Virus record (IMG/VR): IMGVR_UViG_2778261153_000009
Location: 1-41,300 of that record
Length of the DNA stretch: 41,300 bases
DNA from: a virus
Taxonomy: Duplodnaviria; Heunggongvirae; Uroviricota; Caudoviricetes
Strand: one strand, 5' to 3'
Shown: piece after piece, positions 1 through 41,300 of the stretch
Position numbering within the stretch: position 1 is the first letter of the stretch
Layout of the letters: each line of letters opens with the position of its first letter
The notes under the pieces: model-generated
Databases searched by the model: none
Seen by the model: only the letters and a program-made list of their open reading frames with translations
What the model was told of the DNA's origin: nothing
Program-made: the position numbers and the translations under genes

Positions 1-1719
1 ATGATTTTTAGGGATAGCTTGAGAGTATTACCTTATGGTCGAGTAGATAATGATTTCTTCCAGATAGAAGAAAGACGTTCATGGAATGCAGGGCGATATT
101 ATTGGTCTAATAGAAGGATTTTTGGTTATATTGGAATTACTCAATCCAGTAATAAAGAGCTGAAAGATAAGTCGGGGAGAGAGGGATTCATAAGAAACCA
201 GGCTGCAAGAGAACTGAAAACTATTATATCTAATTTGTTAACTGAACTTGCTGATAGATTTTTTGGTTCACGTTCTGATGACCGTAAAGAGCTTTTAGAA
301 CAAGTTAAGCGTGAAAAAGAGTTAAGAAAATCTGCTCAACAACAAGCTCGAAAATCAACACAAAAAAGTTTTTCAGAAGCTTTGAAGAATCAGACACCAG
401 TTCTTGATGCTTCCTTGGAGGCTGTTAAAAGGCTGAAAACTAAGCTTGATAAAACTGATGGTTCGTTAGATTTAAACTATCTTAAAATTATAGACAGTGA
501 TCTTACAAACTTAGATGCGTTGCGCAGTGAAATTAAAACGCCTATCAAACCTCCAAAACTTGGAATGTATGAAGAGAAATATAGAGACTACAGAGATAAA
601 TTTAATGAGTTCTCTGCGTATATTCTACAAATGAAGTTAGCAATTAATAAACTTGATTCTGAATTAAATAAACTTGAGCCTTCATTGTCAGCGAAAAATC
701 ACCTTGAAAAAAATCAAGGTATTATTAATTCTAAACTAACTAAGTTTAATAACACGATAGAGGAGAAGATACATTCTCTTTTAAAAAAATGGGCCGATGA
801 AATAAAGGTTGATCGAAGTGATTATTATGCTAAAACTATATCAGTTGTTGATTCAATAGATAATGATTCACAAATTGAAAATGTGTTTAATTTGCTCGAT
901 AGTTTATATGTTGAGTCAGTTGATACCCTAACTTTCAAATATCAATCAATAATAAAAGGTCTCGATAGATTATTTGAAGGTATAAACTTAGATTCAGCAT
1001 TCTCATTATCTGAAGAAGAACGCTCATATTTTGAAGAAAAAGCTAAAAGTTTAAACGCGCTTGCACAGTTAGGTATTAGTGTTGAGATAATATCTCATGA
1101 ACTTGAAGAAATGGATTCTATGGTAACCAGAGGACTAAACTCTCTTCCTACTTCTGTAAAAGAACACCCTGGTTTTTCATTGGCGTTAAATGCTCACAGA
1201 TCGCTTACTCAACAAATACGTTTCTTATCACCTTTGAAAATATCAGGTTATCAATCCAGGCAGAGAATAACTGGAAAAAATATCATGGATTATGTCCTGA
1301 AGTTCTTTGGGGAGCGTTTCGAACGGCAACGAATAACTATTGAATTTAGTGAAGAGTTTAAGCAAATCGCAATAACAGATATACCATCAAGGATCTATCC
1401 TGTTTTTACTAATATTATCAACAATGCAATGTATTGGGTCAGTCTGTCAAATAATAGGCTCATAAAGATTGGTTTTGTGAATTCTTTGGTTATCATAGCA
1501 AATTCTGGTCCGGCAATTGATACCGATGATATCCCGCGACTATTTGAACTATTTTATAGCAAAAGAGCAAATGGACATGGGGTAGGTCTGTATCTATGTC
1601 GAGAAAACCTTGCTGTTGCACATCATAAAATATGGTATTCAGAACCTGATGAAGGCGATAACTATTTAATAAAAGATGGCGCTAATTTTGTGATCCAGTT
1701 CAATGGAGTGGAGTTCTAA
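1..1719 (+). CDS. Histidine-kinase-like protein (HisKA + HATPase_c) with long charged N-terminal region that looks coiled-coil; possibly 5'-truncated by window edge
   Basis: H-box EIISHELEEMDSMV (His codon 1096..1098), N-box FTNIINNAMYWV, G1 ANSGPAID, F FELFYS, G2 GHGVGLYL; H-to-N spacing ~105 aa. Confidence 0.7.
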   Translation: MIFRDSLRVLPYGRVDNDFFQIEERRSWNAGRYYWSNRRIFGYIGITQSSNKELKDKSGREGFIRNQAARELKTIISNLLTELADRFFGSRSDDRKELLEQVKREKELRKSAQQQARKSTQKSFSEALKNQTPVLDASLEAVKRLKTKLDKTDGSLDLNYLKIIDSDLTNLDALRSEIKTPIKPPKLGMYEEKYRDYRDKFNEFSAYILQMKLAINKLDSELNKLEPSLSAKNHLEKNQGIINSKLTKFNNTIEEKIHSLLKKWADEIKVDRSDYYAKTISVVDSIDNDSQIENVFNLLDSLYVESVDTLTFKYQSIIKGLDRLFEGINLDSAFSLSEEERSYFEEKAKSLNALAQLGISVEIISHELEEMDSMVTRGLNSLPTSVKEHPGFSLALNAHRSLTQQIRFLSPLKISGYQSRQRITGKNIMDYVLKFFGERFERQRITIEFSEEFKQIAITDIPSRIYPVFTNIINNAMYWVSLSNNRLIKIGFVNSLVIIANSGPAIDTDDIPRLFELFYSKRANGHGVGLYLCRENLAVAHHKIWYSEPDEGDNYLIKDGANFVIQFNGVEF

Positions 1720-1720
1720 T

Positions 1721-3469
1721 ATGACAGTGGCAAATTATAATTCTCTTGTCCAGAAAACTTTCTGCGAAAATGCAATTCGTTCCGTTGTCATGATTGATGA
1801 CGATTTTCTGACGTATTCTGAATCAATCAGGGCGTTGAATAACGAAGTTGATTTAGACTACAACAAAATTGACTCATCTAAACGAGCCGCTACTCTTGAG
1901 AGCTTTTTTCAATCTAAAAATATGATTTGTGATGTTGACAATGGTTCTGTTAATTTCGATGTGGATCGGATTAGAAAATCAGATCTTATTATTGTAGATT
2001 ATCATCTTGATAATAATGCACCTGATAAAACACTTAAACCATTACAAGATTTGAAAGACTCCGATCATTTAAATATGATTGTAATATATACTAGAGAGAA
2101 TTTAGAAACGGTTTGGATGCAGATATCATCGACTCTCAAAGGTGCTCTGGATATCAACAGCTTGATCATTGACTACGATAATGAAGATGTCCAAAGTTAT
2201 TGGGAAGACGTTGTATTACCGAACTTAAATGATAATGGTAATAAAGCTCTCACAAGAGATGAAACAATAGCCTATATTAAAGACAGTAAGCCTTGTAGAA
2301 GAATTAAAAGATTAATACATGATGATGCTGTGTTGGAGGATCAAAAGGATAAAAACTTCATTGCAAAAATGATTGCAGAATATGCTGTGTCTAGAAATGC
2401 AATTATTTCTAGCAACACATCTGGCAATGTCATTCGGGGTGATGAAAGCGGAGTAAAATGGATTCAATGTGGTAATATCTTTGTCTCCCTATTTCATAAG
2501 GTTCAAGATGATCATGAAAACGATGGAGATAGGATTTGGCAAACTCTCAATGATTCTCTCATTGAATGGAAACCATCTTATTATCAGTTAATAAAATCTG
2601 AAATTCAGAATGCAATCGAAGCTGAGGCTTTATCTTTTGTAAATCATTTGGCTAACGATCATTACGGTCAAGCTGCGTGGTTAAATGAGATATTAAAATC
2701 AGACTCGCCTGATATTAGATGTAGAAATATTGACTTTGTATTTGGTAATTTATCAGAAGAGCTTTATCAAAGACTTAAAAATAATAATACGCTGGATGAA
2801 TTTATCAAAAGTGTTTTTGATAGCTATTCAAATGAATACGCTAACAGCGGAGTTGCTGCATTGCTCCAATATTGCTCTTCAAAAATGGATCTGCCATCAA
2901 ATAATGATACTTATCACGAAATGTATCATGCTTTAAATATGAATTTGTCTTCAAAGAATTTTGAAGATGGTCATATTTCTACTGGCACTATTTTCTTTGA
3001 TACAGAGTCGAACAAATGGTATTTATGTGTATCTGCGGCATGTGATTTGGTTCCTACTCAGGGTAACGACCCTCACCATGTAAGATTAAGTCCGCACAGG
3101 CTCATTAAAGTTCTGGAGCTTTTTAACGCCAGTCAGAGTAAAGCATTGCCATTTGCTGAACATTCGAAATATATATATGTAATGCATAAAAATCAAAGAA
3201 AATATCTCTCTATTTTCGAAGGGGATAAAACGCTTCCTGTTGTTGATTATATGGTGGTGTTGAATCATGGAACAACAGTTGATGGCGAAGAAAAAAATAT
3301 TATTTCTGCCGTGTTTTTAAGTAATATGGATGGCAACGTGCAAAATGTTCCTGTCCGACTCAAACTTAAATCTCAACTGAGAACTGGTTATGCAGAAAGA
3401 TATCAGGCTATAGCGTCTCAGTATAGCTCAAGGATTGGTGTGGATTATGTATCAATGATGCTACCATAA
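1721..3469 (+). CDS. Receiver-like N-terminal domain fused to ~430-aa domain of unknown function
   Basis: ATG 1 nt after upstream stop with SD GGAGTGGAG; receiver-like pattern VVMIDDD / LIIVDYHL (Asp codon 1997..1999) / MIVIYT / K~140; C-terminal domain not recognised. Confidence 0.55.
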   Translation: MTVANYNSLVQKTFCENAIRSVVMIDDDFLTYSESIRALNNEVDLDYNKIDSSKRAATLESFFQSKNMICDVDNGSVNFDVDRIRKSDLIIVDYHLDNNAPDKTLKPLQDLKDSDHLNMIVIYTRENLETVWMQISSTLKGALDINSLIIDYDNEDVQSYWEDVVLPNLNDNGNKALTRDETIAYIKDSKPCRRIKRLIHDDAVLEDQKDKNFIAKMIAEYAVSRNAIISSNTSGNVIRGDESGVKWIQCGNIFVSLFHKVQDDHENDGDRIWQTLNDSLIEWKPSYYQLIKSEIQNAIEAEALSFVNHLANDHYGQAAWLNEILKSDSPDIRCRNIDFVFGNLSEELYQRLKNNNTLDEFIKSVFDSYSNEYANSGVAALLQYCSSKMDLPSNNDTYHEMYHALNMNLSSKNFEDGHISTGTIFFDTESNKWYLCVSAACDLVPTQGNDPHHVRLSPHRLIKVLELFNASQSKALPFAEHSKYIYVMHKNQRKYLSIFEGDKTLPVVDYMVVLNHGTTVDGEEKNIISAVFLSNMDGNVQNVPVRLKLKSQLRTGYAERYQAIASQYSSRIGVDYVSMMLP

Positions 3470-3540
3470 TTATTATATTTTAGGCGTGGTGATTTTTTTT
3501 CGCCATGCCTATTTTATATTTATCATCACAATGATGTTGT

Positions 3541-3957
3541 TTATTTTTGTTTAAGTCTTCTAAGCTTCATGCATTCTAATGAGAATAATAATAGAGTTGT
3601 GCTGTATATAAAGCCAGAGTTAGTTAATAACTTTAAATTTAATGCTTCAGGATTTTCACTGAGAAAGTGAAAGGCATAAACTAAGTATACAGCTAAAGTA
3701 GCCGTTCCAATTGTTGGTCCAATATCGCCTTGATCATGAGGTTCAAGGTTTACATTGAACTTGAAGATTAGCCATTCAAATCCCCAAGTAAAAAAAACAA
3801 CTAATATCATGGCTGCGAATAATTTCGCGATGTTATCTGCTGATGGATTCATCAGAACAGATTGTTTCTGAAAAAATTCACAAAGTGAGAGTCCGAAAAA
3901 AATAAAAAAAAGTGGTCTGGAACTAAATTTTTCAAAAACTTTGAATAGGGTTTCCAT
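3541..3957 (-). CDS. Small hydrophobic membrane protein, hypothetical
   Basis: 138-aa ORF with several hydrophobic stretches, AT-rich, convergent with the upstream operon. Confidence 0.4.
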   Translation of the reverse strand: METLFKVFEKFSSRPLFFIFFGLSLCEFFQKQSVLMNPSADNIAKLFAAMILVVFFTWGFEWLIFKFNVNLEPHDQGDIGPTIGTATLAVYLVYAFHFLSENPEALNLKLLTNSGFIYSTTLLLFSLECMKLRRLKQK

Positions 3958-3995
3958 TTTCTTTACCTTCAGGATTATATTAGCTATTCTGATAC

Positions 3996-5225
3996 TTAGG
4001 CTACCAGAGCATTTGATCTTTGAGCTTGAACGTAATCACTCCACCATTGCATCAAACTCTGTCGCTCTATCAGATATTCTGCACGATTGTATGCTGCGAT
4101 AATTTCATCTTTTTTCGAGTGGGCAAGCGCTGCCTCAAGAACTTCAGCTCTGAATTTACCAGACTCCTCTGCCGCTGTTCGTGCAATAGAACGCATACCG
4201 TGAGCTACAAGCTCGCCTCCGAACCCCATTCGGATGATAGCTGCGTTGGCTGTTTGTTCATGCATATGATTAAGAGGCGCTTTTATGCTGGGGAAAACCC
4301 ATTCTCTATGCCCACTTATTGATTTCATTAATTCAAGGATGCGCAAAGCTTCTTTACTCAAAGGAACTTTGTGAAGCTTTTTCATTTTCATGAAATCAGC
4401 AGGAATGTTCCAAATGCTGTTGGTTGTATCAATATCAGACCACCTTGCGCGAACGGCTTCACCCGGACGAACCCATGTCAACAATTGCCATTCAATTAGC
4501 ATACGTGTTTCCAACCGGATTGACGCATTCGTCAAAGATTCCATAAACCTTGGCAATTCGCTTGGGGGAAGGGCAGGCATATTTTGCTTTTTTGGTTTAC
4601 TGAATCTTTGACCAAGGTTGTCAGCCGGGTTGAACTCAATAAGTTCTTCAGTAGCTGCCCACCGGAAGATTTCATTCAGACGTGAAATGATACGGCGTAG
4701 AGTTTCCAATACGCCTCGTTGCTCAATAGGATCAAGGTGTTGTTTTAAGAGCTTAGGTCGGATCTCATTGATAGGGACATTACCCAGACCGGGAAAGACA
4801 TTTCTCTCTAAGCTGCGCCAGATGTCTGCTGCATGGTCTTGTGAGATACCTGATGTCTTTACCTTCTCATCTAACCATTTCCGCGCTACGGCTTGGAGAG
4901 TGTGCTCAGTAGCACTCTTTAATGCCTTCGCCTTATCGTTGTTATGGATTTGGGGATCAACACCATTTGCCAGAAAGGAGAGATATTCATCACGTAAGGC
5001 TCTGGCTCTTGCAAGGGTAAGGTGAGGATATGTCCCAAGGCTCATTTTGGTTCTTTTCTTGCTCACTGGTACTGCATACCTGAAATACCAATTTTTCTTG
5101 CCTCCTTTCGCCAAAGGAGCGATTCGTAGAATCAGACCATCACCGTCAAACAAGTTGATTTCTTTATCGGCTGGCTTGGTGCTTTTGATTTCAGTGTCAG
5201 TGAGCTTCTTAGCGATTTTTGCCAT
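3996..5225 (-). CDS. int: Tyrosine integrase, P4 family (IntA-like)
   Basis: N-terminus MAKIAKKLTDTEIK...LFDGDGLILRI, C-terminal SLMQWWSDY typical of P4-type integrases; start moved to Met15 of the ORF by analogy with IntA. Confidence 0.85.
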   Translation of the reverse strand: MAKIAKKLTDTEIKSTKPADKEINLFDGDGLILRIAPLAKGGKKNWYFRYAVPVSKKRTKMSLGTYPHLTLARARALRDEYLSFLANGVDPQIHNNDKAKALKSATEHTLQAVARKWLDEKVKTSGISQDHAADIWRSLERNVFPGLGNVPINEIRPKLLKQHLDPIEQRGVLETLRRIISRLNEIFRWAATEELIEFNPADNLGQRFSKPKKQNMPALPPSELPRFMESLTNASIRLETRMLIEWQLLTWVRPGEAVRARWSDIDTTNSIWNIPADFMKMKKLHKVPLSKEALRILELMKSISGHREWVFPSIKAPLNHMHEQTANAAIIRMGFGGELVAHGMRSIARTAAEESGKFRAEVLEAALAHSKKDEIIAAYNRAEYLIERQSLMQWWSDYVQAQRSNALVA

Positions 5226-5390
5226 TTTGGGACCCTCGGTTTTTGGACCCTTCTTAGTGGGTCCCATTCAGGGTGCCATAACTCGTAGTTCTCAGCAATT
5301 CTCACTGGACGACAATAGACGTAAAAAAGCCCGCAGAGCTTGTGCTGTGTGGGCTTAGTAGACTTCATTGAACTTCAAACAACTAAAAAG

Positions 5391-5422
5391 TGGTGGAGCT
5401 GGCGGGAGTTGAACCCGTGTCC
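5391..5422 (-). repeat. att direct repeat: partial copy of tmRNA (ssrA) 3' end
   Basis: Minus strand reads GGACACGGGTTCAACTCCCGCCAGCTCCACCA, matching the ssrA acceptor/T-arm 3' end as I recall it; upstream lacks any tmRNA tag-coding region. Confidence 0.7.
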
Positions 5423-5849
5423 ATAGTTATGTAATTCATTGAATTTAAATAGCCAAATATTGTTGATTTTACAAGCGGCTCTTTTGCGGAACTTTTTCTG
5501 TCCTGTTACTGTCTTACTATTTATTTTAAAATAGTTTCATTTGGAATTAATGGTTTGTGGTTGCAGTTTCGGAGATAGATAGCATTTTTTGCTAAAAAAT
5601 ATTTTTATAAAAAAATGTGTGTAAAAATGATGTTATGCACAGATTTATGCACAGAGGCTTTGTGATAAACCAGATTGTTTTGGATAAGTTTGTTTTTTTG
5701 TGATTTGTCAACAATATTATTGACTCTTGTTACTAAAGTGAGTGTTTTCTAAGGTGGTCAGAAGTTGTCCCTTCATGTAATCTTATTAGCCATAAAGAAC
5801 AAAAAATAATTCAACATCATTACCAACTATTTGTAAGATAAGGTTTTTA

Positions 5850-6665
5850 ATGTTGCAGCCAGCAAAAAAAGCATCAGTTATTAGCGCGCGGCTAACTAAA
5901 TACCTCAAAGATGGAGTGAGGATTGATGACTTTAGCTTTAGAAGGATGTTACGTGAGATTGAAGCACTTAGAGATCCTGTCTCTGAGGACTATCTTTTAG
6001 CGTTGGTCTATGGTGCACATGGCCAAGTGAATGAGGCGATAGGCTTCTTTGAGCGTTCCTTGCAGGTATGCCATAATGAGGTTGTTGCAAAGAATTTTCT
6101 TGTTTTCTTGTCAGATTACGGTACGTTGAAGAAAAGCTTTGAAACAAGCATTAAGCTTGCTGAAAGCTTCATATCCCCGTTTATTTATCTTCAAGCTTAT
6201 GAAAACTCCCTCTTTATGGGGAAGATGGCGTTGGCGGAGAAGTATTTCCAGTCATACTCTAAATTGTTCGGAGATAAGGAGCCTGAAAAAATGGACAACA
6301 ATTTTGATGAAGTTGTTTCCCAGGTCGAATCCTTTAAGCAACGTGCCGATCTTTCTGGTTTAGAATATGAACTTATTTTCAATAATGTAGCCAATGTCAT
6401 GGATTCTCAGAAGGTTCATCTTTCGGGAATGCGTTTTTATAATATTTCGGAAGAGAAAGTGAATGCGATTGTATTCATGACAAAGTCTTCTGATGCTGAA
6501 CAAATCGCTGATATGAATATTGAGCTTGCTTTTTCAATGGCTGAGCACGATTGTTTAGTCGGTAAAGATTTTGCTGTTTGGTTTGAATGTAAAGACACAC
6601 ATATTGAGCAGAATGCTATCTCCGAATTAGGTCTGATTACCCGGAGGGTTGCACATGCCGGTTAA
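5850..6665 (+). CDS. Hypothetical protein (AT-rich cargo between att and int)
   Basis: 271-aa ORF, no family recognised; overlaps the next gene. Confidence 0.5.
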   Translation: MLQPAKKASVISARLTKYLKDGVRIDDFSFRRMLREIEALRDPVSEDYLLALVYGAHGQVNEAIGFFERSLQVCHNEVVAKNFLVFLSDYGTLKKSFETSIKLAESFISPFIYLQAYENSLFMGKMALAEKYFQSYSKLFGDKEPEKMDNNFDEVVSQVESFKQRADLSGLEYELIFNNVANVMDSQKVHLSGMRFYNISEEKVNAIVFMTKSSDAEQIADMNIELAFSMAEHDCLVGKDFAVWFECKDTHIEQNAISELGLITRRVAHAG

Positions 6666-7038
6666 TAGTCAAGATTTTCTCGGTTTTGCAAAAGACTGTC
6701 ATCAACGTAATGACGAAATCGGCTATCGAAATGCTATAGCAAGATCCTACTATGGCGCTTACCATCATGTCTTGCCTTGTATGGTAAACGGGCCGAAAGA
6801 CAGTCATCAGGGGCTAATCAATTATTTGCAGGGCGATGCTTCAAGAGGAAGTGAAGTATATGAAGCTAGATATCTAAAAGGGATTAGTTTTATCCTGAGT
6901 CAACTTAAAGCTCAGAGGATTGTTGCAGACTATCGACTTGATCAATCGGTCACTTCTAAACAGTCTGAAGTTGCGATTCTAACAACTGAGAGGCTCTTTG
7001 CTAAGTGTACGGAAATGCTTAAATCGAGAGCCTCCTAA
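6655..7038 (+). CDS. Hypothetical protein, coupled to upstream gene
   Basis: ATG at 6655 preceded by SD GGAGGG; 11-nt overlap with upstream stop; contains RSYYGAYH (R-x6-H) motif. Confidence 0.5.
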   Translation: MPVNSQDFLGFAKDCHQRNDEIGYRNAIARSYYGAYHHVLPCMVNGPKDSHQGLINYLQGDASRGSEVYEARYLKGISFILSQLKAQRIVADYRLDQSVTSKQSEVAILTTERLFAKCTEMLKSRAS

Positions 7039-7043
7039 TTGAT

Positions 7044-7067
7044 AAAGCCACTTAAGTGGCTTTTTTT
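7044..7067 (+). terminator. Rho-independent terminator (hairpin AAAGCCAC-TTAA-GTGGCTTT + T-run)
   Basis: Perfect stem followed by TTTTTTT between convergent genes; overlaps int stop codon. Confidence 0.5.
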
Positions 7068-8224
7068 GTGATATTGCTGGTCGTATTACCGTCATATTCC
7101 TTTAAATATGAACCATAATGACGAAATAACATTTCCGGCCCTTTATGCCCCATTTGAGCTGCAAGCCAAAACAGGTTTGCTCCCCGGCTGATATGGCGGG
7201 TGGCGAATGTATGCCTAGTTTGATATGGATTTCTGTAACGAATACCTGCTTTTCGCAATGTTGGCACCCATGCTTTTTTCCTGATTGCATCAGCACTTGC
7301 CCAAGGCTTATTGGTCTTTGGATCTTCAAAGACAGTAGTATCCTTCATGAATGTAAATGGCTTCTGATTTATCAGCGCCAACATTGCCTCTTCTGTCAGT
7401 TCAACTTTCCGAGTACCTGCTTTTGTCTTTGTCCCTTTGATAACACCGACAACACTTGCGCTCTGGACATGGGCAGTTTTTCCAACAAAGTCGATATCAC
7501 GCCATCGAAGGGCACATAATTCAGAACTACGCAGGCCTGTATGTATAGCGAACCGGAACAGATTTTCCCATTGTTTGTTTCCGGCTGCTGCTAGTAATGC
7601 ATCAACTTCTGCTGGTGATAGCGGATCAACTACGTAGCTGCTTTCTGCTTCTGACTTATCACTTTGGTAGCGCGAAGCTGTTACTAACGATACGGGGTTA
7701 ATTTGAAGTACCCCATCGGTCACGGCTTCATCAAGTGCTGACCGCAGGAAAGATAACTGGTTGCGAATTGTTTTTAAGGTCGTTTTCTGATTTTGAATCC
7801 ACGCTTTCAGGGTTGCTGGTGTTAATTCACTTGCAGGGCAAATGTGAAGTGAGGCTAACGCACTACGGCATTTTTTATAGCCACCAATCGTAGAGGGTGA
7901 AAGTTTTCTTGTTTCGCAGATTTCAAGATATTCGTCCAGGTACATCTTTACCGTTTTGCCTGCAGCAGCATTACCAAAAATTTTCAAACGAGCAGAACGG
8001 GGAAAATATTCTGCATAAATGAATGTTCCCCTTTCGATCTTATTATGGATTTCGCCGAGTGTACGCTCGGCGTATTTAATGTTCTTTGGTGTTACTTCCA
8101 GATTGGAAAGCGGCTCACGACATCTAACTCCTTTGTAGGTGAAAGTTATATTGATCGTTTCTCCCTGGCGGTGTTTCCTGATTGTTACGCCGCGCGGTAG
8201 TTTGAGCAGTTTTGTCTGGCCCAT
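7052..8224 (-). CDS. int: Phage tyrosine integrase (lambdoid)
   Basis: C-terminal RHTFATRHISRGANLFWLAAQMGHKGPEMLFRHYGSY catalytic region; N-terminal arm-binding-like domain. Confidence 0.85.
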   Translation of the reverse strand: MGQTKLLKLPRGVTIRKHRQGETINITFTYKGVRCREPLSNLEVTPKNIKYAERTLGEIHNKIERGTFIYAEYFPRSARLKIFGNAAAGKTVKMYLDEYLEICETRKLSPSTIGGYKKCRSALASLHICPASELTPATLKAWIQNQKTTLKTIRNQLSFLRSALDEAVTDGVLQINPVSLVTASRYQSDKSEAESSYVVDPLSPAEVDALLAAAGNKQWENLFRFAIHTGLRSSELCALRWRDIDFVGKTAHVQSASVVGVIKGTKTKAGTRKVELTEEAMLALINQKPFTFMKDTTVFEDPKTNKPWASADAIRKKAWVPTLRKAGIRYRNPYQTRHTFATRHISRGANLFWLAAQMGHKGPEMLFRHYGSYLKEYDGNTTSNITKKAT

Positions 8225-8391
8225 TTTGCAACCTCACTAAGATCAATCCACCTCTCCTTAACGCCTTCAACCTTTAAAACCTGAACACCTTCACGCCAAA
8301 CACCGCGCTGTACACGTTTGTTTATTGCTTCAGGAGTTTCGCCAGTTTCTTTGCAATAAGTTGAGATAGGAACACAATCGAGGTTCAGCAT
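8185..8391 (-). CDS. xis: Excisionase-like small DNA-binding protein
   Basis: 68-aa basic ORF immediately upstream of and overlapping int; SD GGAG 6 nt before ATG at 8391. Confidence 0.5.
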   Translation of the reverse strand: MLNLDCVPISTYCKETGETPEAINKRVQRGVWREGVQVLKVEGVKERWIDLSEVAKWARQNCSNYRAA

Positions 8392-8432
8392 ACGTTTCTC
8401 CATTATCCCGTCTGCACACGGGAGCAACATTA

Positions 8433-9299
8433 TTAACGAATAGTGTCGTTACTTTGAAGTACAGCAAATGCCATTAATACTTCTAAAGTATATCTTCTAT
8501 AAAATTTAACAAAACCAACATAGAAAACATAGACGAAGAAAAAGCTAAGCATTATTGAAAGTAAACTATAAAGATAATCACTATGAGTACATAATCGATA
8601 AATAAAGGTTGGAACTGATACCCAAAATGAAATTATAAAGATTAAACATATGTTTCTGCAAAAACCATATAATGCAACATAGTTTTGAATTTTTGTTTGA
8701 TGTTGTTTTGAAAACTCATAAACATAATGATATGCCAATCTGAAGAGATCATCATCAAGTCCGTTTTTATCTTGTAATAATTGGCGATTTGTTATGAACT
8801 TTTTCTCATAACCTTCTTTGATCATTAACCATGTTGTATTAGCTAAATGAAATGGTAGAGATTGAGAATAACATAGTTTTTGTGTTATAAAATCCCATAG
8901 TATTATTGGGCATAATACGCATTTGATTATGCGATTCTTTATTTTTGTTTTTTTATCAGCGCTTCTCTCATCGCATGATGGGCTACAAATGCTTTCTGAG
9001 GTATCTATCAATTTTTTAAATAGATATTTGGAAGGATATCCTAATTCTTTATTCATGTATTTTTCGATAAAAAATGCTGACGTGATAGAAATAAAATGTC
9101 CAGCTATATAAGATATAATAACTATTGAAGCGTAGTTCAAAATGCCAAAGATTTGACTTTGACCTCTGAGCAATTCACTTAAGTCAATAACAATATCTAG
9201 ATCGAATGTCAAACCACAGAAATACATTAATAGGATAAAAAAACCACCTGGTATTAAATATCCAAGAAAGTCATAGAATGAGAATGGATTTTGATTCAT
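8433..9299 (-). CDS. Multi-pass membrane protein, hypothetical (AT-rich cargo)
   Basis: ATG at 9299 with SD GGAGA; multiple hydrophobic segments; AT-rich unlike flanking phage genes. Confidence 0.55.
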   Translation of the reverse strand: MNQNPFSFYDFLGYLIPGGFFILLMYFCGLTFDLDIVIDLSELLRGQSQIFGILNYASIVIISYIAGHFISITSAFFIEKYMNKELGYPSKYLFKKLIDTSESICSPSCDERSADKKTKIKNRIIKCVLCPIILWDFITQKLCYSQSLPFHLANTTWLMIKEGYEKKFITNRQLLQDKNGLDDDLFRLAYHYVYEFSKQHQTKIQNYVALYGFCRNICLIFIISFWVSVPTFIYRLCTHSDYLYSLLSIMLSFFFVYVFYVGFVKFYRRYTLEVLMAFAVLQSNDTIR

Positions 9300-9407
9300 T
9301 GTTGCTCTCCAATAATTTTTCAATTTGTAATATAACCTATATCTATATGTTAATAAATTACTTATATGTTCTTTTATGGCAGAGTTTGAATTCGTACGTG
9401 CTGATTT

Positions 9408-9944
9408 TTACGACTCAGTTAACTCTTTAAAGCGTTCCATAAACATCCCGTAGGCATGGCCCGGTGCCAGTGGAATCACGTTGAACATCTCTGTTGCCGG
9501 GATACCTTCCAGTACGGGCCAGAAAGAGCCATCATCAAGCCCGAGATCGCGGCGTTCGGTTGCCAGCATGATGAGATCGGCATATTTCACGGGCGTACTC
9601 ATAACCGGGGGTAACCCGTATTTCTCACGGATTACGGCGTCTATTTTTTCTTCCATCCGTTTATAGTCAGGAAGAAGGCGTTTCAGTGGAGCCGGGATGT
9701 CCTGGCAATACGCTTCTGTTGCATCATGCATTAACGCTTCAAAAGCAAATTCCTGCGGTACCAGCTGGCTGCAAAGCACCGCATGTTGGGCGACGCTGTA
9801 GAAGTGTGAAAGATGGCCGGCAAAGCGACAGATATTTGAAAGGGAAACCGCGATATCGTTAATATCGATGTTGTCTTTATTTATCCTGTCATAATAAAAA
9901 TGTTTCCCGGAAAAAGTTTTAATAAATGACATTTTGTTCTCCAC
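9408..9944 (-). CDS. yfdR: HD-domain phosphohydrolase (YfdR-like)
   Basis: 178 aa; HD-type metal-binding motifs (H..HD); length and sequence match my recollection of CPS-53 YfdR. Confidence 0.65.
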   Translation of the reverse strand: MENKMSFIKTFSGKHFYYDRINKDNIDINDIAVSLSNICRFAGHLSHFYSVAQHAVLCSQLVPQEFAFEALMHDATEAYCQDIPAPLKRLLPDYKRMEEKIDAVIREKYGLPPVMSTPVKYADLIMLATERRDLGLDDGSFWPVLEGIPATEMFNVIPLAPGHAYGMFMERFKELTES

Positions 9945-10060
9945 GTTATATGCGCTGCACCGCGCTGAATTTTGGTTAAAGAAAACCCTCGCCTTCAGGC
10001 GATTATTGAGTCAATTACGTTTCCATAAATGCCCCCGCAGGGGCATTTGCAGTAATGAAA

Positions 10061-10885
10061 TCAGGCGGTGAAAGTCCCAATAAAGGTTTCTACTTTGCTG
10101 TCCTTGAATTTCTCAACAAGCAGATCACGAAATTCGTTAGCCATATCTTCCTGCACCGCTTCCAGCTGAATAATGCGCAGAACCAGTACAGGACGATCGC
10201 CAGTGATAATGCTGAGGCGTAATTTAAACGGACGTTCTTTCAGACCTTCAAACGGAACGCATTTAAACTCAAATGCCACTGGCATAATGTCTTTGGTCTT
10301 CGCTTCGACAGACTCCATCAGGGAGCGTTTGCCGCTGAAGTCATTATCTTCAAAATCAGCAGTCTGGTTTGCTTCAATCGTGATTTTACGGACCGCCGCA
10401 GCCGCTTTTGTTGCCTGAATGGTGTCACCATTAGCATCAAAGCCCACAAGGTAGTCGGCCCAGTCTTCGATCCATTCTGCCAGTGACTTCTGGGAGTTAC
10501 GCTCGCCGTTAACAGACAACAGAGCAGAGAACGGTGCTGTCTTTTTCAGTTTGAGAGTGGCAGTGTTATCTGCGTGACCTGGCTCATCAATAGTACCCAG
10601 GTTAAGCACACTGACGGCACGCATATTATCGGCATCGATAAAGCAGCGGGTGCCTTCATCTGCAAGATCTTTAGAATAACGGGTAAAATCATCGATGCTG
10701 GCAGTGGAAAGTGCACCACGGAAACGGAAGCGATTTAAATTAAATTTTTCCAGATCATGAATGCGGAAATTCTCAGGCAATGCCACAGCATCGGCACCAA
10801 TCTTACTGATAATTTCATTAACACCCTGAGCAGAAATAAGGGCATGGATTTGATTAATTGCGGTTGCGTCTAAGTTCTGAGACAT
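10061..10885 (-). CDS. yfdQ: DUF2303-family prophage protein (YfdQ-like)
   Basis: 274 aa; position and length match yfdQ in the yfdP-Q-R arrangement. Confidence 0.6.
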
Positions 10886-10950
10886 AATAAGTCCTCACTA
10901 TATAAAGATATTCAGTGATGAGATAAATAATCAGTTTATTACGAACGATA

Positions 10951-11313
10951 TTAACGACCTGCTGCGCGGAGTTTTCCGTCAGGTTCACCGGCAAGAGTCA
11001 GTAATTGTCCCTGGTCTTCCTGCAGAATAGTCAGGCGACCACCGCGATTGACATACATCGGCGTTTCGGTGGTGTCTTCTTCGGAAATTTTCCCGCGGTT
11101 AGTTGGGCGAACATATGAGAGTTTGTGTTTGATTTTCACACGGTTCTCATCAAACGGTTCGATTTCCAGGTTGAGCGAGACCTTACCTTTGGTTTTCGTG
11201 TTCATCACACCGGAAGCGACTTCACTGAGAACTGCGCCGATTTTGGTTTCAAATACGCCGCCGTCCAGCTCCCCGATAAATGCCTGCACATCAGTACTGC
11301 GTTCGCTAGCCAT
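10951..11313 (-). CDS. yfdP: Prophage protein (YfdP-like)
   Basis: 120 aa from ATG at 11313 with SD GAGGAG; upstream part of the longer ORF is GC-rich leader, not coding. Confidence 0.55.
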   Translation of the reverse strand: MASERSTDVQAFIGELDGGVFETKIGAVLSEVASGVMNTKTKGKVSLNLEIEPFDENRVKIKHKLSYVRPTNRGKISEEDTTETPMYVNRGGRLTILQEDQGQLLTLAGEPDGKLRAAGR

Positions 11314-11781
11314 TTTGCTGCTCCTCATCATATCGACCCTGCAAGGTCGGTTAGTTTCTCCACAAAACAGAGAAGAACACCTGCGGTGACTGCCGCCCGG
11401 ATGGATTGGGTTATGAGCCCGTCGTCCGGTGATGCTCTTCTCTGTTTTGTAAAAAGGACGGTACCAGCCGGAAGCAAGGGTACAAGCTGGTACCGCCAGG
11501 ACTACACACAGCATAAAGTTGTGGTGCCGGGTGCCTCCCGGTGCCTGGCGAAGGTTGCACACCAGGCGGGTGGGTATCCACAGAAGGTCGACTGTCAGCC
11601 TCAACCTTAACCCGCGTGCGCTGAGCCGCATTCACCACAACGCTAAGGATTCTCTCTGGTTGAAAATACTTAGCTGTTATGTGCCTGCTTTTAGCCACAT
11701 CAGGCGAGGTGGACCTGGTTATTCCCCAACAACAAGGATTCGGTTAATCTGGTTATCCCCAACAACGCAAAAGGAAAAGAA
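11314..11781. promoter_or_regulatory. GC-rich structured non-coding region between divergent genes (leader/regulatory or ncRNA)
   Basis: 15-bp perfect inverted repeat 11362..11376 / 11436..11450; 9-bp inverted repeat 11460..11468 / 11486..11494; two direct repeats CTGGTTATYCCCAACAAC at 11715..11733 and 11749..11766. Confidence 0.35.
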
Positions 11782-12216
11782 ATGTCCGGTAATATCTATA
11801 CGCTGTACAAATCCCACTGTGAAAATGTTGGAAAGTATCGGGGCATTGAAATCAGTGGGGTAGTGTCATCAGTCGAAATAAGCAAAGTTGAATCAAGGGC
11901 AACATTACTTACTCTTTTGGACCTTGTCTTACATGAGCACCGGAAGAAATTCGGCACTCCCTATAATCAGTTGAATGGGAAAAAGGCTCTGGTTCACCTT
12001 ATTCTGATGAAGCATCACTGGATGCCAAAACAGATTAATGAGATGAAATTTGATGAACTTCTTCTTTCAATTCAGGATGAACTCACACTTGATAAAATAA
12101 GCGTAACCGCCCAGAAATTTTTAGATTATCGAGACTGGAGATCACAAATTCATCACTTTGATGATTTTGACGAAAATGAATGGGATCCTAATTTGTCTGC
12201 ACAATATCTAAAGTAA
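11782..12216 (+). CDS. Hypothetical protein, oriented against the early-left operon
   Basis: 144-aa ORF, ATG preceded by AAAAGGAAAAG; no family recognised. Confidence 0.5.
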   Translation: MSGNIYTLYKSHCENVGKYRGIEISGVVSSVEISKVESRATLLTLLDLVLHEHRKKFGTPYNQLNGKKALVHLILMKHHWMPKQINEMKFDELLLSIQDELTLDKISVTAQKFLDYRDWRSQIHHFDDFDENEWDPNLSAQYLK

Positions 12217-12394
12217 CATCCTGTGATAAAACCGTGATTTCCTGATCCAGTTTTTTTAAGGAGTCTATTGTTTCCTGTCGATAAGACAGCACTTCACGAA
12301 GCTGGTTTATAGCTGCCAGCTTCTTTGTCATCCACTCATAAATTTCCTCATCTGTGTAGCCAGGCGCGACGATTTTGGGTTCTGTTTTGTGCAT
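12188..12394 (-). CDS. Small hypothetical protein
   Basis: ATG at 12394 with SD GAGGAG 7 nt upstream. Confidence 0.4.
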   Translation of the reverse strand: MHKTEPKIVAPGYTDEEIYEWMTKKLAAINQLREVLSYRQETIDSLKKLDQEITVLSQDVTLDIVQTN

Positions 12395-12453
12395 TTCACA
12401 TCTCCTCAAGTTATCAGTTACTTGTTGATGGGGACCAGATTGTTAAAGAGCTA

Positions 12454-12477
12454 AGCGTCCTGTAGGGCGCTTTTTTG
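12454..12477 (+). terminator. Putative intrinsic terminator
   Basis: AGCGTCC-TGTA-GGGCGCT stem followed by TTTTTT. Confidence 0.4.
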
Positions 12478-12689
12478 TTGCTAACGAATCATCCTGGACT
12501 TCATATGCCCCAGGCGGCTACTTCGTGGGCGTCCTGCCTGTTCGTTTTTGACATTTACTGACTGCTTACGACACATGCACCGTGTTGCAACCAGATTTTG
12601 TTGTAATCCTGTAGTTGGTCTGGAACAAAAGATAAAATTAAATTGCGATATATGCAAGTGATTTTTGCGAAATATGCAAATTTATAGGT

Positions 12690-12713
12690 AATAAAAAGCC
12701 ACCTTTCGGTGGC
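12690..12713 (-). terminator. Putative intrinsic terminator downstream of repressor gene
   Basis: GCCACC-GAAA-GGTGGC hairpin followed by T-run on minus strand. Confidence 0.45.
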
Positions 12714-12733
12714 CGATGGATGGGATATTGAGG

Positions 12734-13426
12734 TTAATTATGTCTCTTAAGGGTTTGCGACTGACTGATTAAGACCTTTCCAAAGACCATGAATCGGTGT
12801 TCGTTTTCGCTAGTAATTCCCCATTCACGGTAAATCTGGTTATCAGAAATCACCAGCAGTTTGTCAGGAATCATTTGAAGTCTTTTAACGTATATTTTGT
12901 CATCAAAACCAAAGACATATATACCATCACCATCAAACTGATTGATGCTGACATCAACGAAGATGAGATCTCCTGGCTCAATGGTTGGACACATACTGTC
13001 CCCACGAACGTTGATAACTTTGATGTGATTGGCTGGTCGTCCGCCGAACATTGATACAGCATTATCAGTTCTGTATTCGATGGCATGAATCACATCAATG
13101 ACATCACCGCCCTGGATAAGGCCATTTCCCGCACTGGCACTGATATCCAGCATTTCAATACGGAACACATCCTTCACCTGCGCAACATCCTCATTATTAC
13201 TGTTTTTATATACAGTATTACTTTTGTGGGCAGAGGTAAAGAGATCAGCAATATCAACACCTAAGCTCTTGGCAATATTACTCAGTGTTTGTTCGGTAAA
13301 TTGTTTTTGCTTACCCGTTTCTAAGCGCGAGATGTTCGCCGCATCTACTCCTATTGCTTCAGCGAGATCGGCGATTTTCATGTTCTTCGCTTGGCGAAGT
13401 TGTCTGACTCGGTTTCCTATGTTCAT
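12734..13426 (-). CDS. CI-like phage repressor (HTH + S24 LexA-like peptidase domain)
   Basis: N-terminal HTH MNIGNRVRQLRQAKNMKIADLAEAIGVDAANISRLE; C-terminal autocleavage-type domain; divergent from cro-like gene. Confidence 0.85.
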   Translation of the reverse strand: MNIGNRVRQLRQAKNMKIADLAEAIGVDAANISRLETGKQKQFTEQTLSNIAKSLGVDIADLFTSAHKSNTVYKNSNNEDVAQVKDVFRIEMLDISASAGNGLIQGGDVIDVIHAIEYRTDNAVSMFGGRPANHIKVINVRGDSMCPTIEPGDLIFVDVSINQFDGDGIYVFGFDDKIYVKRLQMIPDKLLVISDNQIYREWGITSENEHRFMVFGKVLISQSQTLKRHN

Positions 13427-13523
13427 GCGTTTATTACATTTCTTTATTGCGTGATAAGCAAATCAACTTGCGCAAAATAATTGCGTGAAATAACATGCAT
13501 AACGCGCAATATCTGGAGGACAT
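13427..13523. promoter_or_regulatory. Immunity operator/promoter region (OR-like)
   Basis: Four copies of TTGCG(T/C)(G/A)A at 13447, 13468 (palindrome TTGCGCAA), 13481 and ~13502 between divergent cI-like and cro-like genes. Confidence 0.5.
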
Positions 13524-13784
13524 ATGCAATCACCATTACGAAATGTGCGTAAGGCGCATGGTTTCACTTTGCAGCATGTTGCTGCGGGTGTTCAAGTCAA
13601 TCCAGCGACGTTGAGTCGTATTGAGAGGCTGGAGCAGATTCCATCTATCGAGCTTGCAGAACGTTTAGCCAATTTTTTTAAGGGTGAAGTCAGCGAAATG
13701 CAGATTCTTTATCCGGCACGTTTTCAATCTAGCCAAAATCAGAATGGGTTTAAACCACAGGAACAGGAGGTGAACCGTGGGTAA
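13524..13784 (+). CDS. Cro-like HTH regulator
   Basis: 86-aa HTH protein, SD GGAGGA, transcribed divergently from repressor. Confidence 0.6.
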   Translation: MQSPLRNVRKAHGFTLQHVAAGVQVNPATLSRIERLEQIPSIELAERLANFFKGEVSEMQILYPARFQSSQNQNGFKPQEQEVNRG

Positions 13785-14328
13785 GCATCACTGGAAAGTA
13801 GAAAAACAGCCTGAGTGGTACGTGAAAGCTGTCAGAAAAACTATCGCAGCGTTGCCGGGGGGGTACGCTGAAGCTGCTGACTGGCTGGATGTAACAGAGA
13901 ACGCTTTATTCAACCGCCTTCGTGCCGATGGCGATCAGATTTTCCCGCTGGGATGGGCAATGATTTTGCAACGTGCTGGTGGAACTCACTTCATTGCTGA
14001 CGCTGTGGCGCAGTCTGCAAATGGCGTCTTTGTGTCTCTTCCTGACGTCGAGGATGTGGACAACGCCGATATTAACCAGCGCCTGCTGGAAGTCATTGAA
14101 CAGATCGGCAGTTATTCAAAACAGATTCGTTCAGCAATTGAAGACGGTGTAGTGGAACCGCATGAGAAGACAGCAATTAACGACGAGCTGTACCTCTCAA
14201 TTTCGAAGCTGCAGGAGCATGCAGCACTGGTCTACAAAATTTTTTGCATTTCAGAAAGTAATGACGCCCGCGAGTGTGCAGCTCCGGGCGCCGTGGCGTG
14301 TCGTGACTGTGGAGAAACTAACGCATGA
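13777..14328 (+). CDS. CII-like phage regulatory protein (CP76 family)
   Basis: 183 aa; position after cro; resembles CII/CP76-type regulators as I recall them. Confidence 0.5.
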
Positions 14329-14663
14329 ACAGTTTAACAACACACTACCGTCGCTCGCAACTGATTGCGCTTCCTGTACCGGGTGGAAAAGCGAAGGTGG
14401 AGTATTGCTATGCAGTAAATGTACCAGGTGACAGGGAAATTGTAACCCACAGCTTTGCAGAGTGGGCTGTGGGTGATTTCAACCGGCAGAAGGAGACAGT
14501 CCTTTGCGACAAGTTAACCGCTGGTTCAAAGATCACTACGGAGTGCCCGTCAGAGTCATTCGTTGGGAGCCGGAAACACAACGGGTTATCTACCTCCGCG
14601 AAGGCTATGAGCATGAGTGCTTCAGCCCGCTCGAACAGTTTCGTCGTAAATTCAGGGAAATAG
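14325..14663 (+). CDS. Hypothetical protein
   Basis: ORF in operon context, overlapping stop/start with neighbours. Confidence 0.35.
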
Positions 14664-14672
14664 AGGTCGGTC

Positions 14673-15614
14673 ATGAGCACTAAATTAACCGGCTATGTAT
14701 GGGATGGTTGCGCTGCATCAGGCATGAAATTATCCAGCGTGGCAATTATGGCCCGCCTGGCTGATTTCAGTAATGACGAAGGTGTGTGCTGGCCATCAAT
14801 TGAAACCATTGCCCGCCAGATTGGCGCGGGGATGAGTACCGTCAGAACGGCTATCGCACGGCTGGAAGCAGAAGGCTGGTTAACGCGTAAGGCGCGTCGC
14901 CAGGGTAACCGCAATGCGTCGAATGTTTATCAGCTTAACGTTGCGAAGCTTCAGGCAGCGGCATTTTCTCAACTGTCAGATTCTGACCCGTCAAAATCTG
15001 ACGCATCAAAATCTGACCCGTCAAAATTTGATGCGTCGAAATCTGGCAAAAAAGCGGGTTTTCACCCGTCAGAATCTGGCGGGGATCCGTCAGTAAAATC
15101 AAAACATGATCCGTCAGATAAAAAAACTTCTCGTCCGGACGCTTCGCAACCGGACACGCAGACGGATGAACAGGATTTTTTAACTCGCCATCCTGATGCG
15201 GTTGTATTCAGCCCTAAAAAGCGCCAGTGGGGAACGCAGGATGATTTGACCTGCGCACAGTGGCTCTGGAAAAAAATCATCGCCCTGTACGAGCAGGCCG
15301 CCGAATGTGACGGCGAGGTGGTTCGTCCCAAAGAACCGAACTGGACAGCCTGGGCAAACGAAATTCGCCTGATGTGTGTGCAGGATGGTCGTACTCACAA
15401 ACAAATCTGCGAGATGTACAGCCGCGTCAGCCGCGATCCGTTCTGGTGCCGTAACGTGCTCAGCCCGTCGAAGCTGCGGGAAAAATGGGATGAGCTTTCC
15501 CTGCGCTTATCGCCGTCCGTAAGCACGTACACTGAAAAACGCGAAGACCCGTACTTCAAATCCAGTTACGACAACGTGGACTACAGCCAGATCCCGGCAG
15601 GATTCAGGGGGTGA
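14673..15614 (+). CDS. Phage replication initiator (O-like; HTH N-terminus, DnaT-like C-terminus)
   Basis: N-terminal winged-helix-like region, repetitive S/D/K linker encoded by iterons, C-terminal replication domain. Confidence 0.7.
   Translation: MSTKLTGYVWDGCAASGMKLSSVAIMARLADFSNDEGVCWPSIETIARQIGAGMSTVRTAIARLEAEGWLTRKARRQGNRNASNVYQLNVAKLQAAAFSQLSDSDPSKSDASKSDPSKFDASKSGKKAGFHPSESGGDPSVKSKHDPSDKKTSRPDASQPDTQTDEQDFLTRHPDAVVFSPKKRQWGTQDDLTCAQWLWKKIIALYEQAAECDGEVVRPKEPNWTAWANEIRLMCVQDGRTHKQICEMYSRVSRDPFWCRNVLSPSKLREKWDELSLRLSPSVSTYTEKREDPYFKSSYDNVDYSQIPAGFRG
14977..15125. repeat. Iteron array (putative phage origin) inside the initiator gene
   Basis: 6-7 imperfect direct repeats of CCGTCA(A/G)AATCTGA followed by an A-rich stretch. 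Confidence 0.6.
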
Positions 15615-16105
15615 TCATGAGTCTGTTAAATGACGTTCAGAAATTCATTGAAGCCCATCCGGGGTGTACTTCCGGAGACATTGCGGATGCTTTTGCTGGT
15701 TACTCACGGCAGCGCGTTCTGCAGTCAGCAAGCAAGTTACGTCAGAGTGGGCGTGTGGCTCACCGTTGTGAAGGGGATACACGCAGACATTTCCCGCGCC
15801 TGACTGAGAGAGCGCAGGAGCCGGAACCACAACCAGTTCGTGAAACCAGACCTGCGCGCAATTTCTATGTCGGCACTAACGATCCCCGGGTGATTTTGTG
15901 CCTGACCCGCCAGGCGGAAGAACTGGAGTCAAGGGGCTTATACCGTCGTGCTGCAACCGTGTGGATGGCGGCATTCCGTGAAAGCCACTCCCAGCCAGAA
16001 CGAAACAATTTTCTGGCGCGTCGTGAGCGGTGCTTACGGAAAAGCAGCAAGCACGCTGCATCGGGTGAAGAGTGGTATCTGTCAGGGAATTACGTGGGGG
16101 CTTAA
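15611..16105 (+). CDS. PerC-like regulatory protein (putative)
   Basis: Motif AEELESRGLYRRAATVWMAA resembles PerC-family signature. Confidence 0.4.
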   Translation: MIMSLLNDVQKFIEAHPGCTSGDIADAFAGYSRQRVLQSASKLRQSGRVAHRCEGDTRRHFPRLTERAQEPEPQPVRETRPARNFYVGTNDPRVILCLTRQAEELESRGLYRRAATVWMAAFRESHSQPERNNFLARRERCLRKSSKHAASGEEWYLSGNYVGA

Positions 16106-16758
16106 TGAGTAATAAATATTGCCAGGCGCTGGTGGAACTGCGGAATAAACCAGCCCATGAACTGAAGGAAGTGGGAGATCAGTGGCGCACGCCGGATAAC
16201 ATTTTCTGGGGAATTAACACCCTGTTTGGTCCGTTTGTTCTGGATCTGTTCACTGACGGTGATAACGCCAAATGTGCCGCGTATTACACGGCGGAAGACA
16301 ACGCGCTGGCGCATGACTGGTCAGAACGTCTTGCGGAGCTTAAAGGTGCTGCCTTTGGTAATCCCCCATACAGCCGCGCCAGTCAGCATGAGGGGCAATA
16401 CATCACCGGCATGCGTTACATCATGAAACATGCCAGTGCCATGCGTGATAAGGGCGGGCGCTATGTTTTCCTGATCAAAGCTGCCACCAGCGAAGTGTGG
16501 TGGCCGGAAGATGCGGACCATATTGCTTTTATTCGCGGGCGTATTGGTTTTGAACTGCCTGCCTGGTTTATCCCGAAGGATGAGAAGCAGGTGCCGACAG
16601 GCGCTTTCTTCGCTGGTGCTATTGCTGTTTTCGACAAGACCTGGAAGGGACCGGCAATCAGCTACATCGGGCGCGATGAACTTGAGGCATGTGGTGAAGC
16701 CTTTCTGGTGCAGGTTCGCCAGCAGGCGGAAAAACTGGTCAGGGAGATGGCGGCATGA
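16105..16758 (+). CDS. Phage N6-adenine DNA methyltransferase (Dam-like)
   Basis: FGNPPYS catalytic motif; ATG overlaps upstream stop (TAATG). Confidence 0.75.
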   Translation: MSNKYCQALVELRNKPAHELKEVGDQWRTPDNIFWGINTLFGPFVLDLFTDGDNAKCAAYYTAEDNALAHDWSERLAELKGAAFGNPPYSRASQHEGQYITGMRYIMKHASAMRDKGGRYVFLIKAATSEVWWPEDADHIAFIRGRIGFELPAWFIPKDEKQVPTGAFFAGAIAVFDKTWKGPAISYIGRDELEACGEAFLVQVRQQAEKLVREMAA

Positions 16759-17081
16759 CGACGTTAACTCAATGCCAGCAGCAGGTGCTGGATATGCTGA
16801 TTTCTTACCAGAAAGAGCGTGGCTTTCCGCCAACCAATCAGGAGGTGGCAACCATGCTGGGATACCGTTCAGTGAATGCAGCGGTAGAGCATCTTCGTGC
16901 ACTGGAGAAAAAAGGCGTCATCACGATAAAGCGTGGCGTGGCCCGGGGGATAACGCTTCATACCGCGGTGAAGGACGACGACAGCGAGGCGGTCGGGATT
17001 ATCCGCACACTGCTTGCCGGTGAGGAAAACGCCAGGCTGCGTGCAGCCCACTGGTTACATGAGAGGGGGCTGAAAGTATGA
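16755..17081 (+). CDS. LexA-N-terminal-like DNA-binding protein
   Basis: QQVLDMLISYQKERGFPPTNQEVATMLGYRSVNAAVEHLRALEKKGVI resembles the LexA DNA-binding domain. Confidence 0.55.
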   Translation: MTTLTQCQQQVLDMLISYQKERGFPPTNQEVATMLGYRSVNAAVEHLRALEKKGVITIKRGVARGITLHTAVKDDDSEAVGIIRTLLAGEENARLRAAHWLHERGLKV

Positions 17082-17467
17082 AGCTGATCCTGCCTTTTCC
17101 ACCCAGCGTGAACACCTACTGGCGACACCCCAACAAAGGGGCATTTGCTGGTAAGAGCCTGATAAGCGCGGCGGGGCGAAAATTCCAGAGTGCGGCGTGC
17201 ACAGCAATAGTTGAGCAGTTACGTCGTCTGCCGAAACCAACGTCAGCACCTGCTTCAGTGGAGATCGTGTTGTTTCCTCCGGATAACCGGATCCGCGATC
17301 TGGACAACTATAACAAGGCGCTGTTTGACGCCCTGACTCACGCGGGTGTGTGGGAAGACGACAGCCAGGTGAAAAGAATGCTGGTGGAGTGGGGACCGGT
17401 TATCCCGGAAGGGAAGGTCGAGATCACTATCAGTAAGTATGAGAAACCGGCGGGTGCAGCCGCCTGA
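17078..17467 (+). CDS. rusA: Holliday junction resolvase RusA
   Basis: Motifs PSVNTYW and RDLDNYNKALFDAL. Confidence 0.8.
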   Translation: MKLILPFPPSVNTYWRHPNKGAFAGKSLISAAGRKFQSAACTAIVEQLRRLPKPTSAPASVEIVLFPPDNRIRDLDNYNKALFDALTHAGVWEDDSQVKRMLVEWGPVIPEGKVEITISKYEKPAGAAA

Positions 17468-17486
17468 TTAAGAGGAGAAACGAAGT

Positions 17487-18296
17487 ATGAATAATCTGAT
17501 GGTCATTGATGGTATTGAAGTTCGTCGTGATGCTTATGGGCGTTACAGCCTGAACGATCTGCACAGGGCAGCCGGGGGAGAACAAAAAAACCGCCCGAAA
17601 TACTGGCTCTCCAATAAGCAAACCTGTGAATTGATTGAACAACTTTTCACCGAGGGTGGAATTCCGCCTCTGGAACAAAATCAACCAGTTAGCGTCATTA
17701 ATGGCGGAAATAACCAGGGGACGTATGTCTGCAAAGAACTGGTGTATGCCTATGCAATGTGGATCAGCCCGTCATTCCATCTGAAGGTGATCCGTACTTT
17801 CGATATGGTAACCAGCGTACCGGAAAAATTATCCGGGCAGGCTGCTGACAAGATGCAGGCTGGAGTGATTCTGCTGGACTTTATGCGCCGGGAGTTAAAC
17901 CTGTCTAACTCTTCAGTGCTTGGGGCCTGTCAGAAACTCCAGGAGGCTGTTGGCTTACCGAATCTGGCACCGCGCTATGCCATTGATGCTCCTGCTGACG
18001 CGCCTGATGGCTCAAGTCGCCCGACACTGTCGCTGAGTGCACTGCTGAAACAGTATGGTATCCGCCTTACGGCTAATCAGGCATATCACCAGATGGCGAA
18101 GCTGGGGATCGTCGAGCAGCGCGAACGATACAGCCGTACCGCGATTAACAACATCAAAAAATTCTGGTCGCTGACGGCGAAAGGCTGCATGTTCGGCAAG
18201 AACATCACCAGTCCCGCAAATCCGCGCGAGACGCAGCCGCATTTCTTCGAATCCCGATTCCCTGAGCTGTTAAAGCTGCTCGATACCGTTCATTGA
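17487..18296 (+). CDS. KilA-N domain protein (antirepressor-like)
   Basis: N-terminal KilA-N-like sequence YSLNDLHRAAG...YWLSNKQTCELIEQL. Confidence 0.6.
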   Translation: MNNLMVIDGIEVRRDAYGRYSLNDLHRAAGGEQKNRPKYWLSNKQTCELIEQLFTEGGIPPLEQNQPVSVINGGNNQGTYVCKELVYAYAMWISPSFHLKVIRTFDMVTSVPEKLSGQAADKMQAGVILLDFMRRELNLSNSSVLGACQKLQEAVGLPNLAPRYAIDAPADAPDGSSRPTLSLSALLKQYGIRLTANQAYHQMAKLGIVEQRERYSRTAINNIKKFWSLTAKGCMFGKNITSPANPRETQPHFFESRFPELLKLLDTVH

Positions 18297-18297
18297 G

Positions 18298-19293
18298 GTG
18301 ACCGTGAGAGCACTACTAACCCCTGAAATTGCCCCGCGTATGGGGATCGTATTGTTCAGACCAGGTTCAGAGCTGATGCCCCTGTTTATGCAGGGGCGTG
18401 TCCTGCTGGAGCCTGAGCCGGAACGTTATTCATCTTTCGCCAGTGGTGCCGTTCCGGCGGCATCACAACCGCTGGCGGATGATCCTGCCGTTCAGGCCGT
18501 GTTCCGCAATGAGGCAGTGATCCGTCGTGCTGGTGGCGTGGAATGTCTTGAAAGCTGGTTACTTCGTGAAAAAGGCTGCCAGTGGCCTCATTCCGACTGG
18601 CACAGCGAGAACATGACCACAATGCGACACGCTCCGGGCGCAATCCGTCTGTGCTGGCACTGCGATAACCAGCTGCGCGATCAGTTCACGGAACGGCTGG
18701 AATCAATGGCAACGGATAACTGTGCCCGCTGGGTGTTGTCTGTTGTGCGTCGGGATCTCGGTTTTGATGACAGTCACGTTGTGACAATGCCGGAACTGTG
18801 CTGGTGGCTGATTCGTAATGATCTGGCGGATGCCTTACCGGAAAGTGCAGCCCGTAAGGCACTGAGATTACCGAAGCCTGTTGTGCCGTCTGTTACCCGG
18901 GAAAGTGACCTTGTGCCTTCGGTTCCTGCCACCAGCATCATCCAGGATAAGGCGAAAAAGGTGCTGGCGCTGAAAGTGGATCCGGAGTCGCCGGAGTCTT
19001 TTATGTTACGCCCAAAACGTCGCCGCTGGGTTAATGAAAAGTACACGCGCTGGGTTAAGACACAGCCGTGTGCATGTTGTGGAAAGCCTGCTGATGATCC
19101 CCACCACTTGATAGGCCACGGTCAGGGTGGGATGGGTACAAAAGCGCATGACCTCTTTGTGTTGCCTTTGTGCAGAAAGCATCACGACGAGCTGCATGCG
19201 GATACCGTGACATTTGAAGAGAAGTATGGCTCCCAGCTGGAGCTGATATTTCGTTTTATCGATCGTGCGCTGGCAATTGGCGTGCTGGCCTGA
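18298..19293 (+). CDS. DUF968-family phage protein with C-terminal HNH-like Cys/His cluster
   Basis: CACCGKPADDPHHLIGHG...CRKHHDELH at C-terminus. Confidence 0.55.
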   Translation: MTVRALLTPEIAPRMGIVLFRPGSELMPLFMQGRVLLEPEPERYSSFASGAVPAASQPLADDPAVQAVFRNEAVIRRAGGVECLESWLLREKGCQWPHSDWHSENMTTMRHAPGAIRLCWHCDNQLRDQFTERLESMATDNCARWVLSVVRRDLGFDDSHVVTMPELCWWLIRNDLADALPESAARKALRLPKPVVPSVTRESDLVPSVPATSIIQDKAKKVLALKVDPESPESFMLRPKRRRWVNEKYTRWVKTQPCACCGKPADDPHHLIGHGQGGMGTKAHDLFVLPLCRKHHDELHADTVTFEEKYGSQLELIFRFIDRALAIGVLA

Positions 19294-19295
19294 TT

Positions 19296-19658
19296 TTGTG
19301 GAGAAAGTTGATGCGTGATATGTATGAAGTGATGGATCGTTGGGGAGCTTGGGCTGCTTCAGACAATAGCGGAGTGGACTGGCAACCGGTAGCCGCTGGC
19401 TTCAAGGGGCTTTTACCTCATGGCAAAAAGTCCCGGATTCAGTGTGATGATGATGAGGGGCTCATGATCGATGGGTGCGTAGCTAGATTAAGAAAGTACA
19501 AACCAGAAGAGTATGAATTAGTTATAGCCCATTTTGTGGTAGGGATTTCATTGCGAGCCATTGCTAAGAAGAGAAAGTGTTCGGATGGGACTATCAGGAA
19601 AGAGTTGCAAACATCGCTTGGTTTCATTGAAGGCATTGTTTGCACTCTTGCCTGTTAA
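19296..19658 (+). CDS. Late-gene antiterminator Q-like protein
   Basis: Resembles enterobacterial prophage Q proteins (MRD..ERWGAWAA...AAGFKGL...C-rich zinc motif); lies upstream of lysis genes. Confidence 0.7.
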   Translation: MWRKLMRDMYEVMDRWGAWAASDNSGVDWQPVAAGFKGLLPHGKKSRIQCDDDEGLMIDGCVARLRKYKPEEYELVIAHFVVGISLRAIAKKRKCSDGTIRKELQTSLGFIEGIVCTLAC

Positions 19659-19679
19659 CTATTCTTAACTGTCTTCTAG

Positions 19680-20564
19680 TTATATTGGGCGCTTTGAATT
19701 CGATTTAAAGCGTCTTCCACTTATCCCTGAAATCCAAATGTCTTCCTCAAGAAAGTCAAGAAGGGCTTTTATTTCTTTTTTTGATGAAGGCATGACAATT
19801 TTCTCAACACCGCCAACTATTATGGTTTGTAAGGGGAAATTGACTTTAGCAGCTTCGGATTTAAACTTTGACATATTTTGGGGTGTTAGCATCCCAGTCT
19901 GATTTATTAGTGTTACTTTATTTCTTATCACTGTATCTGCAACGGATTTTAGATCAAAACCTTGGGGAGTAGAAAATACACTAAGTTGACTAAATGCATT
20001 AAGTTCTTGGTCAGTAGCAGCAGAAAAATAGGACGACATGTCAAAAATGCTTCTTAGATTAAAGAAACTCTTAAATCGTATTGTATCATTGATAATTATT
20101 GCAACTAGTTTATCATCAACATTAAAACCGATGCTATTAGCTTTACTAAAGGTAGTTTTGCTTGCAAAAAGCTTTCCAAAGAATGATTTTGAGGTATCTA
20201 AGATTTGTTTTTTGTTGAAGGTTTGTAGCGCAATAATATTGGGGTTTGCTGGCGCGTCAACACCAACAAATAATGCTTTAATATAACCAATATCAATTTG
20301 GCTGGGATCCCAGACAGGCACGGCGGTAGGCCTATTGACTGCGTCAATCAGGCGTGCAGAATCAGTAAAGTTTTGTATTTCAAAACACTCACTATGTTTT
20401 GGTGTATAACCGGCATAGAATGGTATCATATTGTTATGATGACTTTCAAAATATTGACGCTGTTGTTGGAAAATGGCCGTAACAGAAGTACTTGCTGTTG
20501 CATCAAGTTCGACTCTAACAATTCTCGTTGCAATTGTATTATCTATTACTGCAAAAAGTGCCAT
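19680..20564 (-). CDS. Hypothetical soluble protein (AT-rich cargo, partner of membrane protein)
   Basis: 294 aa, 5 nt downstream of the membrane gene on the same strand; no family recognised. Confidence 0.55.
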   Translation of the reverse strand: MALFAVIDNTIATRIVRVELDATASTSVTAIFQQQRQYFESHHNNMIPFYAGYTPKHSECFEIQNFTDSARLIDAVNRPTAVPVWDPSQIDIGYIKALFVGVDAPANPNIIALQTFNKKQILDTSKSFFGKLFASKTTFSKANSIGFNVDDKLVAIIINDTIRFKSFFNLRSIFDMSSYFSAATDQELNAFSQLSVFSTPQGFDLKSVADTVIRNKVTLINQTGMLTPQNMSKFKSEAAKVNFPLQTIIVGGVEKIVMPSSKKEIKALLDFLEEDIWISGISGRRFKSNSKRPI

Positions 20565-20569
20565 GGTTA

Positions 20570-21091
20570 TTATCCTTTAACATGTAGAAATGTGTAGTCT
20601 GTTAATTGAATAACTGTAAATTTGATATCTTTAATATCAGTAATGACTGATTTAGAAATCAATACAAAACCTACGCCGGTGTCATCTTCAGCTTCGTAAA
20701 ATTTATAACCGATAAGTGACAATACTGGGTTAAAGTTATAGTTCTCGGAAAAGCTGATGTAAAATAACAATGACAAATAAAAGAATAACGCATATGCTTT
20801 ATTTTCAGCAATAGAGTCTGTTCCTAGGAGAGGGAATAAATAGCTTAAGAAATAATTAGTTACTTCTTTGTTAGCGGGAGAAACTGAACTAATATTTTTT
20901 GTCAGAGGTTCAAGTTGTTTCTCAGCATATTGAATCAGGCCTATTGCTAATAACCAACTTGCTATGCCAACGCATAAGCTATATTGCATCAGCCAAACCG
21001 TATCTTTTACATATCCAATAAAAAATAGAGTTGCGCAAACAGGTGCAATTGAGCTTGCTGTTAATAATAAGCGTGCTAATTTGTTCATCAT
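20570..21091 (-). CDS. Membrane protein, ~4 TM helices (AT-rich cargo)
   Basis: 173 aa with four hydrophobic segments; SD AAAGGA. Confidence 0.55.
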   Translation of the reverse strand: MMNKLARLLLTASSIAPVCATLFFIGYVKDTVWLMQYSLCVGIASWLLAIGLIQYAEKQLEPLTKNISSVSPANKEVTNYFLSYLFPLLGTDSIAENKAYALFFYLSLLFYISFSENYNFNPVLSLIGYKFYEAEDDTGVGFVLISKSVITDIKDIKFTVIQLTDYTFLHVKG

Positions 21092-21179
21092 GATATCCTT
21101 TGTACTGTTTATGCATACAGCACTTTACATCATGTACTCCAAAGTATCTATCTTGTGAAGAATCTTACACTAAATACTA

Positions 21180-21280
21180 CAGAAAAAGTTAACGCGTACG
21201 CAAAAAGTATTATATCGTGTTAAGAGTGGTTACTTCGCCACACAGCTTAAACCCGCCATTGAGCGGGTTTTGTCGTTTTT
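21180..21280 (+). promoter_or_regulatory. Putative late promoter (PR'-like) with tR'-like terminator
   Basis: TATTAT -10-like hexamer at 21208..21213; hairpin AAACCCGC-CATTGA-GCGGGTTT + T-rich tail at 21249..21280. Confidence 0.35.
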
Positions 21281-21421
21281 GGGCCTAGGGATTCGTTGGG
21301 CCTGGTCTATCCCGCAGTTATCCATTGGCTCGGCTTCTTTGACGTTTCCGCTTCTGATTTGCGGTACATGATGTTCCCTCAATTTGCACCTCCTGTATTG
21401 CGAGGTGAGAGATAACTACAA

Positions 21422-21748
21422 ATGCCTCATAACCCAAATACCTGGCTGGAGTTGGTCCAGAGCTGGTGGCGTGGAGACACACCGCTGGGCGCAGTGATTA
21501 TGTCGATCGTTATGGCTGGCTTGCGCATTGCCTATTTTGGCGGTGGTGGTGGCTGGAAGCGAAAAACGCTCGAGATTTTGCTCTGTGGCGCTTTGACGCT
21601 GACCTTTGCATCCGCTCTTGAGTATGTCGGATGGCCTAAATCGCTTTCTGTTGCCATTGGTGGCGGTGTTGGGCTGATCGGTGTCGATGCTATTCGTGGG
21701 GCTGCAATGCGAGTAATCGGTAACAAATTTGGTAGCACGAAGGAGTAA
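21422..21748 (+). CDS. Holin (putative)
   Basis: 108-aa membrane protein with Gly-rich TM segments and charged C-terminus immediately upstream of endolysin. Confidence 0.6.
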   Translation: MPHNPNTWLELVQSWWRGDTPLGAVIMSIVMAGLRIAYFGGGGGWKRKTLEILLCGALTLTFASALEYVGWPKSLSVAIGGGVGLIGVDAIRGAAMRVIGNKFGSTKE

Positions 21749-21751
21749 TTT

Positions 21752-22234
21752 ATGCAGGCACTAAATTCCCAGCGTAAAGCTTTCCTGGATATGGTTGCAT
21801 GGTCAGAAGGAACGGATAACGGGCGACAACCGACACGTAACCACGGTTATGACGTTATTGTCGGTGGTGAACTGTTCACTGATTACTCCGATCACCCTCG
21901 CAAACTTGTCACGCTAAACCCGAAACTTAAATCAACAGCCGCAGGACGTTATCAGCTTCTTTCACGCTGGTGGGATGCTTACCGTAAGCAGCTTGGGCTG
22001 AAAGACTTCTCTCCAAAAAGCCAGGATGCTGTGGCATTGCAGCAGATTAAAGAGCGTGGTGCTTTACCGATGATTGATCGCGGCGATATCCGTCAGGCTA
22101 TTGATCGTTGCAGCAATATCTGGGCGTCATTGCCGGGCGCTGGTTATGGTCAGTTCGAACATAAGGTTGACAGCCTGATTGAAAAATTCAAAGAATCGGG
22201 CGGAACGGTCAGAGAAATTCAGCTATATGAGTAG
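21752..22234 (+). CDS. R: Endolysin, lambda R-like lytic transglycosylase
   Basis: Near-identical to lambda R as I recall it ([22 protein letters not shown]...). Confidence 0.9.
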
Positions 22235-22691
22235 AGTAACTGCGATTCTGTCCTCTCTGGTTATCTGCACCATCGTCTGCCTATCATGGGCTGTTAATCA
22301 TTATCGTGATAACGCCATCGCCTACAAAGAACAGCGCGATAAAGCGAAGGAAAAACTCAGCCAGGCGAACGCCACCATTACTGAGATGCAGCAGCGCCAG
22401 CGTGATGTTTCTGCGCTCGATGCGAAATACACCGGAGAACTTGCAAATGCTAAAGCAACTATTGAACAGCTTCAGCGTGATGTTGCTGTTGGCACTAAGC
22501 GGCTGTTCCTCGCCGCTAGTTGCCCGAGAGTGCAATCAACGACCATTACCACCAGCCTGGATGATGCTACCGCCCCCCGACTTACTGACACCGCTCAACG
22601 GGATTATTTCACCCTCAGAGAGAGAATTGAAATCAGTTATAAACAGATAAGAGCATTGCAGGACTATATCTCTAGTCAGTGTGAAAACTAA
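22227..22691 (+). CDS. Rz: Spanin inner-membrane subunit Rz
   Basis: [30 protein letters not shown]... closely matches lambda Rz. Confidence 0.85.
22447..22650 (+). CDS. Rz1: Spanin outer-membrane lipoprotein Rz1 (embedded in Rz, +1 frame)
   Basis: Lipobox LALSGC and Pro-rich [11 protein letters not shown]...[10 protein letters not shown] inside the Rz gene. Confidence 0.6.
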
Positions 22692-22772
22692 AATTGCTTT
22701 CGATGTATGGATCTGGACATCTTTTTTTTCTACTATGCTGACTGAGAATTGAAACGTATATAGATATTCTAT

Positions 22773-23531
22773 ATGAAAAGAAAAAAATTAGAAGGTCCCG
22801 GGTGTGAATCATATGAAGGGTTAGATGTTGAATATTATATTGATTCCGAAACGGGGGAATTTAAAGCGGTTTATACATTCAATAATGAAATTGTAGATCG
22901 CATAAAATTGAGTGGGCGTATTGCCGATAGAGCATCTTCACTGTCCCTAATTCATAGGGACTTAAAAAGTGCTAAAGAGTGGTACCAAATAGCTAATGAA
23001 CTGGCAGGGAGAAACGAATTAAGGACAGATGGCAAGTTATACGGGAATATACTTGATATAGATTTATCAAGTGAAATTAGAGCGTTATTTGTGGCAAGCC
23101 TAACGTTTTATGGTAAAGCTTTCTCTGAAGCTAAAGGGAGAAAGTTAAAGATGGAGCGTGATTGGCTTGATTCTGAATATTTTGGGTTGCATGACTGTAT
23201 TATTAACTACAGGCATAATTTTGCAGCACATAGCGGCAACCAAGACTATGAGTCAGCAGAAACTTCATTGTTACTAATAAGGAAAAATGGGAAAACATTT
23301 TATCAAGCAGTGACAGATAGAAAACAACTGAGCATGATTGGTGTCGAGGACGAGCATGTTGATATGATTAATTTATTTGAACATGCGATACAGGTTGTTG
23401 AGAAAAAATATAATGAAACATTAGAGAGAATTAGAACCTATGTCATGCAAAAGAGTTATTCTTTTTGGTGTTTAGCTGCCACAGGGAAAGATCCCGTCAA
23501 TTTAGATAAGTTAAATAAGAAGAAAAAATAA
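22773..23531 (+). CDS. Hypothetical protein (AT-rich cargo after lysis cassette)
   Basis: 252 aa; contains YRHNFAAH (R-x5-H) motif; own terminator downstream. Confidence 0.55.
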   Translation: MKRKKLEGPGCESYEGLDVEYYIDSETGEFKAVYTFNNEIVDRIKLSGRIADRASSLSLIHRDLKSAKEWYQIANELAGRNELRTDGKLYGNILDIDLSSEIRALFVASLTFYGKAFSEAKGRKLKMERDWLDSEYFGLHDCIINYRHNFAAHSGNQDYESAETSLLLIRKNGKTFYQAVTDRKQLSMIGVEDEHVDMINLFEHAIQVVEKKYNETLERIRTYVMQKSYSFWCLAATGKDPVNLDKLNKKKK

Positions 23532-23566
23532 ACCTACTCTTCACATTAGTAACATTAGTAGATGCT

Positions 23567-23597
23567 AAGCCACTAGCAATCGATGGTGGCTTTTTTA
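23567..23597 (+). terminator. Rho-independent terminator
   Basis: AGCCAC-loop-GTGGCT stem followed by TTTTTT. Confidence 0.5.
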
Positions 23598-23610
23598 TTG
23601 GAGCTTACCA

Positions 23611-23961
23611 ATGCCACCACGAACCCCAAAAGCCTGCCGTGTTCGCGGCTGCCGTAATACCACGACAGACCCGTCAGGCTACTGCGAAAGCCACAAAAGC
23701 GAAGGCTGGAAGCAATACAAGTCAGGACAATCCCGTCATCAGCGCGGTTATGGTTCTAAGTGGGATGTTATCCGTGTGCGTGTGCTGCAACGTGACAAAG
23801 GCCTGTGTCAGTTATGTCTGCGTGCTGGTGTGGCGCGTGAAGCGAAAACCGTTGATCACATCATCCCTAAAGCACATGGCGGCACTGATGCCGACAGTAA
23901 TCTGCAGAGTCTGTGCTGGCAGTGTCATAAGGCGAAGACGGCCCGTGAACGGCTTAAGTGA
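23611..23961 (+). CDS. HNH endonuclease (terminase-associated)
   Basis: HNH motif DHIIPKAHGG...N...CWQCH with Cys pairs; immediately upstream of terminase. Confidence 0.8.
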   Translation: MPPRTPKACRVRGCRNTTTDPSGYCESHKSEGWKQYKSGQSRHQRGYGSKWDVIRVRVLQRDKGLCQLCLRAGVAREAKTVDHIIPKAHGGTDADSNLQSLCWQCHKAKTARERLK

Positions 23962-23974
23962 TAATAACTCTCAA

Positions 23975-24050
23975 CTGTCTGAGGGGAGGGGCGGGTCAAA
24001 TCTCTGTGACCTGACGTCTTCCGGACTGCCCGCCCCATCGTTTTTTTATA
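23975..24050. other. GC-rich nested inverted repeats; candidate cos/packaging site or terminator
   Basis: GGGGCGGGTC (23987..23996) pairs with GACTGCCCGCCCC (24024..24035); inner GGTCA/TGACC; followed by T7. Confidence 0.3.
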
Positions 24051-24086
24051 CCCGCGAAAAATGAAATTTAACCAGGAGTGCCGCAT

Positions 24087-24581
24087 ATGGCTGGAACGGC
24101 GGGGCGTTCCGGGCGTCGCCCCAAGCCAACGGCGCGCAAGGCGCTGGCCGGAAACCCCGGCAAGCGAGCCCTGAATAAAGATGAACCTGTTTTTACGCCC
24201 ATCAAAGGTGTTGAGCCACCGGAGTGGTTCGCTGAAGAAGATCTCCCTCTCGCTACGATCATGTGGCAACTGACAACCAAAGAACTCTGCGGTCAGGGCC
24301 TGCTGTGCGTGACTGACCTGGCGGTACTTGAGCGGTGGTGCGTGGCCTATGAGTTCTGGCGACGTGCCGTGAAAAATATTGCCAGACAGGGCAACACCAT
24401 CACCGGTGCAATGGGCGGCATGGTCAAAAATCCGGAGCTGACCGCCAAAAAAGAACAGGAGTCCGAGATGAGCAGTACGGGGGCAATGCTCGGACTCGAC
24501 CCCAGCAGCCGCCAGCGTCTGATTGGCCTGGCGGGGCAGAAGAAAGCCACTAACCCGTTTCTGAAAATTATCGAATCATGA
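24087..24581 (+). CDS. Terminase small subunit (P27 family)
   Basis: Position upstream of terL; SD AGGAG 8 nt before ATG 24087; basic N-terminus. Confidence 0.7.
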
Positions 24582-26311
24582 GCCGGAAATCTTACCCCAA
24601 CGTAAATGCTGCCAATCAGTATGCCCGGGATGTCGTGCGCGGAAAGATTGTGGCCTGCCAGTTTGTGATTCAGGCCTGCCAGCGCCATCTTGATGACCTG
24701 ATGGCGGAAAAAAGTAAGTCGTTTCGTTACCGCTTCGACAAGGACCTGGCTGAACGGGCCGCCAAATTTATTCAGCTGTTGCCGCACACCAAGGGTGAGT
24801 GGGCATTTAAGAGGATGCCCATCACGCTGGAGCCGTGGCAGCTCTTTGTGATCTGCTGCGCGTTTGGCTGGGTCAATAAAGGCTCCCGGCTGCGCCGCTT
24901 CCGGGAGGTGTATACCGAAATCCCCCGTAAGAACGGCAAATCGGCAATCTCTGCCGGTGTCGCCCTGTATTGTTTTGCCTGTGATAACGAGTTCGGCGCG
25001 GAAGTGTATTCCGGTGCCACGACGGAGAAACAGGCATGGGAAGTCTTTCGTCCGGCAAGACTGATGTGTAAACGCACACCCATGCTGACGGAAGCGTTCG
25101 GGATTGAGGTTAACGCCTCAAACATGAACCGTCCGGAGGATGGTGCGCGTTTTGAACCGCTGATCGGTAACCCCGGTGATGGTTCATCACCCCACTGTGC
25201 GGTGGTGGATGAATATCACGAGCACGCCACCGATGCGCTTTACACCACGATGCTTACCGGGATGGGGGCGCGACGTCAGCCACTGATGTGGGCTATCACT
25301 ACCGCCGGGTACAACATTGAGGGGCCGTGCTACGACAAACGGCGGGAAGTCATCGAGATGCTCAACGGCTCGGTGCCTAATGATGAACTGTTCGGGATCA
25401 TCTATACCGTTGATGAAGGTGACGACTGGACCGACCCGCAGGTGCTGGAAAAAGCCAATCCAAATATTGGCGTGTCGGTTTATCGCGAATTTTTGTTAAG
25501 TCAGCAGCAGCGTGCGAAAAATAACGCCCGTCTGGCAAACGTCTTTAAAACAAAACACCTCAATATCTGGGTGTCGGCGCGTTCGGCGTATTTCAACCTG
25601 GTGAGCTGGCAGAGCTGCGAGGATAAATCACTGACCCTTGAGCAGTTCGAGGGGCAGCCGTGCATTCTGGCCTTTGACCTGGCGCGTAAGCTGGATATGA
25701 ACAGCATGGCGCGACTTTATACCCGCGAGATTGACGGTAAAACGCATTACTACAGTGTGGCCCCGCGTTTCTGGGTACCGTATGACACGGTGTACAGCGT
25801 CGAGAAAAATGAAGATCGACGGACAGCCGAACGCTTTCAGAAATGGGTGGAAATGGGCGTTCTGACCGTTACCGATGGTGCGGAGGTGGATTATCGCTAC
25901 ATCCTCGAGGAGGCCAAAGCGGCGAACAAAATCAGCCCGGTCAGTGAGTCACCCATCGACCCCTTCGGGGCGACCGGGTTGTCACATGACCTTGCTGATG
26001 AAGACCTGAATCCCGTCACTATCATTCAGAACTACACCAACATGTCCGACCCGATGAAAGAGCTGGAAGCGGCAATTGAATCGGGGCGCTTTCATCATGA
26101 TGGCAATCCCATCATGACCTGGTGTATCGGCAACGTGGTCGGCAAAACCATTCCGGGTAACGATGATGTGGTGAAGCCCGTCAAAGAGCAGGCGGAAAAC
26201 AAAATCGATGGTGCAGTTGCGCTGATTATGGCGGTTGGCAGAGCCATGCTGTACGAGAAAGAAGACACGCTGTCTGACCACATTGAGTCCTATGGGATCC
26301 GCTCGCTTTAA
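24578..26311 (+). CDS. Terminase large subunit
   Basis: 577 aa with ATPase and nuclease regions typical of HK97-type TerL. Confidence 0.9.
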
Positions 26312-26322
26312 CCGAGGTCATT

Positions 26323-26505
26323 ATGTTTCTGATAATTCTCGCGCCACTGGTGGGCGTGCTGGGTGCGCTTTTGCTGGCGTATGGAGCCTGGCTGATTTAT
26401 CCCCCGGCGGGTTTTGTTGTTGCCGGGGGGCTGTGCCTGTTCTGGTCGTGGCTGGTGGCGCGATATCTCGACCGTACACAGCCGTCTGTCGGCGGAGGTA
26501 AATAG
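26323..26505 (+). CDS. Small hydrophobic protein, hypothetical
   Basis: 60-aa ORF exactly filling the terL-portal gap; stop overlaps the portal GTG start. Confidence 0.4.
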
Positions 26506-27746
26506 TGTTCTTTTCGGGATTATTTCAACGAAAAAGTGACGCACCGGTGACCACGCCAGCAGAGCTGGCGGATGCTATCGGGTTGTCCTACGACACCTAT
26601 ACCGGAAAGCAGATCAGCAGCCAGCGGGCCATGCGACTGACGGCGGTTTTTTCCTGTGTCAGGGTGCTGGCGGAGTCGGTCGGGATGTTGCCCTGCAACC
26701 TGTATCACCTGAACGGCAGCCTGAAGCAGAGAGCCACTGGCGAACGTCTGCATAAGCTGATCTCCACGCATCCCAATGGCTATATGACGCCGCAGGAGTT
26801 CTGGGAGCTGGTGGTCACCTGTCTGTGCCTGCGGGGAAACTTTTACGCCTACAAAGTGAAAGCATTTGGCGAAGTGGCTGAACTGCTGCCCGTCGATCCC
26901 GGCTGTGTGGTACCGAAGCTTAACAGTAGCTGGGAGCCGGTCTATCAGGTCACATTCCCGGATGGCTCCACGGATGTACTGAGCCAGGAGGATATCTGGC
27001 ATGTGCGCACGCTGACGCTGGACGGACTGGTGGGGCTGAATCCCATCGCCTATGCCCGCGAGGCAATATCTCTGGCGGCAGCGACCGAAGAGCACGGGGC
27101 CAGACTGTTCAGCAATGGTGCGGTGACGTCGGGTGTGTTGCGTACAGAGCAGACGCTGTCAGATCAGGCTTATGAGCGCCTGAAGAAAGATTTTGAGGAG
27201 CGTCACACCGGGCTTGGCAATGCTCACCGCCCGATGATCCTTGAGATGGGGCTGGACTGGAAGTCGATGGCGCTGAACGCCGAGGACAGCCAGTTCCTGG
27301 AAACCCGCAAGTTTCAGCTTGAAGAAATCTGTCGTCTGTTCCGGGTGCCGTTGCACATGGTGCAGAACACCGATCGCGCCACCTTCAACAATATCGAAGA
27401 GCTGGGGCTGGGATTTATCAACTATTCACTGGTGCCGTATCTGACCCGCATCGAACAGCGGATCAACACCGGACTGGTACGAAAAAGTAAGCAGGGCGTT
27501 TATTACGCCAAATTTAACGCCGGGGCGTTACTGCGCGGGGATATGAAGTCCCGTTTTGAAGCCTACGCCACCGGGATCAACTGGGGAATTTACTCTCCCA
27601 ATGACTGCCGCGACCTGGAAGATATGAATCCACGTCCCGGTGGTGATGTCTATCTCACACCGATGAACATGACCACGAAACCCTCCGATGGCAGTAAAGC
27701 CGGTAAGCAGAAGGATAACGCCAATGCAGACGAAACAACGTCTTGA
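26505..27746 (+). CDS. Portal protein (HK97 family)
   Basis: 413 aa, GTG start with SD GGCGGAGG; portal-like sequence following terL. Confidence 0.85.
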   Translation: MFFSGLFQRKSDAPVTTPAELADAIGLSYDTYTGKQISSQRAMRLTAVFSCVRVLAESVGMLPCNLYHLNGSLKQRATGERLHKLISTHPNGYMTPQEFWELVVTCLCLRGNFYAYKVKAFGEVAELLPVDPGCVVPKLNSSWEPVYQVTFPDGSTDVLSQEDIWHVRTLTLDGLVGLNPIAYAREAISLAAATEEHGARLFSNGAVTSGVLRTEQTLSDQAYERLKKDFEERHTGLGNAHRPMILEMGLDWKSMALNAEDSQFLETRKFQLEEICRLFRVPLHMVQNTDRATFNNIEELGLGFINYSLVPYLTRIEQRINTGLVRKSKQGVYYAKFNAGALLRGDMKSRFEAYATGINWGIYSPNDCRDLEDMNPRPGGDVYLTPMNMTTKPSDGSKAGKQKDNANADETTS

Positions 27747-28374
27747 TGTACCGCTGAGTCTGAAATCTGTCAGTGACTCCGGTGAGTTTGAAGGGTATGG
27801 CTCCGTCTTTGGTGTAAAGGACAGCCACGATGATGTGGTGATGTCCGGGGCATTTGCTGCTTCCCTGCGGGCGTGGAGTGACAGAAAAGCGTTACCTGCG
27901 CTGCTCTGGCAGCACCGCATGGATGAACCCATCGGTGTTTACACCGAAATGAAGGAAGACGATGTCGGGCTTTACGTCAGGGGACGGTTGCTTATTGATG
28001 ATGATCCCCTCGCAAAACGCGCACATGCACACATGAAGGCCGGTTCGTTAACCGGCCTTTCTATTGGGTACGTCCTGAAAGACTGGGAATACGACCGGAG
28101 CAAAGAAGCCTTTCTGCTGAAAGAAATCGACCTCTGGGAAGTCAGCCTGGTGACGTTCCCGTCTAACGACGAGGCGCGGATCAGCGACGTCAAGAACGCA
28201 CTGGCCCGCGGGGAAATCCCCGAACAGAAAAAAATCGAAAGAGTCCTGCGTGATGTCGGACTCTCCCGTACCCAGGCCAAAGCATTCATGGCCGGGGGCT
28301 ATGGCGCACTGTCCCTGCGCGACGCTGAGGATGTGGGCTCTGCACTGAATGCACTGAAAAATCTGAACTTCTAA
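27724..28374 (+). CDS. Prohead protease (HK97 family)
   Basis: Follows portal; start taken at the ATG with SD AAGGA (alternative 27688). Confidence 0.75.
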   Translation: MQTKQRLDVPLSLKSVSDSGEFEGYGSVFGVKDSHDDVVMSGAFAASLRAWSDRKALPALLWQHRMDEPIGVYTEMKEDDVGLYVRGRLLIDDDPLAKRAHAHMKAGSLTGLSIGYVLKDWEYDRSKEAFLLKEIDLWEVSLVTFPSNDEARISDVKNALARGEIPEQKKIERVLRDVGLSRTQAKAFMAGGYGALSLRDAEDVGSALNALKNLNF

Positions 28375-28388
28375 TCAGGAGAAATACG

Positions 28389-29594
28389 ATGGCGGTTGAT
28401 ATTAAAGATGTGGAACAGGTCGCGCAGGAGCTGCAGCAGAAGTTTGACGACTTCAAAGCAAAGAACGACAAGCGCGTGGATGCGATTGAGCAGGAAAAAG
28501 GCAAGCTTGCCGGGCAGGTGGAAACCCTGAACGGGAAACTCAGCGAGCTGGAAAATCTCAAAAGCGACCTTGAAAAAGAGCTGCTTGAGCTGAAACGTCC
28601 GGCAGGTGGAGCGCAAAATAAACTGGCCACCGAGCATAAAGAGGCGTTTGTGGGCTTCCTGCGTAAAGGCCGTGAAGACGGTCTGCGCGATCTGGAGCGT
28701 AAGGCATTGCAGGTGGGTACCGATGAAGACGGTGGCTACGCCGTGCCGGAAGAACTGGATCGCAACATTCTTAACCTGCTGAAAGATGAAGTGGTGATGC
28801 GTCAGGAAGCCACGGTGATCACCGTTGGCGGTTCCGACTACAAAAAACTGGTGAATCTGGGCGGTACGGCTTCCGGATGGGTGGGGGAAACGGATACGCG
28901 AGCCCAGACTGCCACCTCCAGACTGGAGCTGATTGAACCTCTCATGGGGGAAATCTACGGCAACCCGCAGGCTACCCAGAAAATGCTGGACGATGCCTTC
29001 TTCAACGTGGAGGCCTGGATCAACAGCGAGCTGGCAACCGAATTTGCCGAACAGGAAGAAATTGCCTTTACCTCAGGCGATGGCACCAAGAAGCCGAAAG
29101 GGTTTCTGGCGTATGAATCCACTGATGAAATCGACAAGGTCCGGGCGTTCGGCAAACTTCAGCATATTGTATCCGGCGAAGCGACCGCGGTGACCGCAGA
29201 CGCCATTATCAAACTGATTTACACGCTGCGTAAGGCACACCGCACTGGCGCGAAGTTCATGATGAACAACAACAGCCTGTTTGCCATCCGTCTGCTGAAA
29301 GACACCGAGGGTAACTATCTGTGGCGTCCGGGGCTGGAACTGGGGCAGCCGTCCTCTCTGGCGGGTTACGGTATCGCTGAAAACGAACAGATGCCGGATA
29401 TCGCCGCTGATGCGAAAGCCATTGCATTTGGTAACTTCAAACGGGGTTACACCATCGTTGACCGTATCGGCACCCGCATTCTGCGTGACCCGTACACCAA
29501 TAAACCGTTTGTCGGTTTTTATACCACCAAGCGCACCGGCGGGATGCTGGTCGATTCGCAGGCCATCAAACTGCTGAAGATTGCAGCGGCGTAA
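28389..29594 (+). CDS. Major capsid protein (HK97 fold) with N-terminal scaffold-like coiled coil
   Basis: 401 aa; SD AGGAG; coiled-coil delta domain then capsid domain. Confidence 0.85.
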   Translation: MAVDIKDVEQVAQELQQKFDDFKAKNDKRVDAIEQEKGKLAGQVETLNGKLSELENLKSDLEKELLELKRPAGGAQNKLATEHKEAFVGFLRKGREDGLRDLERKALQVGTDEDGGYAVPEELDRNILNLLKDEVVMRQEATVITVGGSDYKKLVNLGGTASGWVGETDTRAQTATSRLELIEPLMGEIYGNPQATQKMLDDAFFNVEAWINSELATEFAEQEEIAFTSGDGTKKPKGFLAYESTDEIDKVRAFGKLQHIVSGEATAVTADAIIKLIYTLRKAHRTGAKFMMNNNSLFAIRLLKDTEGNYLWRPGLELGQPSSLAGYGIAENEQMPDIAADAKAIAFGNFKRGYTIVDRIGTRILRDPYTNKPFVGFYTTKRTGGMLVDSQAIKLLKIAAA

Positions 29595-29643
29595 TCACTC
29601 AGGGGCGCGGAACCGCGCCCCCTGTTCTGACGGGTGAAGAATC

Positions 29644-29844
29644 ATGATCCTGAAACAAGATCTGAAATGGTCACCGGACGGTATGCGTGTTGAGGTCATT
29701 CGGGCCGGTGAGTATGACGACGGGGCGCTTCCTGCCCGGGTGCAGGAGATTGCACTTCAGGCCGGGTTAGCAGAGCGCGGAATCAGTGCAAAAAGCAGTA
29801 AAGCGGCAAAAGAGAAAAAAGCCACGACCAGTAAAGAGGGCTGA
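29644..29844 (+). CDS. Small hypothetical head-region protein
   Basis: 66-aa ORF between capsid and connector genes. Confidence 0.4.
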   Translation: MILKQDLKWSPDGMRVEVIRAGEYDDGALPARVQEIALQAGLAERGISAKSSKAAKEKKATTSKEG

Positions 29845-29846
29845 GT

Positions 29847-30170
29847 ATGCTTCTGACAATGGAAGAGATTAAAGCCCAACTCCGGCTGGATGAGGATTTC
29901 GATACTGATGACCGCCATCTGCAACTGCTGGCATGTGCGGCACAAAAGCGGACGGAAACGTATCTGAACCGGAAGCTCTATGCACCGGATGAAACCATTC
30001 CGGACAGCGATCCGGACGGGCTGCACCTGCCGGATGATATTCGTCTGGGGATGCTGATGCTTATCAGCCATTTTTACGAAAACCGCTCGTCGGTTACGGA
30101 AGTGGAGAAACTCGACATGCCGCAGAGTTTTGGCTGGCTTGTCGGCCCGTACAGGTACTTTCCGCAATGA
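29847..30170 (+). CDS. Head-tail connector protein (gp6-like)
   Basis: MEEIKAQLRLDEDFDTDD... typical of head-tail connector family. Confidence 0.65.
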   Translation: MLLTMEEIKAQLRLDEDFDTDDRHLQLLACAAQKRTETYLNRKLYAPDETIPDSDPDGLHLPDDIRLGMLMLISHFYENRSSVTEVEKLDMPQSFGWLVGPYRYFPQ

Positions 30171-30577
30171 AAATTCGTCAGGCGCAGACCAGCGCAACCT
30201 ACATTCTGCCGGACCCCGGTGAACTGAATAAACGCGTCCTGATCCGCCTGCGGGTGGATATGCCCGCGGATAACTTTGGCGTGGAGCCTCAATACCCGGT
30301 TACGTTCCGGACATGGGCGAAGGTTATCCAGACCAGTGCCACCACCAGGCAGGAAACCGCGCAGACCGGGGACGCCATCACCCATTACATCACCATTCGT
30401 TACCGCCGGGGGATCACCGCTGATTATGAGGTGGTCTGCGGTGATAGTGTGTACCGGGTAAAACGTCAGCGCGATCTGAACGGGGCGCGGCGCTTTCTGC
30501 TGCTGGAATGTACGGAGCTGGGCGAATTTACGCAGAGTCACGGAGGCAACAATGGCGACTTCCTTTTTTCACGTTGA
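30167..30577 (+). CDS. Head closure / adaptor protein (putative)
   Basis: Position and size in the head-tail joining module. Confidence 0.5.
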   Translation: MKIRQAQTSATYILPDPGELNKRVLIRLRVDMPADNFGVEPQYPVTFRTWAKVIQTSATTRQETAQTGDAITHYITIRYRRGITADYEVVCGDSVYRVKRQRDLNGARRFLLLECTELGEFTQSHGGNNGDFLFSR

Positions 30578-31058
30578 TGTTCAGCAGCCCGCCGAGATGC
30601 GCTTTAACCGCGCCCGTGTCCGGCGGGCGTTTGTCACGATTGGGCAGCGTCATATGCGTGATGCCCGTCGGCTGGTGATGCGCCGTGCGCGGTCGGCACC
30701 GGGTGAAAACCCCGGTTATCAGACCGGACGCCTGGCTCGTTCGATTGGTTACATGGTGCCGGGAGCCAGTAAAAAGCGAGCCGGTTTTATGACACGCATT
30801 GCCCCTAACCAGCGCAACGGGAAGGGGAACCGGATGATCTCTGGTGACTTCTATCCGGCGTTTCTGTTTTTTGGTGTCCGGGGAGGAGCAAAGCGTCGTC
30901 GCAGCCATCATCGTGGTGCATCCGGTGGCAGCGGCTGGCGACTGGCTCCACGTAATAACTTTATGGTGGAAACGCTTGAAAAGAACCGCAGCTGGACACG
31001 CTATTTTCTGGCGCGGGAATTGCGTAAATCACTGAAGCCGGAGCGACGACACAGATGA
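30552..31058 (+). CDS. Tail completion / virion morphogenesis protein (putative)
   Basis: Arg-rich 168-aa protein in the head-tail joining module. Confidence 0.45.
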   Translation: MATSFFHVDVQQPAEMRFNRARVRRAFVTIGQRHMRDARRLVMRRARSAPGENPGYQTGRLARSIGYMVPGASKKRAGFMTRIAPNQRNGKGNRMISGDFYPAFLFFGVRGGAKRRRSHHRGASGGSGWRLAPRNNFMVETLEKNRSWTRYFLARELRKSLKPERRHR

Positions 31059-31615
31059 AACTGACGCCTGTTATTGCTGCACTGCGTGCCCGCTGTCCGT
31101 ATTTTGAAAACCGGGTTGCAGGCGCGGCCCAGTTCAAAAATCTGCCGGAGGTCGGAAAGCTGAAACTCCCGGCGGCATATGTTGTACCGGGTGATGATTC
31201 TCCGGGAGAAAACAAAAGCCAGACCGACTACTGGCAGGAGCTGAAAGAGGGCTTCTCCGTGGTTGTCATACTGAGTAACGGGCGTGATGAGCGCGGTCAG
31301 TTTGCCTCGTATGATGTGGTGGACGATGTCCGGCAGATGCTCTTTAAGGCTCTGCTGGGCTGGAACCCGGAGGCGTGCGGTAACCCGATTACCTATGACG
31401 GCGGCACGCTGCTGGATCTGAATCGTCATGAGCTGATTTATCAGTTCGATTTTTCGGTCATCAGCGAGCTGACTGAAGACGATACCCGCCAGCAGGATGA
31501 TCTGAACAGTCTGGATGAACTGCAAACGCTGGCGATTGATGTTGATTATCTCGAGCCCGGTAACGGGCCTGACGGCGATATCGAACATCACACCGAAATA
31601 ACCCTTCCTTCCTGA
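31055..31615 (+). CDS. Gp37-like tail protein (putative)
   Basis: 186 aa immediately preceding the sheath region. Confidence 0.45.
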   Translation: MKLTPVIAALRARCPYFENRVAGAAQFKNLPEVGKLKLPAAYVVPGDDSPGENKSQTDYWQELKEGFSVVVILSNGRDERGQFASYDVVDDVRQMLFKALLGWNPEACGNPITYDGGTLLDLNRHELIYQFDFSVISELTEDDTRQQDDLNSLDELQTLAIDVDYLEPGNGPDGDIEHHTEITLPS

Positions 31616-31623
31616 GGATCCTC

Positions 31624-31794
31624 ATGTTTGTCAAACCTGTTAAAGGGCGGTCAGTTCCTGACCCTGCCCGCGGCGACCTTTTGCCCGCCGAAGGGCGAAA
31701 TGTTGACGAGAACAACTACTGGCTGCGCCGTGAAGCCGCGGGTGATATCCGGCGCGTGAATAAAAAGGTGAATACCGATGACGATAAGCTTTAA
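31624..31794 (+). CDS. Small protein preceding tail sheath (not in supplied ORF track)
   Basis: 56-codon ORF MFVKPVKGRSVPDPARGDLL... ending TAA at 31792..31794, overlapping the sheath start. Confidence 0.35.
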   Translation: MFVKPVKGRSVPDPARGDLLPAEGRNVDENNYWLRREAAGDIRRVNKKVNTDDDKL

Positions 31795-33274
31795 CACCAT
31801 TCCGTCGAATACGCTGGTTCCGTTGTTTTATGCGGAAATGGATAACTCGGCGGCGAATACTGCACAGGACAGCGGAGCATCGCTGCTGATTGGTCATGCC
31901 AATAACGGTGCAGAGATTGTTGCCAACAGTCTGGTGCTGATGCCATCGGCAGACTATGCACGCCAGATTTGTGGTGCGGGAAGTCAGCTGGCGCGTATGG
32001 TCGAGGCTTATCGCCAGACCGACCCGTTTGGTGAACTGTATGTGATTGCCGTTCCTGAATCCACGGGCGCGGCGGCAACAGTTACGCTGACGGTGACCGG
32101 CGCGGCAACCGAAACCGGCACGGTGAATGTTTATGTGGGACGTACCCGCGTGCAGGCACCGGTGACCAACGGCGATAACGTCGCGACGATTGCCAGCAGT
32201 ATCAAAGATGCCATCAATGCCGTTCCGGCCCTGCCGTTTACGGCCTCATCTTCGGCTGGCGTGGTCACACTGACCGCGCGTCATAAGGGGCTTTGCGGGA
32301 ATGAAACTCCTGTCAGCCTCAATTACTACGGCTTCGGTGGGGGCGAAGTGCTGCCAGCGGGCGTACAGATTGCCGTGGCGGCGGGGACCGCCGGAACGGG
32401 CGCTCCGGTTCTCACCGGCGCGGTGGCTGCAATGGCGGATGAGCCGTTTGATTATATCGGTCTGCCGTTCAACGACACGGCCTCCCTTAACACGCTGGTG
32501 ACCGAGATGAACGATACCAGCGGTCGCTGGAGCTATGCGCGTCAGCTGTATGGCCATGTGTATACGGCAAAGATCGGCACGCTGTCAGAACTGGTGACCG
32601 CAGGTGACCAGTTTAACCAGCAGCACATTACCCTGGCGGGGTACGAAAAAGACACCCAGACGCCTGCCGATGAGCTGGCGGCAAGCCGTACCGCCCGCGC
32701 AGCGGTGTTTATCCGCAACGATCCGGCACGTCCCACGCAGACCGGTGAGCTGGTGGGTATGCTGCCTGCGCCGAAGGGGAAACGGTTCACGATGACCGAA
32801 CAACAGACCCTGCTGTCTCATGGCGTGGCAACGGCGTATGTCGAAAGCGGGGTACTGCGCATTCAGCGTGATGTCACCACGTACAGGAAAAACGCTTACG
32901 GGGTTGCGGATAACAGCTACCTCGACAGCGAGACGTTGCATACCAGCGCGTATGTACTGCGCAAACTGAAATCCGTCATTACCAGTAAGTACGGGCGTCA
33001 CAAGCTTGCCAGTGACGGTACCCGCTTTGGTCCCGGTCAGGCGATTGTCACCCCGGCAGTGATCAAAGGGGAACTGCTGGCAACCTACCGTCAGCTCGAG
33101 CGTGCGGGGATCGTGGAAAACTACGAACTGTTCAAGCAGTACCTGGTTGTTGAGCGTGATGCCAGCGATCCGAACCGCCTGAACACGCTGTTCCCGCCTG
33201 ACTATGTTAACCAGTTGCGTGTCTTTGCCGTGGTTAACCAGTTCCGTCTTCAGTATTCAGAGGAGTCTGCATAA
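31778..33274 (+). CDS. Tail sheath protein (contractile tail)
   Basis: 498 aa, sheath-like sequence followed by tube gene. Confidence 0.8.
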   Translation: MTISFNTIPSNTLVPLFYAEMDNSAANTAQDSGASLLIGHANNGAEIVANSLVLMPSADYARQICGAGSQLARMVEAYRQTDPFGELYVIAVPESTGAAATVTLTVTGAATETGTVNVYVGRTRVQAPVTNGDNVATIASSIKDAINAVPALPFTASSSAGVVTLTARHKGLCGNETPVSLNYYGFGGGEVLPAGVQIAVAAGTAGTGAPVLTGAVAAMADEPFDYIGLPFNDTASLNTLVTEMNDTSGRWSYARQLYGHVYTAKIGTLSELVTAGDQFNQQHITLAGYEKDTQTPADELAASRTARAAVFIRNDPARPTQTGELVGMLPAPKGKRFTMTEQQTLLSHGVATAYVESGVLRIQRDVTTYRKNAYGVADNSYLDSETLHTSAYVLRKLKSVITSKYGRHKLASDGTRFGPGQAIVTPAVIKGELLATYRQLERAGIVENYELFKQYLVVERDASDPNRLNTLFPPDYVNQLRVFAVVNQFRLQYSEESA

Positions 33275-33630
33275 TGGCCCGTATCGGGGGAACCTGTTAT
33301 TTCAAAATTGACGGTCAGCAGCTATCGCTGACCGGCGGCATTGAGGTGCCCATGAACAGGACGGTCAATGATGACATCATCGGCCTGGACGGTTCAGTGG
33401 ACCGCAAGGAAACTCACCGTGCGCCCTATGTTAAAGGGACCTTCAAGGTGCCGAAGAATTTTCCTGTGAGCAAAATCACCTCGTCTGATGAGATGACCAT
33501 CACTGCTGAGCTGGCGAACGGTCAGGTCTATGTATTGTCGTCAGCCTGGCTGCACGGCGAAGCGAACCATAATGCCGAAGAAGGCACGGTTGATCTTGAG
33601 TTCCACGGTGAAGAAGGGGATTACCAGTAA
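33274..33630 (+). CDS. Tail tube protein
   Basis: 118 aa directly after sheath. Confidence 0.75.
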   Translation: MARIGGTCYFKIDGQQLSLTGGIEVPMNRTVNDDIIGLDGSVDRKETHRAPYVKGTFKVPKNFPVSKITSSDEMTITAELANGQVYVLSSAWLHGEANHNAEEGTVDLEFHGEEGDYQ

Positions 33631-33899
33631 TGAAAGAGCTTGAGTTAAAGAAACCGATTATCGCTCATGGCGAGACACTCTCCGTACTGGAGTTTGATGA
33701 ACCCACCGGGAAGGATGTCCGCGAGCTGGGGTATCCCTACCAGATGAATCAGGATGAGTCCGTCAGACTTCTGGCGCATGTGGTGTCGAAATACATTGTG
33801 CGGCTGGCGAAAGTGCCGCAAAGCTCTGTCGACCAGATGTCTCCGGCAGACCTGAATGCAGCGGCGTGGCTTGTGGCTGGTTTTTTCCTCCAGGCCTGA
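33630..33899 (+). CDS. Tail assembly chaperone (short form)
   Basis: 89-aa ORF before the tape measure gene, ending just after a slippery heptamer. Confidence 0.65.
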   Translation: MKELELKKPIIAHGETLSVLEFDEPTGKDVRELGYPYQMNQDESVRLLAHVVSKYIVRLAKVPQSSVDQMSPADLNAAAWLVAGFFLQA

Positions 33900-34048
33900 C
33901 GGCTGAATACCTCACTGATCGCTTCTTTGACTGCGCCAGTTACTGGCGCATTAATCCCTTCGAATTGCTGAATATGCCGATCAGTGAAATTCCCTTGCTG
34001 GTCAGTCAGGCAAACAGGATAGAGCAGGAGAAACGCACACATGGCTGA
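33630..34048 (+). CDS. Tail assembly chaperone, frameshift-extended form (-1 shift at 33881..33887)
   Basis: Frame 0 to frame -1 junction gives ...AGFF/PPGLTAEYL... ending at 34048, overlapping the tape measure start. Confidence 0.5.
33881..33887 (+). promoter_or_regulatory. Slippery heptamer TTTTTTC for -1 programmed ribosomal frameshift
   Basis: X XXY YYZ heptamer in the zero frame (ggT TTT TTC) 12 nt before the short-form stop; the -1 frame stays open to 34048. Confidence 0.55.
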
Positions 34049-35876
34049 ATTTGAGCTTAAGGCGTTGATCACCGGTGTCGACAGGCTTTCTCCGGCGCTG
34101 TCGAAAATGCAAAAGAAAATCCGGGGATTTAAACGCCAGGCGGAAGAAGCGTCACAGGGTGGGCTGGCGCTTGGTGGCGGACTGGCAGCGGGTCTGACGC
34201 TTTCCCTGAAATCTTATGCCGATCAGGAAAACGCCGCCACCGGGCTGAAAGTCGCCATGATGGATGCGAACGGCGAGGTTGGAAAGCGCTTTCAGGACAT
34301 CAATAAACTGGCTATTGGCCTGGGTAACCAGCTACCCGGTACAACGGCTGATTTCCAGAACATGATGCAGATGCTGGTGCGTCAGGGGATCCCGGCAGAA
34401 AACATTCTGGGTGGTGTGGGTAAAGCGACAGCTTATCTTGCGGTACAACTGAAAAAAACACCAGAAGCGGCTGCTGAGTTTGCTGCAAAGATGCAGGATG
34501 CTACCGGAACGGCGTCAGAAGACATGATGGGGCTGTTCGACACTATCCAGAAGGCGTTTTATCTGGGCGTTGACGATACCAACATGTTGTCCTTCTTCAC
34601 TAAAACCAGTTCTGTTCTGAAGATGGTGAATAAGGACGGTCTTCAGGCTGCACAGAGCCTTGCCCCTATCAGCGTCATGATGGATCAGATGGGGATGAAC
34701 GGGGAGTCGGCAGGTAATGCCCTGCGAAAAGTTATCCAGTCCGGATTAAGCGTTAAGAAAATCAGGGACGTCAATAAAGTCATGGCCCGCCAGAAACTCG
34801 GAGTGCAGCTCGATTTTACTGACGGCAAAGGGAGTTTTGGCGGTCTTGATAACATGTTCAGGCAACTGGCAAAGCTGCGAAAACTGACCGACGTTAAGCG
34901 AACCGGTGTACTTAAGGCAATATTTGGTGATGATGCTGAAACCCTTCAGGTGGTCAATGCTCTGATCGATAAAGGAAAGGATGGTTACGATCAGATCCAG
35001 CAGAAGATGAATAAACAGGCCAGCCTGAATAAACGTGTTCAGGCCCAGCTTGGTACGCTGTCCAACCTGTGGGAGGCAATGACGGGGACCGCAACTAACG
35101 GCCTTGCGGCTATTGGCGGCGCATTTTCTGGTGACGCCAAAAATATCACGCAATGGCTGGGGGAGTTAGGGGAAAAATTCACGAAGTTTGCGGATGAAAA
35201 TCCCCGGGTTATTCGCGGCGTCGTCGGGCTTGCTGCCGGTCTTGCGATTCTGAAACTGGGATTGATGGGCGTTGGCGGTGCCATCAGTATTGTCAGCAGG
35301 ATCATGTCGATGACGCCGATAGGAATGATTGCGACGGCGATAGCCCTGGCTGCGGGATTAATTATCACTAACTGGGATGTTGTCGGACCTTATTTCAAGA
35401 AGCTCTGGGAAACCATTGGTCCTTATTTTGAGGCTGGCCGGGAACTTCTGAAGAAGGTTTTTGCCTGGTCGCCGCTGGGGATGGTAATCAATAACTGGGG
35501 ACCGGTTGTTAAGTGGTTTCAGGATATGTGGGATAAGCTGAAGCCGATTATTGAATGGTTTACCGACAGTTCCGGTGACACGGTTGATGCCATTAACTCG
35601 GCGCAGTGGGGCGCGGGTGCTTATGATGCTTATGGGACGGGAATACCGGCACGGGGATACACACCTTATCCGGCGGTAGATCCGGCTCAGTCAAACAACG
35701 CCTCCGATGCCACAGGCCCGAATCCCTTCATGATTAACAAAGCTTCTGCGCCAAAAGTTGATGGTGAGATCAAGGTCTCTTTTGTGAATTCGCCTCCGGG
35801 TATGCGGGTTATGGAAACGCGATCCAGCGGTTTTGATGTCAGCCATGATGTTGGCTATACGCGCTTTGGCAGGTAA
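34041..35876 (+). CDS. Tail tape measure protein
   Basis: 611 aa, Ala/Gly-rich with hydrophobic segments; SD AGGAG. Confidence 0.85.
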   Translation: MAEFELKALITGVDRLSPALSKMQKKIRGFKRQAEEASQGGLALGGGLAAGLTLSLKSYADQENAATGLKVAMMDANGEVGKRFQDINKLAIGLGNQLPGTTADFQNMMQMLVRQGIPAENILGGVGKATAYLAVQLKKTPEAAAEFAAKMQDATGTASEDMMGLFDTIQKAFYLGVDDTNMLSFFTKTSSVLKMVNKDGLQAAQSLAPISVMMDQMGMNGESAGNALRKVIQSGLSVKKIRDVNKVMARQKLGVQLDFTDGKGSFGGLDNMFRQLAKLRKLTDVKRTGVLKAIFGDDAETLQVVNALIDKGKDGYDQIQQKMNKQASLNKRVQAQLGTLSNLWEAMTGTATNGLAAIGGAFSGDAKNITQWLGELGEKFTKFADENPRVIRGVVGLAAGLAILKLGLMGVGGAISIVSRIMSMTPIGMIATAIALAAGLIITNWDVVGPYFKKLWETIGPYFEAGRELLKKVFAWSPLGMVINNWGPVVKWFQDMWDKLKPIIEWFTDSSGDTVDAINSAQWGAGAYDAYGTGIPARGYTPYPAVDPAQSNNASDATGPNPFMINKASAPKVDGEIKVSFVNSPPGMRVMETRSSGFDVSHDVGYTRFGR

Positions 35877-35936
35877 TGAAAAATTAATCTGTTAATGAGT
35901 CCCACTCCGGTGGGATTTTTTATGTACGGAGTTTAT

Positions 35937-37265
35937 ATGACGTGGAAAGACAGACTTCAGGACGCGTCATTTCGCGGTGTGCCGTTTAAGGTTGAAGAAG
36001 AAAGTGCGGGAACCGGTCGCCGTGTGGAAACGCACGAATACCCGAACCGCGACAAACCCTATACCGAAGACCTGGGGAAAATCACTTTCCGCCCGTCCAT
36101 CGCAGCTTATGTGGTGGGAGATGACTGCTTTGACCAGCGCGATCGCCTGATTGACGCGCTGAATAAACCCGGTCCCGGCACGCTTGTCCATCCGACTTAC
36201 GGTGAGCTGAAAGTCTGTGTTGACGGGGAAGTTCGGGTCAGCACATCGAAGAGTGAAGGGCGTATTGTCCGCTTTGACCTGAAGTTTGTCGAAGCGGGAG
36301 AACTCTCTTACCCCTCTTCAGGTGCGGCGACGGCGCAGACGCTGATGTCATCCTGTTCTGCACTGGATGACTGCATCAGTGACAGCTTCAGTGGTTTCAG
36401 TATCGATGGCGTGGCAGATTTTGTGCAGAACGACGTCGTCGGTAATGCCAGCACAATGCTTGGGTATGTTTCTGATGCAATGAAAGTGGTGGATTCTGCC
36501 GTATCGGATGCCGCCAGGCTGTTGCAGGGGGATATCTCGGTACTTCTGCCGCCGCCATCGTCAGGCAAAAATTTCGTTGAGCAGGTGCAGAAAATGTGGC
36601 GTACCGGGAAACGCCTTTATGGTAACGCCAGCGACCTGGTCACCATGATCAAAACGCTTTCCGGTGTCAGCCTCGGCAGCGATCTGCAACCGCGCGGCGT
36701 CTGGAAAACGGACAGTAAAACCACCGCCACGGCGACGCAACAGCGTAACGTGGTTGCCAGCACCCTTCGTACGACCGCAATCAGCGAAGCGGCGTATGCC
36801 GTCACCCGATTGCCTGCGCCAACAACTTCCGCGGTGATGCAGAATGCCGCAGTGGGGCAGGCAACAACACCCGCGCAGAGCACTGGCTGGCCTTCCGTCA
36901 CGCATCCGGCACTGAACAATGCACCAGCGGTGAAAAGCACGGTTGACCTGCCGACGTGGGAAGAACTGACTGACATTCGTGACACACTGAATACGGCAAT
37001 TGATAAGGAGTTGTCCCGAACAACCAGTGATGCGCTGTTTCTGGCACTGCGCCGGGTGAAAGCAGATCTGAATGCGGATATCAACACGCGCCTTGAACAG
37101 TCTGCACGGATCATTCAGCGCACGCCGGATGAGGTCTTACCCGCGCTGGTGCTGGCGGCGACCTGGTTTGATAACGCGGCGCGTGACGCGGACATTATCC
37201 GGCGTAATGCCATTACGCATCCCGGCTTTGTGCCGGTGATCCCTCTGAAGGTGCCAGTGCAATGA
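35937..37265 (+). CDS. DNA circularisation protein (Mu N-like)
   Basis: N-terminus MTWKDRLQDASFRGVPFKVEEESAGTGRRVETHEYPNRDKPYTEDLG as I recall the Mu N family. Confidence 0.7.
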   Translation: MTWKDRLQDASFRGVPFKVEEESAGTGRRVETHEYPNRDKPYTEDLGKITFRPSIAAYVVGDDCFDQRDRLIDALNKPGPGTLVHPTYGELKVCVDGEVRVSTSKSEGRIVRFDLKFVEAGELSYPSSGAATAQTLMSSCSALDDCISDSFSGFSIDGVADFVQNDVVGNASTMLGYVSDAMKVVDSAVSDAARLLQGDISVLLPPPSSGKNFVEQVQKMWRTGKRLYGNASDLVTMIKTLSGVSLGSDLQPRGVWKTDSKTTATATQQRNVVASTLRTTAISEAAYAVTRLPAPTTSAVMQNAAVGQATTPAQSTGWPSVTHPALNNAPAVKSTVDLPTWEELTDIRDTLNTAIDKELSRTTSDALFLALRRVKADLNADINTRLEQSARIIQRTPDEVLPALVLAATWFDNAARDADIIRRNAITHPGFVPVIPLKVPVQ

Positions 37266-38341
37266 ACGATAACGTCACGCTACGGGTAAATGGCCGGGAG
37301 TGGAATGGCTGGACATCGGTGCGCATCGGTGCCGGTATTGAACGGCTGGCGCGGGATTTCAGCGTGGAGATCACCCGCCAGTGGCCGGGAGATGAGGGTA
37401 TCACCACGCTTCAGCCGCGCATTAAAAATGGTTCAAAAGTGGAAGTGCTGATTGGTGATGAGCTGGTGATCACCGGCTGGGTGGAGGCGACCCCCGTTCG
37501 TTACGATGCCCGTTCGGTCAGCACCGGTATTGCCGGACGCAGTCTGACTGCTGACCTGATTGACTGTGCAGCCGAACCGACACAGTTTAACGGACGATCG
37601 CTGGTACAGATTGCGCAGGCGCTTGCTGCGCCTTTCGGCATTGAGGTGGTGAACAGCGATGCGCCGTCGGGTGTTATTCCGGATGTCCAGCCTGATCACG
37701 GTGAAACGGTGATCGAGGTGATCAACAAAATACTCGGTCAGCAGCAGGCGCTGGCTTATGACGACCCGCACGGCAGGCTGGTGATTGGTGGTATTGGCTC
37801 AACGCGGGCACATACCGCGCTGGTACTTGGGGAAAACATCCTTTCCTGTGATACGGAGAAGAGTATCCGGGAGCGGTTTTCAGTTTACCAGGTGGCGGGG
37901 CAGCGTGCTGGAAACGACGATGATTTCGGTGAGGCCACCACCACCGCGCTGCGGGCCCGCACAGAGGACGCATTTATTGCCCGTTACCGTCCGATGTATA
38001 TCAGGCAGACAGGGCAGGCTACGGGGGCAGGCTGTATTGCCCGTGCGGACTTTGAAGCCCGACAACGGGCGGCGCGGACGGATGAAACCACCTATGTGGT
38101 GCAGGGCTGGCGACAGGGTAACGGTACGCTGTGGCAGCCCAACCAGCGGGTGATTGTCTTTGATCCGGTCTGTGGTTTCGACAATACCGAACTGCTTGTT
38201 TCGGAAGTCACGTTTACTCAGGACCAGAACGGCACCCTGACGGAAATCCGTGTCGGCCCGCCTGATGCTTATCTGCCTGAACCTGAAGACCCCGGCGCGC
38301 GGAAAAAGAAAAAAGCCAGAGTACAGGAGGACCCGTTCTGA
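37262..38341 (+). CDS. Baseplate hub protein (Mu P-like)
   Basis: 359 aa in conserved Mu-like baseplate order. Confidence 0.7.
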   Translation: MNDNVTLRVNGREWNGWTSVRIGAGIERLARDFSVEITRQWPGDEGITTLQPRIKNGSKVEVLIGDELVITGWVEATPVRYDARSVSTGIAGRSLTADLIDCAAEPTQFNGRSLVQIAQALAAPFGIEVVNSDAPSGVIPDVQPDHGETVIEVINKILGQQQALAYDDPHGRLVIGGIGSTRAHTALVLGENILSCDTEKSIRERFSVYQVAGQRAGNDDDFGEATTTALRARTEDAFIARYRPMYIRQTGQATGAGCIARADFEARQRAARTDETTYVVQGWRQGNGTLWQPNQRVIVFDPVCGFDNTELLVSEVTFTQDQNGTLTEIRVGPPDAYLPEPEDPGARKKKKARVQEDPF

Positions 38342-38889
38342 TGAGGACGATTGAAGCCATGCAGCGACAACTTCTCGGCCTGATTGGGCGGGCAGTGGTG
38401 AAAAGCATCAGTGCCGCCACGAAATGTCAGACCGTGGATGTGTCCCTGATTGCCGGTGAACCCAAAGCCGGGGTTGAACATCTTGAACCCTACGGTTTTA
38501 CCGCAAGGGCAAACAGCGGTGCGGAAGCGGTGGTGTTGTTTCCGGATGGCGACCGTTCTCATGCGGTGGTTGTTACGGTGTCGGACCGGCGCTACCGCCT
38601 GAAAGGGCTGCATACGGGGGAGGTGGCTGTCTATGACGATCAGGGGCAGTCCGTGACGCTGACCCGGGAGGGGATCGTGGTGGACGGTGCAGGTAAAACG
38701 ATCACGTTTCGCAATGCACCTGAAGCACGTTTTGAAATGGACCTGGAAGTGACCGGACAGGTGAAAGACCTGTGCGACTCCGGCGGCACCACCATGTCAG
38801 CGATGCGGCTTGCCTATAACGGGCATCGTCACAGAGAGAACGGTCAGGGCAGTAACACCGACAAACCTGATAAAGCGATGGAGGCATGA
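38341..38889 (+). CDS. Baseplate spike / assembly protein (Mu gp45-like)
   Basis: 182 aa, gp45-like sequence and position. Confidence 0.65.
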   Translation: MRTIEAMQRQLLGLIGRAVVKSISAATKCQTVDVSLIAGEPKAGVEHLEPYGFTARANSGAEAVVLFPDGDRSHAVVVTVSDRRYRLKGLHTGEVAVYDDQGQSVTLTREGIVVDGAGKTITFRNAPEARFEMDLEVTGQVKDLCDSGGTTMSAMRLAYNGHRHRENGQGSNTDKPDKAMEA

Positions 38890-39314
38890 TGGAACTGTGG
38901 CTGACGGTGAACGGTAAACGCACCTGCGCCAGCGCACCGCTGGATCCGCTGACCCGTGCCGTGGTGATTTCCCTGTTCACCTGGCGGCGGGCTGAACCTA
39001 ATGACAATGCCGACGTCCCGATGGGATGGTGGGGGGATACCTGGCCTGCGGTACAGAATGACCGTTACGGCTCCCGACTGTGGCTGCTTCAGCGCAGCAA
39101 ACTGACCAATCAGCTGGTGCAGACGGTAAGGGGGTATATCCGCGAATGCCTGCAATGGATGATTGATGACGGCGTGGTGTCCCGTATTGATCTGGATATC
39201 CGCCGCACCGGGATTAATGAGCTGGGTAACAGTATCACCCTCTGGCGTCGTGACGGACCGGTAATGATTTCTTTTGATGATCTGTGGAGTGCGATAACGC
39301 ATGGCGGACAGTGA
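38886..39314 (+). CDS. Baseplate protein (Mu gp46-like)
   Basis: 142 aa, position in baseplate module. Confidence 0.6.
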   Translation: MMELWLTVNGKRTCASAPLDPLTRAVVISLFTWRRAEPNDNADVPMGWWGDTWPAVQNDRYGSRLWLLQRSKLTNQLVQTVRGYIRECLQWMIDDGVVSRIDLDIRRTGINELGNSITLWRRDGPVMISFDDLWSAITHGGQ

Positions 39315-40359
39315 ATTTCAACGCCCGACGCTGACAGAAAATATCAGTATGCTCCGTAACGATTTATTCGCCAGGCTGGACGTCAGCGACACGCTCCGGC
39401 GCATGGATGAAGACGTGCGGGCAAAGGTGTATGCGGCGGCGCTGCATACGGTTTACGGTTACATCGATTATCTGGCAATGAACATGCTGCCTGACCTGTG
39501 CGATGAGTCCTGGCTGGCGCGACATGCTGCGATGAAACGGTGTCCGCGCAAGGGGGCCACGTCTGCCAACGGGTATATGCGCTGGGAAGGTGTCAGCGAT
39601 GGCCTGAAGGTGACCGCCGGGAGTGTTATTCAGCGCGATGACCTGGTTCAGTACACGGCAACTTCTGATGCAACCAGCTCCGGTGGTGTCCTGCGCGTGC
39701 CGATCGCCTGCTCAACTGCAGGTGCGGTCGGTAACGCTGACGACGGTACGGCATTAATCCTGGTCACGCCGGTGAATGGTCTGCCGTCTTCCGGTGTGGC
39801 AGATACCCTGACTGGCGGATTCGATACTGAAGATCTGGAAACGTGGCGCGCCCGCGTCATTGAGCGGTATTACTGGACGCCGCAGGGCGGGGCTGACGGG
39901 GACTATGTCGTCTGGGCTAAAGAAGTGCCCGGCATTACCCGCGCATGGACATACCGTCACTGGATGGGAACGGGAACTGTCGGTGTGATGATTGCCAGCA
40001 GTGACCTGATTAATCCCATTCCGGAAGAATCAACGGAAACGGCGGCAAGACAACACATTGAGCCACTGGCCCCGGTGGCAGGCTCTGATTTGTATGTGTT
40101 CAGGCCGGTGGCGCATACGGTGGATTTTCATATCCGCGTGACGCCGGACACACCGGAAATACGGGCTGCCATTACCGCAGAGTTGCGTTCATTCCTGCTG
40201 CGTGATGGTTATCCGCAGGGAGAGCTGAAGGTGTCGCGTATCAGTGAAGCGATTTCCGGTGCGAACGGGGAATACAGCCATCAGTTGCTTGCTCCGGCGG
40301 ACAATATCTCCATTGCAAAAAATGAACTGGCGGTTCTGGGGACGATTTCATGGACGTGA
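39301..40359 (+). CDS. Baseplate J-like protein (Mu gp47-like)
   Basis: 352 aa, baseplate J family-like. Confidence 0.7.
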
Positions 40360-40934
40360 CAAACGATGATTACATCCGTCTGTTGTCGGCACTGCTGCCG
40401 CCCGGTCCGGCGTGGTCAGCCAGCGATCCGGCGATTGCCGGTGCGGCACAGTCATTAACCCGCGTTCATCAGCGTGCGGATGCCCTGATGCGGGAGCTGG
40501 ATCCGCGCACAACCACCGAACTGATAAACCGCTGGGAGCGTCTGTGCGGCCTGCCGGATGAATGTATTCCGGCAGGGACGCAGACCCTTCGCCAGCGTCA
40601 GCAACGGCTGGATGCGAAGGTTAATCTGGCGGGCGGCATCAATGAGGATTTTTACCTTGCACAGCTTGCTGCCCTGGGCAGACCAGACGCCACCATCACG
40701 CGATACGACAAAAGCACGTTCACCTGCTCATCTGCCTGTACTGACGCGGTGAATGCGCCGGAATGGCGGTATTACTGGCAGGTCAACATGCCAGCCGCCA
40801 CCAACACCACCTGGATGACATGTGGCGATCCCTGTGATTCCGCACTGCGTATCTGGGGCGACACCGTAGTCGAGTGTGTGCTTAACAAACTCTGCCCGTC
40901 GCATACCTACGTAATTTTTAAATATCCGGAGTAA
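40350..40934 (+). CDS. Tail protein DUF2313 (Mu gp48 / YmfQ-like)
   Basis: 194 aa preceding the tail fibre gene. Confidence 0.6.
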
Positions 40935-40937
40935 TCC

Positions 40938-41300
40938 ATGCATCGTATAGACACGAAAACCGCGCAGAAGGATAAGTTCGGCGCGGGTAAGAACGGTTTT
41001 ACCCGTGGTAACCCCCAGACCGGCACACCTGCCACCGATCTGGATGATGACTACTTTGACATGTTGCAGGAGGAGCTTTGCAGCGTGGTGGAGGCATCCG
41101 GTACCAGCCTGGAGAAGGGGAGGCATGACCAGTTGCTTACCGCACTTCGCGCGCTGCTGTTAAGCCGCAAGAATCCGTTTGGCGATATCAAATCGGACGG
41201 CACGGTGAAAACGGCTCTCGAAAACCTTGGTTTGGGAGAAGCGGCAAAACGGGATGTGGGGACAGGGGAAAATCAGATACCGGACATGGCCTCTTTTGCC
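40938..41300 (+). CDS. Side tail fibre protein, N-terminal part (3'-truncated by window end)
   Basis: [47 protein letters not shown] matches conserved enterobacterial tail-fibre N-termini; no stop in window. Confidence 0.7.

Follow-up and report, generated by a model that had tools for sequence, protein, structure and literature searches.

The Kiwa anti-phage defence system was reportedly first described by Doron et al. in 2018. Its characterised representatives (E. coli O55:H7 RM12579 and ECOR8/12/49; structures in PDB entries 9mrx, 9mrg, 9mrr, 9mtn and 9nyu) are two-gene operons, kwaA then kwaB, the solved proteins having 195 and 315 aa. KwaA has four transmembrane (TM) helices and a cytoplasmic β-barrel formed from the first intracellular loop and the C-terminus (PMC11785009), while KwaB joins an N-terminal α/β part to a C-terminal DUF4868 domain. 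In the work from which we take the Kiwa mechanism (Zhang, Todeschini et al., PMC11785009), assays covered five operons of different Kiwa clusters, variants other than the one described here: 5/5 defended against phages, 4/5 cut conjugation, both genes were needed and each variant had its own phage specificity. The DNA-contact or interface residues given there, in O55:H7 KwaB numbering, are R142, R167, K187, R233, N134 and D169. About half of Kiwa loci reside on mobile genetic elements, roughly 200 of them in prophages (PMC11785009), and the location of the locus described below fits this pattern.

Among lambdoid phages, the interval between the antiterminator gene Q and the lysis genes is the broad region shared by stx morons (PMC6266700), which lie downstream of pR′/tR′ and are forward-oriented in the Q-dependent late transcript. 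Other cargo in this interval is placed differently. The PADLOC candidate system PDC-M53, found in Shigella phage SfII (SfII_49/50) and in E. coli STEC17-183, and the genes gp26/gp27 of the Stx2a phage WGPS2 consist of one to three reverse-oriented genes located directly after the Q stop codon and before a promoter/terminator element. The encoded proteins are unrelated to Kiwa, and a defence function of PDC-M53 has candidate status only.

We analysed a window of 41,300 nt, the whole stretch of IMG/VR virus record IMGVR_UViG_2778261153_000009 (Caudoviricetes) from position 1 to 41,300. Its AT-rich cassette next to Q is very probably a moron of an SfII-like lambdoid, Mu-tailed E. coli prophage: an intact Kiwa operon of two genes (kwaA, then kwaB) for anti-phage defence, acquired by recombination, expressed from its own promoter and protecting the lysogen by the published mechanism. 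Public databases already label both proteins as Kiwa; the finding is thus real but ordinary, and it adds nothing to what Kiwa is. The features of the region are collected in Table 1.

Table 1. Features of the Kiwa cassette and its flanks (positions in the window)
Feature	Position	Strand	Basis
Antiterminator Q gene, left backbone flank	19296..19658	+	PF06530 Phage_antitermQ, E 1.5e-45
AT-rich cargo insert, ~1.52 kb, putative Kiwa operon and upstream region	19659..21176		Empty-slot and relative comparison
kwaB, 294 aa	19680..20564	-	ORF list, PADLOC PDLC00225, Pfam PF16162
kwaA/kwaB junction, 5-nt spacer and AAGGA ribosome-binding site	20565..20580	-	Sequence inspection
kwaA, 172 aa (173 aa from upstream ATG at 21091)	20570..21088/21091	-	ORF list, PADLOC PDLC00216
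Region upstream of kwaA, cargo-specific, presumed Kiwa promoter and ribosome-binding site	21092..21181	-	Not shared with SfII or other relatives
Conserved backbone element: late-promoter-like region, short leader, intrinsic terminator	21182..21280	+	Near-invariance across relatives
Holin S, first late lysis gene, right backbone flank	21422..21748	+	PF05106 lambda S holin family, E 5.7e-25

The two genes are co-oriented on the minus strand and separated by 5 nt (20565-20569), just as an initial annotation made from the letters of the sequence had described them (ORFs of 173 and 294 aa in the ORF list). The pair has the gene order of Kiwa, a membrane-protein gene followed directly by a DUF4868 gene in the same orientation. 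For kwaA, the second ATG (172 aa) is favoured by RefSeq and by the spacing of the ribosome-binding site, AGGA standing 7 nt ahead of it. At the junction of the genes the minus strand reads TTAAAGGATAATAACCATGGCA; the AAGGA ribosome-binding site of kwaB falls within the final kwaA codons, 8 nt ahead of the kwaB ATG, and this arrangement, together with the 5-nt spacer, suggests that translation of the two genes is coupled. The strong AT-richness and the position between Q and the lysis genes, also pointed out in that annotation, were confirmed as well: the gene pair has 33-36% GC (kwaB 0.358, kwaA 0.326) against 46-57% in its flanks (Q 0.46, S 0.53, and 0.50-0.58 in the 300-nt windows on either side), and Pfam models identify the antiterminator on one side and the holin on the other. 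The Q gene is named ‘antiterminator Q family protein’ in identical prophages, and its RefSeq start is an ATG that yields 115 aa.

A likeness to the layout of KwaA/KwaB had been offered as a guess in the initial annotation; sequence models, fold comparison and RefSeq names now all agree with it. The PADLOC KwaA model PDLC00216 matches the membrane protein over its full length (residues 1-172) with an E-value of 1.9e-83, and 11 further PADLOC KwaA models match it more weakly. The match to the NCBIfam equivalog NF041622 is of E 5.1e-12 and 46 bits, under the curated cutoff of 100 bits; judged by this score, the protein is homologous to KwaA of the canonical O55:H7-type subtype but does not belong to that subtype. 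The precomputed annotation of an identical kwaA gene carries PF28043:KwaA, and RefSeq names the identical protein ‘KwaA family protein’ (WP_001037093.1). Conserved KwaA motifs are SPANKEVTNYF and GYKFYEAEDDTG.

The AlphaFold (AF2) model of KwaA (pLDDT 76.9) has helices at residues 3-27, 31-58, 76-89 and 97-113 and strands at 61-71, 129-135, 140-145, 156-161 and 166-169, that is, four TM helices with one strand placed in cytoplasmic loop 1 and four more at the C-terminus, which matches the description of solved KwaA. The earlier count of four TM segments is upheld by the model; a plain hydropathy scan strongly flags the first two only. In a Foldseek search of the PDB with this model, the top seven matches are KwaA chains (9mrg, 9mrx_A and 9mrr; E-values from 5e-6 to 1e-4, TM-scores 0.53-0.71), and the first match to anything else has an E-value above 1. 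The identity to solved Kiwa proteins is 16-19%. KwaA is a predicted inner-membrane sensor and scaffold.

The 294-aa protein is matched over its full length (1-294) by the PADLOC KwaB model PDLC00225 (E 2.3e-150) and more weakly by five further PADLOC KwaB models; Pfam KwaB/DUF4868 (PF16162) covers residues 108-281 with 31.7 bits against a gathering score of 26.3, and 68 of 82 diverse relatives match this family too. RefSeq calls the identical protein ‘Kiwa anti-phage protein KwaB-like’ (WP_001163088.1). Its architecture is an N-terminal α/β (Rossmann-like) domain followed by a C-terminal DUF4868 domain, and the hydropathy scan gave no hydrophobic segment in this soluble protein. The protein is basic (pI 9.2 overall, 9.5 for the C-terminal half) and is a predicted DNA-binding effector. 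With the AF2 model (pLDDT 78.5) Foldseek placed KwaB chains (9mrx_D, 9nyu_A and 9mtn) in the top five positions, with probability 1.00 and E-values of 5e-6 to 8e-4, the first other match having E 0.56; the significant matches of both models are thus to solved KwaA or KwaB chains only. One point against this assignment is the global TM-score to solved KwaB, just 0.42-0.47; our guess is that a different domain hinge and low-confidence loops of the model lower it. One such loop, the short segment 125-138, may be the place where the solved protein has its 40-residue DE loop, which contacts TM2 of KwaA.

Sequence searches of PDB chains with the single KwaA and KwaB proteins found no KwaA or KwaB, nor did the clade profiles A1 and A2. 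The broad KwaB profile A5 found ‘Kiwa protein KwaB’ alone among PDB sequences, in a collinear match of non-significant E-value (0.56); this weak alignment to the KwaB of 9mrx (11-13% identity) pairs O55:H7 D169 with the conserved D150. Other conserved KwaB residues are K152, R171, R214, K216 and K291/R292. Because these searches were null, the tie to the solved structures comes from Foldseek and from the matches to Pfam and PADLOC models. By the best-matching PADLOC sub-models, PDLC00216 and PDLC00225, the short Kiwa proteins form a distinct sub-clade; it shares with the solved systems the operon order and the plan of both proteins, and differs in the length of its proteins (172 and 294 aa) and in sequence, the identity being just 11-19%.

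At 50% identity this short clade falls into ~1000 clusters. Public assemblies contain the exact KwaB sequence in 2319 blocks, and 33 of 5426 complete E. coli genomes carry the cassette; in the phage-genome collection it has no DNA-level match, and protein homologues are found in two genomes only. One copy, at 47.5%, belongs to Klebsiella phage ST846-OXA48phi9.1. KwaB is 76% identical in Klebsiella pneumoniae prophages, 63% in a Salmonella enterica island and 52% in Proteus mirabilis prophages; these copies keep the protein lengths and the gene order, and all are AT-rich (GC 0.32-0.38). In the Klebsiella and Proteus prophages the cassette likewise lies between the genes for antiterminator Q and holin, oriented as here, in phage backbones unlike that of the window (the holin, terminase and Q families differ). 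The Salmonella island is not of phage type and also encodes integrases, a DUF87 ATPase and a methyltransferase. Per gene, 0-3 nt separate the copies of many unrelated strains. Across the E. coli, Klebsiella, Salmonella and Proteus copies pS is 0.71-0.85 (saturated) and pN is 0.09-0.35, a pattern that indicates strong purifying selection on kwaA and kwaB orthologues in the four genera.

Comparison with related prophages defines the boundaries of the insert. The Stx2 prophage of E. coli CB6837 presents the empty slot, in which no more than ~10 nt lie between the Q stop codon and the start of the conserved element (window ~21177-21182); the homology shared with SfII, Ec126096 and STEC17-183 restarts at the same right boundary. 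Since the slot is empty in related prophages or holds other cargo, the cassette is not a conserved core part of these phages; conservation as core, together with a lack of phage resistance, had been named at the outset as grounds for refuting the proposal. Neither direct nor inverted repeats turned up on the two sides of the cassette in a repeat search, and for this reason transposition was rejected as the acquisition route; the cassette would have been gained by recombination into a cargo slot that runs from the Q stop codon to the late promoter element. No tRNA was found in the window, and an Rfam scan of 19000-23800 gave nothing meaningful.

The element to the right of the insert (21182-21280) is nearly invariant across the window, SfII, Ec126096, Stx2a_WGPS2 and phiP27, with the conserved sequence GTTAAGAGTGGTTACTTCGCCACACAGC, and contains a predicted intrinsic terminator at 21249-21270 followed by a T-run. 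Stx phages have it after Q and ahead of the MTase-tRNA-stx genes. It is probably the pR′/qut/tR′ module on which Q acts. A consensus promoter scan of the minus strand upstream of kwaA found no site of at least 9/12 matches, the best candidate by eye being TAGATA-17-TAAAGT (8/12), and the scan of the late promoter gave no clear -35/-10 pair; both promoters are putative. kwaB is followed by no minus-strand terminator, and the 21 nt that separate it from Q form no hairpin.

This arrangement changes two statements of the initial annotation. The cassette was said to be transcribed against the late operon; its reverse orientation stands, but since it lies upstream of the late promoter/terminator element, it runs towards Q and the early-right transcript, a convergent arrangement, and is not antisense to the late operon. 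It was also said to occupy the Q-to-S slot of Shiga toxin, which is right for the broad interval and not for the sub-slot, stx being downstream of the element. A late-operon moron of the stx type was accordingly rejected, the cassette being upstream of pR′/tR′, on the opposite strand and presumably under its own promoter.

We infer from homology that the mechanism published for Kiwa (PMC11785009) applies to this locus. KwaA would assemble into inner-membrane tetramers by means of its four TM helices, with KwaB dimers docked on its cytoplasmic β-barrel. A perturbation of the membrane by an incoming phage tail, DNA ejection or a conjugative pilus would activate the complex, and activated KwaB would use its basic DUF4868 half to bind the DNA as it enters; such binding would stall replication, and thereby late transcription too, without killing the cell. 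In a lysogen, with the lytic promoters of the phage repressed, the operon would depend on a promoter of its own, situated within the 90 cargo-specific nt ahead of kwaA. Its likely function is protection of the lysogen from superinfecting phages, and the prophage would be protected because its host is. Induction of the resident prophage would not trigger Kiwa, as what sets the system off happens at the membrane during entry. Early-right read-through on induction may damp kwaAB expression, given that the operon is convergent with Q and no terminator separates them.

The pair could also be Kiwa by descent with a trigger or effector mechanism unlike that of the characterised O55:H7/ECOR systems, for instance a superinfection exclusion that blocks DNA entry at the membrane, or sensing of something other than membrane curvature. 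Its extreme divergence from the solved proteins, the shortening of both proteins (172 versus 195 aa and 294 versus 315 aa), the short low-confidence KwaB loop at the possible DE-loop site and the separate phage specificity of each published variant are all in line with such a change. However, the architecture of both proteins, the operon layout and the basic C-terminal half of KwaB are kept, and all five of the divergent Kiwa operons in the literature defended against phages; we therefore hold a different mechanism to be improbable. The genes might, alternatively, be a silent or decaying passenger with no present function in the lysogen. H-NS silences AT-rich foreign DNA in E. coli, and this cargo, with its very low GC, may be silenced in vivo; the upstream region of kwaA has no promoter at the consensus threshold, and the cassette occurs in just 33 of the complete E. 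coli genomes. Against this, both ORFs are intact, copies in unrelated strains are nearly identical, orthologues in four genera show strong purifying selection, and the ribosome-binding sites and the coupled arrangement are kept, which makes mere passenger status very unlikely.

A role in the lytic cycle, such as that of lysis-timing or holin regulators, was also weighed; matches to non-defence families, for example lysis regulators, had been named initially as an outcome that would refute the defence reading. It is suggested by position alone, the pair adjoining S, R and Rz and including one small membrane protein. Neither protein matches a holin, antiholin, spanin or lysis-regulator family in Pfam, PHROGs or NCBIfam; the late operon runs in the opposite direction, and its promoter element begins only beyond the pair; sister phages with the same lysis genes have the slot empty or filled with unrelated cargo; and the clade also exists outside prophages, in the Salmonella integrase island. 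The absence of lysis-family matches, the orientation and the variability of the slot led us to reject the lysis-regulator reading, to which we assign almost no likelihood. A Kiwa operon acting as in the published systems is the reading that we retain.

A broader reading, possible but rather doubtful, is that the interval from the Q stop codon to the late promoter is a dedicated cargo hotspot of many lambdoid phages, Stx phages included, in which the orientation of cargo is constrained, read-through switches the cargo off on induction (‘lysogeny-only’ expression, giving self-immunity) and the short Kiwa clade has co-diversified with the slot. Of the seven slots seen to be occupied, six hold reverse-oriented cargo, the exception being the forward GIY-YIG gene of phiP27. 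Co-diversification is proposed because E. coli, Klebsiella and Proteus all have members of the clade in this slot, with 52-76% identity. Cassettes without annotation in the same slot include a TIGR04255 trio, an SDH protease, WGPS2 gp26/27 and a 339-aa U013 protein. If the hotspot reading is true, such cassettes would be good candidates for new defence systems.

The locus is a clean and compact natural case of a prophage carrying Kiwa, for which the insertion boundaries are exact and an empty site is available for comparison. The short clade is widespread, its exact KwaB occurring in thousands of E. coli assemblies, yet it is only 11-19% identical to the solved Kiwa proteins, and it may serve as a gauge of how general the Kiwa mechanism is. 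SfII-like and Stx phages repeatedly carry cargo, usually in reverse orientation, in the sub-slot from Q to the late promoter; as several cassettes there lack annotation, this site would be worth searching for new defence genes.

The cassette between the antiterminator gene Q and the holin gene S is truly a Kiwa pair, of a clade distant from the structurally studied one. Both proteins match PADLOC models over their full length: the kwaB protein matches KwaB model PDLC00225 (E 2.3e-150, residues 1-294 on profile positions 1-291 of 291) and five additional KwaB models, and the kwaA protein matches KwaA model PDLC00216 (E 1.9e-83, residues 1-172 of 173) and eleven additional KwaA models. The kwaB protein also scores 31.7 bits against Pfam KwaB, PF16162 (formerly DUF4868; gathering score 26.3). 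The HMM searches proposed in the initial annotation, for DUF4868 and for KwaA profiles, were thus both positive, and the suspected resemblance to Kiwa holds. The score against the NCBIfam KwaA equivalog NF041622 (46 bits, E 5e-12) is far below the cutoff of 100, so the KwaA in the window is a homologue of canonical KwaA and not a member of the canonical subtype. Kiwa itself is already known: it is present in PADLOC and Pfam, and RefSeq names these very proteins, identical in other E. coli, as 'Kiwa anti-phage protein KwaB-like domain-containing protein' (WP_001163088.1) and 'KwaA family protein' (WP_001037093.1); an identical kwaA gene call carries the precomputed Pfam label PF28043:KwaA.

Structure prediction, also suggested at the outset, led to solved Kiwa chains as the only significant matches. 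The AlphaFold2 model of KwaA (51 homologues, pLDDT 76.9) has four long helices (3-27, 31-58, 76-89 and 97-113), in agreement with the four-TM membrane protein first described, as well as a strand at 61-71 in the loop between helices 2 and 3 and four C-terminal strands. A Foldseek search against PDB yields seven significant matches, all KwaA chains (9mrg, 9mrx_A and 9mrr; E 5e-6 to 1e-4, TM 0.53-0.71, 16-19% identity), and the eighth-ranked match has E > 1. The KwaB model (47 homologues, pLDDT 78.5) has five significant matches, all KwaB chains (9mrx_D, 9nyu_A and 9mtn; E 5e-6 to 8e-4, probability 1.00, 11-13% identity), followed by a sixth with E 0.56. The agreement in fold is accepted for KwaB with the caveat that the global TM-score against solved KwaB is low (0.42-0.47); our guess is that a different hinge angle between the two domains and a disordered loop at 125-138 may be responsible. 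Sequence-only searches of PDB with KwaA and KwaB gave no significant match. A broad profile built from 82 diverse KwaB relatives matched only two PDB sequences, both 'Kiwa protein KwaB'; profile positions 40-293 are collinear with chain residues 53-312, but the E-value of 0.56 is non-significant.

The ORF list and base composition confirm two co-oriented genes, 5 nt apart and AT-rich compared with their flanks: GC is 0.326 in kwaA and 0.358 in kwaB versus 0.46 in Q and 0.53 in S, and reaches 0.50-0.58 in 300-nt windows farther out on both sides. The flanking genes are also as first described (see the table). The kwaA gene starts with ATGATG; the spacing from an upstream AGGA is 4 nt to the first ATG and 7 nt to the second, at which the RefSeq protein (172 aa) begins. 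Since AAGGA lies within the last kwaA codons, 8 nt before the kwaB ATG, translation of kwaB is likely to be coupled to that of kwaA.

Features of the window (kwa genes from its ORF list) and of the comparison loci
Feature	Location	Strand	Remarks
kwaA	20570..21091	-	173 aa
kwaB	19680..20564	-	294 aa
Q, left flank	19296..19658	+	PF06530 Phage_antitermQ, E 1.5e-45
S, right flank	21422..21748	+	PF05106 lambda S holin family, E 5.7e-25
Conserved element	~21182-21280		nearly invariant, ~100 nt
Strong intrinsic terminator	21249-21270		end of element, followed by T-run
Inverted repeat arms	21127-21143; 21358-21374		17 nt, 88% complementary
Left-end gene 1	1-3469	+	>= 572 aa, HATPase_c domain
Left-end gene 2	3996-5267	-	588 aa, PF19192 (Response_reg_2)
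Prophage integrase	7052-8224
Dam-like N6-adenine methyltransferase	16072-16758	+	PADLOC MTase_II, E 3.9e-158
Second AT-rich gene	22773-23531	+	252 aa, GC 0.35
Empty slot, E. coli CB6837 Stx2 prophage	L028 3572-4100		Q stop, then element within ~10 nt
SfII (SfII_49/50) and E. coli STEC17-183	L002 1845-3459 (SfII)	reverse	two-gene cassette, PADLOC candidate PDC-M53
E. coli 126096		reverse	TIGR04255-family protein, two hypothetical proteins
E. coli CT01		reverse	SDH-type Clp-fold serine protease
E. coli U013		reverse	339-aa hypothetical protein
Stx2a phage WGPS2		reverse	gp26, gp27
Further coordinates of the reverse-strand cassettes above, sister phages	L004 1626-3240; L003 1642-3369; L005 1838-2833; L006 1664-2683; L027 907-2470	reverse

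The prophage in the window is apparently complete and SfII-like, with a lambdoid early region (integrase, repressor, Cro, replication genes, Dam, RusA, KilA-N, DUF968 and Q) followed by lysis genes, HNH and terminase genes, an HK97-type head and a Mu-like contractile tail with baseplate. Alignment with relatives reveals the conserved element, of the form ...AAAAAGTTAACGCGTACGCAAAAAGTAT...TGTTAAGAGTGGTTACTTCGCCACACAGCTTAAACCCGCC-loop-GGCGGGTTTT, which is common to the window, Shigella phage SfII, two other E. coli prophages, Stx2a phage WGPS2 and phiP27. In Stx phages it follows Q and precedes the MTase-tRNA-stx genes; in CB6837 it is followed by a small ORF, a methyltransferase, tRNAs and stx2A. 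Lambdoid late promoters are located just downstream of Q, ahead of a terminator read through by Q-modified polymerase, and stx is downstream of the late promoter (PMC6266700). Because its position after Q in the Stx phages matches this layout, we infer that the element is the pR'/qut/tR' module. On this reading the insert (~19659-21176) would separate Q from the late promoter and would lie outside both the late transcript and the stx sub-slot. The initial annotation was therefore right about the Q-to-S slot but apparently not about its being the place of Shiga toxin, as Kiwa is upstream of the element and stx downstream. Similarly, the reverse orientation stands, but the cassette is convergent with Q and, lying upstream of the putative late promoter, would not be transcribed against the late operon. 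The stop codons of Q and kwaB are 21 nt apart, with no terminator in this interval. No repeats bracketing the insert were found, so the cassette was most likely acquired by recombination. A 17-nt inverted repeat brackets the element, with one arm in the cargo-specific stretch that precedes kwaA and its partner in the backbone ahead of S; this may be chance.

Comparison with prophages lacking the insert shows that the cassette is not conserved core. The slot is empty in CB6837, and sister prophages with the same flanks carry varied genes, most of them uncharacterised and every tabulated cassette on the reverse strand (PDC-M53 is matched with E 1.6e-32 for A and 1.8e-54 for B). phiP27 is unlike the others in having a forward-strand GIY-YIG nuclease gene between Q and the element. 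In about 250 complete E. coli genomes a single place matches 80% or more of the joined flanks, and 33 of these genomes carry Kiwa. Every E. coli copy of the cassette is joined to one and the same Q-DUF968-KilA-N module, while the far side varies among an SfII-like lysis module, a prophage remnant and a lambda-like phage whose terminase is Nu1/gpA. Copies of the clade from Klebsiella (76% identity) and from Proteus mirabilis (52%) are reversed between a Q-family gene and a holin; the phages that carry them differ in holin, terminase and Q family. The Salmonella copy (63%) belongs to an island that also encodes integrases, a DUF87 ATPase and a methyltransferase. The slot between Q and the putative late promoter is thus a cargo hotspot. 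A broader reading, in which lambdoid phages in general use this slot for defence genes of constrained orientation that are expressed only in lysogeny, is tentative, and we consider it rather doubtful.

A word-indexed search found 89 KwaB and 90 KwaA relatives (lowest identity 46% and 38%), the named ones all from Enterobacterales except one KwaA from Avibacterium (Pasteurellales). An exhaustive KwaB profile search over 1.84 billion cluster representatives gave 1031 clusters at E <= 1e-3 and 321 at E <= 1e-30, nearly all with members of 285-300 aa; PF16162 was matched by 68 of 82 sampled members. The exact KwaB sequence occurs in 2319 indexed blocks of public assemblies, and the cassette is present at >= 99.2% DNA identity in 33 of 5426 complete E. 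coli genomes. One E. coli genome (CP181453.1) has two identical cassettes in two different prophages. Transposases of ISKox3 and IS150 lie within the match to cassette or flanks in E. coli ES10 (H20) and ES8 (H107), respectively, both from Aquarana catesbeiana (bullfrog).

When the copies from E. coli, Klebsiella, Salmonella and Proteus are compared, synonymous sites have reached saturation (pS 0.71-0.85) but non-synonymous differences stay at 0.09-0.35, which indicates at the sequence level that both genes are under purifying selection. This selection, together with a cassette GC of 0.32-0.38 in all four genera whatever the flank composition, disfavours a decaying remnant; with the intact coupling signals, it also makes a silent passenger cassette very improbable. 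KwaA is better conserved throughout (72-85% cross-genus amino-acid identity versus 51-76% for KwaB), possibly in part because the DNA-binding partner, targeted by phage inhibitors, evolves faster. That the genes serve the phage's own lysis is all but excluded: neither product matches a lysis family in Pfam, NCBIfam or PHROGs, the genes have the wrong orientation and lie upstream of the putative late promoter, sister phages have an empty slot or other cargo in it, and clade members are also found outside prophages. A mechanistically divergent Kiwa, as the shorter proteins and their 11-19% identity to the solved ones might suggest, is unlikely, though less so than these alternatives.

For a Kiwa of the usual mechanism, taken by homology from other loci (PMC11785009), KwaA would form tetramers in the inner membrane, and KwaB dimers on the KwaA cytoplasmic beta-barrel would bridge them into a larger assembly. 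Perturbation of the membrane by phage attachment, DNA ejection or a conjugative pilus would activate the complex, and the DUF4868 half of KwaB would bind incoming DNA; replication forks would stall and late transcription fail, with the cell surviving, unlike in abortive infection. Lambda Gam would inhibit KwaB; no Gam homologue is found in the annotation of a near-identical prophage. The basic KwaB (pI 9.2 overall, 9.5 in the C-terminal half) and the predicted architecture of KwaA are consistent with this picture. As phage lytic promoters are repressed in a lysogen, the operon would need its own promoter, presumably within the 90 cargo-specific nt upstream of kwaA, where a consensus scan did not pinpoint one. 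Being triggered by entry, the system should not fire on the resident prophage when induced; in lytic growth, early-right read-through via Q would run antisense across kwaB and may damp Kiwa.

Elsewhere in the window, the second AT-rich gene occupies a variable slot between Rz/Rz1 and HNH-terminase, where sister prophages have a GrlR-family gene or other small genes. Its product (phrog_8440, function unknown) has no Pfam, PADLOC or NCBIfam match and 197 homologues, all 'hypothetical', in Enterobacterales, Burkholderia, Pseudomonas and Vibrio. The left-end genes lie outside the prophage and, with an adjoining P4-type integrase that precedes the prophage's own, look like a separate integrative island, with no PADLOC match. 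The phage Dam-like gene of the early-right operon has no adjacent annotated cognate restriction gene in the near-identical prophage, which is typical of this phage group.

To a known defence system our analysis adds the exact boundaries of the cassette with an empty-site comparator, and a corrected position for the cargo, which would lie between Q and the late promoter and not at the stx position. It also assigns the Kiwa of the window to a short clade that stands far from the solved structures and is found in this slot in three genera.

What the first reader, a model, noticed from the sequence alone, without database searches (positions are those of the whole stretch)
33866..34048. Canonical -1 programmed frameshift in the tail assembly chaperone
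The zero-frame codons ggT TTT TTC form an X XXY YYZ heptamer (33881..33887) 12 nt before the short-form stop, and the -1 frame continues for 54 codons to overlap the tape measure start. This is the conserved G/GT-type arrangement, here in a Mu-like contractile tail module.
Basis: partly seen in the sequence, partly recalled or inferred. Interest (0 to 1): 0.4.

Follow-up and report, generated by a model that had tools for sequence, protein, structure and literature searches.

The report
Tail chaperone −1 frameshift, SfV-like prophage
This is the ordinary, well-known "slippery sequence" that lets a phage make a short and a long version of its tail-assembly chaperone from one gene; it is real and strongly conserved, but not new.

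Summary
An 89-codon gene (33630..33899, Pfam PF10109 tail assembly chaperone) lies between the tail tube and tape measure genes of an SfV-like E. coli prophage. It carries the in-frame heptamer T TTT TTC (33881..33887) three codons before its stop. From the heptamer the −1 frame runs 53 sense codons to a stop (34046..34048) that overlaps the tape measure ATG (34041) by 8 nt. A −1 slip would give a 139-aa G-T fusion.

A T6[C/T/G] heptamer sits at the same codons in every relative examined but one, down to 34-44% protein identity. The −1 ORF always reaches the tape measure start and evolves as coding sequence. It has no conserved start codon and no Shine-Dalgarno.

The annotated −1 site of phage P2 E/E+E′ (GGT TTT TTG) lies at the homologous position of the same Pfam domain. 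Phage Mu itself differs: a different chaperone family and no such heptamer, and the literature reports a −2 shift.

No stimulatory RNA structure is present here (z≈0). No public record inspected annotates the fusion in this phage group.

Verdict: a genuine, canonical programmed −1 frameshift of a known kind; low novelty. Product, efficiency and ribosomal versus transcriptional origin are untested.

The parts
33630..33899 (+). G-type tail assembly chaperone, short form (89 aa, 9.9 kDa)
   Evidence: ORF. PF10109 Phage_TAC_7, E=2.4e-15, 56.7 bits against a cut-off of 25, residues 4-86. phrog_166 'tail protein'. PGAP calls it 'phage tail assembly protein'. Size.
33881..33887 (+). Slippery heptamer T TTT TTC (zero-frame codons GGT TTT TTC)
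   Evidence: Invariant as T6C or T6T in 105 related loci, 42 of them distinct. T6C/T6G in Pseudomonas and Bordetella phages. Homologous to the annotated P2 site GGT TTT TTG.
33887..34048 (+). T segment: -1 frame, 53 sense codons plus stop, read only after the slip
   Evidence: phrog_32181 (unknown function), E=4e-40. tblastn matches in a second frame in phages down to 39-44% identity. Substitutions by codon position 3rd>1st>2nd = 1017:581:349. No conserved start or SD.
33630..34048 (+). Predicted G-T fusion product (139 aa, 15.8 kDa; join 33630..33887 + 33887..34048)
   Evidence: Fusions from 7 phages align colinearly across the junction; FF is invariant and T-domain residues A103, W106, P110, A128, R130 and I131 are invariant.
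34041..35876 (+). Tape measure protein gene; its ATG overlaps the T stop (ATGGCTGA)
   Evidence: PF10145 PhageMin_Tail, E=5e-27. The overlap geometry is conserved in relatives and in P2 (E+E' ends at 858, T starts at 851 in L109).
33274..33630 (+). Tail tube protein gene (upstream neighbour; presumed partner of the T domain)
   Evidence: PF10618 Tail_tube, E=2.4e-33. The partner role is inferred from lambda (PMC5009743).
31778..33274 (+). Tail sheath gene (context: contractile tail)
   Evidence: PF04984, PF17482 and PF17481.

Best explanation
This is a programmed -1 ribosomal frameshift in the tail assembly chaperone gene of an SfV-like (Mu-type tail, HK97-type head) E. coli prophage.

Proposed mechanism:
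- Most ribosomes translate 33630..33899 and release the 89-aa G protein.
- A minority pause with tRNA-Phe on UUU (P site) and UUC (A site) of G GUU UUU UC.
- Both tRNAs re-pair one base back, on UUU UUU.
- Translation resumes at CCU (33887) and adds 53 residues, giving a 139-aa G-T fusion that ends at the tape measure start codon.

By analogy with lambda G/GT and P2 E/E+E', the shared G domain coats the tape measure protein. The T domain of the rare fusion recruits the tube protein, and neither protein stays in the virion.

Shown here: the sequence anatomy, the conservation, the coding signature of the -1 frame, the lack of an independent start, and homology of the site to the P2 site. Inferred: that the slip occurs, its efficiency, that it is ribosomal, and the roles of the two domains.
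For: Anatomy.

Family and position: PF10109, lying between PF10618 (tube) and PF10145 (tape measure).

The heptamer and the -1 ORF reaching the tape measure start are conserved in these relatives:
- SfV, SfII, SfI, EPP-1, AH07, SfIV, ST64B, phiP27 and BgVeeders33;
- 18 genome loci from Enterobacterales, Burkholderia and Pseudogulbenkiania;
- Pseudomonas and Bordetella phages;
- 105 loci, 42 distinct, with no variation in T6 while flanking synonymous sites vary.

The zero-frame stop moves (9, 27-33 or 63 nt after the heptamer), but the heptamer does not.

The T frame shows purifying selection, and 13 of the 23 distinct sequences outside the close SfV-type group have no ATG/GTG/TTG at all upstream of the heptamer in that frame; none has an SD.

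P2 E+E' is annotated as a -1 frameshift. Its site GGT TTT TTG sits at the same end of PF10109, with the same 8-nt overlap onto the tape measure gene. PMC3091744 cites the experimental P2 work.

In E. coli, UUN A-site codons and all-pyrimidine heptamers are among the frameshift-prone motifs; the tetramer order is A_AAG > U_UUY (PMC4066793).
Against: No protein evidence exists for this phage group.

No stimulator was found. The 60 nt after the heptamer fold no better than shuffles (z=0.07), and there is no SD-like element upstream. In reporter assays, heptamers without a stimulator gave only 2-10 times a ~0.05% background (PMC4066793). The efficiency here may therefore be low, or an unrecognised stimulator may exist.

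The slippery site is a homopolymer, so RNA polymerase slippage would give the identical protein and cannot be excluded from sequence alone.

One distant relative (Paraburkholderia phage IPK, an UNVERIFIED record) has GGC TTC TTC at the site.
Confidence: 0.88

Rival explanations
1. Transcriptional slippage. RNA polymerase inserts one extra U while copying the T6 run, so a fraction of mRNAs encode G-T in a single frame. The protein would be identical to the -1 ribosomal product (…GFFPPGL…).
For: The site is a homopolymer (T6, or T7 in the ST64B group) in every relative. One-base insertions at exactly this spot occur in three public assemblies (T7 or an extra G), and they create the 139-aa ORF. 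This shows the run is indel-prone at the DNA or sequencing level.
Against: Documented bacterial cases use runs of about 9 A or T (PMC5009743); six is short. The run keeps the X XXY YYZ register and the seventh base stays a pyrimidine (or G in the P2 type), as expected for tRNA re-pairing. Analogous phage sites such as lambda G GGA AAG are not homopolymers (own knowledge; Levin et al. 1993, cited).
Confidence: 0.06
2. Independent small gene. The 60-codon ORF 33866..34048 is translated on its own from GTG 33866, as some records annotate it ('hypothetical protein').
For: ON470584 annotates it as a separate CDS. The 60-aa ORF is deposited as 'hypothetical protein' and seen on about 1000 contigs.
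Against: There is no SD within 4-14 nt upstream of the GTG. The start codon is absent in most diverged relatives, while the protein conservation begins exactly at the heptamer. The fusion is colinear with P2 E+E'.
Confidence: 0.03
3. No recoding. The 141-nt stretch between the chaperone stop and the tape measure start is non-coding spacer, and the heptamer is a by-product of the conserved G-F-F peptide.
For: PGAP and RefSeq leave the stretch unannotated. The F-F dipeptide is invariant at protein level.
Against: The stretch is conserved as protein in the -1 frame across genera (tblastn second-frame matches), with the 3rd>1st>2nd substitution pattern. It matches a phage protein family, phrog_32181, at E=4e-40. 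The third position of the codon before the T run is always T (GGT, or CGT/AAT/AGT/GAT where the residue differs), even though GGT makes up only 32% of Gly codons locally.
Confidence: 0.03

Closest known systems
Phage P2 E / E+E' (programmed -1 frameshift at T TTT TTG in the FETUD tail operon; Christie et al. 2002, cited in PMC3091744)
   Same: Both have a contractile tail. Both chaperone ORFs match PF10109 over model positions 2-78. The slippery site GGT TTT TTN sits at the same end of the domain (…VAGFF here, …VVGFL in P2). Product sizes are similar: about 90 aa and about 140 aa. The -1 ORF stop overlaps the tape measure start by 8 nt in both. Neither has downstream structure (z≈0 for both; PMC3091744).
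   Different: The seventh base is C (Phe UUC in the A site) rather than G (Leu UUG). The T part does not match PF06528 (Phage_P2_GpE), whereas P2 E' does; it belongs to phrog_32181. Overall similarity of the fusions is marginal (BLASTP E=0.65; hhalign E=0.02, probability 2%). The surrounding tail genes are Mu-type, not P2-type.
Phage lambda G / G-T (-1 frameshift at G GGA AAG; Levin et al. 1993; Xu, Hendrix & Duda 2004, 2013, 2014)
   Same: The genes sit in the same place, between the major tail (tube) gene and the tape measure gene. Both have a short and a long product sharing an N-terminus, no independent start for T, and no required stimulator. The mechanistic model used here comes from lambda: G binds the tape measure protein, T binds the tube protein, the G:G-T ratio is about 30:1, and neither is in the virion (PMC5009743).
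   Different: There is no detectable sequence similarity. Lambda has a non-contractile tail and a different heptamer.
Phage Mu gp41 and its downstream ORF (-2 frameshift; Xu et al. 2004; PMC5009743)
   Same: The flanking genes are homologous: sheath L, tube M, gp38/DUF2635, DNA circulation N, baseplate P/gp44. The chaperone occupies the same position.
   Different: Mu gp41 is 144 aa and belongs to PF23746; its PF10109 score is sub-threshold (24.7 against 25). It has no in-frame X XXY YYZ. Its -1 frame ends 107 nt before the tape measure gene, while the +1/-2 frame reaches within 15 nt of it. The literature assigns it a -2 shift.

Membership tests
G/GT-type tail assembly chaperone frameshift (Xu, Hendrix & Duda 2004) | Two overlapping ORFs located between the major tail/tube gene and the tape measure gene | tested here: met
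   Tube 33274..33630 (PF10618), G 33630..33899, T frame to 34048, tape measure 34041..35876 (PF10145).
G/GT-type tail assembly chaperone frameshift (Xu, Hendrix & Duda 2004) | Slippery X XXY YYZ heptamer in the zero frame within the ORF overlap | tested here: met
   T TTT TTC at 33881..33887, inside the 33758..33899 overlap.
G/GT-type tail assembly chaperone frameshift (Xu, Hendrix & Duda 2004) | The downstream ORF lacks its own translation start | tested here: met
   Only a GTG without an SD lies 15 nt upstream here. No start codon at all in 13 of the 23 distinct sequences outside the close SfV-type group.
G/GT-type tail assembly chaperone frameshift (Xu, Hendrix & Duda 2004) | The arrangement is conserved among relatives | tested here: met
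   One exception: the UNVERIFIED phage IPK record.
G/GT-type tail assembly chaperone frameshift (Xu, Hendrix & Duda 2004) | Two proteins with a common N-terminus are made in a fixed ratio; both are needed for tail assembly and absent from virions | not testable with these tools
   Needs proteomics or genetics. Predicted masses are 9.9 and 15.8 kDa.
P2 E/E+E' family | The upstream ORF belongs to PF10109 (Phage_TAC_7) | tested here: met
   56.7 bits against a cut-off of 25. P2 E scores 47.8 bits.
P2 E/E+E' family | T6N slippery site at the C-terminal end of the PF10109 domain (GGT TTT TTN) | tested here: met
   Window GGT TTT TTC; P2 GGT TTT TTG.
P2 E/E+E' family | The frameshift extension belongs to PF06528 (Phage_P2_GpE) | tested here: not met
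   No Pfam hit for the T part at E<=0.1, whereas P2 E' hits PF06528 at 2e-22. The T part is phrog_32181. Only weak colinear similarity was seen.
Mu gp41 -2 frameshift | The chaperone belongs to PF23746 (Gp41_Mu) | tested here: not met
   The window protein hits only PF10109. Mu gp41 hits PF23746 at 9e-35.
Mu gp41 -2 frameshift | The extension is encoded in the +1/-2 frame | tested here: not met
   The +1 frame closes 7 nt after the G stop, while the -1 frame runs 149 nt.

The most novel reading that the evidence does not exclude
The shift may reach a biologically useful level (P2-like, about 10%) even though no canonical stimulator lies at the usual distance. That would imply an unrecognised enhancer. 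Candidates are:
- the 8-bp hairpin at 33932..33950, 45 nt downstream, which is conserved in all 12 SfV-like relatives aligned;
- the conserved nascent peptide …WLVAGFF;
- a contribution from RNA polymerase slippage on the T6 run.

Beta-proteobacterial relatives, by contrast, appear to have acquired a classical stem-loop 5-9 nt downstream.
Probability: 0.1. Interest if true: 0.4.

Novelty: already known. Interest (0 to 1): 0.12.

Why it matters
The main value is for annotation. This prophage type is in about 20% of complete E. coli genomes (1,089 of 5,426). None of the RefSeq, GenBank or PGAP records inspected carries the joined CDS. They leave a 141-nt gap, or call the −1 ORF a 60-aa 'hypothetical protein', and PHROGs lists the T domain as 'unknown function'. 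Recognising the site assigns a function to that orphan ORF.

It also shows that a Mu-type tail module can carry a P2-type (−1, T6N) chaperone recoding site rather than Mu's −2 site, which illustrates mosaicism. It does not open a new biological question.

Tried and rejected
- **Downstream stimulator:** a 103-nt fold gave z=−3.75. That signal comes from structure starting at least 24 nt after the heptamer. The first 60 nt give z=0.07. The alignment consensus keeps only a 3-bp hairpin near the site plus the distal 8-bp hairpin. I rejected it as a classical stimulator.
- **Upstream SD-like stimulator:** none found.
- **+1/−2 shift as in Mu:** the +1 frame closes after 7 nt.
- **Independent start for T:** rejected.
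- **Genome-contig scan with the 7-sequence alignment:** It was repeated with 4 sequences. One of the search patterns then contained …VAGFF, so those 18 loci are biased towards the peptide, though not towards the codons.
- **IMG/VR scan:** returned only 98-100% identical copies.
- **Searches that found nothing informative:** NCBIfam had no model for G, T or the fusion. The PDB sequence search gave nothing meaningful. Rfam gave nothing in the whole window, and there are no tRNAs.
- **Similarity to P2 E+E′:** direct comparison of the fusions is not significant on its own. The homology claim rests on the shared Pfam domain and the site position.
- **Primary papers:** Xu et al. 2004 and Christie et al. 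2002 are not held in the library. I could not check whether SfV is explicitly listed there, so their content is cited through PMC5009743, PMC3091744 and PMC2628397 and from my own knowledge.
- **Structure prediction:** not attempted.

Full report
**1. What is in the sequence**

The window is an E. coli chromosome segment carrying an SfV-like prophage. It differs at 43 of 41,300 positions from NZ_CP051219 1228417..1269716. The region 33274..34300 is 98-99% identical to phages SfV, SfII, SfI and vB_EcoM-689R6. It occurs in 1,089 of 5,426 complete E. coli genomes.

The late operon on the + strand reads:

| Coordinates | Gene | Pfam match |
|---|---|---|
| 31778..33274 | sheath | PF04984, PF17482, PF17481 |
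| 33274..33630 | tube | PF10618 |
| 33630..33899 | 89-codon ORF | PF10109 Phage_TAC_7, 56.7 bits (cut-off 25) |
| 34041..35876 | tape measure | PF10145 |
| 35895..37265 | DNA circulation | PF07157 |
| 37262..38341 | Mu gp44/P-like hub | several GpP domains |

The chaperone ORF ends GCT GGT TTT TTC CTC CAG GCC TGA. The heptamer T TTT TTC is at 33881..33887, in X XXY YYZ register. The stop is at 33897..33899.

The −1 frame is open from 33758 to 34048. Re-reading from 33887 gives 53 sense codons (PPGLTAEYLTDRFFDCASYWRINPFELLNMPISEIPLLVSQANRIEQEKRTHG). Its stop lies inside ATGGCTGA, overlapping the tape measure ATG at 34041 by 8 nt. The +1 frame closes 7 nt after the G stop.

The one quibble is that the heptamer is separated from the stop codon by 9 nt, and by 12 nt only if counted to the end of the stop.

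**2. Is it more than chance?**

- In-frame XXXYYYZ heptamers are found at 0.36% of codon positions in proxy genes of the window (45 of 12,515).
- Five of 57 plus-strand proxy genes have one in their last 30 codons. Only this one is followed by a long −1 ORF (53 codons; the runner-up has 30).

The stronger argument is conservation.

- A tblastn search with the conceptual fusion, which does not select for the motif, found phages whose DNA matches the whole fusion in two pieces on one strand. These go down to 39-44% identity: SfIV, ST64B, phiP27 and Burkholderia phage BgVeeders33.
- Each of these has T TTT TTC or T TTT TTT at the same codons, and a −1 ORF that ends at or overlaps the tape measure start. 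Meanwhile the zero-frame stop wanders, lying 9, 30 or 63 nt after the heptamer.
- Eighteen loci from one-genome-per-species contigs behave the same way. They come from Shigella, Edwardsiella, Buttiauxella, Scandinavium, Citrobacter, Kluyvera, Erwinia, Pantoea, Kosakonia, Burkholderia and Pseudogulbenkiania. One caveat: one of the search patterns contained …VAGFF.
- Across 105 loci (42 distinct 207-nt segments) the T6 run never varies. The Ala codon just before it takes all four synonymous forms, and the Gly codon is always GGT. Local codon usage would give the heptamer for a G-F-F peptide only about 19% of the time.
- More remote phages whose T part no longer matches still have agT TTT TTC (Pseudomonas DVM-2008), C CCT TTT TTG (Pseudomonas PG1) or gaT TTT TTG (Bordetella), each with a −1 ORF reaching the tape measure gene.

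**3. Is the −1 segment a coding sequence, and is it read through a shift?**

- In a gap-free alignment of 12 SfV-like relatives, pairwise differences downstream of the G stop fall 1017: 581: 349 on codon positions 3: 1: 2 of the −1 frame. This is the signature of a translated frame.
- The segment matches phrog_32181 at E=4e-40, a family of unknown function.
- Conceptual fusions from seven phages align colinearly through the junction, with invariant FF and invariant T-domain residues.
- In the window the only start codon in the −1 frame upstream of the heptamer is GTG 33866, and it has no Shine-Dalgarno. In 13 of the 23 distinct sequences outside the close SfV-type group there is no ATG, GTG or TTG there at all.

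Independent initiation is therefore very unlikely.

**4. Mechanism**

With UUU in the P site and UUC in the A site, both tRNA-Phe can re-pair on UUU UUU after a one-base backward slip. Decoding then continues at CCU.

In E. coli reporter work, UUN and AAN A-site codons are the most shift-prone, and all-pyrimidine or all-purine motifs do best. The tetramer hierarchy is A_AAG > U_UUY (PMC4066793).

I found no stimulator.

- The 60 nt after the heptamer fold no better than shuffles (z=0.07). The same holds for P2 (z=−0.01) and for enterobacterial relatives.
- No SD-like sequence lies upstream.
- The alignment consensus keeps only a trivial 3-bp hairpin near the site.

This matches what is reported for P2 and most phage G/GT sites (PMC3091744).

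The functional model is taken from lambda (PMC5009743) and is inference here. In that model, many G molecules and few G-T molecules bind the tape measure protein, the T domain recruits the tube protein, and both chaperones leave before the tail is finished.

**5. Comparison with known systems**

The closest system is P2 E/E+E′. RefSeq annotates it as a joined CDS with a 'site of −1 translational frameshift'.

- P2 E matches PF10109 over the same model positions as the window protein.
- Its site is GTC GGT TTT TTG, at the same end of the domain.
- Its −1 ORF also overlaps the tape measure start by 8 nt.
- The extensions differ. P2 E′ is PF06528, while the window's T part has no Pfam match. Fusion-to-fusion similarity is marginal.

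Mu, although it is the source of the 'Mu-like tail' label, is not the model for the recoding.

- Its gp41 belongs to PF23746 and has no in-frame heptamer.
- Its −1 frame stops 107 nt short of the tape measure gene, while the +1/−2 frame nearly reaches it.
- Reviews state that Mu uses a −2 shift (PMC5009743; PMC2628397).

**6. Rivals**

- **Transcriptional slippage** on the T6 run would yield the very same protein. I cannot exclude it from sequence. Documented bacterial cases use runs of about nine, so I give it about 6%.
- **Independent translation of the 60-codon ORF**, and **'no recoding, just spacer'**, are each contradicted by the conservation data. I give each about 3%.

**7. State of annotation and novelty**

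None of the records inspected joins the two ORFs in this phage group.

- PGAP and RefSeq leave 33900..34040 empty.
- ON470584 calls the −1 ORF a hypothetical protein.
- The 60-aa ORF is deposited as 'hypothetical protein' and seen on about 1000 contigs.

The kind of element is textbook knowledge, and a homologous site has been verified experimentally in P2. I could not read Xu et al. 2004 to see whether SfV is listed there. I rate the finding as already known and of low interest. It is useful mainly as an annotation correction.

**8. Verdict**

- Confidence that a programmed −1 shift produces a G-T fusion here is about 0.88.
- Still untested: the product itself, its efficiency, and whether the slip is ribosomal or transcriptional.

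Noticed in passing
L114 1731-1780, L115 1731-1780, L116 1731-1780 (homologous to window 33860..33905): The exact 139-aa G-T fusion is an ordinary uninterrupted ORF in three public assemblies, because of a 1-nt insertion at the slippery site. UGDR01000001 has T7; its neighbouring sheath and tape measure genes are also fragmented, which suggests homopolymer sequencing errors. JNMU01000013 and a 3.7x-coverage metagenome contig have an extra G (GGG TTT TTT). These are either sequencing artefacts or 'fusion-only' prophage variants.
   Followed up: partly
window 33932..33950 (+): An 8-bp GC-rich hairpin, UGCGCCAG-UUA-CUGGCGCA, lies 45 nt downstream of the heptamer inside the codons for C-A-S-Y-W-R-I. 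It is kept in all 12 SfV-like relatives aligned. The only invariant degenerate third positions in the whole T region are GCC (stem) and TAC (loop). It is too far away for a classical -1 stimulator, and its function, if any, is unknown.
   Followed up: partly
L009 1256-1315, L105 1756-1815, L108 1753-1812: Beta-proteobacterial relatives have a strong stem-loop starting 5-9 nt after the same heptamer (-27 to -32 kcal/mol; z -2.7 to -3.9). These are Burkholderia phage BgVeeders33, a B. lata prophage and a Pseudogulbenkiania prophage. The enterobacterial members and P2 have none (z about 0). This may be a lineage-specific frameshift stimulator.
   Followed up: partly
L110 1240-1300 (Paraburkholderia phage IPK, UNVERIFIED record): This homologous chaperone has GGC TTC TTC (no slippery heptamer) at the conserved site. 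The T-like -1 ORF opens only 10 nt before the zero-frame stop. Either the shift site or mode is different, or the record contains an error.
   Followed up: no
window 19680..21091 (-): A KwaB-like (Kiwa anti-phage) gene, 19680..20564, and an adjacent hypothetical gene, 20570..21091, sit on the opposite strand between the Q antiterminator and the holin. This looks like a prophage-borne defence 'moron'. (Annotation of the near-identical E. coli SFE8 record.)
   Followed up: no
window 3996..5225 (-) and 7052..8224 (-); 11328..11638 (-): Two integrase genes lie near the left end, suggesting tandem or nested mobile elements. The near-identical RefSeq record also annotates a 'frameshifted' pseudogene at 11328..11638.
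   Followed up: no
window 35895..37265 (+): The DNA circulation gene has a longer possible ORF (ATG 35895, 456 aa) than the PGAP call (start 35937). The start site is ambiguous.
   Followed up: no
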